A stretch of 64,000 bases of DNA from Myxococcota bacterium (lineage in GTDB: Bacteria > Myxococcota_A > UBA9042 > PHBI01 > JAWLBL01). The stretch is from contig JAWLBL010000009.1 in assembly GCA_041687695.1 (NCBI GenBank), positions 75,634-139,633 of the forward strand, read 5' to 3'. The position numbers and the translations under genes are program-made. Under the pieces are notes generated by a model, which worked only from the letters and a program-made list of their open reading frames with translations, had not been told where the DNA came from and did not search any database. Positions 1-64,000 of this stretch are shown here, piece after piece; the stretch's first letter is position 1, and each line of letters starts with the position of its first letter.

Positions 1-1323
<1,323 letters not shown>

Positions 1324-1362
1324 CGCGCCGCTCGGCGCCGCCCGAGTGGCTGATGACCAGAT

Positions 1363-1399
1363 GACGAAGCCCGCGGGATCATCCCCCGCGGGCTTCGTC
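1363..1399. terminator. Hairpin between convergent lon and eno (probable bidirectional terminator)
   Basis: 15-bp perfect stem GACGAAGCCCGCGGG / CCCGCGGGCTTCGTC followed by CGTTTC. Confidence 0.7.
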
Positions 1400-1433
1400 C
1401 GTTTCGAGGGGCCGGAGGACGCCCGGCCGTGCC

Positions 1434-2711
<1,278 letters not shown>

Positions 2712-2887
2712 CTACCTCCGGAGGGGCGGGCGTTGATGGCAGGAACGTGAAAGGGGTCGCAGCCTCTGTAATGGTGGCCTCGTTGGAGGTCAACGGTTTG
2801 ACACCACGGGGCCCCGAGCCCGATGATCCGCCTCCCGTCCGCGTGGCCCGGGGGGGCGCGCGGCCCCACAGGCAAGGAACGAACGAC

Positions 2888-3337
2888 ATGAAGCGATGGA
2901 CCCTGGCCCTCGGCGCGCTGCTGGCCCTGTCCCTCTCGGCGACGGCGTGCGGCGGCAAGAAGGAGGCGACGCCCCAAGCGGACGCGGCCTCCCAGCAGCC
3001 CGGGACGACGCCTCCGGCGACGGCGGACGCCGGCGAGACGCCCGAGGCCCCCGCCGCGCAGCCGGACGCTGGCGCGGCCCCGGCGCCCGAGGCCCCCGCC
3101 CCCGACGCGCAGACGGGGCAGGTGGCACCGCCCGTGCACGACAAGGCGACGATGCAGCGGGCCTACGTCGAGATCTACTGCGCGCAGCGCAAGGGCGAGG
3201 CGCAGGCCCTGCTCGACCTGTACGCCAAGTACGGCTTCACCGACCCCGCGGCCTGGACCAAGGCCTGGACCGAGCACGCGAAGGACGCGGCCTGGGTCGC
3301 GCAGATCACGTCCGAGGCCATCAGCGCCTGCCCCTGA
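2888..3337 (+). CDS. Hypothetical lipoprotein with Pro/Ala-rich linker
   Basis: MKRWTLALGALLALSLSATAC signal peptide/lipobox; AAGGA RBS. Confidence 0.75.
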   Translation: MKRWTLALGALLALSLSATACGGKKEATPQADAASQQPGTTPPATADAGETPEAPAAQPDAGAAPAPEAPAPDAQTGQVAPPVHDKATMQRAYVEIYCAQRKGEAQALLDLYAKYGFTDPAAWTKAWTEHAKDAAWVAQITSEAISACP

Positions 3338-3554
3338 GCGCCCACGGGCGCGCGACGCGAGCGGCTCGCTCAGCGCGCTCGGACGCCGCTCGCGCGTTCG
3401 GGCGCGCTCCGAGGCCCTCGCCCCCTCCAGACCCAGCGGCTCGCCGGCCTGACCCGAATCGGCGGCGGGCCCCGGCTCGAACGTCCCGTCAGACGTTCTC
3501 CGCGACGCCGGCCTTCGAGGCCGCTGACAAGCATGTCATAGCTTGACAGAGGGA

Positions 3555-3583
3555 CTTGGAAGAGGGGCTTGGAAGAGGGGCTT
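3555..3583. repeat. 13-bp tandem repeat CTTGGAAGAGGGG (about 2.2 copies)
   Basis: cttggaagagggg cttggaagagggg ctt read directly. Confidence 0.85.
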
Positions 3584-3585
3584 CG

Positions 3586-3721
3586 AAAAGGGTGCGGCGT
3601 GTGAGCCGGGGAGACTCACACGCCGCGGGGGGAAGAGGGCTCTGAACGGACAGGGGAACCCGTAGAGCCTTCAGGAGGGGAAGAAGGAGGATTTGGGGAT
3701 AGGACAATTACCACACGCACC
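3586..3721 (-). ncRNA. Candidate sigma-54-dependent small RNA with C-rich loops
   Basis: Begins about 12 nt downstream of a consensus -24/-12 promoter; hairpins at 3637-3670 and 3594-3626 pair better on the minus strand (G-U wobbles) and expose UCCCC loops; last stem followed by ACCCUUUU; no convincing ORF; ends are estimates. Confidence 0.5.
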
Positions 3722-3731
3722 CCAGAGTATC

Positions 3732-3748
3732 TGCAACGTGCGTGCCAA
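3732..3748 (-). promoter_or_regulatory. Sigma-54 (RpoN) -24/-12 promoter
   Basis: Minus strand TTGGCACG-CACG-TTGCA is an exact match to TGGCACG-N4-TTGCW. Confidence 0.8.
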
Positions 3749-3955
3749 CCTCGCTCCCCGCGCCGAGACTGCCTCCGCCGCCCTCCTGGGGCGACTCAAA
3801 ATGAAACAGAACGCGCGTTGAATTCCCTTCGGGTCCCCCGAACGGGGGGGAGGGGCTCGGGAGCCGCCGAAAATGGCGGGCTGTCGAGGTGCCACCCATC
3901 CTAGTCTCACATTGAAACATCGCAAGCCCATTGTGAAACACACCCGGAACACGAG

Positions 3956-4783
3956 GTGTCCGTCGTGAGAAACGTCGCCGTCGTCCAGCTCTGCTCGACC
4001 CAGGACATCGAGGCGAACCTGAAGGAGATCGGCCGATACGTCCGCGAGGCGGCGGCGGCGGGCGCCGAGCTGGTCGCGCTGCCCGAGAACTGCGTCTTTC
4101 TGCGCACCGAGGCCGGGACCCAGGCGCCGGTGCAGCCGCTCGAGGGCGAGCTGATGGGCCGCCTGCGCGCCCTGGCCGAGGAGGCGGGCACCTGGCTGCT
4201 GGTCGGCAGCTTCCCCGAGCGGTCACCCGACCCGCGTCGCTACTACAACACGAGCGTCGTCATCGACGGGACGACCCGCGGGGCGCCCATCGTGGCCACC
4301 TACCGCAAGCTCCATCTGTTCGACATCGACATCCCGGGGAGCGAGAGCCAGCGCGAGTCCGACAGCATCATGGCCGGCGACCAGATCGTGTGCGCGGACG
4401 TGGCCGGCATGCGGACCGGGCTGAGCATCTGCTACGATCTGCGCTTCCCGCGCCTGTACTCGGCGCTGGTGGACGCGGGCGCCCAGGTCATCACCGTCCC
4501 GGCGGCCTTCACCGAATACACGGGCAAAGATCACTGGCTGGTGCTGCTGCGGGCCCGCGCCATCGAGACGCAGACCTTCGTGGTGGCGCCCGGCCAGTTC
4601 GGCTGGCACGGCGGCAAGCGGCGCAGCTACGGCAAGAGCGCCATCATCGATCCGTGGGGCATCCCGCTGGCGATGGCGCCCGACCGCACCGGCTGGGTGA
4701 TGGCGCGGCTGGACTTCGAGCACATGGAGTCGGTGCGTCGCTCGCTGCCCTGCGCGCAGCACCGCAGCCCCGTCGTCCGGTGA
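3956..4783 (+). CDS. Carbon-nitrogen hydrolase (Nit1/deaminated glutathione amidase-like)
   Basis: Catalytic E-K-C motifs LPEN, YRKLHLFD, ICYDLRFP; RARAIETQ. Confidence 0.92.
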   Translation: MSVVRNVAVVQLCSTQDIEANLKEIGRYVREAAAAGAELVALPENCVFLRTEAGTQAPVQPLEGELMGRLRALAEEAGTWLLVGSFPERSPDPRRYYNTSVVIDGTTRGAPIVATYRKLHLFDIDIPGSESQRESDSIMAGDQIVCADVAGMRTGLSICYDLRFPRLYSALVDAGAQVITVPAAFTEYTGKDHWLVLLRARAIETQTFVVAPGQFGWHGGKRRSYGKSAIIDPWGIPLAMAPDRTGWVMARLDFEHMESVRRSLPCAQHRSPVVR

Positions 4784-4867
4784 GCCTGACGTGGTGGCGT
4801 GCGGCGCGGCGAGCGGCTATCTTGGCGGCGGCCCGAACGCGGGGCCGAGACACCTCGAGAGGATTCG

Positions 4868-5683
4868 ATGAAGCTCCGTCGCCTGCTGCTGCCCGCCGCC
4901 GTCACCTGCGCCCTGCTCGCCTCGGGGTGCGAGCGCAAGCCCAACGTCATCATCGTCAACGAGGACGAGGTCAAGGAGGCCGAGTCGCCGCCGCCGGGGC
5001 GCAGCGAGGAGGAGCTGCGGGCCGAGTACGAGGCGCGCATCAAGGCGCGCGAGAACCAGCCCGAGCCGGAGCTGGACCCGAACGACCCGCGCGAGAAGTT
5101 CGAGCTGGTCTGGAAGGTCGGGCAGAGCCGCATCGACTCCATCTATTCGGAGCGGGCCGAGATGCTCGGGCTGCTCAGCCGCATCAAGCTCGACGATCCC
5201 AAGGAGAAGGCCACGGTCGAGCCGCTCGTGAAGAAGCTGACCGAGTTCGGCATCGGCCGCGAGCCGGCGTCGATGGAGAAGGCGGCCGCCGAGCTCTGCA
5301 AGGTCATCGAGGAGGTGCGGGGGCCCGCCGAGGCGCTCATCGGCGCCGGCGAGACGGAGCTCAAGCGCATCAACGACGAGACGGCCGCGCTCGACGCCAA
5401 GGCCGAGAGCGGCGGGACCGTCTACCAGCGCCAGTGGGACAAGATCGACAAGGAGCGGACGCGCTGGTCGGCGCCCGTGAAGGCCGGCAAGCAGATGCTG
5501 CTGGTCATCAAGTCGATCCTCGAGGAGGGCTATGTGCTGGCGGACCTGGGGCCGCGCCGCGCGCAAATCGCCCTGCGCGACTGCCTGGGGCCGATGGTCG
5601 ACAAGCCGTTCACGCTGGACCTGACCCAAGACCAGCTGGTCGAGACGGTCGGGCGCGCCAAGTGGTACCGAGACCTTCCCTAG
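4868..5683 (+). CDS. Hypothetical helical lipoprotein
   Basis: MKLRRLLLPAAVTCALLASGC lipobox; GAGGA RBS; strong GC3 bias. Confidence 0.75.
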   Translation: MKLRRLLLPAAVTCALLASGCERKPNVIIVNEDEVKEAESPPPGRSEEELRAEYEARIKARENQPEPELDPNDPREKFELVWKVGQSRIDSIYSERAEMLGLLSRIKLDDPKEKATVEPLVKKLTEFGIGREPASMEKAAAELCKVIEEVRGPAEALIGAGETELKRINDETAALDAKAESGGTVYQRQWDKIDKERTRWSAPVKAGKQMLLVIKSILEEGYVLADLGPRRAQIALRDCLGPMVDKPFTLDLTQDQLVETVGRAKWYRDLP

Positions 5684-5731
5684 CCGGCGCCGGGCAGAGT
5701 AGACAGGGGGCTCCCAACCCGGAGCCACCCG

Positions 5732-7807
5732 ATGCCCAACCGCCTCGCGAGCGAGACGTCGCCCTACCTGCTGCAGCACCAGGACAACCCGGTCGACTGG
5801 TGGCCGTGGTGTGACGAGGCGATCGCATTGGCGCGGGCCGAGGACAAGCCCATCCTGCTGTCCATCGGCTACTCGGCCTGTCACTGGTGCCACGTCATGG
5901 CCCACGAGTCCTTCGAGGACGCCTCCATCGCGGGCTTGATGAACGAGGCCTTCGTCAACGTGAAGGTGGACCGCGAGGAGCGGCCGGACCTCGATCAGAT
6001 CTACCAGACGGCCGTTCAGGCGCTACGCGACGGCCACGGCGGCTGGCCGCTGACGGTCTTCCTCACGCCCGAGCTGACGCCGTTCTGGGGCGGGACCTAC
6101 TTCCCCAACGTCCCGCGCTACGGGATGCCCTCGTTCCCGCAGGTGCTGGGGTCCATCCGCGAGGCGTGGCAGCACCACCGGGACGACCTGCTGGCGGACG
6201 GGCAGGCGCTGACCCGCATCGTGGCGCAGGCGACGCGTCCACCCGAGGCGACCGGCCAGGTGCCCGACCTGGGCCAGCTGCACGGCCTGGCGCGGCGCAT
6301 GCTCGGCGCCATCGACGGCGCCCACGGCGGCTTCGGCGAGCGCCCCAAGTTCCCGAACGCGTCGAACCTGTCGTTCATGCTGCGCGTGGGCGTCGCGTGT
6401 GAGGACGCCGACCTCGAGCGGGCCGTGGCGTTGACGCTCGACCGCATGGCCGCGGGCGGCCTGTACGACCACCTGGGCGGCGGCTTCCACCGCTACAGCG
6501 TCGACGAGCGGTGGCTGGTGCCCCACTTCGAGAAGATGCTCTACGACAACGCGGCGCTGGTCGGCCTGTACGCCGAGGGCTGGCAGGCGCTGGGGCACGA
6601 CCGCTGGGCGCAGGTCGTGGCCGAGACCGTGGGGTACGTGGTGCGCGAGATGCAGGCGCCGCAGGGCGGCCTGTATGCCACGCAGGACGCGGACAGCGAG
6701 GGCGAGGAGGGGCGCTTCTTCGTCTGGAGCCGGGACGAGGTCACGCGGGTCCTCGAGGCGGCCGGCCTCGGCGAGCGGGTGGCCGGCCTGTTCGAGGCGG
6801 TCTACGACGTCACGCCGGCGGGCAACTTCGAGGGACACAACATCCTGCACCTCGAGCGCTCGGTGGCCCACGCGGCGGCCGACGCGGGCTTCCCGGCGGT
6901 CGAGGCCGAGGAGCTGCTGGCGCGCGCGCGGCAGGCCCTGTTCGAGGCGAGAGAGCAGCGCGTGAAGCCGGGGCGGGACGAGAAGATCCTGACGGCGTGG
7001 AACGGCCTTATGATCGGCGCCATGGCCCGGGCGGCCCTGGCCTTCGACCGCGACGACTGGCGCGAGGCCGCCCGCCGGGCGGGGCGGTTCGCCGTCGACA
7101 CCCTCAGCGAGGCGAGCGGCGCCTGCCACCGCTTCTGGAAGGACGGACGGCTGGGCACCGACGGGGACCTCGACGACCACGCCTTCCTGGCGGACGGCCT
7201 GGTCCGCCTGTACGAGGCGACCGGAGAGTCCGAGTGGCTCGAGCGCGCCGAACGCATCGCCGAACGCATGATCGCCACGTTCCACGACGCGACCAACGAC
7301 GCCTGGTTCTTCACGCCACCGGCGCGCGCGCACGTCGTGGCCCGGCTCCACTCGAGCTACGACGGGTCGACGCCGTCGGGGGCCTCGGTGGCGACGCAGG
7401 TGCTGCTGCGCCTGGGCGTGCTGTGTGGCAACGAGACCTGGCGGGCCATGGCCGAGCGCACCCTGGCCCGCTACGCGCCGACCTTCAACCGCAACCCACT
7501 GGGGTTCGGCCACATGCTGGGGGCCGCCCTGCTGCACGCCCGCCCGCCGCGCGAGCTGGTGGTCGCGGGGACGGCGGACACGCGGCGGCCGCTGGTCCGC
7601 GTGGCGGGGCGCGCCTTCGCGCCCGACCTGATCCTGGTCCAGCTGACGGCGACCGGCGACGGCGCCCCCTCGCTGGCCCCGGGGCTGACCGCGGGCCGGC
7701 GCCTGACCAGCGCGGCGTCGTGCGCCTGGCTGTGCGAGGCCTACACGTGCCGGACGCCGACCGAGGACCCCGAGGTGCTCGCGATGCAGCTGGACGTGCG
7801 CCCCTGA
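5732..7807 (+). CDS. Thioredoxin-domain protein, YyaL/SPATA20 family
   Basis: [55 protein letters not shown]. Confidence 0.95.
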
Positions 7808-7828
7808 CCGCCCGCTCGGGTCAGCGGT

Positions 7829-8035
7829 CTAGCGAGCCAGCCGCCACGCCAGGATCAGCACCGCGACGGCCAGGAACGACCACAGGAGCACGGTGACGAA
7901 GGTCACCTCGCGCTTGCCGCCCGGGCGACGCCGCTGCCCCATGGCGCCGCGGAAGCCCGAGCGCATGCTCATCATCGTGCCGCCGGAGCTGGGCGCCGGG
8001 CGCCGCTTGGGCGCGGTCTTAGCCTTGCGTGCCAT
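7829..8035 (-). CDS. Small basic protein with C-terminal TM helix
   Basis: 68 aa, K/R-rich N-terminus, hydrophobic C-terminus; overlaps ferredoxin 3' end; GAGGAG upstream. Confidence 0.6.
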   Translation of the reverse strand: MARKAKTAPKRRPAPSSGGTMMSMRSGFRGAMGQRRRPGGKREVTFVTVLLWSFLAVAVLILAWRLAR

Positions 8036-8393
8036 CGTCTTCGGACTCCTCGAGCCGGAGGAGCTTGTCTTCGACGACGCGGCCGCCGACGACGTGCTCC
8101 TCGAAGATGCGATCGACGTCCTCGAGCGTCACCCGACCATACCAGGTGCCCTCGGGGTAGATGACGACCGTCACGCCCTGTTCGCAGTAGTCCAGGCAGC
8201 CCGCCTCGTTGGCGCGGACGCGGCCCTTGAGGCCGTGGATGCCCACGAGGGCCTTGAAGCGGTCGCGCACCTCGGAGCCGCCTCGCCGCTTGCAGCTGCC
8301 GCGGGGGTGGCCCTCGCGGCGCTCGTTCACGCAGACGAAGACGTGGCGCTCGTAGCCGGGTTCGCGCTGGGCCAAGGGGGCCTCTTCGGGCAT
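8019..8393 (-). CDS. Thioredoxin-like [2Fe-2S] ferredoxin
   Basis: HVFVCVNER...SC, AGCLDYCEQG, VIYPEGTWY. Confidence 0.9.
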   Translation of the reverse strand: MPEEAPLAQREPGYERHVFVCVNERREGHPRGSCKRRGGSEVRDRFKALVGIHGLKGRVRANEAGCLDYCEQGVTVVIYPEGTWYGRVTLEDVDRIFEEHVVGGRVVEDKLLRLEESEDDGTQG

Positions 8394-11095
8394 CAGGGAG
8401 GGGTGCAGGCCTGGCTGGCGCCGCGGCGGCAGGCCTCGGCGAGGGCGGCGTTCATCTCGTCGATGCGTTGCATCCTCTGGAGCAGCGCGGCCGCCGTCAA
8501 CAGTGGTGCCGGATCGTCCGGCGTCAGGCGCGCCACGCGGCGGAAGGTCTCGACCGCGGCGGCGGCCTCGCCGAGCTCGACCTGGGCGCGGCCGAGGTTC
8601 TGCAGGCTCGGCAGGTGGTCGGGACGCCGCGCCAACGTCGCCTGGAAGGCCCGAGCGGCGCCGCGCCAGTCACCCGCCTCGACGGCCAGCTGGCCGAGTT
8701 CGAACGGCGGCTCCCAGCCGGGGCTGCCCGCGGCCGCCCGCTCGAGCGCCGCGACGGCCGCCTGGCGCTGTCCAGCGCGCGCGAGCAGGCGCCCCAGCAG
8801 GAACTGCACCTCGGCGTCACCGGGGCTCGCCGCGGCCGCCGCCTGGTACGCCGCGATGGCCTCGCGGGACCGCCCGGCGCGCTCGAGCGCCACGGCCCGG
8901 TTGCGCAGCACCGTCGCGGTGGCCTGCCCGTCCATCCGCGCGACCTCGTCGAACAGATCCGCCGCCTGGGAGAAGCGCCCCGCGCGAAACGCCGCGTCGG
9001 CCTGCGCCAGCAGCGTCCCCGCCTCGCCGCCCGGGGCGCCGTCGAGCAGCGCCAGGGCCTCGGCCGGCCGGCCCTCGGCGGTCGCCACGCGCGCCAGACC
9101 CGCCCGCGCCGCCTCCAGATCGGGCGCCTGGGCCAGCGCCGCCTCGTACAGCGGCCGCGCGCCGGCCCGATCGCCGCGCCGCTCGAGCAGCGTCGCCAGC
9201 GCGACCAGCGCCTCGGGGTCGTCCTCGCCCAGCGCCGTCGCCCGGGTCAGGGCGGCCTCGGCCTCGCGCTCCTCGCCGCGGGCCAGGTGGCTGACGGCCA
9301 GGCGGCGGAGCAGCTCGGCCGACTCGGCGCCCCGCGCGAAGGCCTCTTTCAGCGGGACGAGGGCCTCGTCGTGACGGCCGGCCTCGGCGAGCAAGCGGCC
9401 CGCCTGCTCGTGCCCACGCGTGGCGCGGAGATCCTGCGCGTCCAGAGCCAGCCACGACGCCACCGCGTCGTCCACGCGACCCTGTCGCTCGAGCGCCTCG
9501 GCCAGCACGCCGTGCAGCTCGGGGTCGAGCCCGTCGCGCAGCCCCAGCGCGTCACGCGCGTGCGCCTCGGCGAGGGCCCACTGCCCCAGCTTCATCGCGG
9601 CCCGCGCCTTGTCGAGCGCCGCCTCGGCCGGGTCGTCGGGCCGCGGCGGCGCCGGCGTGGGGTCTCCCTCGCGCTCGCCCGCCAACCGTGCGTGCCCACC
9701 GGGCTCGCGATCCACCAGGGCCGTCCGCTCGGGCGCAGGGGCCGCCGGCAGGTCGGCCGCGCGGGGTGGCTCGCGCAGCACCGCCCAGGCCGCGCCCCCG
9801 AGCCCGACCAGGAGCAGCGCGACCAGCACCCAGGCGGCCCGCTCGGGCGAGGCACGCTCGGGGCGCGTCGGCGCCGCCTTCGCGTCCGCCAGGATGTCCT
9901 TGATCGGGCTCGGCCGCGGGGCCGGCGCGACCATGCTCTCGGTGTTGCGGCGGACGGAGCGCGCGGGACGCTCGGCCGCGTTGCCCCCGTCGCGCGCCGG
10001 GGGCGCCGCCCGCGGAGGGCCGGCCAGGGTCGCGGTCGCGCCGCGCGTCCCCTCGAGCTGCTTGCGGGGCGCGCCCATCCGGGCGGTCTGACGCTTGAGG
10101 CTGGGCTTGTCGACCGGCGCGGCGGCTCGCTCCGCCTCGGGGCCGTCGTCGGACAGGAGCGGCCGCGCGCCCGCCGCGGCCAGCGGGTCGTCGCTGAACA
10201 GGTGGGCCTGTCGACGGAAGGCGTCGCGCAGCGCCTCGCGCACGTCCGACAGGCCGTCGCGGGCCAGCAGGTAGCGCAGCTGCTCGAGCACGACCGACAT
10301 CGACTCGGGCCGCTGCGACGGCTGGGGCGCCAGCATGTCCTGGACCAGCGCCCGCAGGCCAGGCGGCAGGTGGCCGACGACGCGACCGGGGTCGGGCACG
10401 GCGGCGCCGGGGCGGGTCAGGGCGCGGACGTCGGCCTCGGTCGCAAAGGGGAGCTGTCCGGTCAGCATCTCGAAGGCCAGCACGCCGAGCGAGAAGACGT
10501 CGCTGCGCGCGTCCTGCTCCTTCATGGCCAGGGCCTCGGGCGACAGGTAGATGCGCTGGTCGGCGACGCTGCCGATGCCCTCGAAGGCGGCGACGCCGGT
10601 GCGGACGAGCACCTGCAGGGACAAGCCGATCTCGGCCAGCAGGACGCGCCCGCGCAGCTGCAGCAGCACCGCGGCGGGACGCAGGTGCCCGTGGACCAGC
10701 CCGCGCTGGTGCACGAGCGACAGGGTCGCCGCGATTTCGTGCACGATCATCGCCGCGTGGGTCCACGGCAGCCGCTGCGAGGCGTCGATCAGCCGGCGGA
10801 CCGGGATGGCGCCCTCGACGACCTCGGTGACGTACCAGGCCTCGTCCGCGTGCAGCGGGGCCTGGTCGATGGGGATCTGCACGGCGACGTGCCGCAGCTG
10901 CGACCAGCGCTGCACCTCGTCCACGAAGGCCTTGAACAGGACCTCGCCGCTCTGCGCCGTCCGCGCGAGGCGCGGCAACAGACGCACCTCGACGCGGCGG
11001 TTGAGCTGCGTGTCCCAAGCCGTCCACACGTCGCAAGAAGGCCCGCTCGCCTTCAGCTCGACCAGCCGATACGGGCCCAGGAGCCGCTCTGCCAT
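8393..11095 (-). CDS. Ser/Thr pseudokinase domain + TM + TPR repeats
   Basis: Kinase fold (YLSPE, SDVFSLG, FEMLTGQLPF) with degenerate catalytic motifs; central TM helix; many TPRs at the C-terminus. Confidence 0.85.
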   Translation of the reverse strand: MAERLLGPYRLVELKASGPSCDVWTAWDTQLNRRVEVRLLPRLARTAQSGEVLFKAFVDEVQRWSQLRHVAVQIPIDQAPLHADEAWYVTEVVEGAIPVRRLIDASQRLPWTHAAMIVHEIAATLSLVHQRGLVHGHLRPAAVLLQLRGRVLLAEIGLSLQVLVRTGVAAFEGIGSVADQRIYLSPEALAMKEQDARSDVFSLGVLAFEMLTGQLPFATEADVRALTRPGAAVPDPGRVVGHLPPGLRALVQDMLAPQPSQRPESMSVVLEQLRYLLARDGLSDVREALRDAFRRQAHLFSDDPLAAAGARPLLSDDGPEAERAAAPVDKPSLKRQTARMGAPRKQLEGTRGATATLAGPPRAAPPARDGGNAAERPARSVRRNTESMVAPAPRPSPIKDILADAKAAPTRPERASPERAAWVLVALLLVGLGGAAWAVLREPPRAADLPAAPAPERTALVDREPGGHARLAGEREGDPTPAPPRPDDPAEAALDKARAAMKLGQWALAEAHARDALGLRDGLDPELHGVLAEALERQGRVDDAVASWLALDAQDLRATRGHEQAGRLLAEAGRHDEALVPLKEAFARGAESAELLRRLAVSHLARGEEREAEAALTRATALGEDDPEALVALATLLERRGDRAGARPLYEAALAQAPDLEAARAGLARVATAEGRPAEALALLDGAPGGEAGTLLAQADAAFRAGRFSQAADLFDEVARMDGQATATVLRNRAVALERAGRSREAIAAYQAAAAASPGDAEVQFLLGRLLARAGQRQAAVAALERAAAGSPGWEPPFELGQLAVEAGDWRGAARAFQATLARRPDHLPSLQNLGRAQVELGEAAAAVETFRRVARLTPDDPAPLLTAAALLQRMQRIDEMNAALAEACRRGASQACTPP

Positions 11096-11162
11096 CGTCC
11101 TCCGCTCGCGCCGGGGCCCCTGCCGCGTTGACTTGCCCCGTAGTCGCCGTAGGTTACGCGCG

Positions 11163-11438
11163 ATGAACGGTTTTCGCCACGTCCGGTGGCCGCAGAACGC
11201 GCCGGGCCGGTTCTACGTCGACGAGCAGTGCATCGACTGCGACGTCTGCCGCGACATCGCCCCGGCCCTGTTCCGACGCGACGACCGGGACGCCCACTCG
11301 TTCGTGGCCAGGCAGCCCGCGACGGCCGACGAGCGGCGGGTCGCCGAGGAGGCCAGGGACGAGTGCCCGGTCGGGGCGATCGGCGACGACGGCGACGCGC
11401 TCGAGGAGCCCCCTGTCGGTCAGCCGGCCCGTCATTGA
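11163..11438 (+). CDS. Single-cluster [4Fe-4S]/[3Fe-4S] ferredoxin
   Basis: FYVDEQCIDCDVC...ECPVGAIG. Confidence 0.88.
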   Translation: MNGFRHVRWPQNAPGRFYVDEQCIDCDVCRDIAPALFRRDDRDAHSFVARQPATADERRVAEEARDECPVGAIGDDGDALEEPPVGQPARH

Positions 11439-11470
11439 TCGGCCCGGTCGGGGGGCCGTAAGATGGCGAG

Positions 11471-13420
11471 GTGAACGTCGACCTGCCATTCCTCGAGCGC
11501 GGCGACGGCACGCGCGTGCCGCTGCAGGCCGCGTCTCGCCAGGGGCTGTCCGCCCTGCTCGGGGACGCCGACGCGCGCGGCTTTCTGGTCGCGCACGGGC
11601 TGACGGTCGAGGTCGGCGCCTCGGGGGTGCGCGCGCAGGCCGCGCTGCTGCACGACGCGCTGGTGCGGGCGGCCGGGTCGCTGCCCTCGGCGCCCGAGTC
11701 GGTGCGGCGTCACCCCGTGCTGCGCGCCATGACGGCCGAGGCGCTCATCGCCCTCGCGACCAGCGTGCGCGACGAAGGCGACGGCGGCGCCGATCTGGTC
11801 ATCCCGCTCGCCAGCAAGGCCGGCCCGTCGCTGCGCGCCCTGCCCCGCCCGCCAGCGCCCGCCGAGGTGCTGATGGCCATGCGCAGCGTGGCGCCCGAGG
11901 ACGCGCCCATCCTGCTGTCGACCCTCGAGGCGATGATCGACGCCGACGGCGGCCGCGCGCTCCCGGCGGCCACCCTGAAGCGCACGCTCATCCCACTGCT
12001 CGCCGTCGAAGAGACCTGCGGCCTGGCCGCCCGCGTGTTGGGCCGCGCCGGCGTCACCGAGGCCGCCCCGCCGATGCGCGCCGCCCTGGCCCGGACCGCC
12101 TCGCTCGACAACCGGCTGGCGCTGCTGGGTGGTTTGATGCGCCTGGGCCAGCGAGCCCTGGCGCTGCGCACGCTGAGGTCCATCCTCGCGCACGGTGGCC
12201 ACGAGGCGCGGCGAGGGGCCATCGGCCTGCTCACCGAGGTCGCCGCCGCCGAGGACGCCGTCGCGCTCCATGACATGCTGCTCCTGACGACGGGCGCCGA
12301 GCGCGTGAGCCTGGCCGCCGTCCTGTACCGCCTGGGCGACCCGCGGGCCTACAAGGTCCTGGCCACGGGCCTCGAGCAGCTGGGCCCCGAGTCGGACGCC
12401 GCGACCGCCGAGGGGCTCCTGCGCGCCATGGCCCGCCTGCGCTCCCGACGCTTCGGCCCGCTGCTGGCGGCCTACGCCCGGCGCGAGACGCGCCCGTGGT
12501 TCGCGGCGCGGGCCCGCAGCATCCTGGCCGAGCTCGAGGCCACGGGCAGCGACGAGCCGACGCCCGAGGCCCTGCTCGAGCGCGCCGAGGACGCCTACTT
12601 CGGCGGTCGCCCCGCGGAGGCCGCCAAGCTGCTCCAGGAGCTCATCACGCTCGATCAGGGCCACGCGCGCGGCCTGTACCTGTACGCCAACTGCCTCAAG
12701 GACGAGCAGCGGCTCGGCGAGGCGCTGGCGGCCTGCGACCGGGCGCTGCTGTCCGACGCGACCCACTGGCGCGCCCACCGCCTGCGCGGATCGCTCCTGT
12801 GGGATCTGGGCCGCCACGACGAGGCCCTCGACGCCTACGATCGCGCCCTGACCCTGCACCCGGTCGACCCCTACACCTGGTACTACAAGGGCTACGTGCT
12901 CTACCGCCTGCGCCGCGACGGCGAGGCCCTGCCCTGCCTCGACCGCGCGCTCAGCCTCAAGGGCGACTCGCCCTACATCCACAACCAGAAGGCGTTCTGC
13001 CTCGAGCGCCTCGGCCGCCACGCCGAGGCCGCGCGCTGCTACCGAAAGAGCCTGCAGCTCAAGCCCGACGACCCGGTCATCCGCGACTACCTGGGCCAGG
13101 CGCTGCAGGCCAGCGGCCGCCTCGACGAGGCGCTGGCCGCCTACGAGGCGGCGCTCCGCGTCGCGCCAGAGCGCGCCGAGACCCTGTACCACCGCGCCGA
13201 CGTCCTGTACGACCTCGAGCGCTGGGACGAGGCCGCGGCCGCCTTCTCGGCCTACCTCGCGCTGCGCGAGGACAGCTACAACGCCTGGTTCAACCGGGGC
13301 CTGTGCCTGCGCTTCCTCGGCCGCTACCTCGACGCGGCGCAGTGTTTCCGCCGGGCCCTGTCGCTGCGCCCCGACAGCGTCAACGCCCGGCGGCACCTGG
13401 CCTGGTGCCTGCAACGCTGA
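11471..13420 (+). CDS. HEAT-like + TPR repeat protein
   Basis: Helical N-terminal half; multiple clear TPRs (e.g. YTWYYKGYVLYRL, AWFNRGLCLRFLG). Confidence 0.85.
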   Translation: MNVDLPFLERGDGTRVPLQAASRQGLSALLGDADARGFLVAHGLTVEVGASGVRAQAALLHDALVRAAGSLPSAPESVRRHPVLRAMTAEALIALATSVRDEGDGGADLVIPLASKAGPSLRALPRPPAPAEVLMAMRSVAPEDAPILLSTLEAMIDADGGRALPAATLKRTLIPLLAVEETCGLAARVLGRAGVTEAAPPMRAALARTASLDNRLALLGGLMRLGQRALALRTLRSILAHGGHEARRGAIGLLTEVAAAEDAVALHDMLLLTTGAERVSLAAVLYRLGDPRAYKVLATGLEQLGPESDAATAEGLLRAMARLRSRRFGPLLAAYARRETRPWFAARARSILAELEATGSDEPTPEALLERAEDAYFGGRPAEAAKLLQELITLDQGHARGLYLYANCLKDEQRLGEALAACDRALLSDATHWRAHRLRGSLLWDLGRHDEALDAYDRALTLHPVDPYTWYYKGYVLYRLRRDGEALPCLDRALSLKGDSPYIHNQKAFCLERLGRHAEAARCYRKSLQLKPDDPVIRDYLGQALQASGRLDEALAAYEAALRVAPERAETLYHRADVLYDLERWDEAAAAFSAYLALREDSYNAWFNRGLCLRFLGRYLDAAQCFRRALSLRPDSVNARRHLAWCLQR

Positions 13421-13525
13421 CGGCCCACCTGGTGCCCGCGGGACGCCCGGTCGCACGGGACGCCCCGTTGTGCGATCCGAATCAGGTGCTATCGTGGGCA
13501 CCGAAGCGGGTCACCGAGGCACTTC

Positions 13526-14959
13526 ATGTCGATTCCCGAGTTCACCAGGACCAAGATCGTCGCGACGCTGGGTCCGGCGACCATCTCCACCGAGATGCTG
13601 CGAGCCCTCATCGACGAGGGCGTGGACGTGTTCCGGCTCAACATGAGCCACATGGACCACGACACGGCGCGCGACCTCATCGCGCGCATACGCAGGCTGG
13701 ACCATCGCTGCGGCATCCTGGTCGACCTGCAGGGCCCCAAGATGCGGCTCACGGACGTGGTCGAGCCGTTCCCGGTCCACAACGGCGACGCGATCGTCGT
13801 CAGGGCCGGCGAGGAGACCGGGTCGCGCGAGGCCATCTACGTGCCGGTCCCCGAGCTCATCGCCAAGCTCGAGCCCGGCCACCATCTGCTCATCGACGAC
13901 GGGCTGCTGCGCTTCAAGGTCGTCGAGCGACGCGGCGAGGGCGAGATCCTCGCGACGGTCGTCTCGGGCGGCGTCGTGCGCAGCAGGAAGGGCGTCGCGG
14001 CGCCCGAGGCGCGCTTCACCCCCGAGCAGTACATCGACGAGGGGGACCTCGCCGACATCCGCTTCGCCGCCCGCAAGCAGGTCGACTTCATCGCCGCCTC
14101 CTTCGTCAGCCGGGCCGCCGACGTGCGCGCGGTGCGCGAGGCGATGGGCGACGAGGCGCACCAGATCGGCATCGTGGCCAAGATCGAGAGCCGCGTCGGC
14201 ATCGACAACATCCAGGAGATCATCGACGAGGCCGACGGCATCATGATCGCCCGCGGCGACCTGGGCGTCGAGATCCCCGCCGAGGAGGTCCCGCTGGTCC
14301 AAAAGCGGGTCATCAAGCTCTGCAAGGGCGCCGCCAAGCCGGTCATCGTGGCGACCCAGATGCTCGAGAGCATGGTCAACCACCCGATCGCCTCGCGCGC
14401 CGAGACGTCGGACGTGGCCAACGCCATCCTAGACGGCACCGACGCCGTGATGCTGTCGGCCGAGACCTCGGTCGGCCGCTACCCGGTCGAGGCGGTCAAG
14501 ACCATCGTGCGCATCTCGCACCACGTCGAGACCGAGGCGCCCCTGTTCCAGGAGGAGCTGTTCAACCGCCCCTCGAGCAACACGGTCGAGTTCGTCTGCA
14601 AGTCGGCCGCCCGCGTGGCCGAGGAGCTCAACGTCAAGGCCATCGTCGGCCTGACCTCCTCGGGCTTCACCGCGCGCAACATGGCCGCCTTCCGGCCGCG
14701 CGTGCCCATCTTCGCCACCACGCCGTCCGACCGCGTCGTGCGGCGCCTCAACATCTGCTACGGCGTCTACTGCATCCAGGCCGAGCACATCGGCCGCTAC
14801 GACGTGATGCTCTACCACTCGCTGCGCAAGCTGTGCGCCAAGGGCCTGCTGACCTCCGACGACACCATCGCGGTCATCGGCGGCATCCCGGTCGGCAAGT
14901 CGGGCTCGACGAACCTGCTGCAGGTCGGCACGGTCGGCGAGCTGATGGAGATCGACTGA
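13526..14959 (+). CDS. pyk: Pyruvate kinase
   Basis: TKIVATLGPA, RLNMSH, DLQGPK, AKIE, ARGDLGVE, ATQMLESM, DAVMLSAET. Confidence 0.97.
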   Translation: MSIPEFTRTKIVATLGPATISTEMLRALIDEGVDVFRLNMSHMDHDTARDLIARIRRLDHRCGILVDLQGPKMRLTDVVEPFPVHNGDAIVVRAGEETGSREAIYVPVPELIAKLEPGHHLLIDDGLLRFKVVERRGEGEILATVVSGGVVRSRKGVAAPEARFTPEQYIDEGDLADIRFAARKQVDFIAASFVSRAADVRAVREAMGDEAHQIGIVAKIESRVGIDNIQEIIDEADGIMIARGDLGVEIPAEEVPLVQKRVIKLCKGAAKPVIVATQMLESMVNHPIASRAETSDVANAILDGTDAVMLSAETSVGRYPVEAVKTIVRISHHVETEAPLFQEELFNRPSSNTVEFVCKSAARVAEELNVKAIVGLTSSGFTARNMAAFRPRVPIFATTPSDRVVRRLNICYGVYCIQAEHIGRYDVMLYHSLRKLCAKGLLTSDDTIAVIGGIPVGKSGSTNLLQVGTVGELMEID

Positions 14960-14982
14960 GGGGCGGTCACCCGCGTCGACGT

Positions 14983-15066
14983 TGCCGGGAGCGGGACTCG
15001 AACCCGCACGCCCTGACGGGCAAGGGATTTTAAGTCCCCTGCGTCTACCGATTCCGCCATCCCGGC
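14983..15066 (-). tRNA. tRNA-Leu (anticodon TAA), CCA not encoded
   Basis: GCCGGGATGGCGGAATCGGTAGACGC AGGGGA CT-TAA-AA TCCCT, long variable arm, GGTTCGAGTCC, acceptor stem GCCGGGA/TCCCGGC. Confidence 0.95.
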
Positions 15067-15153
15067 CCAGCCCGGCCCTCGTGGGCCGCGGCGCCTAAGC
15101 TGCCCCAAGCGGGGCCGCCGGGCAAGCGCGTCGGGTGCCCGCGCCGCGCGTCG

Positions 15154-16953
15154 TCACGGCCGCGCGACGATGACCACCAGGCCGTCGCCGCCGGGCTTGG
15201 ACTCGGGGCTGCCCAGCACGCCGGCCGCGCCACCGGCGCCGTGCCCCGGCACGTAGTGGGGTTCGCCGGCGCCGCCGGGCTGCTGGCCCTGACCCGCCGC
15301 CCAGGACGCGCCCACCAGCGCCGGAGACAGCCAACCGCTGCCGCCCCCGCCGCCGCCCCCGCCGCCGCTCGAGCTGCAGCTGCCGCTGCCGCCGCCGAAC
15401 CAGCCCCCGCCGCCGCCGCCCGCGCCGCCGTACTGCTCGCCGGGCCCCGAGCCGCCCAGCAGCGCCTGCCCCGCCTGGCCCGGCGTGCTGGCGATGAAGG
15501 TGCCGCCCGCGCCGCCCGCGACCTGCGTGCCGGGCTGCCCGCCGCCGCCGCCGTTGTCGCTGCCGCCGGCCGCCCCGCTGCCGCCTCCGCCTGCCCCGCC
15601 GCTGGCCGCCACCGAGCTGTTGCCGCCGCCGCCCCCGCCGCCCCCCGCGACGAGCACGAAGTCACCGTGCTGCACGAGCGCGCTGTACCCGCCCCCGCCG
15701 CCGCCCGCGCCGTTGCCGCCCGCGCCCCCGGCCGGCCCACCCGCGCCGCCGCCGTTGAGTCCGCCCTGCCCGAAGGCCGCGCCCGACCCACCAGCGCCCC
15801 CCGCGCCGCCGACGACGACCGTGAACGAGTCTCCCGGCTGCACGGCCAGGCTGACCTTGGCGAAGCCACCGGCGCCCCCGTGGCCGCCGTTGAAGCGAGC
15901 GCCGCCGCCACCACCGCCCCAGACGTACACGTCGATGAACGGGCACGCGCCGTCGACCACGAACGTGGTCCCCGCGCTCGGCGTCGCGAAGGCCGTCACC
16001 TGCTCCTGGCAGCCGCACTGGCCGCTTACGCAGGACGCCCCGCCGCCGCAGTCGCCGTCGCTCAGGCACTCGACGCAGGCGCCGTCGCCCGCGCACAGCG
16101 GCGCCTCGAGCGGGCACGTCCCGCACGATCCGCCGCAGCCGTCGCCTCCGCACTGCTTGCCCGCGCAGTCTGGCGCGCAGGCCGAGCACGCGTTGCCCAC
16201 GCACCCGCTGTCGCACTTCAGCGCCACGGACTGCGGCGCGCCGCACGCGTCGAACTGCCACAGGTCCCCCTGATGGCACGCGATGGTCGGCAGCCCGCCG
16301 CACACGCACACGCCCGCCTGGCAGACCTGACCGGCGCCCTCGCACGTCCCGCAGCTGCCCCCGCACCCGTCGTCGCCGCACTGCTTGCCGCCGCACGCGG
16401 GCGCGCAGCTCAGGCACTGCCCATCGGCGCAGCCCATGTCCTTGCAGCCCGCGGCCAGCAGGCTCTGGTTGCCGCACGAGTCGATCCAGTAGACGTCCCC
16501 CCCGATGCAGGCCGTCTGGTCCTTCGGGTCGCACACGCACGCCCCATCCACGCAGGCCTGGCCAAGCACCTGACACTTGCCGCACGTCCCGCCGCACCCG
16601 TCGTCGCCGCAGACCCGGTCCTCGCAGTCCGGGACGCACACGGCGTCGGACGCTGGCCCCGGGTCTTCGGCCCACGCGTCGTCGGTCGCCTTGGTGTCGC
16701 CCAGCCCCCCGTCGGCGGCGCCCGTCACGACGCACAGGCCGTTCCAGCAGGCCTGGCCGAAGCCGCAGGGCGCGCCGGTCAGCGGCTCGCCGTGCTGGCC
16801 GCACAGGATGGGGGTGTCGCCCTCGCAGCGGGGCGTGCAGGCCCCGATGGCGTCCGCCGATCCGCCCTCGGCGGCGTCGCTGCAGGCGACGACCATCAGC
16901 GTCAGCACCGACCACGCCGCCCAGCGCACCACGCTCAGCCCCGCTTCCCGCAT
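15154..16953 (-). CDS. Lipoprotein with Cys-rich repeats and C-terminal Gly-rich domain
   Basis: Lipobox MVVAC; three CxPxCxxxxCGxDGCGGxCGxC repeats; VWGGGGGG...GGAGGFAKVSLAVQPGDSFTVVVGGAG Gly-rich domain. Confidence 0.85.
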   Translation of the reverse strand: MREAGLSVVRWAAWSVLTLMVVACSDAAEGGSADAIGACTPRCEGDTPILCGQHGEPLTGAPCGFGQACWNGLCVVTGAADGGLGDTKATDDAWAEDPGPASDAVCVPDCEDRVCGDDGCGGTCGKCQVLGQACVDGACVCDPKDQTACIGGDVYWIDSCGNQSLLAAGCKDMGCADGQCLSCAPACGGKQCGDDGCGGSCGTCEGAGQVCQAGVCVCGGLPTIACHQGDLWQFDACGAPQSVALKCDSGCVGNACSACAPDCAGKQCGGDGCGGSCGTCPLEAPLCAGDGACVECLSDGDCGGGASCVSGQCGCQEQVTAFATPSAGTTFVVDGACPFIDVYVWGGGGGGARFNGGHGGAGGFAKVSLAVQPGDSFTVVVGGAGGAGGSGAAFGQGGLNGGGAGGPAGGAGGNGAGGGGGGYSALVQHGDFVLVAGGGGGGGGNSSVAASGGAGGGGSGAAGGSDNGGGGGQPGTQVAGGAGGTFIASTPGQAGQALLGGSGPGEQYGGAGGGGGGWFGGGSGSCSSSGGGGGGGGGSGWLSPALVGASWAAGQGQQPGGAGEPHYVPGHGAGGAAGVLGSPESKPGGDGLVVIVARP

Positions 16954-17221
16954 GATCGCCCCCAACGCCCGACGCAGGCGCGAGTATGACGAGGGTCGGC
17001 CCCGCCAAGCAACCCCACCCCGGCGCACGTGCCCGGCAGCGAGCGCCCCGTTCGTCGCGGTCCGAACCGCGTGTTGATCGAGCGTTGACCCGACCGCGCT
17101 CGCGCGAGAGGCTCCGCCGCGCCGCGGGCCGTCGCCCGCGCCGAAAGCGAGCGCTCCGCTGGTCCCCGACCCTCGATGGCCCCCCTCCGACGACGCGCCC
17201 CCGCCCTCCGACCCGGCGCGG

Positions 17222-18583
17222 ATGCGGGCGTTGGTCCTCCGGCACGGCCGGCAGGCGACAGCCTGGCAGGTCCTCGAGCCCGGCTATCGCTACTGGTTCG
17301 ACGGCGACGATGCAGCCGTGGCCTACGTCGACACCGGCGGCGCCTGGGTCGCGGCCGGTGAGCCCTTCGCCCCGCCCGAGCGCCTGGGCGAGGTGGCCCG
17401 AGCCTTCGCGCGCGACGCCGCCCAGGTCGGTCGGCGGGTCAGCTGGTTCGCCACCGGCGCCGACCTCGCCGGGTCGGGCGCGGTGGACACCCTGCGCGTC
17501 GGCGAGCAGCCCAGCTGGCGTCCGGCCGACTGGGCTCAGACCCTGCGCGGCGCCCGGAGCCTGCGCGAGCAGCTGCGTCGGGCGCGCGCCAAGGGCGTGG
17601 CCGTCCGGGCCGTCGACCCAAGCGCCGTCGCCGATCCGGGCCATCCGCTGCGCGCCCGCATGGACGCGCTGTCCCGACGTTGGCTCGCCTCGCGCGCCAT
17701 GGCGCCGATGGGCTTCATGGTCCAGGTGGACCCGCTGGCGCAGGCCGGCGACCGCCGTCTGCTGGTCGCCGAGTTGGACGGCGCCTTGGTCGGGCTGCTC
17801 AGCGCGCTCCCGGTCCCGGGCCGCGGCGGCTGGTTCGTCGAGCACCTGCTGCGGTCGCCCGACGCCCCGAACGGCACCACCGAGGCCCTGTTCGACGCGC
17901 TGCAGCGCGCGCTCGCCGAGGCCGACGTGCCCTACCTGACCCTTGGGCTGGCGCCGCTGTCGGGCGACGTCGGCCCATGGCTGGGTCGCGCCCGACGCTG
18001 GGGACGGTCGCTATACGACTTCGACGGGGTGCGCGCCTTCAAGGCCAAGCTGCGGCCCTGCGCCTGGGAGCCCATCGACGTCGCCTTCCCTCGCGGCCGC
18101 AGCCCGCTGGGGGCGATCTTCGACGTCCTGATGGCCTTCGCCGGCGGCCGCCCGCTGCGCTTCGCGCTGGCGACCCTGCTGCGAGGTCCCGCCCTGGTCT
18201 GGTGGGCGCTGGCCCTGCTGCTGGTGCCGTGGACGCTGCTGTTGGCGATCGCCGATACCGAGGTCTTCTTCCCGGCGCCCTGGGTGAAGTGGGCCTGGGT
18301 CGTCTTCGATGTCGGCCTGGCCGTGGCGCTCGCCTCCCTGGCACGCCGGTGGCGACGCGGGCTGGCTGGGCTCCTCGCGGCGCTCGTGACCCTGGACGCG
18401 GGGCTGACCTGGGCGCAGGCCGCGCTGTGGAACCTGCCCCGGGCCGCGGGCGAGCCGCTCCACGCGGCCGCGGCGGTCGTCGCCTGCCTGGCGCCGGCGG
18501 CGGCGGCGGTGGTCCTGTGGAGCGCCTGGAGGCACCGGGCGGGGCCGCGACGACCCGAGCGCCGGCGGCCGCGGAGCGCCTGA
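17222..18583 (+). CDS. DUF2156/aminoacyl-phosphatidylglycerol synthase (MprF C-terminal)-like domain + C-terminal TM helices
   Basis: WVAAGEP, LLRSPDAPNGTTEAL, LTLGLAPL, LYDFDGVRAFKAKLRP..WEP, then about 4 hydrophobic helices. Confidence 0.8.
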   Translation: MRALVLRHGRQATAWQVLEPGYRYWFDGDDAAVAYVDTGGAWVAAGEPFAPPERLGEVARAFARDAAQVGRRVSWFATGADLAGSGAVDTLRVGEQPSWRPADWAQTLRGARSLREQLRRARAKGVAVRAVDPSAVADPGHPLRARMDALSRRWLASRAMAPMGFMVQVDPLAQAGDRRLLVAELDGALVGLLSALPVPGRGGWFVEHLLRSPDAPNGTTEALFDALQRALAEADVPYLTLGLAPLSGDVGPWLGRARRWGRSLYDFDGVRAFKAKLRPCAWEPIDVAFPRGRSPLGAIFDVLMAFAGGRPLRFALATLLRGPALVWWALALLLVPWTLLLAIADTEVFFPAPWVKWAWVVFDVGLAVALASLARRWRRGLAGLLAALVTLDAGLTWAQAALWNLPRAAGEPLHAAAAVVACLAPAAAAVVLWSAWRHRAGPRRPERRRPRSA

Positions 18584-18603
18584 GGGCGCGCGCGTTACGA
18601 GGT

Positions 18604-18690
18604 GCGAGGCCCACCCTCCGCGCGCGGAGGGCGGCGGCGAGTGGGCCTCGTGGGGGTCGCAGGGGCGCGAGACGCTCGCGAGCGTCTCGC
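18604..18690. repeat. Cluster of palindromes between convergent genes
   Basis: Perfect 18-bp CCCTCCGCGCGCGGAGGG (18614-18631) nested in CGAGGCCCAC/GTGGGCCTCG arms; perfect 24-bp GCGAGACGCTCGCGAGCGTCTCGC (18667-18690). Confidence 0.75.
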
Positions 18691-18701
18691 AGGCGGGGCG
18701 C

Positions 18702-20447
18702 TCAGTGCACGACGCGGGAGCCGCCGAGCGTGCGCCAGGTCTCGGGCGAGCTGGTGGTGAGCCGGAAGTCGGTGCTGCCGGTCGAATACCCACCCTGGAC
18801 CATGTCGCCGCCTTCGCAGAGGAAGCGCTCGAGGACGTTCTTGCGGTGCGGCAGGAAGAGCTCGTGCATGGGCTTGGAGAGCCGGAACTTGCCGTTTTCG
18901 GGCGCGATCTCGTTGATGTGCACGAAGCCGAAGTCCTCGCCGCCCTTGTCGGGCCAGGTGATGCCTTGGCCCAGGTCGGCGTTCTGGACGTTGTGGTGGC
19001 AGCCGGCGCAGGAGAGCACGTCGGCGCGGTTGATGATCTGTGCGGGGGTCAGGGGGATGTCCAGCTCGGTCAGGCGCCCCTGGATGGCGTCGAGGAATTC
19101 CGTCGGGACGTCACCTGCGTGGCCCACGTAGCAGGCGTCGGCGGGAAGCGGGAACGGCCCGCCGGGCACGCACGACAGCGGCTCCGTGGACTGGCCGGCG
19201 TTGTACTTGTCGTCGATCGCGCTGAAGAACAGGTTCGGATCGGCGAGGGCCAGGCGGGGGATGTCGTCGAGGAAGTCGTCCGTGTCGCCGGGGGTCGCCG
19301 CCGGATCGAGGCCCTGGAACGCCCGGTAGTGCGGGATGTCCGAGGTGGCGAAGAGGCCGCCGAAGGGGTTGGTCTTGACGGTGACCTGCTTGATCCCGAG
19401 CTTGCAGGAGGGCTTGTGCCACCACTTGCTGGGCTCGTCGCAGGTGCGGGTCAGCTGGAACTCGCGCAGCTGCCAGTTCTGGAACTGGCCCAGCTCGGCG
19501 AGTCCGGCCGCGGCCATGAACTGGTTGGTGCGGATCTGACCGCCCTTGGGGCCGAAGTTGTCGGCGTGCAGGACCGGGCCGTAGCCGGGCAGTCCGATGA
19601 AGTAGAAGCCCTCGAGCAGCAGGCGCCGCGCATGGGGGTTGTTGATGCGCGACAGGTTGGTCCAGAACTTCACGACGGGCAGGCAGGCGTTGACGCCGCA
19701 CTCGGGGTAGGGGTTGGGGAGGGCGGCCTCGAAGATGAGGAGGTTGCGGTCGAGGCCGTTCGTCTGGCCCGAGCGCTTGGCGAACACGATGCGGTACTCG
19801 CCGCAGTGCGAGCCGTCGGCCGGGGCGAGGTCGAAGCGGTTGGTCAGGGCGATGGGGATGTAGCCGTCCGGGTTGGGGACGACGGCGCCGGTGTCGTCGA
19901 TGATGGTCTCGGCGTAGGGATCGGTGTCGACGAGCGTGCCCTCGGCGCGGGGGCAGTCGAAGCCATAGCCGTTGAAGGTCGCGACGCCGTCGGTCATCGT
20001 GTCGTCGCATCGGGACTGGTCGGGGTGCAGCGCGCGGCTCGCGTCGTTCTGCGTGTCCCACCAGCGCTCGTAGAGTTCGTAGGTGCTGATGGACCGGTCG
20101 CCGCTCGTCTTGACGATGCGCTCCATCACGTTCTCGAACGTGAAATTGCGCAGGATCTCGATGTCGCTGATCGCGAGCGAGCGATAGGGATCCACGTCGG
20201 GGATCTTGTCGCAGCGAGGGGTCGGTCGTGGACAGTACTTCGTCGGGATCTTGGCGTCCTCGGCCTCGCCTTCCAACTGCGCCAGGGCGGCCATCGAGCT
20301 CTCTGTGCTCGCGGGCGGCCCCGCTGTGTCGTCGTTGGCGCAGGCCAGCATGGCGCCGCTCGACCCCACGATGAGGCCCAGCATGACGGGCCATCTCCAC
20401 AGCGGACGCACCGCTGCAGAGCGCCCACCTCGGTGGTGCGTCTGCAT
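18702..20447 (-). CDS. Secreted/lipoprotein with a single C-terminal c-type heme motif
   Basis: AAGGAG RBS; signal ending MLAC; CAGCH motif near C-terminus; several paired Cys. Confidence 0.75.
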   Translation of the reverse strand: MQTHHRGGRSAAVRPLWRWPVMLGLIVGSSGAMLACANDDTAGPPASTESSMAALAQLEGEAEDAKIPTKYCPRPTPRCDKIPDVDPYRSLAISDIEILRNFTFENVMERIVKTSGDRSISTYELYERWWDTQNDASRALHPDQSRCDDTMTDGVATFNGYGFDCPRAEGTLVDTDPYAETIIDDTGAVVPNPDGYIPIALTNRFDLAPADGSHCGEYRIVFAKRSGQTNGLDRNLLIFEAALPNPYPECGVNACLPVVKFWTNLSRINNPHARRLLLEGFYFIGLPGYGPVLHADNFGPKGGQIRTNQFMAAAGLAELGQFQNWQLREFQLTRTCDEPSKWWHKPSCKLGIKQVTVKTNPFGGLFATSDIPHYRAFQGLDPAATPGDTDDFLDDIPRLALADPNLFFSAIDDKYNAGQSTEPLSCVPGGPFPLPADACYVGHAGDVPTEFLDAIQGRLTELDIPLTPAQIINRADVLSCAGCHHNVQNADLGQGITWPDKGGEDFGFVHINEIAPENGKFRLSKPMHELFLPHRKNVLERFLCEGGDMVQGGYSTGSTDFRLTTSSPETWRTLGGSRVVH

Positions 20448-20830
20448 GGCTGACTCCTTTGGGGCCGATCGAGGGTGACCGGCCCGCCAGACGCGCCGGC
20501 TATGGCGCGCCCGCAACCGCAACCTGAGCACACCGGGACCCGATTCAATACGACGAGCGGGGGCTCTCGGCCATGTCCAATCATTGCAGCCACTTGCGCC
20601 AGAATACACCAATTCCCATGTATTCTCATGCACTTACACCCAAGTCAACGCACCTCGGAATGCAAGCGCCGCACCCGCCGACGGCGAAAATGGCACACCG
20701 AATCCAGCACTTGGGCCAGCGGCGCTCGGAAGGATCCCGGTTCGCGTTTTTTTTCGCCGGCTACAGGGTCCAGGTCACCCGCCTGGCGACCGGCTCCGGG
20801 CCGGGTGCTATCCTCGCGCCCGAGGCCCCT

Positions 20831-21223
20831 ATGACCGACCGAGACCAGGACCTGGGCCAGCACGACGACGACGACGCGTTCATCTTCGCGGCCCTGCGCT
20901 TCGACGGCTACGCGTTCCGGGACGCGACCGGCTTCGACGACCACGCCGCGTTCGAGCGGGCGCGAGACGAGGGGCCGGACGGCCTCACGCTCGAGCAGCG
21001 CTTCGCGCTGTTGTTCCTGTTGCAGCGCTACCTCTACAAGTGGGGCGGCGAGCGGCTGTCGCGGAGCGGCCCCGAGTGGCGGCTGTTCAGACGGCTGTTC
21101 GTCGAGCTGGCGCCCCAGGATGCGCCTGAACGCTATCGCGTCGACGACTACGACCGGCGGTGGCGCGAGCTGCCCGAGGCCCGCCGGGCCGCGGCCGTCG
21201 AACGCGCCAGTCGAGCCATCTGA
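20831..21223 (+). CDS. Hypothetical protein
   Basis: Protein-like composition (ALRFDGY, LFLLQRYLYKWGGE); GC3 bias. Confidence 0.7.
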   Translation: MTDRDQDLGQHDDDDAFIFAALRFDGYAFRDATGFDDHAAFERARDEGPDGLTLEQRFALLFLLQRYLYKWGGERLSRSGPEWRLFRRLFVELAPQDAPERYRVDDYDRRWRELPEARRAAAVERASRAI

Positions 21224-21401
21224 CGAGGTGGCCGTGGTCCCCGGCGCGATCCTCACGAGGTCGGCCGCGGACCAGCGTGGCCGCCCATGCGCGGGCCAAG
21301 GCAACGCCAGACCCCGCCGGTGGGGCTTCGATCCCACACCTGCGGGCGTCGCCCGGCGGGCGCGGGCCGCGTCCTCGGCCGGATACGAGGCCGCGGGTCG
21401 C

Positions 21402-21417
21402 TGGCACGATCTTTGAT
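21402..21417 (+). promoter_or_regulatory. Possible sigma-54 promoter
   Basis: TGGCACG-ATCT-TTGAT; one mismatch in the -12 box; about 90 nt upstream of 21506. Confidence 0.4.
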
Positions 21418-21505
21418 CCCTGCACGGGACGCGGGGCCGAGCCAGCGGTTGACGGTCGGTCGCGGAGGTGACGGAGCCCCGCCCAGCGCATCAGGGAGAG
21501 TCGAG

Positions 21506-22159
21506 ATGAAGAGCACACACGGGGAGAGCCGCGCGGGGCGTCTCGCGCTCGAGCGCGCGCGTCGGGCCATGGGCGAGCTGCTGGCCTGGGGGCCGCGAGG
21601 CTGCGTCGAGATCGTGCGCGCGGTCGCGTCGGTGGACGAGGAGGCCGGCCGCCAGGCGCTGCTCGAGCGGCTCGAGGCGGGCCCGCGGGACGCGGTGACG
21701 GTCGAGACGCTGCTCGAGGCGATGGTCGCGGCGGACATCGCGCCCATGGAGGCGCGGCTACGTCGACTGGCGGTGGACGAGACGCGGTCCTTGCGGGTGC
21801 GGGGCCTGGCGTTCGAGGCCTGGGCGCGCTGGGGCGATGCGGTCGCGCTCATCCGGGGGATGTTGCGCGCGGGCCCGGTCGACGCCACGAGCGACTGGCT
21901 CATCGCCTACCTGGCGGGCGCCATGGTGCGCGCGGGGGCCCCCGAGACGGCCGCGCGCCTGGCGCTGCTGCTGGCGATGACGGGGCGGTCGGCGCAGATG
22001 CTGGACCTGATGGAGCACGTCCGGCGCGACGTCGGGGCGGCGGCCACGGACGCCTACGCCGCCTTGCTGGAGCTGCCAGCCCTGAGCTGGGCTCGCCCGC
22101 GCTGGCTGGCGATCATCGACGCCGAGGCGTGGGACGCGCCGCTGTCGTCGGCCGCGTGA
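21506..22159 (+). CDS. Hypothetical helical protein
   Basis: GGAGAG RBS; Ala/Leu-rich helical ORF with GC3 bias. Confidence 0.6.
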   Translation: MKSTHGESRAGRLALERARRAMGELLAWGPRGCVEIVRAVASVDEEAGRQALLERLEAGPRDAVTVETLLEAMVAADIAPMEARLRRLAVDETRSLRVRGLAFEAWARWGDAVALIRGMLRAGPVDATSDWLIAYLAGAMVRAGAPETAARLALLLAMTGRSAQMLDLMEHVRRDVGAAATDAYAALLELPALSWARPRWLAIIDAEAWDAPLSSAA

Positions 22160-22212
22160 GGACGCGGGCGCGGCGCCGTGATGCACGCGGCGCCGCGTCC
22201 CCCGCGCGCGGG

Positions 22213-23685
22213 TCAGTCGAGCAGGTTGGCCCGGGCGTCCGCCTCGGGGTCGCCATCGTTGGCCCGGGCGCGCACGTCGAAGTACAGCTCGAGCATCAGA
22301 CAGACGGCGTAGGCGCCGAAGACGGCCGAGAGCACCGCGCCCACCAGCGGGGTGAGGATGACCCCGACGAAGGGCACGAGCCCGACCACGATGCCCAGCA
22401 CGATGCTGAGCACGGCGAAGCCGGCGCCGGCCGTCACCGCGATGAGGAACAGCCGCTTGGCGTCCTGCTTGAACAGGAAGAGGCTGCGCCGGTTCAGGGC
22501 CAGATTGCGTCGCCCCTCGACGAAGTAGACCGGCAGGGCGAAGGCCATCAGGAACATGCCGGGCACCAGGACGGCGATGAAGCCGACCAGCCCGACCACG
22601 CCCGCCAGCAAGAGGCTGACCAGGAACGGCACGGGCTGCTTGGTCATGTGCTTGACGGCGTCGATGGCGCTCAGGGGCGCGCCCAGCTCGCGGCGCAGGA
22701 AGTACAGATAGACGGCGCCGGTCGCGAACAGGTTGGCGACGCTGGCGACGAGCCCGATGAGCGAGACGATGCCCAACAGCGAGTTCACGTAGAAGGCCAG
22801 GATGTTGAGCACGGCCATCAGCCCGCTGATGGCGAGCAGCGGGAGCGTCGACTCCTTGATGGTCGGGAAGAAGCCGCTCCAGGCGGACACGAGCGGCGCC
22901 TTGACGTCGTCGAAGGAGACCGGCGGCGACTGCTTCCAGCCCTTGAAGAGGTCGAGCGCGCCATGGACGGCGCCGAGGATGAGGCCCTTGAAGGCGACGG
23001 GGAACGCGGCGTCGTCGAGCGAGGCCAGCTCGTCGTGGGCGGTCGGGCCGCTCGGACGGGGCTCGGGGCGGCTCGCCTGGGGCGCCTGGGGCGCCGGATC
23101 GGGGTGGCTCGCCTGGGGCGCCGGCTCCGGGCGGCTCGCCTGGGGCGCCGGCTCGGGTCGGCTCGCCTGCGGCGCCGGTTCGGGCGCGCGGGGCGCCGGC
23201 TGGGCGGGCGGCGGCTCGTAGACGGGCGCGGCGGCCGCGGGCGCGGCGCTGGCGCCAGCGAGGGCCGGCTGGCGTGCGGCGACGGGAGCGGGCCGGGCGC
23301 TCTGGGCGGCGGCCGACTCGCCCATCAACGCCGCGATCTGATCGGCGTTGAGCATCGAGGTCTTGTCCGAGTCGACCGGCGCCGGCCGCTCGATGGCCTG
23401 GACCTGCAAGCGGCAGTCGCCGAGACAGAGGACGCTGCCGACTTCCATCGGGAGCGGCGCCCCGATGCGTTGACCGTCGGGCGTGTACGAGCCGTTGCTC
23501 GAGCCCACGTCGACGAACAGCAGGGTGCCGGCCTCGAAGCGCAGCTCGCCGTGACGCGTCGAGACGGTCGGGTCGTCGAGCGTGATGTCGGCGTTGCGGC
23601 GGCCGATGGTCGTCACCGGGGCCGCGAAGGCGCGCGTGGTCGTGGTCCGATCGCGGAGCGTGATGTGGAGCGTGTAGGAGGCCAT
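22213..23685 (-). CDS. FHA-domain membrane protein (FHA + Pro-rich linker + multi-TM domain)
   Basis: TIGRR...VSTRH...GSSNGS FHA motif; PEPAPQASR repeats; about 5 TM helices. Confidence 0.85.
   Translation of the reverse strand: MASYTLHITLRDRTTTTRAFAAPVTTIGRRNADITLDDPTVSTRHGELRFEAGTLLFVDVGSSNGSYTPDGQRIGAPLPMEVGSVLCLGDCRLQVQAIERPAPVDSDKTSMLNADQIAALMGESAAAQSARPAPVAARQPALAGASAAPAAAAPVYEPPPAQPAPRAPEPAPQASRPEPAPQASRPEPAPQASHPDPAPQAPQASRPEPRPSGPTAHDELASLDDAAFPVAFKGLILGAVHGALDLFKGWKQSPPVSFDDVKAPLVSAWSGFFPTIKESTLPLLAISGLMAVLNILAFYVNSLLGIVSLIGLVASVANLFATGAVYLYFLRRELGAPLSAIDAVKHMTKQPVPFLVSLLLAGVVGLVGFIAVLVPGMFLMAFALPVYFVEGRRNLALNRRSLFLFKQDAKRLFLIAVTAGAGFAVLSIVLGIVVGLVPFVGVILTPLVGAVLSAVFGAYAVCLMLELYFDVRARANDGDPEADARANLLD
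23060..23185 (-). repeat. 27-bp in-frame tandem repeat (PEPAPQASR, about 4 copies)
   Basis: Repeated GGCTCGCCTG(G/C)GGCGCCGG units. Confidence 0.8.
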
Positions 23686-23860
23686 GGGACGTCACCTGAT
23701 CGTGCGTGGCGTGCGGCGCGGCGCGGCCGGCGAGGGCGCCGACCGGTTCCGCGCGCGGACCATAGCGGGGTCCGCGCCCGTCGGGTAGTCCCGCGCGCGA
23801 TGTGAAGGCGTCGCGCGGGCCTCGAGCACGGCGCGCGAGGGCGCCGCCCGACGCGCGCGA

Positions 23861-24070
23861 TCAGCCGCGCCCGAGGCCCAGCAGGCGCGCGATGAGGCCG
23901 CGCGGCCGGTCGTCGCACAGGGCCGGCGCGCGCGCGAGGCCGTAGCGACGCATCAGGGCGTCCTCGACGCGTCGGACGCTGTGCGGGTCGGCGGGATCGT
24001 AGGCCAGCAGATCGAGCTCGATCCCCTCGTCGTCCTCGGGGAACGGCGGCGTGGCGTGGAGCGTGTGCAT
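23861..24070 (-). CDS. Small hypothetical protein
   Basis: 69 aa MHTLHATPPFPEDDEGIELDLLAYDP...; GC3 bias. Confidence 0.55.
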   Translation of the reverse strand: MHTLHATPPFPEDDEGIELDLLAYDPADPHSVRRVEDALMRRYGLARAPALCDDRPRGLIARLLGLGRG

Positions 24071-24233
24071 GAGGACAGCGTGAGCGACCTTCGTGTCAGT
24101 CGCGTGAAGCGCCGGCAACACTCGGGCGACGTGCGGCGCGCGGGCCGATGACGGATGCGGCGCGGGCCGAGGTGGATTGCTGCGGCGAAACCGGGCATGG
24201 TGCGCGCGCGACCCGTGCGTGGAGTGGGACGAG

Positions 24234-25202
24234 ATGCGAGTGATCCGGACGAAGTGGCGAGCCAGCTTGGTGGGGTGGACGTGCGCGCTGGCCCTCGGGG
24301 CCTGTGACGTCGCGAAGTTGCCGGCCGGCTCGGGAGACACCGGACCTCGCGCCGACGTCGACGCCGGAGCCGACTCGGGGCAGGACGAGCAGGACGGCCA
24401 GGACGATCTGGGCGACGCCGAGCCGGGGCCGGACGCGGTCGGGGACACGCTCGCGGACGCGGACTCCCTGCAAGGGGACGACACGATCGACGAGGACGCG
24501 GGCGACGAGGACGCGGGCGACGGGGACGCGGGCGACGGGGACTCGGGCGACGGCGATGCGGGCGACCTGGACTCGGGCGACGACGACTCGGGTGACCTGG
24601 ACTCGGGCGACGTCGCGGACGTCCCCGACACCTCCGACGACGACGCGGGCCCCGACGCCGCCGAGGACGCCACGCCCTCCAACCCCGATCTCGTCGACTT
24701 CGCGTGCTCCGACGCCAGCTGGACGCCCGGCCCGTGCGTCGCCGGCGTCGCGACCCACGTCCCGGCGACCCTGCCCGGCAGCCACATCGCGTTCCCGCAG
24801 CCCATCGAGTACACCGACCATCCGCCCTCCAGCGGACCCCACCGCGGGCATTGGGCCGTTTGGGGCGAGTACGACTTCCTGCCCCCGCAGAACTGGGTCC
24901 ACAACCTCGAGCACGGCGGCGTCGCCTTCCTCTACCACCCGTGCGCCCCGGCGGCGGTGGTCGACTACCTGCGCGCCCTCGCCCAGACGCGTCCGGCCGA
25001 CGACGGCGGCCCCTTCCGCTGGGTGCTGACGCCGTATCCCGACCTCCCCAGCGCGATCGCGGTCGTCGCCTGGGAGCACACCTACACCGCCGAGTGCGTG
25101 TCGGCCCCCGAGATCTCCGCCTTCATCGACGCCAACTACCGCCAAGCTCCCGAGGACATCGCCACCGACGGCTCCTACTCGCTGGGCTGGCTCGGCAAGT
25201 AG
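24234..25202 (+). CDS. DUF3105-domain lipoprotein with acidic repeat linker
   Basis: Lipobox LGAC; D(A/S)GDx 15-bp repeats; PPSSGPH, WVHNLEHGGV, PYPDLPSAIAVVAW. Confidence 0.85.
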   Translation: MRVIRTKWRASLVGWTCALALGACDVAKLPAGSGDTGPRADVDAGADSGQDEQDGQDDLGDAEPGPDAVGDTLADADSLQGDDTIDEDAGDEDAGDGDAGDGDSGDGDAGDLDSGDDDSGDLDSGDVADVPDTSDDDAGPDAAEDATPSNPDLVDFACSDASWTPGPCVAGVATHVPATLPGSHIAFPQPIEYTDHPPSSGPHRGHWAVWGEYDFLPPQNWVHNLEHGGVAFLYHPCAPAAVVDYLRALAQTRPADDGGPFRWVLTPYPDLPSAIAVVAWEHTYTAECVSAPEISAFIDANYRQAPEDIATDGSYSLGWLGK

Positions 25203-25255
25203 GCTTCACCCTCCCCGCGAGGCGCTTAGGGTGTCCGGGCCGCGTCCCCCCCCTA

Positions 25256-25421
25256 GGAGGCTGTAGTGAATAATGGGATTCGTCGGATCCGAGCCGAGGT
25301 CGGAGCAGATCCGGTTCCGAGGGACCGAGGTGAACCGGGCGGTTCGCCGCAGCGTCTCTCGGGGCCGGAGCTGCCCGAGATCGGCCGGAGCCGGCGAATC
25401 AGCTTATTCACTACAGCCTCC
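25256..25421. mobile_element. MITE (non-autonomous IS derivative), about 166 bp
   Basis: Perfect 18-bp terminal inverted repeats GGAGGCTGTAGTGAATAA / TTATTCACTACAGCCTCC, flanked by TA on both sides; no transposase. Confidence 0.75.
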
Positions 25422-25441
25422 TAACCCCCCGAGGCCTAGCC

Positions 25442-25819
25442 ATGAACGCCCCCTCCCGCCGCGTCGCCCCGCGCCTGGCCGCGCTCGCCTTCCTCGCGTT
25501 CGCCGCCTGCAGCGGAGGCGCCGAGGCCGGCTACGCCCCGCTGCCCTCCGAAGGCTCGCCGGTCCCCGGCCCCTCGATCCTGCAGTTCACGTCCAGCGTC
25601 GACGCCAGCCACAGCCACCGCGTCACCCTGAGCGCCTCCGAGCTCGCGAGCCCGCCGGTCGGCGGCATCGCCCGCCAGACCACCCGCACCTTCGGCCACT
25701 TCCACCGCGTCAGCCTGACCGAGGTCGAGCTCCGCGCCATCCACTCCGGCCGCACCGTCGTCAAGGAGACCACCTCCAGCGACGGACACAGCCACCGCTT
25801 CACCTTCCGCATCCGCTGA
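25442..25819 (+). CDS. Small lipoprotein with three HxH motifs (putative metal binding)
   Basis: Lipobox FAAC; HSHRVTL, HFHRVSL, HSHRFTF. Confidence 0.75.
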   Translation: MNAPSRRVAPRLAALAFLAFAACSGGAEAGYAPLPSEGSPVPGPSILQFTSSVDASHSHRVTLSASELASPPVGGIARQTTRTFGHFHRVSLTEVELRAIHSGRTVVKETTSSDGHSHRFTFRIR

Positions 25820-25937
25820 CGCCTCCGAGGGCGCTCGCGGACCGGCGCTCGAAGCCCATGTTCTGGATGCCTCCCTGCGCTCGGACTAGCCTCCGCAGTG
25901 TGGCCGCCCCGCGGCCTGAGGAGGTTGGTTCGTCACC

Positions 25938-27101
25938 ATGGGTCCGGTCGCGCTCGCTGAGCTGCTCGGTCGCGCTCGAGAGATCGCGCGCGACGTCGTC
26001 TCCCCCCTCGCCGCCGCGGTGGATCACGAGGCCCGCTGGCCGACCGAGGCGATCCGCGCGCTCCTCGACGCGGGGCTGGGGGGGCTCGTCATCCCGGCCC
26101 GCTACGGCGGGGACGGACACGGCCTCGAGGCCCTCGCCGCCGTCTGCGAGATCCTGGGGCGCGCCTGCGCCTCCACCGCGCTCTGCTTCGGCATGCACTC
26201 GGTCGCCGCCGCGTGCCTGTCCGCCAAGCCGACGCGCCATCAGGTCGAGGCCTACCTCGAACCGATCGCCCGGGGCCGCCACCTGACGACCCTGGCCCTC
26301 AGCGAACCTGGCAGCGGCGCCCACTTCTACTTCCCCGAGACCCGCCTCGAACACGTCGCCCCCGGCACCCTGCGCGTCCACGGCACCAAGTCCTTCGTCA
26401 CCAACGGCGGCCACGCCGACTCGTACGTCATCTCGCTGGTCGCGGGCGATCCCGACGCCCCACCCGGCCACTTCTCGATGCTGGTGGTCCCCCGCGACGC
26501 CCCGGGGGTCGGCCATGGCCCCGAGTGGCGCGGCCTCGGCGTGCGCGGCAACTCGGCGCGGACCGTCACCTTCGAGGGGGTCGGCGTCACCGAGGCCGAC
26601 CTGCTGGGCGCCGAGGGCGACCAGATCTGGTACGTGTTCTCCATCGTGGCGCCCTACTTCCTGATGGCGATGGCCGGGACCTACCTCGGCGTCGCCGCCG
26701 CGGCCCTGGACGAGACCCGCGAGCGCCTGACCGATCGCCGCTACAGCCACAGCGGCGCCAGCCTGTCGGAGGCCAGCGTCCTCCAGCACCGCTTTGGCAC
26801 CCTCTGGGCGATGGGCGCCCGCTCCCGCGCCCTCGTGGCCGAAGCGGCGCGCGCGGGCGATCGCGGCGACCCCGAGGCGCTCGCCCTGCTCTGCGCGGCC
26901 AAGGCCGACGTGGCCGACTGCGCCGTGGCGGTGACCAACGAGGCCATGACACTGGGCGGGGGCCGCGCTTATCGTGAACACAGCGCCATGCATCGCCACC
27001 TGCGCGACGCGCGCGCGGCGCACGTCATGGCCCCGACGACCGATCTGCTCCGCGTCTGGACCGGACGCGCGCTGCTCGACCAACCGCTGCTCGCCGACTG
27101 A
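25938..27101 (+). CDS. Acyl-CoA dehydrogenase-superfamily flavoprotein
   Basis: LALSEPGSG, GTKSFVTNG, GLGVRGNS, AMTLGGGRAY, RHLRDAR; GAGGAGG RBS. Confidence 0.9.
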   Translation: MGPVALAELLGRAREIARDVVSPLAAAVDHEARWPTEAIRALLDAGLGGLVIPARYGGDGHGLEALAAVCEILGRACASTALCFGMHSVAAACLSAKPTRHQVEAYLEPIARGRHLTTLALSEPGSGAHFYFPETRLEHVAPGTLRVHGTKSFVTNGGHADSYVISLVAGDPDAPPGHFSMLVVPRDAPGVGHGPEWRGLGVRGNSARTVTFEGVGVTEADLLGAEGDQIWYVFSIVAPYFLMAMAGTYLGVAAAALDETRERLTDRRYSHSGASLSEASVLQHRFGTLWAMGARSRALVAEAARAGDRGDPEALALLCAAKADVADCAVAVTNEAMTLGGGRAYREHSAMHRHLRDARAAHVMAPTTDLLRVWTGRALLDQPLLAD

Positions 27102-27103
27102 GG

Positions 27104-28687
27104 ATGCCCGCCGCCACCGTCCTCGCCGTGGGGCTCGAGCCGTCCCACCTCGCCACCCTGTCGGAGGCGCTCAGCGCCGACGCCGATCTGCGCCTCGAGC
27201 CGGCGCGGGACCCGAGTGACGCCGCCAGTCGTCTGGACGGCCTGGCCCCGGCCCTGGGCGCGCTCGTCCTCGAGCCCCACGCGCTCGCGGACCTCACGCT
27301 GCTCCAGCGCGCTCGCGACGTGGCCCCACACGTCGAGACGCTGGTCGTCGTGCGCGACGACGAGCTGGCCCGCTGGCGCGACGCCTTGCGGACCTCGCCT
27401 CGCATCGGCCCCTACGTCGCCTGCCTGCCATGGCGCGACGCGACCAGCGCGGCCGCCGTCTCCCAGGCGGTGGGCCGCACGCGCCAGCGGCTGCGGCACC
27501 AGCGCGAGCTCGCGATCGCGAACGCCCGCCTGCCGGCGGTCCCCACCGTGGTCGCGGATCCCGAGCTCTCCGTGGCGCTGCGTCGCAGTGAGGAGCGCTT
27601 CCGGCTGCTCGTCGACGGCGTGCGCGACCATGCCATCATCATGGTCGGCGTGGACGGCCGCATCGAGAGCTGGAACCCCGGCGCTCAGCGCATCCACGGC
27701 TTCACCGCGGCCGAGGTCGTCGGGCGCGCCGCGGGGCGCCTCTTCTGGTCCCAGGACCCGGAGGACGACCCGCTCGAGCCCCAGCTCGCCCTCAGCCGCG
27801 TGGCCGGCCGGGCCGAGTTCCAGGCCCAGGGCCTGCGCCGGGACGGCTCGCGCTTCGTCGCGCACGTGGTCGTCAGCGCCCTGACCGAAGCGCACACCGA
27901 CCGTGGCTTCGCCCTGGTCGAGCGCGACGTCACCGACCGCGTCGAGGCCGATCTCAAGCGCGAGGCCCTGGTCGAGGAGCTGGCCGAGGCCCTGCGCGCC
28001 CGCGACTTGTTCCTGTCCATCGCCTCGCACGAGCTGAACACGCCGCTGACCGGCCTCATCCTCAAGCTCCAGGGCCTGCTCCGCCGCTGGCGGCGCGCTC
28101 CGGGATCGATGTCGGCGCAGGCCGTCATCGATCGCGTGGCCTCGATGGAGACCCACGCCTTTCGCCTGTCGCACCTGGTCCGCGAGCTGCTGGACGTGAC
28201 CCGCATCGCCACCGGCGGGCTCGAGCTGTCGTCCGACGACGTGGACCTGGTTCAGCTCGTCCGCGACGTCGCCTCCCGGTTCGAGGCCCAGGCCGAGAGC
28301 GCGCAGGTGACCATGATGTTGCCCGACGGGCCGCCCGTGTGGATCCGCTGTGACGCGCTCCGGCTCGAACAGGTCGTCACCAACCTGATCTCGAACGCCC
28401 TGCGCCACGCCCCGGGCAGCCCCGTCGCCCTCACGGTCGACGTGGACGGCGCGGTCGCGCGGCTGACGGTCCGGGACGAGGGGCCCGGGATCCCTGCGGG
28501 CACCGAGGAGCGGATCTTCGAGCGCTTCGAGCGCCTCGAGAGCAGCGCGGACAAGGGCGGCCTCGGCCTCGGGCTGTGGCTGAGCCGCAAGCTGGTCGAG
28601 GCCTGCGGCGGACGCATCCGAGCACGCGCCGACGTGCCGTCCGGAGCCTGCTTCGTCGTGGAGTTGCCGCGCTCGCCGTCGGCCTGA
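27104..28687 (+). CDS. PAS-domain sensor histidine kinase with atypical (receiver-like?) N-terminus
   Basis: SWNPGAQRIHGF PAS; SIASHELNTPL H-box; NLISNA, DEGPGI, FERF, GGLGLGL. Confidence 0.92.
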   Translation: MPAATVLAVGLEPSHLATLSEALSADADLRLEPARDPSDAASRLDGLAPALGALVLEPHALADLTLLQRARDVAPHVETLVVVRDDELARWRDALRTSPRIGPYVACLPWRDATSAAAVSQAVGRTRQRLRHQRELAIANARLPAVPTVVADPELSVALRRSEERFRLLVDGVRDHAIIMVGVDGRIESWNPGAQRIHGFTAAEVVGRAAGRLFWSQDPEDDPLEPQLALSRVAGRAEFQAQGLRRDGSRFVAHVVVSALTEAHTDRGFALVERDVTDRVEADLKREALVEELAEALRARDLFLSIASHELNTPLTGLILKLQGLLRRWRRAPGSMSAQAVIDRVASMETHAFRLSHLVRELLDVTRIATGGLELSSDDVDLVQLVRDVASRFEAQAESAQVTMMLPDGPPVWIRCDALRLEQVVTNLISNALRHAPGSPVALTVDVDGAVARLTVRDEGPGIPAGTEERIFERFERLESSADKGGLGLGLWLSRKLVEACGGRIRARADVPSGACFVVELPRSPSA

Positions 28688-29021
28688 CGCGCCGCGACGC
28701 GGGTCGACCCGGGGCGAGGGGGCCGGTCGCGGAGGAAGGACACGTCGACGCCCCCGCGGTGCGACCGCGTCACGACGCGCGCGTCACGACGCCCGGAGTC
28801 GCGCTCGATCACAAGTGGTCCTAGCGGGTTACGGCCACGTCCGGGGGCCGACCCGCCATGACGCGGGACCCGGTTTCGGGGACTTGCGCGTCACGCCGGC
28901 CAGGTCATGGCCGCCGCCGAATCCCCTGCTAATCTGGGCCCACTTCGACGACGCTCCCGATCACCCACGATGACGCCGCGCGTCATTCTGGCCGACAATG
29001 ACGCACTTGCGTCATGCGTCA
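28685..29021. repeat. Array of ten TGACGC/GCGTCA boxes including two inverted pairs
   Basis: Copies at 28685, 28767, 28781, 28859, 28888, 28971, 28980, 28999, 29009, 29016. Confidence 0.7.
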
Positions 29022-29150
29022 CATTCGCAACCCGGCCACCCGCCCCCTGGGCGGACGGCGTAGCCTTCGAAAGGACGACGCCCCGCTGCCGGTCGGAACA
29101 TCGGCGAGCGGGGCGTGTTGATGAGGTCGGCTAACGGAAGGAGGCGGGAT

Positions 29151-29360
29151 CTAGCTGTTCGCGTACTCGATGCGAGCCTTGAGGCCCTGAGAGCACTTGA
29201 AGCACGGCGAATGCCTGACGTTCAGCGAGTTGGCGTTGACGTAGTCGTCGATGCACTCCGGGACGCGGACCTCACGATTGAGGAACTTGCAAAAGAAGGC
29301 TTCGGCGACTTTCTTCTTCGCGACAGGCGTAGGGGCCATCAGGACCATCCTCTTCTTCAT
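29151..29360 (-). CDS. Small basic Cys4 protein (possible Zn-binding)
   Basis: 69 aa, C-x11-C-x16-CxxC; sigma70-like promoter upstream. Confidence 0.7.
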   Translation of the reverse strand: MKKRMVLMAPTPVAKKKVAEAFFCKFLNREVRVPECIDDYVNANSLNVRHSPCFKCSQGLKARIEYANS

Positions 29361-29468
29361 GTGACGATCGCGGCGTCAGCCGACGGAGTGACGGCTCCGT
29401 CTGCGTGTGGGGCTGGCCACCGCGCGTTGCTCCCGAACAGCCAGGTTCCGAGGCCGGCTGCGAATCGT

Positions 29469-29498
29469 ACCGTAGGGTTTGGCCGGAAAGGGTGTCAA
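29469..29498 (-). promoter_or_regulatory. Sigma70-like promoter for the small Cys4 gene
   Basis: TTGACA-N18-TACGGT on the minus strand. Confidence 0.55.
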
Positions 29499-29681
29499 GC
29501 ATAAAGGCTGGGAATTCACTGCAGAATCCGGAATAGCGCGGAACCGTTTGGTGTTACGGGGCCGGCGCGCTGCAGGCACGCCTCCCGAGGGAGATCTTCC
29601 CCACGTTTTTCGTGCCACGCGGGCGTGACGCTCGCGTGGCTTTCTTCGGGCCCGCGCGGCCTTGTGGTAGGTTCTGCGCCC

Positions 29682-31391
29682 ATGTCGCTCGTTCGCGTCA
29701 CGGCCGTGGTCCTCGCGCTCCCCCTGGCGTTGTCGCTGGGCGTGGCCACGCCCGCCCTGGGCCAGCCCACGCCGCCCCCCGACACGGCCCCATCGGCCAC
29801 GCGCCTGCCGCCGGCGCCCACGCGCGCCGAGGCCAAGCGGCTGCTCGCCTCGCCCAAAGGCTCGACCAGCCTCGGCGGCACCAGCGGCGGCAAGCTGCTC
29901 GCGGGCGTCGAGATCCCGCTGAAGGGGAAGGGCTGGGCGTTCTTCGAGCACATCGCCGAGCGCAAGACGAACTACGGCACCAAGGAACTGGCCGCGCTGC
30001 TCGAGCGGGTGGCCGCCCGGGTGGTCGACGCCTACCCCGGCTCGGTCATCGGCTGCGGCAACTTCAACTTCCAGGAGGGGGGCAAGATCCCCTGGAGCGT
30101 GTCGCACCAGGCCGGGCGCGACGCCGATCTCGGCATGTTCGCGGTCGACGCGCGCGGCAAGCCCGTGAACCTGCGCAACTTCGTCGCCTTCGGCCCCGAC
30201 GGGACCGCGCGCGCGCACGGCAAGACCGTCACCTTCGACGACGCGCGCAACCTGGCGCTCGTGCGTGCCCTGCTCGAAGACACCGAGGCGCCCGTCCAGT
30301 GGATCTTCGTCGCCGATTGGCTCAAGGGGCGCCTCGTCGAACGCGCCCGCCTGGACGGCGCCTCGCCCGAGCTCCTGCGCCGCCTCGACGAGACGCTCAA
30401 GCAGCCGAGCGACTCGAACCCGCACGCCGACCACTTCCACGTCCGCATCTACTGCTCGGTCGAAGATCGCCTGCACGGCTGCCTCAACTGGGGGCCCGTC
30501 CGCGACTGGGTCGACGCGGGCGACGCGGCCTTCCTGGCGCACGTCGAGGCGCTGGTCGGCGTCATGCGCATGGACGACGCGGCCCTGCGCCTGGCCGCGG
30601 TCGACAAGCTCACCACCCTGCGCGCCAAGGAGGCGCTCTTCCCGCTGGTCGGGGCGCTCGAGGATCCGAACGCCAAGGTGCGACGCGCCGCGCTGCGCGC
30701 CGTGCGCACCCTCGAGGACCCGGCCGCCATCCCGGGCCTGCTCGCCAGCCTCTCGAAGGCCACCGACCCCGCCTGGGCCGGCGCCCTCTTCGAGACGCTC
30801 TATCACCTCAACACCCCGTCGACCGTCGCCATCGCCCTCGGCCTGCTCGAGCGCCCCGAGGCCTACCTCAGCGAGTCGCTTCGAAAGCGCCCGCTCCACG
30901 ACCTCGAGCGCACGGCCGCCCGCATCTTCGGCCGCCTGGGACGCAAGGACGTCATCCCGGCGTTGCTCGGGCTGCTCGACTCGCCCGACGCCAAGGTGCG
31001 CCTCGCCGCCCACGACGCCCTCCGGCAGGCCACCAACCAGCCCATCGACGGCCCCATCGCCGGCAAGAGCGCCGCGCGCCGCCGCAAGGTCGTAGCCGCG
31101 TGGCGCAAGTTCTGGGAGGCGCACAAGGACGACAGCTGGCACCAGTGGATGCGGCTGGGCTTCGAGGCCCGCGGGCTGAGGTTCGACGGCAAGATGATGT
31201 CGTCCGGCTCGGTCCCCCTGCTCATCGACGCCATCGCCCACAAGGACACGGTGGCGGCCCGCAACGCCCTGCGCGTGCTCGGCGATCTGACCGGGCACCT
31301 GGTGGACTTCCGCTGGCGCACCCAACGCAACCACGTCCGCCACTGGAAGAGCTGGTGGGCCGAGAACAAGGCCCGGTTCGTCAAGCCGTGA
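29682..31391 (+). CDS. MepA-like (penicillin-insensitive murein endopeptidase) domain fused to HEAT repeats
   Basis: Signal peptide; NYGT, SHQAGRDAD (H-x6-D), HADHFHVRI (HxH); HEAT repeats LEDPNAKVRRAA, LDSPDAKVRLAA. Confidence 0.85.
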   Translation: MSLVRVTAVVLALPLALSLGVATPALGQPTPPPDTAPSATRLPPAPTRAEAKRLLASPKGSTSLGGTSGGKLLAGVEIPLKGKGWAFFEHIAERKTNYGTKELAALLERVAARVVDAYPGSVIGCGNFNFQEGGKIPWSVSHQAGRDADLGMFAVDARGKPVNLRNFVAFGPDGTARAHGKTVTFDDARNLALVRALLEDTEAPVQWIFVADWLKGRLVERARLDGASPELLRRLDETLKQPSDSNPHADHFHVRIYCSVEDRLHGCLNWGPVRDWVDAGDAAFLAHVEALVGVMRMDDAALRLAAVDKLTTLRAKEALFPLVGALEDPNAKVRRAALRAVRTLEDPAAIPGLLASLSKATDPAWAGALFETLYHLNTPSTVAIALGLLERPEAYLSESLRKRPLHDLERTAARIFGRLGRKDVIPALLGLLDSPDAKVRLAAHDALRQATNQPIDGPIAGKSAARRRKVVAAWRKFWEAHKDDSWHQWMRLGFEARGLRFDGKMMSSGSVPLLIDAIAHKDTVAARNALRVLGDLTGHLVDFRWRTQRNHVRHWKSWWAENKARFVKP

Positions 31392-31996
31392 TCGCCCCGG
31401 CCCCCACCGCGGCCCCTCGCGTGCTCGTCACGGGGTTCGGATCCTTCCGCGACGTCACGGACAACCCCTCGGGCGGCGCGGCGCGGCTGCTGGACGGGCG
31501 CGTCGTCGCCGGCTTGCCCGTCGTCGGGCGCGAGCTGCGCGTGACCTACGCCGAGGTGGCCCGCGCGATCCCGGCCCTCGTCGCCGAGCTGCGTCCGGTG
31601 ATGGTCATCTCGACCGGCGTGGGCCGCGGTGACGCCGTCGCCATCGAGCGCGTCGCCCGCAACCGCGTCGGATCGGCCGAGGCCGACGTCGACGGCGTGG
31701 CCCCGTTCGGCCTGTCCCTGTCCGACGGCGCGCCGGACGAGCGCCGCTGCGCCTGGGACGCCGACGCCCTCGCGATGGCGCTCGACACGCCGGCCCAGCG
31801 CGTGGTCACTTCCCCCGACGCGGGCGGCTACGTCTGCAACGCGGCCTTCTGGCACCTCACCAGCTGCCTCCCCGCCGGCGCGCTCGGCGGCTTCGTCCAC
31901 CTGCCGCCCGCACGCGACGGGCGCACCGCGGACGGCTACGCGGCCGTGCTCGAGCGCCTCATCGCCCACCTCGCCCCACAGGTCCTGCCCCGTTGA
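31388..31996 (+). CDS. pcp: Pyroglutamyl-peptidase I family protein
   Basis: VLVTGFGSF..NPS, IERVARN, SPDAGGYVCN, GFVHLP; GTGA overlap with the upstream stop. Confidence 0.88.
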   Translation: MIAPAPTAAPRVLVTGFGSFRDVTDNPSGGAARLLDGRVVAGLPVVGRELRVTYAEVARAIPALVAELRPVMVISTGVGRGDAVAIERVARNRVGSAEADVDGVAPFGLSLSDGAPDERRCAWDADALAMALDTPAQRVVTSPDAGGYVCNAAFWHLTSCLPAGALGGFVHLPPARDGRTADGYAAVLERLIAHLAPQVLPR

Positions 31997-32829
31997 ACTC
32001 CGCGCCCGCCTTCCTCGCCGACCCGGCCGAGCCCTTCGCCCACCACGTCCACCGGCTCGCCCGCGGCGGCCACGGCGCCCCGATCAGCCGCGGCTACGTC
32101 CGCGAGGACAACGCCCTGCGCAAGGCCGCCGGCAAGGCCTGGGCGCGGCCGCCGGAGGTCACGCTCGGGCCCGACGACTCCGTCGAGGCGGCCCTGACGC
32201 GGTCCGAGTGTCCGCCCGACGACGCCGAGTGGTTCCACCATCGCTGGGACCTCGGCGAGGGCCCCTCCGTGGCCGCCCACGCCGAACGCATCGCGGCCGA
32301 GGCCAACGCCTTCGAGGCCGCGAGGCCCCTGCTGCCCGGCGTCCCCGTCCGCGTGCGGGTCAGCGTGGCCCTGACGGGCGCGCCGACCATGGCGGGCGAC
32401 GGCGCGGTGGCCGCGGTGGCCCCGGGGACCCACGGCTGGCTCGTGGCGCTGGCCTCGATCGGCGCCCAGCTGGCGCGCACCACGCCGCTGAGCGCGCTGA
32501 CGCGCGCCGATCGACAGCTGGTGTGGCTCAACACGGCGGCCTCGGCCCTGCTCCGGCTGCCTGGCTTCGAGCCCTGGATCGAGCCCCTGCTCGCCGCGGT
32601 CGGACCGACGCTGATGGCGCCCGTCGGGGCCGAGGAGGGCTACGCGGCCCGCCTCGACGCGCTGGTCGGCCCCGTCCTCGAGCAGCCGGTCGGCGAGCTG
32701 CAGCGGATGCAGAAGGGCCTGACCAAGCGTCGCCTCGACCGCCTGCATCGCGCCTGGCTGCGCGACTTCTTCGTGCCGCGCGGCGTCGACCTGACGGCCT
32801 GGATCGACGGCCGCGTCAAGCCTGGGTGA
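31993..32829 (+). CDS. Hypothetical protein
   Basis: TTGA-coupled to pcp; GC3 bias; no recognised motif. Confidence 0.65.
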   Translation: MNSAPAFLADPAEPFAHHVHRLARGGHGAPISRGYVREDNALRKAAGKAWARPPEVTLGPDDSVEAALTRSECPPDDAEWFHHRWDLGEGPSVAAHAERIAAEANAFEAARPLLPGVPVRVRVSVALTGAPTMAGDGAVAAVAPGTHGWLVALASIGAQLARTTPLSALTRADRQLVWLNTAASALLRLPGFEPWIEPLLAAVGPTLMAPVGAEEGYAARLDALVGPVLEQPVGELQRMQKGLTKRRLDRLHRAWLRDFFVPRGVDLTAWIDGRVKPG

Positions 32830-32919
32830 CCTTTTCCGCTCGGGACCTTTTGGACACCGGTCCGGCGCGCGTGTATACGTCCCGGACGATCTCGGTAAGC
32901 GGTGTTCAGGAGGGGGCCG

Positions 32920-34626
<1,707 letters not shown>

Positions 34627-34734
34627 ACCTGACGACCCCGAGCGGGCGCCGCGGCTCTGACGGTCGCCGCGCCCGCTTCGATTTCCGGGTCCACCCGCCG
34701 TGGCGGGTGCATGGCCCCTTCACAGGAGCAAGGG

Positions 34735-35361
34735 ATGGGTGCGCTTTCCGGTAGCGTGACCGCCGCGGCCTATTACGTCGGTGGCGAGCTGCCGTCGGAC
34801 TTCCGCGATCGCTACGTCTCCGCCCTCAACGGGCGGAAGTTCCGCGAGATCGATCTCAACAGCGACGACGACGAGAGCCTCGGCTGGGTCAGCATCAACG
34901 ATCCGTTCGATAACGAGTTCCACCTCGACAAGGTCCTGGTGGGCGACTACCTGATGGCCTCCATCCGGCAGGACACGATCCGCATCCCCGCCGCGGCCTT
35001 CAAGCTGCACCTGCGCAAGGCGATCATCGAGTACTGCAAGGAGACCGGGCGCGAGAAGGTCACCAAGGCCGAGGAGGAGGAGCTGCGCGACACGCTCGAG
35101 AAGCAGCTGCGCAAGCGCGTCCTGCCCTCCATCCGCACCTTCGACATGACCTGGAACATCCAGCGCGGCAAGCTCTGGCTCTGGACGACCAACAAGCGCA
35201 CCAACGAGGTCTTCCAGGAGCTGTTCCAGGACACCTTCGAGCTGCCGCTCATCCCCAAGACGCCGTACGCCCAGCTCGAGCGCATGGATCTGGGCGAGGA
35301 CGTCCTCGACCGCGCCGTGGTCATCGAGCCCGCGGCCCTCGCCCTGCCCCGCCGCCGCTAG
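34735..35361 (+). CDS. RdgC-like protein, N-terminal-half homolog
   Basis: MGALSGSVT...ESLGWVS...IRQDTIRIP...LPSIRTFDMTWN...LFQDTFELPL resembles the RdgC N-terminal region; CAGGAG RBS. Confidence 0.65.
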   Translation: MGALSGSVTAAAYYVGGELPSDFRDRYVSALNGRKFREIDLNSDDDESLGWVSINDPFDNEFHLDKVLVGDYLMASIRQDTIRIPAAAFKLHLRKAIIEYCKETGREKVTKAEEEELRDTLEKQLRKRVLPSIRTFDMTWNIQRGKLWLWTTNKRTNEVFQELFQDTFELPLIPKTPYAQLERMDLGEDVLDRAVVIEPAALALPRRR

Positions 35362-35370
35362 GAGACGCGC

Positions 35371-35943
35371 ATGGACATCCTCAGCCGCATCAACCATACG
35401 CGCTTCCTCGGCCGCGAGTTCCTGACCTGGCTCTGGTTCCGCTCGGAGCGCCAGGAGGGCCTGTTCAAGCGGGGCCCGGACGCCTTCGTCGAGGTCTGGT
35501 TCGACGCCAAGCTGGTCCTCGAGGCCCAGGGCGACATCAAGGAACAGAACGTCATCAAGTCCGAAAACCCCACCGAGACCGAGGAGGCCCGCGCCTCGCT
35601 GCAGACCGGCAAGCAGGTGAAGGAGGCGCGCCTGCGCATCATCGCCGACCAGAAGCAGTGGACGCTGACCTTCAAGGGCGAGGACTACCAGATCTCGGGC
35701 CTCAAGCTGCCCGCCCTGCTCAGCCAGGACGACGACGAGCAGCTCTTCGAGCGCTTCTACCTGCTCGAGGAGCTCGAGGACATCATCGACGACCTGTTCA
35801 CCGGGTTCGTCACCCTGCGCCTCGACGACGACGCTTGGCGCGCCGAGGTCGACGAGCTGCGCGCGTGGGTCGCCCAGGAGGAGGGCGACGGCGACGACGC
35901 CCCGACGCTGTCCCGCAGCGCGCGCGCCAAGGCCCTGGCCTGA
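35371..35943 (+). CDS. RdgC-like protein, C-terminal-half homolog
   Basis: FLGREFLTWLWF...EARASLQTGKQVKEARL...LFERFYLLEELEDIIDDLF; AGGAG RBS. Confidence 0.6.
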   Translation: MDILSRINHTRFLGREFLTWLWFRSERQEGLFKRGPDAFVEVWFDAKLVLEAQGDIKEQNVIKSENPTETEEARASLQTGKQVKEARLRIIADQKQWTLTFKGEDYQISGLKLPALLSQDDDEQLFERFYLLEELEDIIDDLFTGFVTLRLDDDAWRAEVDELRAWVAQEEGDGDDAPTLSRSARAKALA

Positions 35944-35967
35944 CGGCCCGCGCTCGACACGACCGCT

Positions 35968-36003
35968 GACGGAGGGGAGCCATCGCGCTCCCCTTCGTCG
36001 TTT
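35968..36003 (+). terminator. Intrinsic terminator after the RdgC-like pair
   Basis: GACGGAGGGGAGC-CATCGC-GCTCCCCTTCGTC then GTTT. Confidence 0.65.
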
Positions 36004-36212
36004 CCAACGGCGGATGCGCGTGTCACGGGCCCGGTCGCTGGCCGCGCGTCCCAAGCTTGATCAGTGGTCGCCAGGCGCTGACCCCTCCGGGGTTACCCCG
36101 GGGTGCCCTTCAGGCGCCGCATGCGTCGTGGGCGCGGCCACATCGCCGAGGCGATGGACGGTCGCCACGGGACGCGACGGTTGGGGCGCGCGCCCGCCCC
36201 ACAACCGTGTTC

Positions 36213-36436
36213 CTGGCCGGCGTCGTCAACCAGCGCCCCATCCTGCCGCGCGCCGAGCTCGACGCCTCGAAGCCACGCTCTTCGACTGCGTGCGCTACGG
36301 CCCGGCCACCCAGAACCGCGACGGCCAGCCCGACCTCCGCGCCCAACTGCTGGGCCGCGTCGCCTGGGTCACCCACGTCGACCCCGCCCGCGGCGCTCGC
36401 CTCCGCGTCCTGTTCGATGGCGTCCCCTGGCCCTGA
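36213..36436 (+). pseudogene. Frameshifted C-terminal remnant of a retron-type reverse transcriptase
   Basis: LAGVVNQRPILPRAELD /shift about 36263/ RLEATLFDCVRYGPATQNRDGQPDLRAQLLGRVAWVTHVDPARGARLRVLFDGVPWP*, which resembles RT region 7 plus thumb. Confidence 0.65.
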
Positions 36437-36438
36437 AC

Positions 36439-36476
36439 GACGAAGGGGAGCCCCCTGCAGGAGGCTCCCCTTCGTC
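36439..36476. terminator. Hairpin downstream of the 36498-38498 gene
   Basis: GACGAAGGGGAGCC / GGCTCCCCTTCGTC 14-bp perfect stem. Confidence 0.65.
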
Positions 36477-36497
36477 ATCGGAGTCTCGGGCCGAGTC

Positions 36498-38498
36498 CTA
36501 CTCGAGCCGGGTCGCCCAGAAGGTCGCGTCGATGGTGGTCGTCGCGCCGAAGAGCTTGAGGTCGACCTCCCAGGTGCAGGGCTTCGCGATGGTCCCGAAG
36601 TTGTCGACCTTCATGTCGTTGTCGACGTCGTAGAACTTGCAGGTCTCGGCCGTGCCGATCTTGAAGGCGTCGCCGGTCGAGGTGTCGAGCCCCTCGAGCT
36701 GGTCGCGCAGGAAGTCGGCGCCGAAGCTCACCAGCGCGTCGCACATGCCGGTCACGACGCTCTCGCCGATGTTGCCCGCCTTGGAGGCGATGTCCTTGCC
36801 GAACTTGGCGCAGCAGGTCATCCCGAAGCTGGGGTCGAGGCACTCCTTGCCGGCGACCAGGCTCTGGATGAGCTCCTCGTAGGTGTCGATGACCGGAAGG
36901 CCGTCCGTGCCGTCACCGGCGAGCAGCGGCAGCAGCTGCTTCTCGATGATGTAGTTGAGCAGCGCGCCGTAGCTGAGGTTCAGCGCGTGCTTGTCGATGG
37001 TGAGGTCCCAGGTGTTCTCGACCCGGGCCGAGAACTTGCCCTGCACCGGGTTCTGCTGGATGGACTCGAGCGAGAACTGCATCAGGCCGCAGGACGGGTC
37101 GAAGCCCGGGTCGCAGTTCGCGTTGAGGCTCCACTTCACGTAGACCGTGTGCCAGCTCTCGGCGGTCTGCTCCTCGGTCCAGTAGCCCTCGGCGTCCGGC
37201 TCGGCCGCGAAGGTGACGTAGGCGTCGATCTGGAAGTGCTTGAGCATCTGGGAGATGTCGGCGCCCGAGTTCAGGACGTCGCCCCAGATGGTGTCCTCGG
37301 ACAGCCCGGCGATGATCGCCTTGAGGATGTCGGTGGCGATCTTGCCGGTCGAGGTCATGTCGTTGATGTTCGGGTTGGCGACGTCGTTGAAGACCAGCCC
37401 GCAGAGGTCGTCCAGGGCGCCGACGCCGAACTCGTTGCCGGCCATGCAGCCCAGGACCAGGATCTGGCCGACGGGATCCTCGAAGAAGTCGAGGACGCCG
37501 TAGACCCACGGCTTGACGCTGTCCGGCAGCGCGCTGACGAAGTCGAAGTGGCTGGTGACCGTGTAGGTGCCGGCGTACAGCGGCGGGCGGTCTTCGAGCT
37601 GGACGGTGATGGTCTTGGGGATGCCCCACTGCACGGAGCCGGCCGCGTCGGAGCAGCCCCACGCGATGATGGCCTGCTGCGGGTTCTTGGCCGTGACGTA
37701 GACCGTGTAGTCCTGGGTCCCGTCGGACTCGAGCCCCTCGAGCTCGGGGATCTTCCAGGTCTGGGCGATGTTGGTGATCGGGCTCTGCAGCGACGCCGTG
37801 CCCTTGAAGCCGTCGGTCAGCACCTCGGTGCAGGGGTAGGGCTTCTGCGCCGTCTGCCGGTACAGGTAGGCCTGGTAGGTGGTGACCGGCCGGCTGCCCG
37901 AGTACTTGCTGGCGATGGTCAGCGGCACCTGCCCCTTGGGGCTGACCACGACGTCGAAGTACAGCGGCGGGATCTCGGAGTTGTCGACGTAGGCCCGGAC
38001 CGCGAACTGCCCCGGCTTGGCGGCGCCCGGGCTGGTCTCGACGGCGGCGACGCCCTGCTCGTCGGTGTAGGCGGACAGCGACGAGATGGACCCGATGCCG
38101 GTCTCGCTCTCGTTTTCGACCTTGAACTTCACCAGCTGGCCGGCGACGGCGTCGCCGTCCTCGGTGTAGACCACCTTCAGGGTGCGGTCGCTGGCGTAGC
38201 TGAGGACGATGGTGCAGTGGGTGACGCCCTGGCAGGTGACGTTGTCGTCGCCCACGGCCAGGTCGAACTTCAGCGCGCGCACGGCGTTGGGGTTGGTCGG
38301 GACGTCCGGCGTCTCGGTGACGTCGGGGCCCAGATCCTCGGTCTTGGTGTCCGCGACCGGGACGTCGCCCGTGACGTCGGGGAAGCCCGCGCCGATGTCG
38401 GTCACCGTCTGGTGTTTGATCTCGTCCCCGCAGGCCTGGAGGGCGATCGCGCCGACCAGCGCGCAAGCGAGCGCGGCGTTCTTGAACAGCTTCATCAT
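36498..38498 (-). CDS. Large lipoprotein with Ig-like beta-rich domain(s)
   Basis: MMKLFKNAALACALVGAIALQAC lipobox; GGAGGA RBS; Big-1-like 'VAGQLVKF...AYTDEQGVAAV'; paired Cys. Confidence 0.8.
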   Translation of the reverse strand: MMKLFKNAALACALVGAIALQACGDEIKHQTVTDIGAGFPDVTGDVPVADTKTEDLGPDVTETPDVPTNPNAVRALKFDLAVGDDNVTCQGVTHCTIVLSYASDRTLKVVYTEDGDAVAGQLVKFKVENESETGIGSISSLSAYTDEQGVAAVETSPGAAKPGQFAVRAYVDNSEIPPLYFDVVVSPKGQVPLTIASKYSGSRPVTTYQAYLYRQTAQKPYPCTEVLTDGFKGTASLQSPITNIAQTWKIPELEGLESDGTQDYTVYVTAKNPQQAIIAWGCSDAAGSVQWGIPKTITVQLEDRPPLYAGTYTVTSHFDFVSALPDSVKPWVYGVLDFFEDPVGQILVLGCMAGNEFGVGALDDLCGLVFNDVANPNINDMTSTGKIATDILKAIIAGLSEDTIWGDVLNSGADISQMLKHFQIDAYVTFAAEPDAEGYWTEEQTAESWHTVYVKWSLNANCDPGFDPSCGLMQFSLESIQQNPVQGKFSARVENTWDLTIDKHALNLSYGALLNYIIEKQLLPLLAGDGTDGLPVIDTYEELIQSLVAGKECLDPSFGMTCCAKFGKDIASKAGNIGESVVTGMCDALVSFGADFLRDQLEGLDTSTGDAFKIGTAETCKFYDVDNDMKVDNFGTIAKPCTWEVDLKLFGATTTIDATFWATRLE

Positions 38499-38612
38499 CG
38501 TCCTCCGGACCGGGTCCCCCAAGAGTGGGCGGAGCCTACCGATCCGGCGTCGACGCTGTCAAGCGAGGCCAGCGGCCCGAATACGCGCAAGGCCAACGTT
38601 TACGCGGGTCTG

Positions 38613-39740
38613 TCAGGGTCCGCCGGCGCCCTCGCCGCGCAGGTACCTCCGGACGTTGGCGTTGTGCTCGTCCAGGGTGCGGGCGAAGACGTGCGCGCCC
38701 GTGCCGTCGCGCATGGCGACGAAGTACAGGAAGTCGTGGCGCTCGGGCCTCAAGACCGCCTCGAGCGCGCCCCGCCCCGGGTTGCAGATGGGCCCGGGCG
38801 GCAGCCCCGCGATCGCGTAGGTGTTGTACGGGTTGCTCGCGTCCCTGCGGTTGTCGGGTCGCGGCGCCTGCCCGAGGCGCTCCGGGTGGTACATCAGCGT
38901 CGGGTCGGTCTGCAGCGGCATGCCCTTGGCGAGCCGGTTGTAGAACACGCCCGCGACGCGCTGCGCCTCGCTGGCGACCCGGACCTCCTTTTCGACCAGC
39001 GACGCCAGGACCAACAGCTCGTGTTCGCTGAGCTGGTAGCGCTCCTGGATGGCCATGAGATCGGCCTTGTGGCGGGTCTTCAGCTCGGTCCAGACCTTGG
39101 AGAAGTGCTCGGTCACGCGGCGCAGCGCCTCGGCCGCGTCGGCGTCGACGTCGAAGAAGTAGGTCTCGGGGAAGAGGTAGCCCTCGAGCCAGGCGACCGG
39201 GACACCGTCGGAGCGCACGAAGCCGGGGTCGAAGACCGGCATCTGCAGCTTGGACACGACGAACTCGGGGTCGGTCGCCAGCTTGAGGACCTGGTCGGCC
39301 TTGCCGAGGCCGACTTGCTCGATGCGGCGCGCGACGTCCCAGACGGAGTCGCCCGGCACGATCATCAGCGACAGGCGGCTGATGGCGGCGGGCCGCTTGA
39401 GGATGTCCGAGACGTCCAGCGTGCTGGACGTGCCCGGGACCTCGTAGATGCCGGGCTTGAGGTCGTCGAAGCCGCCGTCGAGCCGGATGGCCCAGTAGGT
39501 CAGGCGCGGGTGCTCGGCCAGCCCCTTGGCGGCCAGGGCCTCGACGACGTCCTGCCCGTTGGCCCCCCGGGGGACCTGGACCTGGATCACGTCGGGCGAG
39601 TCGCCCAGCGGGCTCGAGATGGCGCTCCACAGGATGCCGACGGCCACCAGCGGCGTCAGGACGATGAGCAGGACGAGCGCCCAGAGCAGGCGATGCCGCT
39701 TGGGCCGGGCCCCCCGTGGGGCGGCGCGCCGGGCGCTCAT
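38613..39740 (-). CDS. mltG: Endolytic transglycosylase MltG
   Basis: LEGYLFPETY, LASLVEKE, VFYNRL, LQTDPT, PYNTY, GLPPGPICNPG. Confidence 0.95.
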   Translation of the reverse strand: MSARRAAPRGARPKRHRLLWALVLLIVLTPLVAVGILWSAISSPLGDSPDVIQVQVPRGANGQDVVEALAAKGLAEHPRLTYWAIRLDGGFDDLKPGIYEVPGTSSTLDVSDILKRPAAISRLSLMIVPGDSVWDVARRIEQVGLGKADQVLKLATDPEFVVSKLQMPVFDPGFVRSDGVPVAWLEGYLFPETYFFDVDADAAEALRRVTEHFSKVWTELKTRHKADLMAIQERYQLSEHELLVLASLVEKEVRVASEAQRVAGVFYNRLAKGMPLQTDPTLMYHPERLGQAPRPDNRRDASNPYNTYAIAGLPPGPICNPGRGALEAVLRPERHDFLYFVAMRDGTGAHVFARTLDEHNANVRRYLRGEGAGGP

Positions 39741-40165
39741 CGCGCGGCCCCGCTGTCGAGATAGGCCTGCAGCATCAGGCAGGCGGCGATCATGTCGACC
39801 CGTCCCTTGAGCGGGGCGTTCTTCTTGCGGCCGCCGCGGCCCGTCTCCTTGAGCACCTCCTCGGCCTCGAAGCTGCTGTAGCGCTCGTCCCAGCGCACCA
39901 CCGGCAGGCCGCTGACCTCCTCCAGCTTCCTGGCGTACTTCTCGGCCGTGTCGGCCATGGGGCCGGACGAGCCGTCCTGGGCGTAGGGGATGCCGACCAG
40001 CAGCCGCTCGACCTCGAGGCTGCGGGCCAAATCGACGACGTGGCGGACCTGGCGGCCCTTGTCCTTGTCCGCGAGGACCGAGTGCGGCGAGGCGATGAGG
40101 CCGGTGGGGTCGCTGACGGCGATGCCGATGCGGGCCTCGCCGTAGTCGAGGGCCATGACGCGCAT
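39737..40165 (-). CDS. ruvX: Holliday junction resolvase-like RuvX/YqgF
   Basis: ALDYGEARIGIAVSD, VGIP, WDERYSS, VDMIAA. Confidence 0.93.
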   Translation of the reverse strand: MRVMALDYGEARIGIAVSDPTGLIASPHSVLADKDKGRQVRHVVDLARSLEVERLLVGIPYAQDGSSGPMADTAEKYARKLEEVSGLPVVRWDERYSSFEAEEVLKETGRGGRKKNAPLKGRVDMIAACLMLQAYLDSGAAR

Positions 40166-40184
40166 GCGGGGGCTCCTGGGAACC

Positions 40185-41240
40185 TCAGAGGTCTAGCGTG
40201 AGCCCCCGGGCCCGGATGGCCAGGAGGTCCATCGAGAGGGCGACGCCGTAGTGGAGCGCGACGCCGAGCCACATCGAGCGGTGCTTGAGGGCGAGGAAGC
40301 CGAGCAGCGAGCCGGCGACGATGGCGCCGAGGGTCTCGGCCAGGGGCTTGCCGAAGTGGGCCGTGACGTAGGGTATCACCATCAGGACGATGCCGTAGAG
40401 GCCGAGGTCCCGCTCGGTCCCGAAGGTCAGCACGCCGCGCCAGAAGCCCTCGCCCGACACGAAGATGAGGAAGTAGAAGGCCTGGTAGACGAGCAGGTGC
40501 TCGAGGGAGATGACGCCGCCGGGCTGGATCATCTCGCGGCACAGCGGGTACTTGGCCTGGAAGGCGGGCGTCTGCGCGACGGCGACCAGGAAGGGCACCA
40601 TCACGAGGAACATCGCGAGGTACAGCGGCCAGATGCGGCGCACCGTGGGCGGGTGCGGGTTGGTCGCTGCGGCAAAGCCCAGGTCGCCGGGGCGCAGGCC
40701 CAGGGCGAAGCGGGCGAACAGGAGCGGCAGCGCGGCCCGGAACAGGAGCGCGCAGACCGAGAAGTACATGAAGGCGTAGATGGGCGAGTAGGGCCCGTCG
40801 TCGTGCAGGTGGACGCGCCACCACTTGTGGTAGGCGTCCATGCGGCCGAAGTACCAGAACAGGGCCAGCAGGACCATCGAGGCCGCGAGCAGGACCCAGG
40901 TCCGGGCGCGGACGCGGCGGAGCGTGCCGAAGCCGTGGAACAGGCCGATGACCGTCAGGGCCGTCGTGAACCCGATGAGCAGGTGGGCGCCCTGCCAGCC
41001 GTCCTCGGCGAGGAAGCCCGCCTTGTAGCGGAGCACGGTCTGGGTCGCGAGCAGCGCGAAGATGAGGAGCACCGGCGCGAGCCGCGCGCGCGGCGCGTCG
41101 GCGGCCATGCCGGGCGTGACCGGGTCGAGCAGGCGCCCGAGCCAGTCGCGGAACGGGTGGCGCGGCGTGGGCGGCGGGGCTCCGGCGAGCGGGCCGTCGG
41201 CGCCGGGCTCAAACGCTGATGGTGCGGAGGTCGTCTGCAA
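40185..41240 (-). CDS. CPBP (CAAX/Abi) family intramembrane protease; start uncertain (alternative ATG at 41108)
   Basis: Multi-[24 protein letters not shown] motifs. Confidence 0.8.
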
Positions 41241-41877
41241 CCTCGAACTCGGCCTCGGTCAGTTGGCGGAGGCCCTCGACGGTCTCGCCGGGGGCGATCT
41301 CCCGCAACACCAGCTTGCGGCCGTCGCCTTCCCCCACGACGTCGAACCAGCCGCGGTCGGTCAACACCGCGTCGACGCAGCGCTTTCCGGTCAGCGGCAG
41401 CCGACACGCGTCGAGCAGCTTGGGCTCTCCGTCCTTGGAGGCGTGCGTCATGATGACGATGACCCGCTTGGCGCCGGCCACCAGATCCATCGCGCCGCCC
41501 ATGCCTTTGACCATCTTGCCGGGGATCATCCAGTTGGCGAGATCCCCCTCACGGCTGACCTCCATCGCGCCCAGGATGGCGAGATCGATGTGGCCGCCGC
41601 GGATCATCGCGAAGGAGTCGGCGCTGGAGAAGAAGGACGAGCCGGGGACGGTGGTCACCGTCTGCTTGCCGGCGTTGATGAGGTCCGGGTCCTCGTCGCC
41701 CTCGACCGGGAAGGGGCCGATGCCGAGCAGCCCGTTCTCGGAGTGGAGGATGACCTCGACGCCTCGGGGGATGTAGTTGGCGACCAGCGTCGGCATGCCG
41801 ATGCCGAGGTTGACGTAGTAGCCATCCTTCAGCTCGCGCGCGACGCGCTGGACCATCTCTTCTCGGGTGAGCGGCAT
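41209..41877 (-). CDS. scoB: 3-oxoacid CoA-transferase subunit B
   Basis: [36 protein letters not shown]. Confidence 0.93.
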
Positions 41878-41910
41878 GGGCGGGCTCCGACGCGGTCAGG
41901 GGGTCGTGGG

Positions 41911-42609
41911 TCAGGCGCGCGGGCGGGTCGTGCGCTGCTCGATGGGCTTTTGGTAGTCCGAGCCCTCGATGATGCGCGCGACGAAGATGCCAGGGGTGTG
42001 GACGCTGTCCGGGTCCAGCTCGCCGGCGGGGACCAGCTCCTCGACCTCGGCGATGGTCACGCGCGCGGCGGTGGCCATCATCGGGTTGAAGTTGCGGGCG
42101 GTCATGCGGAAGACCAGGTTGCCGTGGGTGTCGCCCTTCCAGGCCTTGACGATGGCGAAGTCGGCGGTCAGCGCCCGCTCCATGACGCAGGGCACGCCGT
42201 CGAACTCGGCCGTCGGCTTGCCCTCGGCGACCACGGTCCCGTACCCCGTCGGCGTGAAGAAGGCGGGGATGCCGGCGCCGCCCGCGCGGATGCGCTCGGC
42301 GAGCGTCCCCTGCGGGCACAGCTCGACCTCGAGCTCGCCCGACAGGTACTGGCGCTCGAAGGTCTTGTTCTCGCCCACGTAGCTGGAGATCATCTTACGG
42401 ATCTGCCGGTTCTGCAGCAGGATCCCGAGCCCCACGCCGTCTACGCCGCAGTTGTTCGAGATGACCGTGAGGTCCTTGACGCCGCGCTCGGCGATGGCCG
42501 CGATGAGGTTCTCGGGGTTGCCGCACAGGCCGAACCCGCCGCTCATCACGGTCGCGCCGTCGGTGAGGTCGAACAGCGCCTCGCGGGCGCTCCCAAACAC
42601 CTTGTTCAC
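41911..42609 (-). CDS. scoA: 3-oxoacid CoA-transferase subunit A
   Basis: [38 protein letters not shown]. Confidence 0.93.
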
Positions 42610-42706
42610 GTCGGCCTCCGAATGGGTCGTGGGACCCGCGTACTAACACGCTCGCCGCGCGCGTCAACCCGGATGCCGTCGGCGCTCGTGGCGGCGCGGA
42701 GCCCGC

Positions 42707-44473
42707 TCAGGCCGGTCGCAGCGCCTTGACCCGCAGCTGCAGCCGCGCCTGGTTGCGGAAGACGTTCACCTCGGGGACGAAGGCGACGTCGACGCGCTCG
42801 CCGGGCGCCGGCGCGGCCTCAGCCTGCCCGAAGGCGATGGCGTCCATCGGGGCCTCCGGCGTGCCCAGGGTCAGCTTCAGGTGGCTGCGGTCGGCCCCGA
42901 CCGGACGCGCCTCGAGCACCGGGACCGCCTCGGCGAGGAAGGTGGGCTCGGGGTTGCCTTGCCCATGAGGCTCGAGCTGCCGCAGCGCCTCGACCAGTTC
43001 GAAGGAGACCTCGCCTAGCGGCACCCGCGCGTCCAGGCGCAGGCGCGGCCGCAGCTGCTCGGGCTTCAGCGCCTCGTGGGCCGCCCGCTCGAAGGCCTCG
43101 CAGAAGTCGGGGCGGCGCGCGTCCTCGAGCGTCAGGCCCGCCGCGTGGTCGTGGCCGCCGAACTTGACCAGGTGATCGCGCAGGCGCTCGAGGTGGTGCA
43201 CCAGGCGGAAGCCGGCGACCGAGCGCGCCGAGCCCGACGCGAGCCCGTCGGCGATGGTGAGCAGGATGGTCGGGCGATGGAAGCGCTCGACCAGCTTGGA
43301 CGCGACGATGCCCAGGACGCCCGGGTGCCAGTCCGGGTGGCCGAGGACCAGGGTGCGGCGCTCGCCGCCGGCGCCGAGCAGGTCGGCCGCCTGGGCGACG
43401 GCGGCGCGGAACGTCTCGTCCTGGATGGTGCGGCGGTCGTCGTTGTGCTGGTCGACCTGGCGGGCGACCCCCAGGGCGTGGTCGTAGTCCTCGGCCACCA
43501 GCAGCTCGACGCCGGCGCTGGCGTGCGCGACGCGGCCGGCGGCGTTGATGCGCGGCCCCAGGTGAAAGCCGATGCGCCCGGCGGTGATGCGCTCGGCCCC
43601 CAGGCCCGCGACCTCGCGCAGGGCGACCACCCCCGGGCGGCGCGACCGGCCGATCTGCGTCAGGCCGGTCTTGACGATGACCCGGTTGACGCCCGTCAGG
43701 GGCACCATGTCGGCGACCGTGCCGATGGACGTGAGGTCAAGCCAGTCCCGCAGATCCGGCTCGGGCCGGGTGGCGAAGTGGCCGCGCTCGCGCAGGCGCG
43801 CGCGCAGCGCGATGAGCAGCATCCAGGTCACGCCGCAGGCGGCCAGGTGCTTGTAGGGGTAGGCGCAGCCGGGCTGGTGCGGGTTCAGGATGGCCGCGGC
43901 CCGGGGGAGCGTCGCCGGGACCTGGTGGTGGTCGACGATGACGACGTCCGCGCCCTCCTCGCGAGCGGCCTCCACCTCGGCGACGCTGGTGATGCCGCAG
44001 TCGACGGTGACGAACAGGCGCACGCCGCCACGCGCCAGCTCGCGGATGCGGGGGGCGCTGAGGCCGTAGCCGTCGGTGAACCGGTCCGGGACGAAGTAGC
44101 CGACCGGCACGCCGAGCGCGCGGAAGAACAGCAGCAGCTGCGACGCCGAGGTGACCCCGTCCACGTCGTAGTCGCCCCAGACGCACACCGGCTCGCGGTG
44201 GTCGATGGCGTGCAAGATGCGGTCGACCGCCGCGTCCATGCCCTTCATCGCGAACGGCTCGGGCAGGTGCTGCAGCCGCGGCGCCAGGAACGCGGCCGCC
44301 TCGGCCGGGTCGTGGACCTTTCGGTTGACCAGCAGGCGCGCGACGACGGCGGGGACGCCGAGCTGGCGGCTGAGCGCGGCCACCAGGGCTTCGTCGGGCT
44401 GCTCGAGCTCCCAGCGCGGCTGCACGCGGGCGGACGATGACGGAGCGGGCGCTGGCGGGGCGAGGGCGGTCAC
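42707..44473 (-). CDS. recJ: ssDNA exonuclease RecJ (start approximate)
   Basis: GDYDVDG, TVDCG, DHH, GTVADMVPL, PRINAAGR, GSARS, GGHDHAAG. Confidence 0.95.
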   Translation of the reverse strand: MTALAPPAPAPSSSARVQPRWELEQPDEALVAALSRQLGVPAVVARLLVNRKVHDPAEAAAFLAPRLQHLPEPFAMKGMDAAVDRILHAIDHREPVCVWGDYDVDGVTSASQLLLFFRALGVPVGYFVPDRFTDGYGLSAPRIRELARGGVRLFVTVDCGITSVAEVEAAREEGADVVIVDHHQVPATLPRAAAILNPHQPGCAYPYKHLAACGVTWMLLIALRARLRERGHFATRPEPDLRDWLDLTSIGTVADMVPLTGVNRVIVKTGLTQIGRSRRPGVVALREVAGLGAERITAGRIGFHLGPRINAAGRVAHASAGVELLVAEDYDHALGVARQVDQHNDDRRTIQDETFRAAVAQAADLLGAGGERRTLVLGHPDWHPGVLGIVASKLVERFHRPTILLTIADGLASGSARSVAGFRLVHHLERLRDHLVKFGGHDHAAGLTLEDARRPDFCEAFERAAHEALKPEQLRPRLRLDARVPLGEVSFELVEALRQLEPHGQGNPEPTFLAEAVPVLEARPVGADRSHLKLTLGTPEAPMDAIAFGQAEAAPAPGERVDVAFVPEVNVFRNQARLQLRVKALRPA

Positions 44474-44567
44474 GGCGGGCGCACCGTAGCGCAGGGCGTT
44501 CGAAATGACGAGAGCCGCGGACCGCCCAGGGAGGCGAGCCGCGGCTCCGTCGTGTCTTCCGCGCGGA

Positions 44568-45950
44568 TCAGGCCCGGGCGGGCTTGGGCTGGTCGCCCCG
44601 GCCGCTCTTGGCCTTGTCGGCCTCGCGGCGCTCCATGTACTGCGAGGTGTAGTACACGAGCGGGCTGGCCACGAAGATCGAGCTGTAGGTACCGACCACC
44701 ACACCGATGAGCAGCGCCAGGGCGAAGTCGCGGATGAGGCCGCCACCCAGCAGCAGGATGCTGACGACGACCAGCAGCGTCGTGACCGAGGTCAGGCTGG
44801 TGCGGCTGAGGGTGGAGTTGATGGCTCGGTTGAGCAGCTCCTTCATGTCGCGGCCGCGGTAGGCGTCGAAGGTCTCGCGCACGCGGTCGAACACCACGAT
44901 GGTGTCGTTGAGCGAGTAGCCGACGATGGTCAGCAGGGCCGCGATGATGGGCAGCGAGAACTTCACCTGGAGCAGCGCGAAGATGCCCATGGTGATGATG
45001 ACGTCGTGCACGAGGGCGACGACGGCGCCCGGCGCGAAGCGGAAGTCGAAGCGCAGGGTGATGTAGATGAGGATGCCGATGATGGCGTACAGCACCGCGA
45101 GCAGGCCGTTGGCGAGCAGATCCTGGCCGACCGACGGCGACACGCTGGTCGACGACTCGACGGCGATGAACGAGCCGGCGAAGTCGGCGGCGAGCTGCTC
45201 GGTCACCTTGCCCTTGAGCTCCTCGACCGTCACGGTAAAGCGGGTGTCCTGCTTGGCCGAGGCCTCCTGCGTGACGCGCTCCTCGCACTGCCGGTAGGCG
45301 ATCTGCGGGTCGTCGCCCAGGCCGTCGCCGGCGCGCTCGCGGGCGGCGTCCTCGAGCAGCATGTTGAGGTCCTTGATGCAGGCGATGCGCGCCTCCTTCT
45401 CGTACCCCGACTCGATGGAGGTCTCGGTGTAGCCGAGCCCCGCGAAGAGCTGCTGCAGCTGAGTCACCCGCTCGCCGATGGGGCCCTCGGCCGGATAGCG
45501 GACGTCGAACACGTCCGCGCCCTCGGCCGGCACGTCGATGCGCGCGCCCTCGCCCAGCTGCTGCTGCAGGGCCGAGATGATCTGGGCCCGCTTGTCGGGG
45601 CTGATGAGCGAGGTCACCTCGGTGTAGATGAGGAACCGCTCGGCCGGCTTGCCCTCGACGACGCTCTGGGTGCCGGAGTCGAAGTCCTGCACCGAGACCT
45701 GGGTGCCCTCGACGCCCAGCTCCTTGGCCACCAGCGTGGCGACCGACGACTCCAGACGGTCGCGGTCGACGTCGGCCGCGTCGTCGAAGGCGACGATGAG
45801 CGAGCTGCCGCCCTTGAAGTCGATGCCCAGGTTGAGCCCCTGGACCATCAGGACCAGGAGGCTGAGGACCACCAGACCCAGCGACAGGAAGAAGGCCTTC
45901 TTACGGGCCCCCATGAAGTCGAGGTTGATGTCTTCCTTGATCCACCGCAT
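44568..45950 (-). CDS. secF: Protein translocase subunit SecF
   Basis: LGIDFKGG, LVHDV, GYSLNDTIVVFDRVRE, GTYSSIFVA. Confidence 0.95.
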   Translation of the reverse strand: MRWIKEDINLDFMGARKKAFFLSLGLVVLSLLVLMVQGLNLGIDFKGGSSLIVAFDDAADVDRDRLESSVATLVAKELGVEGTQVSVQDFDSGTQSVVEGKPAERFLIYTEVTSLISPDKRAQIISALQQQLGEGARIDVPAEGADVFDVRYPAEGPIGERVTQLQQLFAGLGYTETSIESGYEKEARIACIKDLNMLLEDAARERAGDGLGDDPQIAYRQCEERVTQEASAKQDTRFTVTVEELKGKVTEQLAADFAGSFIAVESSTSVSPSVGQDLLANGLLAVLYAIIGILIYITLRFDFRFAPGAVVALVHDVIITMGIFALLQVKFSLPIIAALLTIVGYSLNDTIVVFDRVRETFDAYRGRDMKELLNRAINSTLSRTSLTSVTTLLVVVSILLLGGGLIRDFALALLIGVVVGTYSSIFVASPLVYYTSQYMERREADKAKSGRGDQPKPARA

Positions 45951-45962
45951 GCGCGCGCCTCC

Positions 45963-47768
45963 TCAGCCGATCGAGAGCGTGGCGGGCCGACGAGCGAGCC
46001 ACCAGTTGAACATGACGCGGCTGACGTAGACCGCGGTGAACACGGAGCAGACGATGCCGATGAGGAGGGTCACGGCGAAGCCGCGGATGGGGCCGCTCGT
46101 GTAGTTGAGCAGGATGACGCCGGCGAGCGCCGTGGTGACGTTGGCGTCGAGGATGGTCGAGAAGGCCTTCTCGTAGCCGGCGTCGACGGCCGCGCGCGGC
46201 GACTTGCCCGCGCTCAGCTCCTCTCGGATGCGTTCGAAGATGATGATGTTGGCGTCGACCGCCATGCCGATGGTCAGGATGATGCCCGCCATGCCCGGCA
46301 GCGTCAGCGCGGAGTTGAGGCTGACCAGCAGGACCAGGATGAGCAGCATGTTGAACAGCAGCACGGTGACCGCGATGATCCCCGAGGCGCGGTAGTACAG
46401 CAGCATGAACATGATGACGAGCGCGCCGCCGACGGCCATCGAGGTCGTGCCCGCGCTGACCGAGTCGGCGCCCAGGCTGGGGCCGACCTCGTGGTCGTGG
46501 ACCTTGTAGACCGGGGCCTTGTAGGCGCCCTGGTTCAGGACCGTCACCAGGCCCCGCGCCTCGTTGAGGGTGCGCTGGGGGTTGCCGCCGGCGCCCATCG
46601 TGATCTGGGCGCGGCCGCCGCCGATCTTCTCGTTGATGATCGGGGCCGAGGCCACGTTCTCGTCGAGCATGATGGCCATGTACTCCTGGACGTTGCGCTC
46701 GGTGACGTCCGCGAAGATGCGGCCGCCCTCGGCGTTGAAGTCCAGGCTGACGTAGGGGATGCCCTTTTCGTCGTACAGCACCTGCGAGCGGGCGAGGTGA
46801 TCGCCGGTGATCGCGGCCGTCGCCTCGACCAGGTAGGTCCGCCAGTACTTGTCGCTGACGATGTTCCCCTCGGTGATCTCGGTCTCCTCGTAACCGACGA
46901 CGCGGTCGGCGGGGATGTCGAGGGTGCGCACGAAGCGGACCAGATCGCTCTTGCGGGTCGCGCGGACGTACGGGCCGGTGGGGTGCGACGGCACCAGCGC
47001 GATGTCGCTGTCGGGGCGCTGGGCCTTGAAGGCGTCGAGCTGGCTCTGCACGCCCGCGAAGAACGTGTTGGACTCGTCGACCATGCGCAGCGTCAGCTGG
47101 GCGGTCTGCCCGATGCGCTGGCGCACGGTCTCCATCTGGGCCTTGCTGACGCCCGGGATCTGGACGGCGATGTCGCTCAGGCCGGCGGTGCGGACGTCGG
47201 GGTCCACCAGGCCGAAGGCCTCGACGCGCTTGCTGATGATGCCGCGCGTCTCGCGCACCACCTGCTCGCGGATCTCGGCGACCTGCTCGTCGGGCAGGGT
47301 GAGCTCGAAGGTCGTGTCGCTCTCGCGGCTGAGGACGAAGCGCGAGTCGAGCTGCTCGAGGATCTCGTCGTCGAGCAGGTCGGCCGTCGCCTTGTCCTTG
47401 AACTGGAGCTGGAGGCGGTTGTACTCGGGGACCTGGACCGTGATGCCGGCCTGGTAGGCGGCGATCTGCTCGGCCGTCAGGTCGACCGGGTTGCGGTTCT
47501 CCTTGCGGGCGAGCTGGTCGACGATCTGCGCCCGGACCGTGTCACCGAGCTTGCGCGTGTTGTCCTCGATGGCCCGCTTCCAGTCGACCGTGTAGCGCAG
47601 CTCGAGGCCGCCCTGCAGGTCCAGACCGTAGTTGAGCTGCTTGGAGAACACGTTCGTGTACCACTCGGGCAGCTTGTCCCGGCCGACGAAGGTCGGGAGC
47701 GTGTAGAGCACGCTGAACACCACGAGGGCCCACAGGGCGACGATGCGCCACCTGCGCTTCTTGTCCAT
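45963..47768 (-). CDS. secD: Protein translocase subunit SecD
   Basis: GLDLQGG, VGPSLG, LTLPGMAG, GMAVDANIIIFERIREE, DANVTT. Confidence 0.96.
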   Translation of the reverse strand: MDKKRRWRIVALWALVVFSVLYTLPTFVGRDKLPEWYTNVFSKQLNYGLDLQGGLELRYTVDWKRAIEDNTRKLGDTVRAQIVDQLARKENRNPVDLTAEQIAAYQAGITVQVPEYNRLQLQFKDKATADLLDDEILEQLDSRFVLSRESDTTFELTLPDEQVAEIREQVVRETRGIISKRVEAFGLVDPDVRTAGLSDIAVQIPGVSKAQMETVRQRIGQTAQLTLRMVDESNTFFAGVQSQLDAFKAQRPDSDIALVPSHPTGPYVRATRKSDLVRFVRTLDIPADRVVGYEETEITEGNIVSDKYWRTYLVEATAAITGDHLARSQVLYDEKGIPYVSLDFNAEGGRIFADVTERNVQEYMAIMLDENVASAPIINEKIGGGRAQITMGAGGNPQRTLNEARGLVTVLNQGAYKAPVYKVHDHEVGPSLGADSVSAGTTSMAVGGALVIMFMLLYYRASGIIAVTVLLFNMLLILVLLVSLNSALTLPGMAGIILTIGMAVDANIIIFERIREELSAGKSPRAAVDAGYEKAFSTILDANVTTALAGVILLNYTSGPIRGFAVTLLIGIVCSVFTAVYVSRVMFNWWLARRPATLSIG

Positions 47769-47849
47769 GCTGGTTCGGCTCCTTGGGAGGGGGCGGGCGC
47801 GTCACCGCGGCGGGCTGGGCCGCGACGCCATCGGGAGAGGGGTCCGGGG

Positions 47850-48263
47850 TCAGGTCGCCTGAGGCGTGGCGAGCTCTTTTTCCGTCTCGGGGTTCGCGAG
47901 CCCGCCGACGTAGCCCTTGAGCACCTTGATCTGGGTGTTCTTGGCGATCTCGAGCGTGAGCGTGTTGCCCTCGATGGCGACGATGCGGCCGAAGATGCCG
48001 CTCGACGTGATGACGTTGTCGCCCTTCTTCAGGCTGCCGATGAGCTGCTGGTGCTTCTTGGCGCGCTTCTGCTGCGGACGGATGAGCAGGAAGTAGAAGA
48101 TGGCCAGCATCACCAGGATGAAGAGGATCTGGTCGAAGCCGAAGCCCGGCGCCTGGCCGGGCGCGCCCTGGGTCGGCCCTCCCGGGCTGGACGCGGGCGG
48201 GGCGCCGCCACCGGGGGTCAGCGACTCCTGGGCGACGAAGATGAAGTTGCGAAGCAGATCCAA
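47850..48263 (-). CDS. yajC: Preprotein translocase subunit YajC
   Basis: FYFLLIRPQQKR, LKKGDNVITSSGIFG; upstream of secD. Confidence 0.93.
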   Translation of the reverse strand: MDLLRNFIFVAQESLTPGGGAPPASSPGGPTQGAPGQAPGFGFDQILFILVMLAIFYFLLIRPQQKRAKKHQQLIGSLKKGDNVITSSGIFGRIVAIEGNTLTLEIAKNTQIKVLKGYVGGLANPETEKELATPQAT

Positions 48264-48464
48264 CGCTCTCCCCCTGCAGGGCCCGGCTCGGGACGTAACG
48301 TGCCGAAATGATTAGGAAAACGGGCGCGCCCCGGGCCAAACCGGGTGGCAACGAATAGCAGAGCGCCCCAGACCGGTCAACCTAATAGCGGCTTGCCTCC
48401 CGCAGCGCACGCGCAGCGGGATGGGGCCCTGAACCACGCCTGTCGGGCCTTTGTTCCGGGGGGC

Positions 48465-49613
48465 TCAGACCCCTTCGCGACGCCGGGCGAGGGCCTCGTC
48501 GCGCCACGGAGCGAAGGAGCCGTCCTCGATGTGGGCGCGCGCGCGCGCCATCAGGTCGAGGAAGTAGTGGAGGTTGTGCAGCGTGGCGAGGGTCGCGAAG
48601 AGCATCTCGCCCGAGCGGTTGAGGTGCCGCAGGTAGGCCCTCGAGAAGTGGCGGCAGGTGTAGCAGGCGCACCCGGGGTCGAGCGGCTGCTCGTCGGTGC
48701 GGAAGCGGTGGTTGCGGATGTTGAGGTCGCCGCGCGAGGTCAGGATGCGACCGTTGCGGGCGTTCCGGGTCGGCAGGACGCAGTCGAACATGTCGACGCC
48801 GTGGCCGACGCAGGTCAGCAGATCCTCGGGCGTGCCGACGCCCATCAGGTAGCGGGGCTTGCCCTCGGGGAGCAGCGGCGCCGTGGCCGCGACGGTAGCG
48901 TAGGTCAGGTCGGCCGACTCGCCGACGCTGAGGCCGCCGATGGCGAGTCCCTCGAACGGGAGCTCGCGCAAGGTCAGGGCCGAGTGCCGCCGGAGGTCGA
49001 GGTCGACGCCGCCCTGGACGATGCCGAACAGGGCGCTGTCCTCGCGCCGGCGGGCGTCGAGGCAGCGGCGCGCCCAGCGGTGGGTGCGCTCCATCGCCGC
49101 GACCACGCGGGAGCGCTCGGCGCGCGCGGGCGGACACTCGTCGAACACCATCATGATGTCGCTGCCGAGCGTCTCCTGGATGGCGATGGCCTTCTCGGGG
49201 GTGAGGGTGTGGCGCGCGCCGTCGAGGTGCGAGGCGAAGGTGACGCCGTCCTCGGTGACCTTGGAGATGTCGCGCAGGCTGTAGACCTGGAAGCCCCCGC
49301 TGTCGGTCAGGATGGCGCGGTCCCAGGCGGCCATCCGGTGGAGCCCGCCGAGGGCGCCGACGACCTCGGTGCCGGGGCGCAGATACAGGTGGTAGGTGTT
49401 GCCCAGGATGATCTCGGCGCCGAGCTCGACGAGCTGGGCCGGCGTGACGCCCTTGACGGTGCCCTGGGTCCCGACCGGCATGAAGACCGGCGTCTCGATG
49501 GTGCCGTGCGGGGTGCGGACGCGGCCGCGGCGGGCGCCGGTCGTCGGGTCGGTGGCGAGGACCTCGAAGCCGAAGGCGCGCGGCGGAGTGGAGCTGGGGG
49601 CGGGTTGCGTCAT
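48465..49613 (-). CDS. tgt: tRNA-guanine transglycosylase
   Basis: TPVFMPVGT, NTYHL, TDSGGFQ, GIVQGG, RYLMGVG, DCVLPTRNARNG, CACYTC. Confidence 0.97.
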   Translation of the reverse strand: MTQPAPSSTPPRAFGFEVLATDPTTGARRGRVRTPHGTIETPVFMPVGTQGTVKGVTPAQLVELGAEIILGNTYHLYLRPGTEVVGALGGLHRMAAWDRAILTDSGGFQVYSLRDISKVTEDGVTFASHLDGARHTLTPEKAIAIQETLGSDIMMVFDECPPARAERSRVVAAMERTHRWARRCLDARRREDSALFGIVQGGVDLDLRRHSALTLRELPFEGLAIGGLSVGESADLTYATVAATAPLLPEGKPRYLMGVGTPEDLLTCVGHGVDMFDCVLPTRNARNGRILTSRGDLNIRNHRFRTDEQPLDPGCACYTCRHFSRAYLRHLNRSGEMLFATLATLHNLHYFLDLMARARAHIEDGSFAPWRDEALARRREGV

Positions 49614-50647
49614 CGGATGAGCATCCCGTCGCCGTAGCTGAAGAAGCGATACTCGCGCCGGACCGCCTCGGCGTAGGCGGCGAGGGTGCGGGCGTGCCCG
49701 GCGAAGGCCGAGACGAGCATGAGCAGGGTGCTCCCGGGGAGATGGAAGTTGGTCAACAGCTGATCGACCACGCGGAAGGTCGAGCCGGGTGTCAGGAACA
49801 GATCCGTCTCGGCGCGCTCGGGGACGGGGGCGCCATGGCGGGCGGCCGAGGCCTCGAGGGTGCGCACGACGGTGGTGCCCACCGCGAGGACCGGTCGGCC
49901 GGCGGCTCGGGCGGCGGCGATGGCCTCGGCCGTGGCGGCGGGGATCTCGTAGCGCTCGGCGTGCATGACGTGCTCGCGCAGGTCGTCGGCGCGCACGGGC
50001 TGGAAGGTGCCCGGGCCCACGTGGAGCGTGACGAAGGCCGTCTCGCAGCCGCGGGCGGCGAGGCGCTCGAGGAGCGCGGGCGTGAAGTGCAGACCCGCGG
50101 TCGGGGCCGCGACGGCCCCATGGGCGCGGGCGAAGACCGTCTGGTACCGGGCGTGGTCCTCGGGGCGGGGGCCCTCGTCGCGGCGGATGTAGGGCGGCAG
50201 CGGGATCTCGCCGTGCGCCGCCAGAAAGTCCCATCCCTGGGGGCCGTCGGGCGGTGGCGCGACCCGGTAGCGGCCGTGCCCGAGCGCCTGCAGGACGCGC
50301 AGCGACGCGCCCGTCCGCAGCGTGACGTGCGCGCCGGGGCGCAGCGGCTTGGACGAGCGGCCCATGGCCTCGAGGTCGCCCTCGGCGCCGAGGCCGACGA
50401 CGAGCAGCTCGACCGCGCCGCCCGAGTCCTTGTGGCCGTGCAGGCGCGCCGGCACGACCCGCGTGTCGTTGAACACCAAGAGCTCGTCGCCGCGGACGAG
50501 GTCGGGGAGGTCGCGGATGTGCCGGTGCCCGAGCGCGCCCTCGTCGGCGCGCGGCAGCAGCATCAGCCGGGCGTCCTCGGCCCGCGGCAGGGGCGCCTGG
50601 GCGATGAGCCGCTCGGGCAGGTCGTAGAGGAAGTCGGAGAGCCGCAT
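49610..50647 (-). CDS. queA: SAM:tRNA ribosyltransferase-isomerase
   Basis: LPERLIAQ, PLPPYI, YQTVFA, AAPTAGLHF, TNFHLP, FFSYGD. Confidence 0.97.
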   Translation of the reverse strand: MRLSDFLYDLPERLIAQAPLPRAEDARLMLLPRADEGALGHRHIRDLPDLVRGDELLVFNDTRVVPARLHGHKDSGGAVELLVVGLGAEGDLEAMGRSSKPLRPGAHVTLRTGASLRVLQALGHGRYRVAPPPDGPQGWDFLAAHGEIPLPPYIRRDEGPRPEDHARYQTVFARAHGAVAAPTAGLHFTPALLERLAARGCETAFVTLHVGPGTFQPVRADDLREHVMHAERYEIPAATAEAIAAARAAGRPVLAVGTTVVRTLEASAARHGAPVPERAETDLFLTPGSTFRVVDQLLTNFHLPGSTLLMLVSAFAGHARTLAAYAEAVRREYRFFSYGDGMLIR

Positions 50648-50881
50648 CGGTGTCACGGGGGGCGTCTGTACCTCGGGAGGGGACCGGTGGCCAGCCAAAA
50701 GGGGGCGCTGGGGGTCGGGTGGGCCGATCGCGCGGGACCGGGGGGCGCGCTCGCCCGCGAACTACAAGGCCGAGCGGGCCCAAGCGATGTAACACGGCGT
50801 AGGGATTGGCATTTCGTTCGGACGGCCGCACCCGAAGTGCGGATCAGCCTTGTTTCATGCGCCTCAACTGCGCAAATCCGG

Positions 50882-50911
50882 TTGACAGCCGAGATCACGC
50901 CCCCCTAGGAT
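50882..50911 (+). promoter_or_regulatory. Sigma70-like promoter for the HU genes
   Basis: TTGACA-N18-TAGGAT. Confidence 0.55.
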
Positions 50912-51057
50912 GGCCGCAAACGGCCTCGAGGGGCCGGAGAACCGCACACATCAACGCTCAGCTCGAAATCGGAACGACGCCGGACGAGGTTCGGACGGGA
51001 GTCGTTCACCCACACGTCCCCGCTGCCGTGACGGCAGCAGTCAGGAGGGTTTCTCGA

Positions 51058-51333
51058 ATGAACAAGACCGAGTTCATCAACAAGGTGCATCAAGCGGCCG
51101 GCGGCAACCTCTCGAAGAAGGACACCGCCGCCGCGGTGCAGGCCGTCTTCGACTCGATGGGCGACGCGCTGAAGGAAGGCGGCCGCTTCTCGTACCCCGG
51201 CTTCGGCACCTTCAACGTCAAGGAGCGTGGCGCGCGCCAGGGCCGCAACCCGCGCACCGGCGAGGCCATCGAGATCTCGGCCTCGAAGAGCGTGTCGTTC
51301 AAGCCGGCGCCCGGCCTGAAGGACAACATCTGA
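51058..51333 (+). CDS. hup: HU-family DNA-binding protein
   Basis: MNKTEFI, GFGTFNV, GRNPRTGE, FKPA; AGGAGG RBS. Confidence 0.95.
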   Translation: MNKTEFINKVHQAAGGNLSKKDTAAAVQAVFDSMGDALKEGGRFSYPGFGTFNVKERGARQGRNPRTGEAIEISASKSVSFKPAPGLKDNI

Positions 51334-51416
51334 GCTGCTGCGCGCGGACCGACGTCGAGCGGGTCCACCCGCTCGGCGCCGACGCCAGCCCCCTCTTCCC
51401 TTAGGAGAACCGAGCC

Positions 51417-51686
51417 ATGACGAAGTCCGAGCTCATCGACGCGGTTCACGCGAGCGTCGGCGGCAAGTCCAAGAAGGACACGGCCGATCTGGTCCAGGCG
51501 GTCTTCGACTCGCTCGTGGACGCCATCAAGGACGGGCGCTTCTCGTACCCCGGCTTCGGGACGTTCAACGTCAAGGAGCGCGCCGCGCGCACCGGCCGCA
51601 ACCCGCGGACCGGCGCCAGCATCGAGATCCCGGCCTCGAAGCAGATCGCCTTCAAGGCGGCGCCGCAGTTCAAGGACGGCCTGTAG
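51417..51686 (+). CDS. hup: HU-family DNA-binding protein (second copy)
   Basis: MTKSELI, GFGTFNV, GRNPRTG; AGGAG RBS. Confidence 0.95.
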   Translation: MTKSELIDAVHASVGGKSKKDTADLVQAVFDSLVDAIKDGRFSYPGFGTFNVKERAARTGRNPRTGASIEIPASKQIAFKAAPQFKDGL

Positions 51687-51729
51687 GCCGTTTCGGCTCG
51701 CCCTGGGCTCAGGGCGGTCGACCGTTGCG

Positions 51730-51768
51730 ACGAGTCTCCAGGCTTCGGCCCGGGGGCTCGTTTCGTTT
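51730..51768 (+). terminator. Intrinsic terminator after the HU pair
   Basis: Stem with cTTCGg tetraloop followed by TTTCGTTT. Confidence 0.6.
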
Positions 51769-51846
51769 CGAACGCCGGCCGCGCCGCCCCCCTCGACCCG
51801 TGATGCGCCCGTGATGCGCCCCCGGCGGACGCGATGACGGCGGCCT

Positions 51847-52665
51847 TCAGGCCCGCAGCAGCTCGCGCGCCTTGAGGAGGTCGTGCCAGGCGGTGCGCTT
51901 GGCGCGCGGGTTGCCCAGCAGGTACGCCGGATGCCAGGTCGGCACGACCGGAATGCCGGCGTGCGAGCGGACCTCGAGGCGCAGGGCGCTCATCGGCAGA
52001 TCGAGGCCGCACACGACGTTCGACGCGAAGCGCCCGACGGTCAGGATGACGGCGGGGCCGACCGCCTGGATCTGGCGCTGCACGAAGGGGCTGCAGGCGG
52101 CGACCTCGTGCGGCTCGGGATCGCGATTGTCCGGCGGGCGGCACTTCAGGACGTTGCAGATGTACACGTCCGCGCGGGTCAGCCCGATGGAGGCCAGCAT
52201 CCGCCCGAGGAGCTGGCCGGCGCGGCCGACGAAGGGCTCTCCGATGCGATCTTCGTCGCGGCCCGGCGCCTCTCCGACGATGACCAGGCGCGCGTTCGGG
52301 TTGCCGACGCCGTAGACGAGGTTGCGCCGCCCGGCCGAGAGGGCGCAGCGCGTGCAGTCGCCCAGCTCCGCCCGGATGGCGTCGAGCGACTCGCCGGAGC
52401 GCGGGGGGCGGGGTCCGGGAGGCGGCGCTGTGGGGCGGGCCGCAGGGGGGGCGGGGCGCTCGGAGGGCGCCGGCGCGGGTCGCGCCGAGGGCGCTGGCGC
52501 GGGTCGCGCGGGGGCCTGAGCGGGCGCGGCGCGGGGCCGCGGCGGCGCCTCGAGGGCCTCGACGCCGATCTCGTCGGCGCCGAGGTGCATGTGCCACTCG
52601 AGCCACTGGCGCACATCGACGACCAGATCGGTGACGGCCTCGCGGAGGGCCTCTCGCTGGGTCAC
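51847..52665 (-). CDS. Uracil-DNA glycosylase, family 4 (Fe-S)
   Basis: CTRCAL, GEAPG, PFVGRAG, KCRPPDNR, HPAYLL. Confidence 0.93.
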   Translation of the reverse strand: MTQREALREAVTDLVVDVRQWLEWHMHLGADEIGVEALEAPPRPRAAPAQAPARPAPAPSARPAPAPSERPAPPAARPTAPPPGPRPPRSGESLDAIRAELGDCTRCALSAGRRNLVYGVGNPNARLVIVGEAPGRDEDRIGEPFVGRAGQLLGRMLASIGLTRADVYICNVLKCRPPDNRDPEPHEVAACSPFVQRQIQAVGPAVILTVGRFASNVVCGLDLPMSALRLEVRSHAGIPVVPTWHPAYLLGNPRAKRTAWHDLLKARELLRA

Positions 52666-53918
52666 GAGGCCCCCTCGGCCCGCGCCGCGAGCCCGCGTGG
52701 GTTCAAGTGGGGGGACAGGAGTGACACGATCCGGGCGGCAAACCGGGCCTTGTCACATCGGGAGATCACGTGGCGCTCGCCCTCGCGGCCGAGGAGCAGG
52801 CCCTCGTTGTCGCCGCGGCCGAAGCCGACGCCGGCGCGGCCGACGTCGTTGGCGATGATCCAGTCGAGGCCCTTGCGGTCGAGCTTGGCGCGCGCGTGGC
52901 CCTCGACGTCGTCGGTCTCGGCCGCGAAGCCGACGACCCGGCGGTCGGCGCGCCCGGGCAGCCCGGCCACATGGGCGAGGATATCGGTCGTGCGCGTCAG
53001 CGGCAGCGCGAGGTCGCCCTCGGCCTTCTTCATCTTGTGGGCGTGCGGGGCCGCCGGCCGGTAGTCGGCGACGGCCGCGGTCATGACCAGGACGTCGGTC
53101 TCGGGCCACGCGGCGACGACGGCCTCGGTCATCTGGGCGGCCGTGGTCACGTCGACGCGCGCGGCGACCCCGACGGGCGTGCGCAGATCGACCGGCCCGG
53201 CGACGAGGCGGACGGTGGCGCCGGCGGCGGCGAAGGCGCGGGCGAGCTGGAAGCCCATGGTGCCGGTCGAGTGGTTGGTGATGAAGCGGACCGGGTCGAT
53301 GGCCTCGCGGGTCGGGCCGGCCGAGACGGTGACGCGGACGCCGGCCAGCGTGCGCGGCGTGAGGACCGCGGCGCAGGCCTCGATGATCTCGGGCGGATCG
53401 GGCAGGCGGCCCGGGCCGGTGACGCCGCAGGCGAGGAGCCCCTCGCCGGGCTGCAGGACGTGGTAGCGGCCGAGGGCCTCGAGCTCGCGCAGGTTCCGCT
53501 GGACCAGCGGGTTGTCGAGCATGTCCGTGTTCATCGACGGGCAGACGAGCACGGGGGTGCGGCAGGCCATGATCGAGGTCGAGAGCAGATCGTCGGCGAA
53601 GCCGTGGGCGATCCGCGCGATCAGGTTGGCGGTCGCCGGGGCGAGCAGGATGAGATCGACCTCCTGGCCGACGTCGGTGTGGACGATGCGGCTGTCGGCG
53701 TCGGCCTGCCAGAGCGCCTGGCCGACGGGGTGGCCGCTGACCACCTCGAGCGCCAGCGGCGAGACGAAGCGGGCGCCGGCGTCGGTCAGCATCACGCGGA
53801 CGTCGGCCCCGGCGTCGCGGAGCCGGCGAACCAGCTCGGGGGCCTTGTAGGCCGCGATGCCGCCGCCCACCCCGAGGAGCACGCGTCTATCGTCGAGCAG
53901 TCCCACGCGGGCGTTCAT
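52662..53918 (-). CDS. coaBC: Phosphopantothenoylcysteine decarboxylase/ligase
   Basis: [50 protein letters not shown]. Confidence 0.96.
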
Positions 53919-54026
53919 AGCCGACGCGCCCGGGCCGTACAAGGCTGGCGCCTTCGACGCCCGGGGCGAACTAGGCCGGCGCCTTCCCGTTGCCCGCATC
54001 GTCGGGGGCACGCATACTCGCCGCCC

Positions 54027-54407
54027 ATGCGAACGCGACGGCTCATCGGGGCGGCCTGGCTGGCCGCGGCGCTGTTGGCGGGCTGCGGCGCCTCGCCCCT
54101 GGTCCAGACCGAGGCGGGGCCCTCGGTCCCGGCCGCGGACGACGACGGGCGCCCCCAGTGGCCGGCCGACGCGGCGCTGCGCGCGGGCCCCGTGGTGGAC
54201 GGCCAGGTGACCGTCTGGTGGACGGGCGCCTTCGACGCCGACGAGGTGGTCGCCTATCGGCTCAGGCGAGGCGACGCGCTGCTGGCCGAGGTGCCTGGGG
54301 CGGTGACCTCGGCCGTGCTGCCGGCGTCCGCGCTGGACGGGGCGCTCGCCGTGTGGGCCGTCGACGCGGGCGGGCGCGTCAGCCGGTCGCCGCTGACCTT
54401 GCGCTGA
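54027..54407 (+). CDS. Small lipoprotein with fibronectin-III-like domain
   Basis: Lipobox LAGC; VTVWWTGAFD..VVAYRL...VWAVDAGGRVS. Confidence 0.7.
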   Translation: MRTRRLIGAAWLAAALLAGCGASPLVQTEAGPSVPAADDDGRPQWPADAALRAGPVVDGQVTVWWTGAFDADEVVAYRLRRGDALLAEVPGAVTSAVLPASALDGALAVWAVDAGGRVSRSPLTLR

Positions 54408-54410
54408 GCC

Positions 54411-55040
54411 TCAGCGCGCGACCTGCTCGGTGCGGCCGCGCCCCACCTCGACCACGACGTCGCGCACCTCGGGGAGCTGGCCGGCCGGCTCGAGGACGAT
54501 GCGGTGGGCCCCTGCGACCAGCCCGACGCTGCGCGGCAGCTTGAGCCGACGGCCGCCGAGCCGGGCCCAGGTGTCCGGCGCGTCGGTCTGCAGCCGGAGC
54601 CAGCCCATGGGCGGCTCGAGGCGGGCGCCGTGATCGGCGAGCCCGGCGCGGATGAGGACCAGCTCCTCGACGTTGGGGTCCATGTCGAGGGCCATCAGGA
54701 AGGCCTCGAAGGCGTCGCGGTGGCGGGCGAGGCGCCCGAGGATGGTGCCGCGGATGACGGCGGTGCTGGCGTTGGGCCAGGCGTCGAAGGCCTGGTTGGC
54801 GGCGCGCAGGGCGCCGGCGTCGTCGCCTTCGGCGAAGCGCTCCTGGGCGAGCTGGTAGGCGGCGGTGGCGCGCCAGCGGGCCTCGTCCTCGGCCAGGCGG
54901 CGCGACGGGACCTCGGGCGCCATCACGTTGGACTGCGCGGCCGCGCAGGCGGCGAGGGAGAGGACGGCGAAGAACAAGGCGGCGCCAGCCGGCACCGCGG
55001 GGAAGACCAGCCTCGTCGGCACGGTGACTCCTGTCGGCAT
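54411..55040 (-). CDS. TPR + PEGA-like lipoprotein
   Basis: LAAC lipobox; two TPR-like helical pairs; beta-rich C-terminus. Confidence 0.6.
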   Translation of the reverse strand: MPTGVTVPTRLVFPAVPAGAALFFAVLSLAACAAAQSNVMAPEVPSRRLAEDEARWRATAAYQLAQERFAEGDDAGALRAANQAFDAWPNASTAVIRGTILGRLARHRDAFEAFLMALDMDPNVEELVLIRAGLADHGARLEPPMGWLRLQTDAPDTWARLGGRRLKLPRSVGLVAGAHRIVLEPAGQLPEVRDVVVEVGRGRTEQVAR

Positions 55041-55409
55041 CTGCCGCGGCCACTGTAGCGCGTCCCGCCGCCGTAGTGAAACGAGGTTCGAGCGGGGGAG
55101 CGAGGGACCGGGTCGGTGAGGCTAGCGTGTCGGATGTGTTGGCGGGCGGGCAAGGGTCCAGTCGGTTGCTCGGAGCGGTTGCCGATCGGTTGACGGCCGG
55201 CCTGCGCTGTGGCTTTTGGTGTCAGGAGCTGTCGATCGAGCGATGCTGTTGACTGCGAGACATGACCGCCTCTCGGTGGTGCTCACCGGAGGGCTTCGTC
55301 TCGCCTGCCGTCGTCTCGCGGCGCCCTCCTTCCCTCCGCCGCTCGTCCCGCCGTCTCCGTCGGTCGGCCCCCCTCCCCTCTCCCCGACCAGCCTGCCCGA
55401 GGCCCCCCC

Positions 55410-57113
55410 ATGACCCCCAAGGCCAAGGCGCCGGATCCGCTGATCTCGCGCGTCCTGCACGACGCCTTCGAGATCGTCGCCCCCATCGGGCGCGGCGCGA
55501 TGGGCGCGGTCTACCGCGGCCGTCAGCTCGTCGTGGGGCGCGAGGTGGCCATCAAGTTCATCAACTCGGGCACGGAGTTCGTCCTCGAGGACCAGGAGAT
55601 CCTGGCGCGCCGCTTCAAGCGCGAGGCCTACGTCCTGAGCAGCCTCGAGCACCCCAACTCGGTGCGCCTCATCGACTTCGGCCAGACCGAGGACGGCCTG
55701 CTCTACCTCGTGCTCGAGCTGCTCAAGGGCCACTCGCTCGGCGAGGTCCTGTACGAGGACGAGCGCCTCGAGCCGGCCCGCGTCGCCCGCATCGGCGCCC
55801 AGGTCTGCCGCGCCCTCGACGAGGCGCACGGCAAGGGCATCGTCCACCGCGATCTGAAGCCCGACAACATCTTCCTGTGCGAGTACTCGGGCCAGACCGA
55901 CTTCGTGAAGGTCATGGACTACGGCCTCGCGCGCGTCATGGACGAGGCCCCGGTCGCCCGCCTCGAGGAGCCCAACGCGGTCCGCATGACCCGCATGGGC
56001 ACGACGCTCGGCACGCCCCCCTACATGTCCCCCGAGCAGGCCTTTGGCGCCGAGGTCCACGCCGCGAGCGATCTGTACGCCGTCGGCATCCTCCTCTACG
56101 AGATGCTGACGGGCGAGCCGCCGTTCATCGACGACGACCCGATGGTGACGCTCGCGCGCCACGTGCACGAGGAGCCCAAGCCGGTCACCCTCGACGCCAA
56201 GCTCCCCAAGGGCGTGCAGAGCGCGTGGCAGGAGCTGCTCGATCGCCTGCTGGCCAAGCGCCCCGAGGACCGGCCCGCGAGCGCCAGCGAGGTCGCCGAC
56301 GTCCTCGAGCGCCTGATGCTGGCGTCGGCGGGGGACGCGCCCGAGACGTTCTCGACCGACCCGCTCTTCTCGCTGGCGCGGATGCGCAACCGCAAGCACC
56401 TGCGCACCGTGCGGACGCCCGAGCGGCGCTGGGCGGGGACGCGGCGGCACCTCGCCTGGGCGGCGCCTGCCCTGGCGCTGGGCCTCGGCGCGGTGGCCTG
56501 GATCGCCTGGCCCGAGCCGTCCGCCGAGCGCCCCGGAGCGACCGCCGGAGCGGCGCTGGCGCGGGTCGAGGCCCCCCAGGCGCCCCGCGCGGGCGTCATC
56601 GACGAGGCGGCGACCCTGGACATGCCGCTCGAGCTCATCGCGGACGAGCCCGACGCCGAGATCGCCGACGAGGACGTCCCGGTCACGACGCTGACCTTCG
56701 CCGAGGACGACGCGGGCGGGCTGCGCGTGGTCGACGAGGACGAGCAGGCCGAGGCGCCCGAGCCGGGGCCGAAGCCGGCGCAGCTGAGCGTGCAGTCGGT
56801 CCCGGCCGGGGCGACCGTGCTGCGCGGGGGCCAGGCGCTGTGCAAGACCCCGTGCAGCCTGACGCTGCCGCCGCGCGAGGAGGCCGAGCACTTCGTGGTC
56901 CGGCGCAAGGGCTTCGCCGACGCGAACATCGAGGTCGATCTGCGCGAGGCGGCGGTCATCGCGCACACCGTGACCCTGGCGCGGCGCGGCGGGCCGAGCT
57001 GGACCAAGCTGCGGGGGCGCGGCGACGGCGACGACGACGAGTACATCGTCGAGCCCAGGACGCGGCCGTCCGACCCGTCACGCGAGCTGCCGAGGTTGCG
57101 CCTGACGCCCTGA
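55410..57113 (+). CDS. Hanks-type Ser/Thr kinase + TM + PEGA domain
   Basis: IGRGAMGAVY, VAIK, HRDLKPDN, DYG, GTPPYMSPE; TM helix; SVPAGATV..LCKTPC. Confidence 0.93.
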   Translation: MTPKAKAPDPLISRVLHDAFEIVAPIGRGAMGAVYRGRQLVVGREVAIKFINSGTEFVLEDQEILARRFKREAYVLSSLEHPNSVRLIDFGQTEDGLLYLVLELLKGHSLGEVLYEDERLEPARVARIGAQVCRALDEAHGKGIVHRDLKPDNIFLCEYSGQTDFVKVMDYGLARVMDEAPVARLEEPNAVRMTRMGTTLGTPPYMSPEQAFGAEVHAASDLYAVGILLYEMLTGEPPFIDDDPMVTLARHVHEEPKPVTLDAKLPKGVQSAWQELLDRLLAKRPEDRPASASEVADVLERLMLASAGDAPETFSTDPLFSLARMRNRKHLRTVRTPERRWAGTRRHLAWAAPALALGLGAVAWIAWPEPSAERPGATAGAALARVEAPQAPRAGVIDEAATLDMPLELIADEPDAEIADEDVPVTTLTFAEDDAGGLRVVDEDEQAEAPEPGPKPAQLSVQSVPAGATVLRGGQALCKTPCSLTLPPREEAEHFVVRRKGFADANIEVDLREAAVIAHTVTLARRGGPSWTKLRGRGDGDDDEYIVEPRTRPSDPSRELPRLRLTP

Positions 57114-57132
57114 GCGTCCCGGCCCTTGATCT

Positions 57133-57148
57133 CTGAACATGCGTTCAG
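57133..57148. promoter_or_regulatory. LexA (SOS) box, Myxococcus-type
   Basis: CTGAAC-ATGC-GTTCAG palindrome 13 nt before the dnaE2 start; fits the M. xanthus consensus CTRHAMRYBYGTTCAGS except the last base. Confidence 0.8.
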
Positions 57149-57161
57149 ATAGATCGGGGCG

Positions 57162-60353
<3,192 letters not shown>

Positions 60354-60398
60354 CCCGGCCCCGACCCGGCCGCCGAGCCAGCCGCCCCCAATTTCCTC

Positions 60399-60426
60399 TT
60401 GCCAGCCCCGGCGGCATGCCTATACT
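60399..60426 (+). promoter_or_regulatory. Sigma70-like promoter of tRNA-Thr
   Basis: TTGCCA-N16-TATACT, 14 nt before the tRNA. Confidence 0.65.
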
Positions 60427-60440
60427 CCGCCTTCGCTCGC

Positions 60441-60516
60441 GCCGACATAGCTCAGCCGGTAGAGCAGCTGATTCGTAATCAGCAGGTCCGCGGTTCAAGT
60501 CCGCGTGTCGGCTCCA
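60441..60516 (+). tRNA. tRNA-Thr (anticodon CGT), CCA encoded; probable att site
   Basis: GCCGACATAGCTCAGCCGGTAGAGCAGCTGA-TT-CGT-AA-TCAGC...GGTTCAAGTCC...TGTCGGCTCCA. Confidence 0.97.
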
Positions 60517-60544
60517 AAAAGGCCCTGAGAAATCAGGGCCTTTT
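60517..60544. terminator. Bidirectional terminator shared by tRNA-Thr and the integrase
   Basis: AAAAGGCCCTGA-GAAA-TCAGGGCCTTTT. Confidence 0.8.
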
Positions 60545-61771
60545 CCGTTTCGAACCGCCGTTACGGCCCTGTTCTGCGCGCTTGGGTGACACGGTGGGTG
60601 ACACGCTCTCGGGCCCGATCTTCGGCAGCTGCGCGCGGGCGTTGACTCCATCCATGAGGCTCGCGAGCCGGCTGTCGGCGACGCCTGCGTAGGCCTGCTC
60701 GGTCGTCGTGACGGACTCGTGGCCCAGGAGGCGCGACACGTCGAAGATGTCGATGCCGGCGGCAAGCCAGAGCACGCCGGCGGTGCGCCGGAGGCCGTGG
60801 GTGTCGACATCGGTCACGGCCTGTCGGAACGGCACGCCCGCCTCCTCGGCCTCTCGGCGAGCGCGCTCGTTCGCTCGAGCGCAGGCCGAATGGACGTCGT
60901 CGCACCAGTTGTCGTGCCGGATGGGCTGGTCAGCGTCGTGCAGGATGTAGCCGTCACGCCCCCAGCGTTCGGCCGCCAGTTCGAGGAACTCCTGCGCCGG
61001 ATTCGAGAGCGGGATCACCCGGACCTTTCGGCCCTTCGAGCGCCAGCCCGGAGTTGCGGGGTCCGTGGCCGGGATCCGCAGAGTGGGCGTGCCGAGGCCG
61101 CGCTGCACCCAGGCCCATCGAGCCGCGACGGCCTCGCCAGCCCGCAGGCCGGTGTGGATGATGAGGCCCGCCCTAACCCTCATCGCCGGAGAGCAGGCGG
61201 CCAAGAACGGCTCGATCTCCTCGGGCTGCAGGAAAGGGCGGAGCTGGACGGGGCCCGGATCGACGTGGACGCCCTCGGTGATGTCGACGGGCATCCAGCC
61301 TTGCCGGATGGACCATCGAACGAGCGCCCTGATGGCCCGCAGGTACTGCGCCTGAGAGCGGACGCTCGCCGGTCGACGGATGGCGGCCTCGACGTGACGC
61401 CTGGTGAGGTGGATGATCGGCCAGTCCGCGCCTGCGGCCGCCACCAGCGACTGAAGCTGTGTCCGGTATGCCCTGGCTGTCGCCGGCGACAGCTCGCGAC
61501 CGCGCTTGGATGTCGACCGGGCGACGAATCGGTCGACCAGGTCCTGCACTAGGACGGGCGGGGGTTCCGGTGCCTCGAGGAGGCCTGCGAGATAGTCGCG
61601 CCAGATCGTCGTGGCGCAGAGCTCTGCGTCCTGCTGGGTGCCGAACCGTGCGCACGTGCGCGAGCTCGCTCGATGGCCACGGAAGTAGCCATCGACACGC
61701 CACCGGTCTCGGGCTCGCTCGTAGGTGATGTGGACGACGTAGATCCCGTCGTCACGGAATGGTCCTGACAC
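60533..61771 (-). CDS. int: Tyrosine recombinase/phage integrase
   Basis: TGLRAGE (R), SKGRKVR (K), HGLRR, LLGH, TTEQAY (Y). Confidence 0.93.
   Translation of the reverse strand: MSGPFRDDGIYVVHITYERARDRWRVDGYFRGHRASSRTCARFGTQQDAELCATTIWRDYLAGLLEAPEPPPVLVQDLVDRFVARSTSKRGRELSPATARAYRTQLQSLVAAAGADWPIIHLTRRHVEAAIRRPASVRSQAQYLRAIRALVRWSIRQGWMPVDITEGVHVDPGPVQLRPFLQPEEIEPFLAACSPAMRVRAGLIIHTGLRAGEAVAARWAWVQRGLGTPTLRIPATDPATPGWRSKGRKVRVIPLSNPAQEFLELAAERWGRDGYILHDADQPIRHDNWCDDVHSACARANERARREAEEAGVPFRQAVTDVDTHGLRRTAGVLWLAAGIDIFDVSRLLGHESVTTTEQAYAGVADSRLASLMDGVNARAQLPKIGPESVSPTVSPKRAEQGRNGGSKRKRP
60583..60605. repeat. Direct repeat TGGGTGACACG x2 (candidate integrase arm sites)
   Basis: Identical 11-mers at 60583 and 60595, about 70 bp from the tRNA 3' end. 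Confidence 0.6.
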
Positions 61772-61887
61772 CTGGTCCTCTCCTCGAGCTCGGCTTGGGC
61801 GCGCAGCGCGCGCGCCCTCAAGGCGGCGGCGAGCGACTCAGCCTCGGCCGCCTCGGCTTGTAGTCGCAGCAGGTCCGTGTGGGTCAT
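61549..61887 (-). CDS. Small phage ORF (helical N-terminus) overlapping the integrase start
   Basis: ATGA-coupled to the methylase stop; MTHTDLLRLQAEAAEAESLAAALRARALRAQAELEE; tail runs out-of-frame through int. Confidence 0.4.
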   Translation of the reverse strand: MTHTDLLRLQAEAAEAESLAAALRARALRAQAELEERTRCQDHSVTTGSTSSTSPTSEPETGGVSMATSVAIERARARAHGSAPSRTQSSAPRRSGATISQASSRHRNPRPS

Positions 61888-62492
61888 TGTGACAGCTCCA
61901 CCGAGCTGGCCACCTCGTTGCCCCAGACGTCCCAGCCCGGCCGGGGCGAGCGACAGAACATCTCGAGGCGGGGCCCGTGCGAGACGCGTTCGATCGCCTC
62001 GTAGCTCACGTCGGGCTTGGCGCTGTGCCGGCCGCGGCGGGCCACCCAGACGCTGGGCGTCTGGCAGCGCTTGCCGTCCTGGTCCAGCTTGTACGGAAGG
62101 GTTCCCCGGACCCCGAACAGGCACAGCTCGTGCGAGCCCCGGATGTACTGGCCCAGGCCCTGCTGCAGAGTGATGCCCTCGGCGAGCTGCTCGGCGCCGG
62201 TCTTCACCCAGGCGCAGTTGCTGACGTACCTGAACCCCCACGCGCGCATCACCTCGAGACCGTCGGCCAGGAAGTTGTTTGTGACCCAGAGCCAGAGGTG
62301 CGCGCCCTCCGGATGGGCGAGGCGCCCGGGCTGCAGGGCGGCGATGTCTCGCGTGTGCATCAGCGGGTAGTGCCGGTCGGCGCCCCGCTTTGTCTTGCCG
62401 GCGCCCCTCTCCATCCAGGGCGGATCGGCGAGGATCGTCTTGTAGCGGCCGGCCGAGGCCGACGGCGGCGGCGCGAGGGCGAAGTCAGACAC
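61884..62492 (-). CDS. MT-A70 family adenine methyltransferase
   Basis: YKTILADPPW, HYPLM, LWLWVTN, MRAWGFRY..WVK, GQYIRGSHELCLFG, HSAKP, RLEMFCR..GWDVWGNE. Confidence 0.92.
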   Translation of the reverse strand: MSDFALAPPPSASAGRYKTILADPPWMERGAGKTKRGADRHYPLMHTRDIAALQPGRLAHPEGAHLWLWVTNNFLADGLEVMRAWGFRYVSNCAWVKTGAEQLAEGITLQQGLGQYIRGSHELCLFGVRGTLPYKLDQDGKRCQTPSVWVARRGRHSAKPDVSYEAIERVSHGPRLEMFCRSPRPGWDVWGNEVASSVELSQ

Positions 62493-62811
62493 CAGACACC
62501 TCCGCGAGCTTCTGCTTGGCCTTGCGCATCCGGTCCACAGCCGCGGCCAGAGCGTCGACGTCTTTGCTCGTCGGCCCGTTGCGCCGGCGGTCCGCGGTGT
62601 CGAGGACCTCGCGCTCGGCGGCCGCGACCTCCGACCCGGCCGCCTCGACGACCAGATCACACGCGTGCTCGGCTGCGTGCGCCTGGCAGTACCTCGAATC
62701 GGGGCTTCGCGGCTCCGGGCAGTAGAGGCCGTCCAGCAGCCTCCAGCACTGAGTGCGGCCGCACTCGCAGAGGTCGTGCAGGTGCCCGCACCTGAGGCAT
62801 CCGTCTCTCAT
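62485..62811 (-). CDS. Cys/His-rich phage protein (putative Zn finger)
   Basis: CLRCGHLHDLCECG..C...C...YCQAH; start/stop overlaps with both neighbours. Confidence 0.65.
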   Translation of the reverse strand: MRDGCLRCGHLHDLCECGRTQCWRLLDGLYCPEPRSPDSRYCQAHAAEHACDLVVEAAGSEVAAAEREVLDTADRRRNGPTSKDVDALAAAVDRMRKAKQKLAEVSGV

Positions 62812-63167
62812 CGCGCATCCTCCCAGGCCCGGCGCAGCTCGGGCGGGCAGTGCGGCGTCGCCGCCATGGCGTCGAGGACCACCGGCGGGCTCTGAGCCAG
62901 GAGGCAGTCGACGCGCGTCCGTTCACTGCACTCGACCCGGAAGACCTCGACGACCTCGCCGCCCTCACGCCGCTCGACGTGCCACCAGGACTCGTCGCCC
63001 GACCAGACCGAGTAGCTGTGCCACCCGGAGACGTAGAGGCGCGCCCAGTCTGCGAGCGCCTCGCCAGCTCGGTCGCGTGGCGTCTTGGCGGCCTCGTGCT
63101 CGCGGACCCACTGGTCGATGCGGGCCTGCAGGGCGGCCCGGCGGTCGCTTGCTCGTTGCCACCTCAC
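62808..63167 (-). CDS. Hypothetical phage protein
   Basis: Trp-rich 119-aa ORF coupled to neighbours. Confidence 0.6.
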   Translation of the reverse strand: MRWQRASDRRAALQARIDQWVREHEAAKTPRDRAGEALADWARLYVSGWHSYSVWSGDESWWHVERREGGEVVEVFRVECSERTRVDCLLAQSPPVVLDAMAATPHCPPELRRAWEDAR

Positions 63168-63170
63168 CCG

Positions 63171-64000
63171 TCAGCCCTCCGCCTTCGGCACCCGCAAGCC
63201 CGCGGCGCGCCGGAGCGCGGCCCATGGCTCGTTGGTCCGGTACGTGCTGTGCGGGTGCGACTCCTCGACGAGGACCTCGGTCAGGAGCGCCAGCTCGTCG
63301 CGCACGCTCCACTCGGGGTTCTCGGCCGCACTCCGGAGCGCGTCCTGCCAGAGGTACGTCCCGTGCACCACGCTCTTCTCGGCCTTGATGCCGCGGCGCC
63401 GGCAGACGGCGATGATGCTGTCCTGCCGGGCCGTCCGGATGATGAGCTGCAGGAGCTGCGGGACGACCTCGTCCCACTCGATTCGCCCGTCGGAGATCCA
63501 GGCCAGGACCGCGGCCATCGCAGCGTGGTGCTTGGCCTTGGTCTCCTCGCGCTGCTTGCGCTGGAGCTCCTTGTCGCTTTCGGCTTGCTGCCGACGATCC
63601 TTGGCACGGATGCGGTCGGCGAGTTCCTGGCTCCCAGTGGCTTCGAGCGCGGCCGCGACCTCCGCCGGGTCGTAGACGACCTCGAAGACCTTCCCGGAGT
63701 ACTCAGGGGCCGCGCGCAGGCTGGGGACTACCTGGAGGTCCGCGACGACGTCGGCGACTCGCACGTTCCGCGCCCCGTCGAAGTGGACGAAGGCGTCGCT
63801 CGAGACGAGGTGCGGTGCCTTCCGCGCGCTGTCGATGACCTCGCCGCCAGCCGCCTCGACCTCGGCCTTGCGCCGCGCCCAGAAGGACTCACCACGTTGA
63901 TCCCAGCAGGGCTTGTTGATGCAGCGGTCCTCGTGGCTGTCCTCGAAGAGGTCGGGCTGCGCCGAGGCGCGATACGGACAGGCCGAGCAGGCCCCGGCCC
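63171..64000 (-). CDS. C-terminal part of a probable ParB/Spo0J-like phage protein (5'-truncated)
   Basis: Frame open to window end: AGACSACPYRASAQPDLFEDSHEDRCINKPCW Cys4 motif, which I recall from long phage/PRTRC ParB proteins; the ParB domain itself is outside the window. Confidence 0.55.
   Translation of the reverse strand, partial: AGACSACPYRASAQPDLFEDSHEDRCINKPCWDQRGESFWARRKAEVEAAGGEVIDSARKAPHLVSSDAFVHFDGARNVRVADVVADLQVVPSLRAAPEYSGKVFEVVYDPAEVAAALEATGSQELADRIRAKDRRQQAESDKELQRKQREETKAKHHAAMAAVLAWISDGRIEWDEVVPQLLQLIIRTARQDSIIAVCRRRGIKAEKSVVHGTYLWQDALRSAAENPEWSVRDELALLTEVLVEESHPHSTYRTNEPWAALRRAAGLRVPKAEG

Follow-up and report, generated by a model that had tools for sequence, protein, structure and literature searches.

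The window analyzed here is a 64,000-nt stretch of DNA from a 7.97-Mb genome (73% G+C, 99% complete; referred to as G000), which is the sole member of its own family in an order comprising 18 genomes. The predicted RNA gene described below lies on the minus strand in the gap between a lipoprotein-like gene and a carbon-nitrogen hydrolase gene (in the following, nitrilase gene), both of which are encoded on the plus strand (Table 1). The next downstream gene is convergent with the RNA unit in G000 and in most of the order. Past the lipoprotein gene, at window positions 3340-3470, we observed G+C-rich, short, REP-like inverted repeats with weak similarity to six other places in the genome. Another inverted repeat is located downstream of the RNA at positions 3521-3549 and may be the terminator of the convergent gene, or have arisen by chance. 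It includes a perfect TGACA-N4-TGTCA (3525-3538), which is the upstream motif of a sibling RNA (see below) and one of three perfect intergenic copies of this motif in the genome.

Table 1 Features of the predicted small RNA locus and its flanking genes (positions refer to the window).
Feature	Position	Strand	Remarks
Lipoprotein-like gene	2888..3337	+	Convergent with the RNA; conserved neighbor; without family match
Two CCCCUCUUCCAAG repeats	3555..3580	-	Past the likely 3' end; only two copies in the genome
Predicted small RNA, ~135 nt	3586..3721	-	+1 from promoter geometry; 3' end placed at the U run after hairpin 2
Hairpin 2, 14 bp, loop UCCCC	3594..3626	-	Terminal or terminator-like; followed by ACCCUUUU (3593-3586)
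Hairpin 1	3635..3672	-	Varies among homologues; MFE loop UUCCCCUG
C/U tract, largely unpaired	3673..3709	-	Anti-Shine-Dalgarno words UCCUCC and CCCCUCCU; mean unpaired probability 0.78
5' motif GGUGCGUGUGGU	3710..3721	-	Best conserved stretch of the RNA; possible seed or protein-binding site; common to the C19 paralogue
Sigma-54 (-24/-12) promoter TTGGCACG-N4-TTGCA	3732..3748	-	TGGCA and TTGC invariant in 17/17 aligned copies; rpoN present
Proximal upstream activator site GACTCA-AAA-TGAAAC	3793..3807		45 nt before the -24 box
Distal upstream activator site GTCTCA-CAT-TGAAAC	3904..3918		156 nt before the -24 box
Carbon-nitrogen hydrolase (Nit1-like) gene	3956..4783	+	Divergent, conserved neighbor; Pfam CN_hydrolase; may start at 3965 instead

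The original prediction had proposed a sigma-54-driven small RNA in this gap, with an exact minus-strand promoter, an unpaired C/U tract, two hairpins and 3' repeats, and all of these elements were found where it had placed them. The promoter TTGGCACG-N4-TTGCA has no other exact copy anywhere in the genome, and its core is conserved in all aligned homologues. The looser pattern TGGCAC-N5-TTGC occurred 37 times in the genome as compared to one occurrence of the reversed pattern, and therefore sigma-54 boxes are under selection in this organism, which encodes one rpoN gene and 26 enhancer-binding proteins (sigma-54 activators). Scans for sigma-70 promoters and terminators found nothing. The transcription start was placed at position 3721 by promoter geometry, counting from the -12 GC at 3734/3733. 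Several other sigma-54-like promoters in G000 lack a nearby called gene (C7:257605, C7:261668, C12:52978, C32:65161 and C35:25490); they precede similar TGACAAC-containing sequence, which is a repeated leader or a mobile element.

The region 3480-3725 folded with a z-score of −4.1 on the minus strand versus −2.7 on the plus strand, and the transcript body alone reached −6.3. The wobble pairs in the stems also favor the minus strand, as the original prediction had noted. The first 50 nt show little or no pairing and no stem common to the homologous copies, and the C/U tract is predicted to be largely single-stranded as claimed. Hairpin 2 was recovered with its UCCCC loop, and the U run that follows it is short in this genome and present in only some homologous copies. 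Hairpin 1 is present too, with a minimum free energy loop, UUCCCCUG, that is slightly larger than the UCCCCU proposed before. The two CCCCUCUUCCAAG repeats exist, but none were found in the homologous copies whose sequence was compared, and judging from these sequences they are probably private to this genome.

The promoter had been expected to recur in relatives, and we found it to be kept across the order together with its orientation and architecture. Among 16 nitrilase loci in the order, 12 had an adjoining sigma-54 box (11 divergent as in G000 and one inverted, in genome G001) and four had none. Two metagenomic contigs yielded further copies of the RNA, and in three genomes of genus g7 the RNA unit resides at an unrelated site. 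A search for a sigma-54 box followed after 11-17 nt by GTGTGG gave matches in 15/18 genomes of the order and 7/89 other genomes of the class (reversed control, 5/107), where the match counted for G001 is the paralogue and not the RNA at the nitrilase locus. A sequence model (R1) built from 17 copies had full-length matches in 17 of the 18 order genomes, 15 of these 17 being part of the training set. Three of the places that it matched were outside the training set, one in G016, one in G007 and one being a further copy in G004, each with enhancer-like sites as judged by eye. The only genome missed, G008, is 90% complete and also lacks a nitrilase match. In family f5, the RNA was found away from the nitrilase locus (G004:C322, L296, which is the second copy of G004, and G007:C583, L283) and was accompanied by two or three enhancer-like sites. 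A pattern scan of contigs returned 106 stretches and 80 loci, which were mostly chance matches, with a syntenic nitrilase gene at 8/80.

Within the RNA, the most conserved part is the 5' motif, in which G.GTGG in the first dozen transcript bases is invariant in the alignment of 17 copies. The pyrimidine fraction of the following tract ranged from 0.55 to 0.88 in the 17 copies, and it is the composition of this tract, more than its sequence, that is conserved. CCUCC or CUCCU occurred within nt 9-60 in 10/17 copies; family-f3 copies carry UUCCU instead of CCUCC, and in the genus-g7 copies the anti-Shine-Dalgarno words fall into a predicted stem. Most copies terminate in a strong hairpin, whose loop differs among them (CCA, UCCG, AGU, UCA, GUG). 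Covariation had been named as a check. In the terminal hairpin, three pairs were changed on both sides among four family-f3 copies (18/500 shuffles) and one pair among three genus-g7 copies (162/500 shuffles), both sets being small and composed of related sequences. Hairpin 1 showed paired changes relative to the nearest metagenomic relative (L027) and aligned poorly across families. A MAFFT alignment of 14 copies left the terminal hairpins unaligned and gave no consensus fold.

These comparisons speak against repeated UCCCC loops as the working part of the RNA, and with them against the cuckoo-like multi-loop model of the original prediction: a CCC-containing loop was predicted in the folds of only 8/17 copies, the cuckoo motif CCUCCUCCC was found in 0/17, the terminal loops vary, and neither the UCCCC loops nor the 3' repeats are conserved. 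The elements that are conserved best, namely paired enhancer sites upstream of the promoter and the 5' GCGUGUGG motif, had been missed. As far as sequence comparison can tell, the order has kept the promoter, the paired enhancers, the 5' motif, the C/U tract and the terminal hairpin, and these travel together when the unit is relocated.

The putative enhancer sites match the consensus palindrome GTCTCA-N3-TGAGAC. At least one site was present upstream of the promoter in 17/17 copies, and usually there were two. The proximal site was located 42-45 nt before the -24 box in 9/17 copies and 52-68 nt before it in four more, while the distal site was found ~140-165 nt before the -24 box in most copies. 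With up to three mismatches allowed, the palindrome occurred in 17/17 copies as compared to 70/1500 random 450-nt windows, the former figure being partly circular because the consensus was derived from the same 17 copies. Independent signs are the fixed spacing, the retention of the sites in inverted and translocated copies, and the similar sites seen by eye at the copies outside the training set. As a further independent sign, no such palindrome was detected in the 450 nt before the nitrilase gene in 4/4 loci without the RNA. Among the 27 intergenic matches in G000 (≤2 mismatches), only the two at the RNA locus lie near a correctly oriented sigma-54 box, and therefore the activator seems to be largely dedicated to this RNA. 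A literature search for both half-sites together with sigma-54 returned nothing evidently about such a site.

Beyond the order, a pattern combining enhancer and promoter matched 15/78 genomes of the class versus 6/323 other genomes of the phylum (reversed control, 4/401), with the sites of G000 itself being too degenerate for this pattern. Part of the matches in the class precede protein genes or unrelated structured RNAs. At five loci (L323 in G025, L325 in G029, L332 in G024, L288 in G211 and L282 in G036), a sigma-54 promoter, mostly with the same enhancer, stands before structured, apparently non-coding sequence unlike the RNA studied here. In a bdellovibrio-like genome, L105:1501-1640 contains a sigma-54 box, after which come GTGTGTGTGG, a hairpin and a terminator with a U tail; it has no enhancer of this type and is possibly an unrelated sRNA.

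In the sister family f12, what follows the pattern is an RNA of ~100 nt that starts G/U-rich and contains GACUCCCC-like words, a C/U tract and, at its end, a long hairpin; UACCCCC-like words are conserved as well (loci L287, L320-L322, L382-L384, L386, L390 and L391). This unit was located 200-450 nt upstream of, and co-oriented with, a gene for a receiver-AAA-HTH activator in 10/18 loci examined, several of the eight missing loci ending near a contig edge. At 5/9 f12 loci an enhancer-like site was found 51-66 nt before the receiver domain of the activator, an arrangement that would resemble the one seen for autoregulation. A FastTree phylogeny, the deepest forks of which were weakly supported, grouped the G000 protein encoded at C17:44714-46144 (TTG start) with these RNA-adjacent activators. 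The activator lineage (E 1e-118) was detected in 48/78 genomes of the class versus 1/323 others of the phylum, is mostly single-copy, and its members have in common a recognition helix of the RAT(L/I/M)YR type. The G000 protein scored below the NCBIfam cut-offs for NtrC, AtoC, LuxO and GlrR. Divergently adjoining its gene is a PAS-HisKA-HATPase kinase gene (C17:42533-44641, minus strand), as at 5/6 other loci of the order. Based on gene order and trees, we consider it reasonably likely that the C17 protein is the activator of the RNA. A regulator encoded at C35 had been picked from a first tree, but a wider tree identified it as a paralogue and placed the C17 protein with the f12 lineage. The syntenic regulator at C9:63625-65061, which is encoded 15 kb upstream of the small RNA, is a possibility that was set aside in favor of C17; a homologue search with its N-terminus returned generic names only.

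Only two well-scoring sigma-54 promoters in G000 precede GTGTGG, and both head RNA-like units. The second unit (C19:21590, minus strand; L165) is ~120 nt long and comprises a hairpin, the conserved word (C)AUGAGUUCCUCCU and a terminator that covaries. This RNA was seen in six genomes of the order (L165, L151, L149, L162, L300 and L301), with a somewhat variable 5' motif, and its upstream site is a different palindrome, TGACA-N-TGTCA. Its conserved core is the exact complement of a Shine-Dalgarno sequence, spacer and AUG, a perfect anti-Shine-Dalgarno element, which strengthens the antisense reading for the pair of RNAs. A perfect TGACA-N4-TGTCA was also found at C7:209029, directly behind C7:209040-210833, a gene for a sigma-54 activator, and some 90 nt ahead of a sigma-54 promoter; this activator is a candidate for driving the C19 RNA. 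Two lipoprotein leaders in G000 (C1:354602-354931 and C3:353786-354841) contain CCACAC plus a 9-11 base complement to the C19 core.

The original prediction of an undescribed, enhancer-controlled non-coding RNA is borne out insofar as the unit is conserved across the order and belongs to no Rfam family at threshold. A scan with all Rfam models gave no gathering-level match at the locus, the paralogue, the g7 loci and the scanned f12 and other class loci, and the families singled out beforehand, Pxr and cuckoo, did not match at the locus either. No description of the family was found in the literature on sRNAs of such lineages and on sigma-54-dependent anti-Shine-Dalgarno sRNAs, a search that covered few subscription journals. 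Qrr1-5 (activated by LuxO) and GlmY (GlrR/GlrK) are stand-alone sRNAs that depend on a sigma-54 activator, an enhancer-binding protein with paired palindromic sites, and Qrr and GlmZ need Hfq. The present RNA resembles these systems in its paired palindromes and sigma-54 box (17/17 copies), its sibling RNA, the activator adjoining the RNA in some lineages, and in being a stand-alone non-coding unit with no conserved ORF and a terminal stem that covaries in small sets. In contrast to them, it has no Rfam match, its candidate activator falls below the LuxO and GlrR cut-offs, and Hfq and CsrA had no match in the 99% complete genome of G000. The last point, together with the absence of a GGAG word from the RNA, also sets it apart from CsrB/RsmZ-type and Hfq-dependent RNAs. 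GcvB uses a G/U-rich seed against C/A-rich translation enhancers, and the 5' GUGUGGU of the present RNA could likewise bind C/A-rich sequence ahead of ribosome-binding sites; however, GcvB is Hfq-dependent and not known to be sigma-54-driven, and our searches revealed no CCACAC sites that were specific or conserved. RsaE and RoxS are C-rich sRNAs with exposed words complementary to Shine-Dalgarno sequences, and exposed C/U-rich words of this kind are also a likeness to the cuckoo RNAs. The latter (alpha-r14, RF02344) are described as two to four adjacent hairpins each with a CCUCCUCCC loop (PMC4615179), whereas the C/U words of the present RNA reside mainly in an unpaired tract.

The closest design is that of Pxr (RF01812) from Myxococcus xanthus. 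Pxr is an RNA of ~110 nt with a sigma-54 promoter, the dedicated regulators PxrR/PxrK (MXAN_1078/1077), C-rich elements and a terminal hairpin (PMC5568312, PMC5684412, PMC10217877). It forms three stem-loops, of which the conserved 5' SL1 has a C-rich loop, is processed to L and S forms, and blocks fruiting-body development. Our RNA shares with Pxr a sigma-54 promoter, here recognized by sequence conservation, a candidate NtrC-type regulator and kinase, C-rich elements, a terminal hairpin and an occurrence in myxobacterial relatives. It differs in that no covariance-model match was obtained and that, where Pxr has SL1, it has a single-stranded 5' third with GCGUGUGG. Its gene is located between the eno/lipoprotein genes and the nitrilase gene, far from the candidate activator in the order, and the lineage is another one. 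Pxr is encoded downstream of pxrR/pxrK and activated by PxrR; the related f12 unit lies upstream of its activator. A genome-wide search with RF01812 gave four weak matches elsewhere, the best with 23.6 bits as compared to a gathering score of 80 bits. The Pxr model had no match over 151 genomes of the phylum, with the controls being equally silent, and a Pxr-consensus pattern had 10 one-mismatch matches over 401 genomes. Judged by these sequence criteria, the RNA is not a member of the Pxr or cuckoo families. It is a new, uncatalogued sRNA family of a familiar regulator kind, with a control side like Pxr/PxrR, Qrr/LuxO and GlmY/GlrR and an output side like the C-rich sRNAs.

Targets were sought genome-wide in G000, among ~5,900 genes from rough gene calls, a set that is incomplete in that the C17 activator, at the least, was overlooked. 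The duplex scans yielded numerous matches of similar strength, the best one (−40 kcal/mol) being at a lipoprotein gene (C52:17539-18312). No conserved mRNA target was found, and all of the four candidate genes checked in orthologues failed: the site in dksA was present at 1/30 orthologous starts, and the CCACAC sites of the POT transporter, HU and acyl-CoA synthetase genes in 1/16 orthologous leaders. CCACAC was about twofold enriched 20-40 nt before start codons, as were other C/A-rich words. Leaders with CCACAC plus an 8-base complement in the Shine-Dalgarno region numbered 5/80 (p = 0.04), yet CCACAC ranked only 79th among 1379 comparable words by this measure, and the lead is weak at most.

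We consider it highly probable that the gap encodes an RNA gene, and we are just as confident that this gene is under sigma-54 and enhancer control. An antisense action of the RNA at ribosome-binding sites is fairly likely, and it probably blocks the translation of messenger RNAs; since no conserved target was found, the blocking of ribosome-binding sites is something that we infer. As a whole, the reading that we favor and hold to be somewhat probable is a stand-alone, Hfq-independent, trans-acting sRNA, which is controlled by a two-component system and predicted to pair at translation-initiation regions. We counted the missing Hfq and CsrA matches for an Hfq-free mode of action, and the predicted pairing of the anti-Shine-Dalgarno words in g7, the UUCCU of f3 and the short U run against this reading. 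According to it, the PAS histidine kinase encoded on C17 would phosphorylate the divergently encoded activator, which would then bind both GTCTCA-N3-TGAGAC sites and cause sigma-54 polymerase to start near position 3721. Transcription would stop after hairpin 2. The unpaired first 50 nt might pair with the translation-initiation regions of several mRNAs, where the C/U tract might mask the Shine-Dalgarno sequence while GUGUGG bound to a C/A-rich stretch close by, so that translation might be lowered without Hfq.

The same gene and control could instead produce a decoy that uses its invariant 5' GUGUGG and its pyrimidine tract to capture either another RNA or a protein, the latter being an RNA chaperone, a ribonuclease adaptor or ribosomal protein S1. 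GlmY and CrcZ are RNAs that act in this way, and a single protein would then receive two signals, one through each of the paralogues. This would fit with a 5' motif common to two RNAs that have otherwise different bodies and enhancers, with the conservation of the tract in composition more than in sequence, and with the failure to find a conserved mRNA complement. However, sponge RNAs usually repeat their binding site and each of the RNAs here has a single motif, G000 yielded no match to CsrA or Hfq, and the exact complementarity of the paralogue core to Shine-Dalgarno plus AUG points to pairing. We regard a decoy as rather unlikely.

An improbable alternative is that the RNA is a distant Pxr homologue and the C17 pair orthologous to PxrK/PxrR. 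The two RNAs have in common a sigma-54 promoter, a dedicated NtrC-type activator and kinase, a length of ~110-135 nt and a terminal hairpin (PMC5568312, PMC10217877), and the genus-g7 copies contain GGUGGUUCCUCCC, which is near to GGuGGuUccccccc of the Rfam Pxr consensus. But RF01812 remained silent at the locus even at E 10, and GGuGGuUccccccc forms the top of the stem and the loop of SL1 in Pxr, while its counterpart here follows the 5' single strand. Moreover, one study describes Pxr as being of recent origin within the Cystobacterineae, downstream of pxrR (PMC5568312).

Even less probable is a cis-acting element, namely a leader or attenuator of the downstream gene, or a terminator for the lipoprotein gene combined with an enhancer serving the nitrilase promoter. 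The f12 unit is co-oriented with the activator gene that follows it, and the unit in G001 points towards the nitrilase gene, as such an element would. Against this, the downstream gene is convergent in G000 and most of the order, the unit and its enhancer have been relocated jointly to unrelated sites, the nitrilase genes that have no RNA beside them also lack the enhancer (4/4), and the wobble pairs favor the minus strand. Finally, a small protein is highly improbable, as the original prediction had already held: a 72-aa ORF with a TTG start (3707-3489) exists, and several copies open with GTG CGT GTG GTA (MRVV) at +1 or +2, which could be a near-leaderless GTG peptide, but the ORF has no Shine-Dalgarno sequence before 3707, no Pfam or NCBIfam match and no conservation among copies, no frame or length is common to the 17 copies (first GTG/TTG frames span 2 to 115 codons), and the changes in the terminal stem are compensatory.

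Extending the favored sRNA reading, we also considered an old module that is spread over the class. One PAS-kinase/NtrC-type pair would mainly make this RNA and a second activator its GUGUGG sibling, and both signals would be integrated on shared mRNAs by an Hfq-free, two-handed grip, with the 5' motif on an upstream C/A-rich stretch and the C/U element on the Shine-Dalgarno sequence, in a pseudoknot-like complex formed in trans. In this complete form the proposal is speculative, and we deem it unlikely.

Pxr is a well-studied myxobacterial sRNA, and the present family is similar in design in that a sigma-54 two-component system is dedicated to a C/U-rich RNA. A similar design is kept across the order, and in altered form across much of the class, in uncultured relatives that are seemingly without Hfq. 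The enhancer palindrome of the family is defined, candidates for the activator and the kinase are at hand, and there is a sibling RNA with an enhancer of its own, all of which such predictions usually come without. Its transcription side is testable in a heterologous host, and as the kind of regulator is familiar, we see the family as a solid addition and no surprise. The direct targets of Pxr are still only predicted (PMC11928866). Should the C17 activator turn out to be an orthologue of PxrR, the module described here would have given rise to Pxr as a late offshoot, and this would open a comparative route to the direct targets of Pxr.
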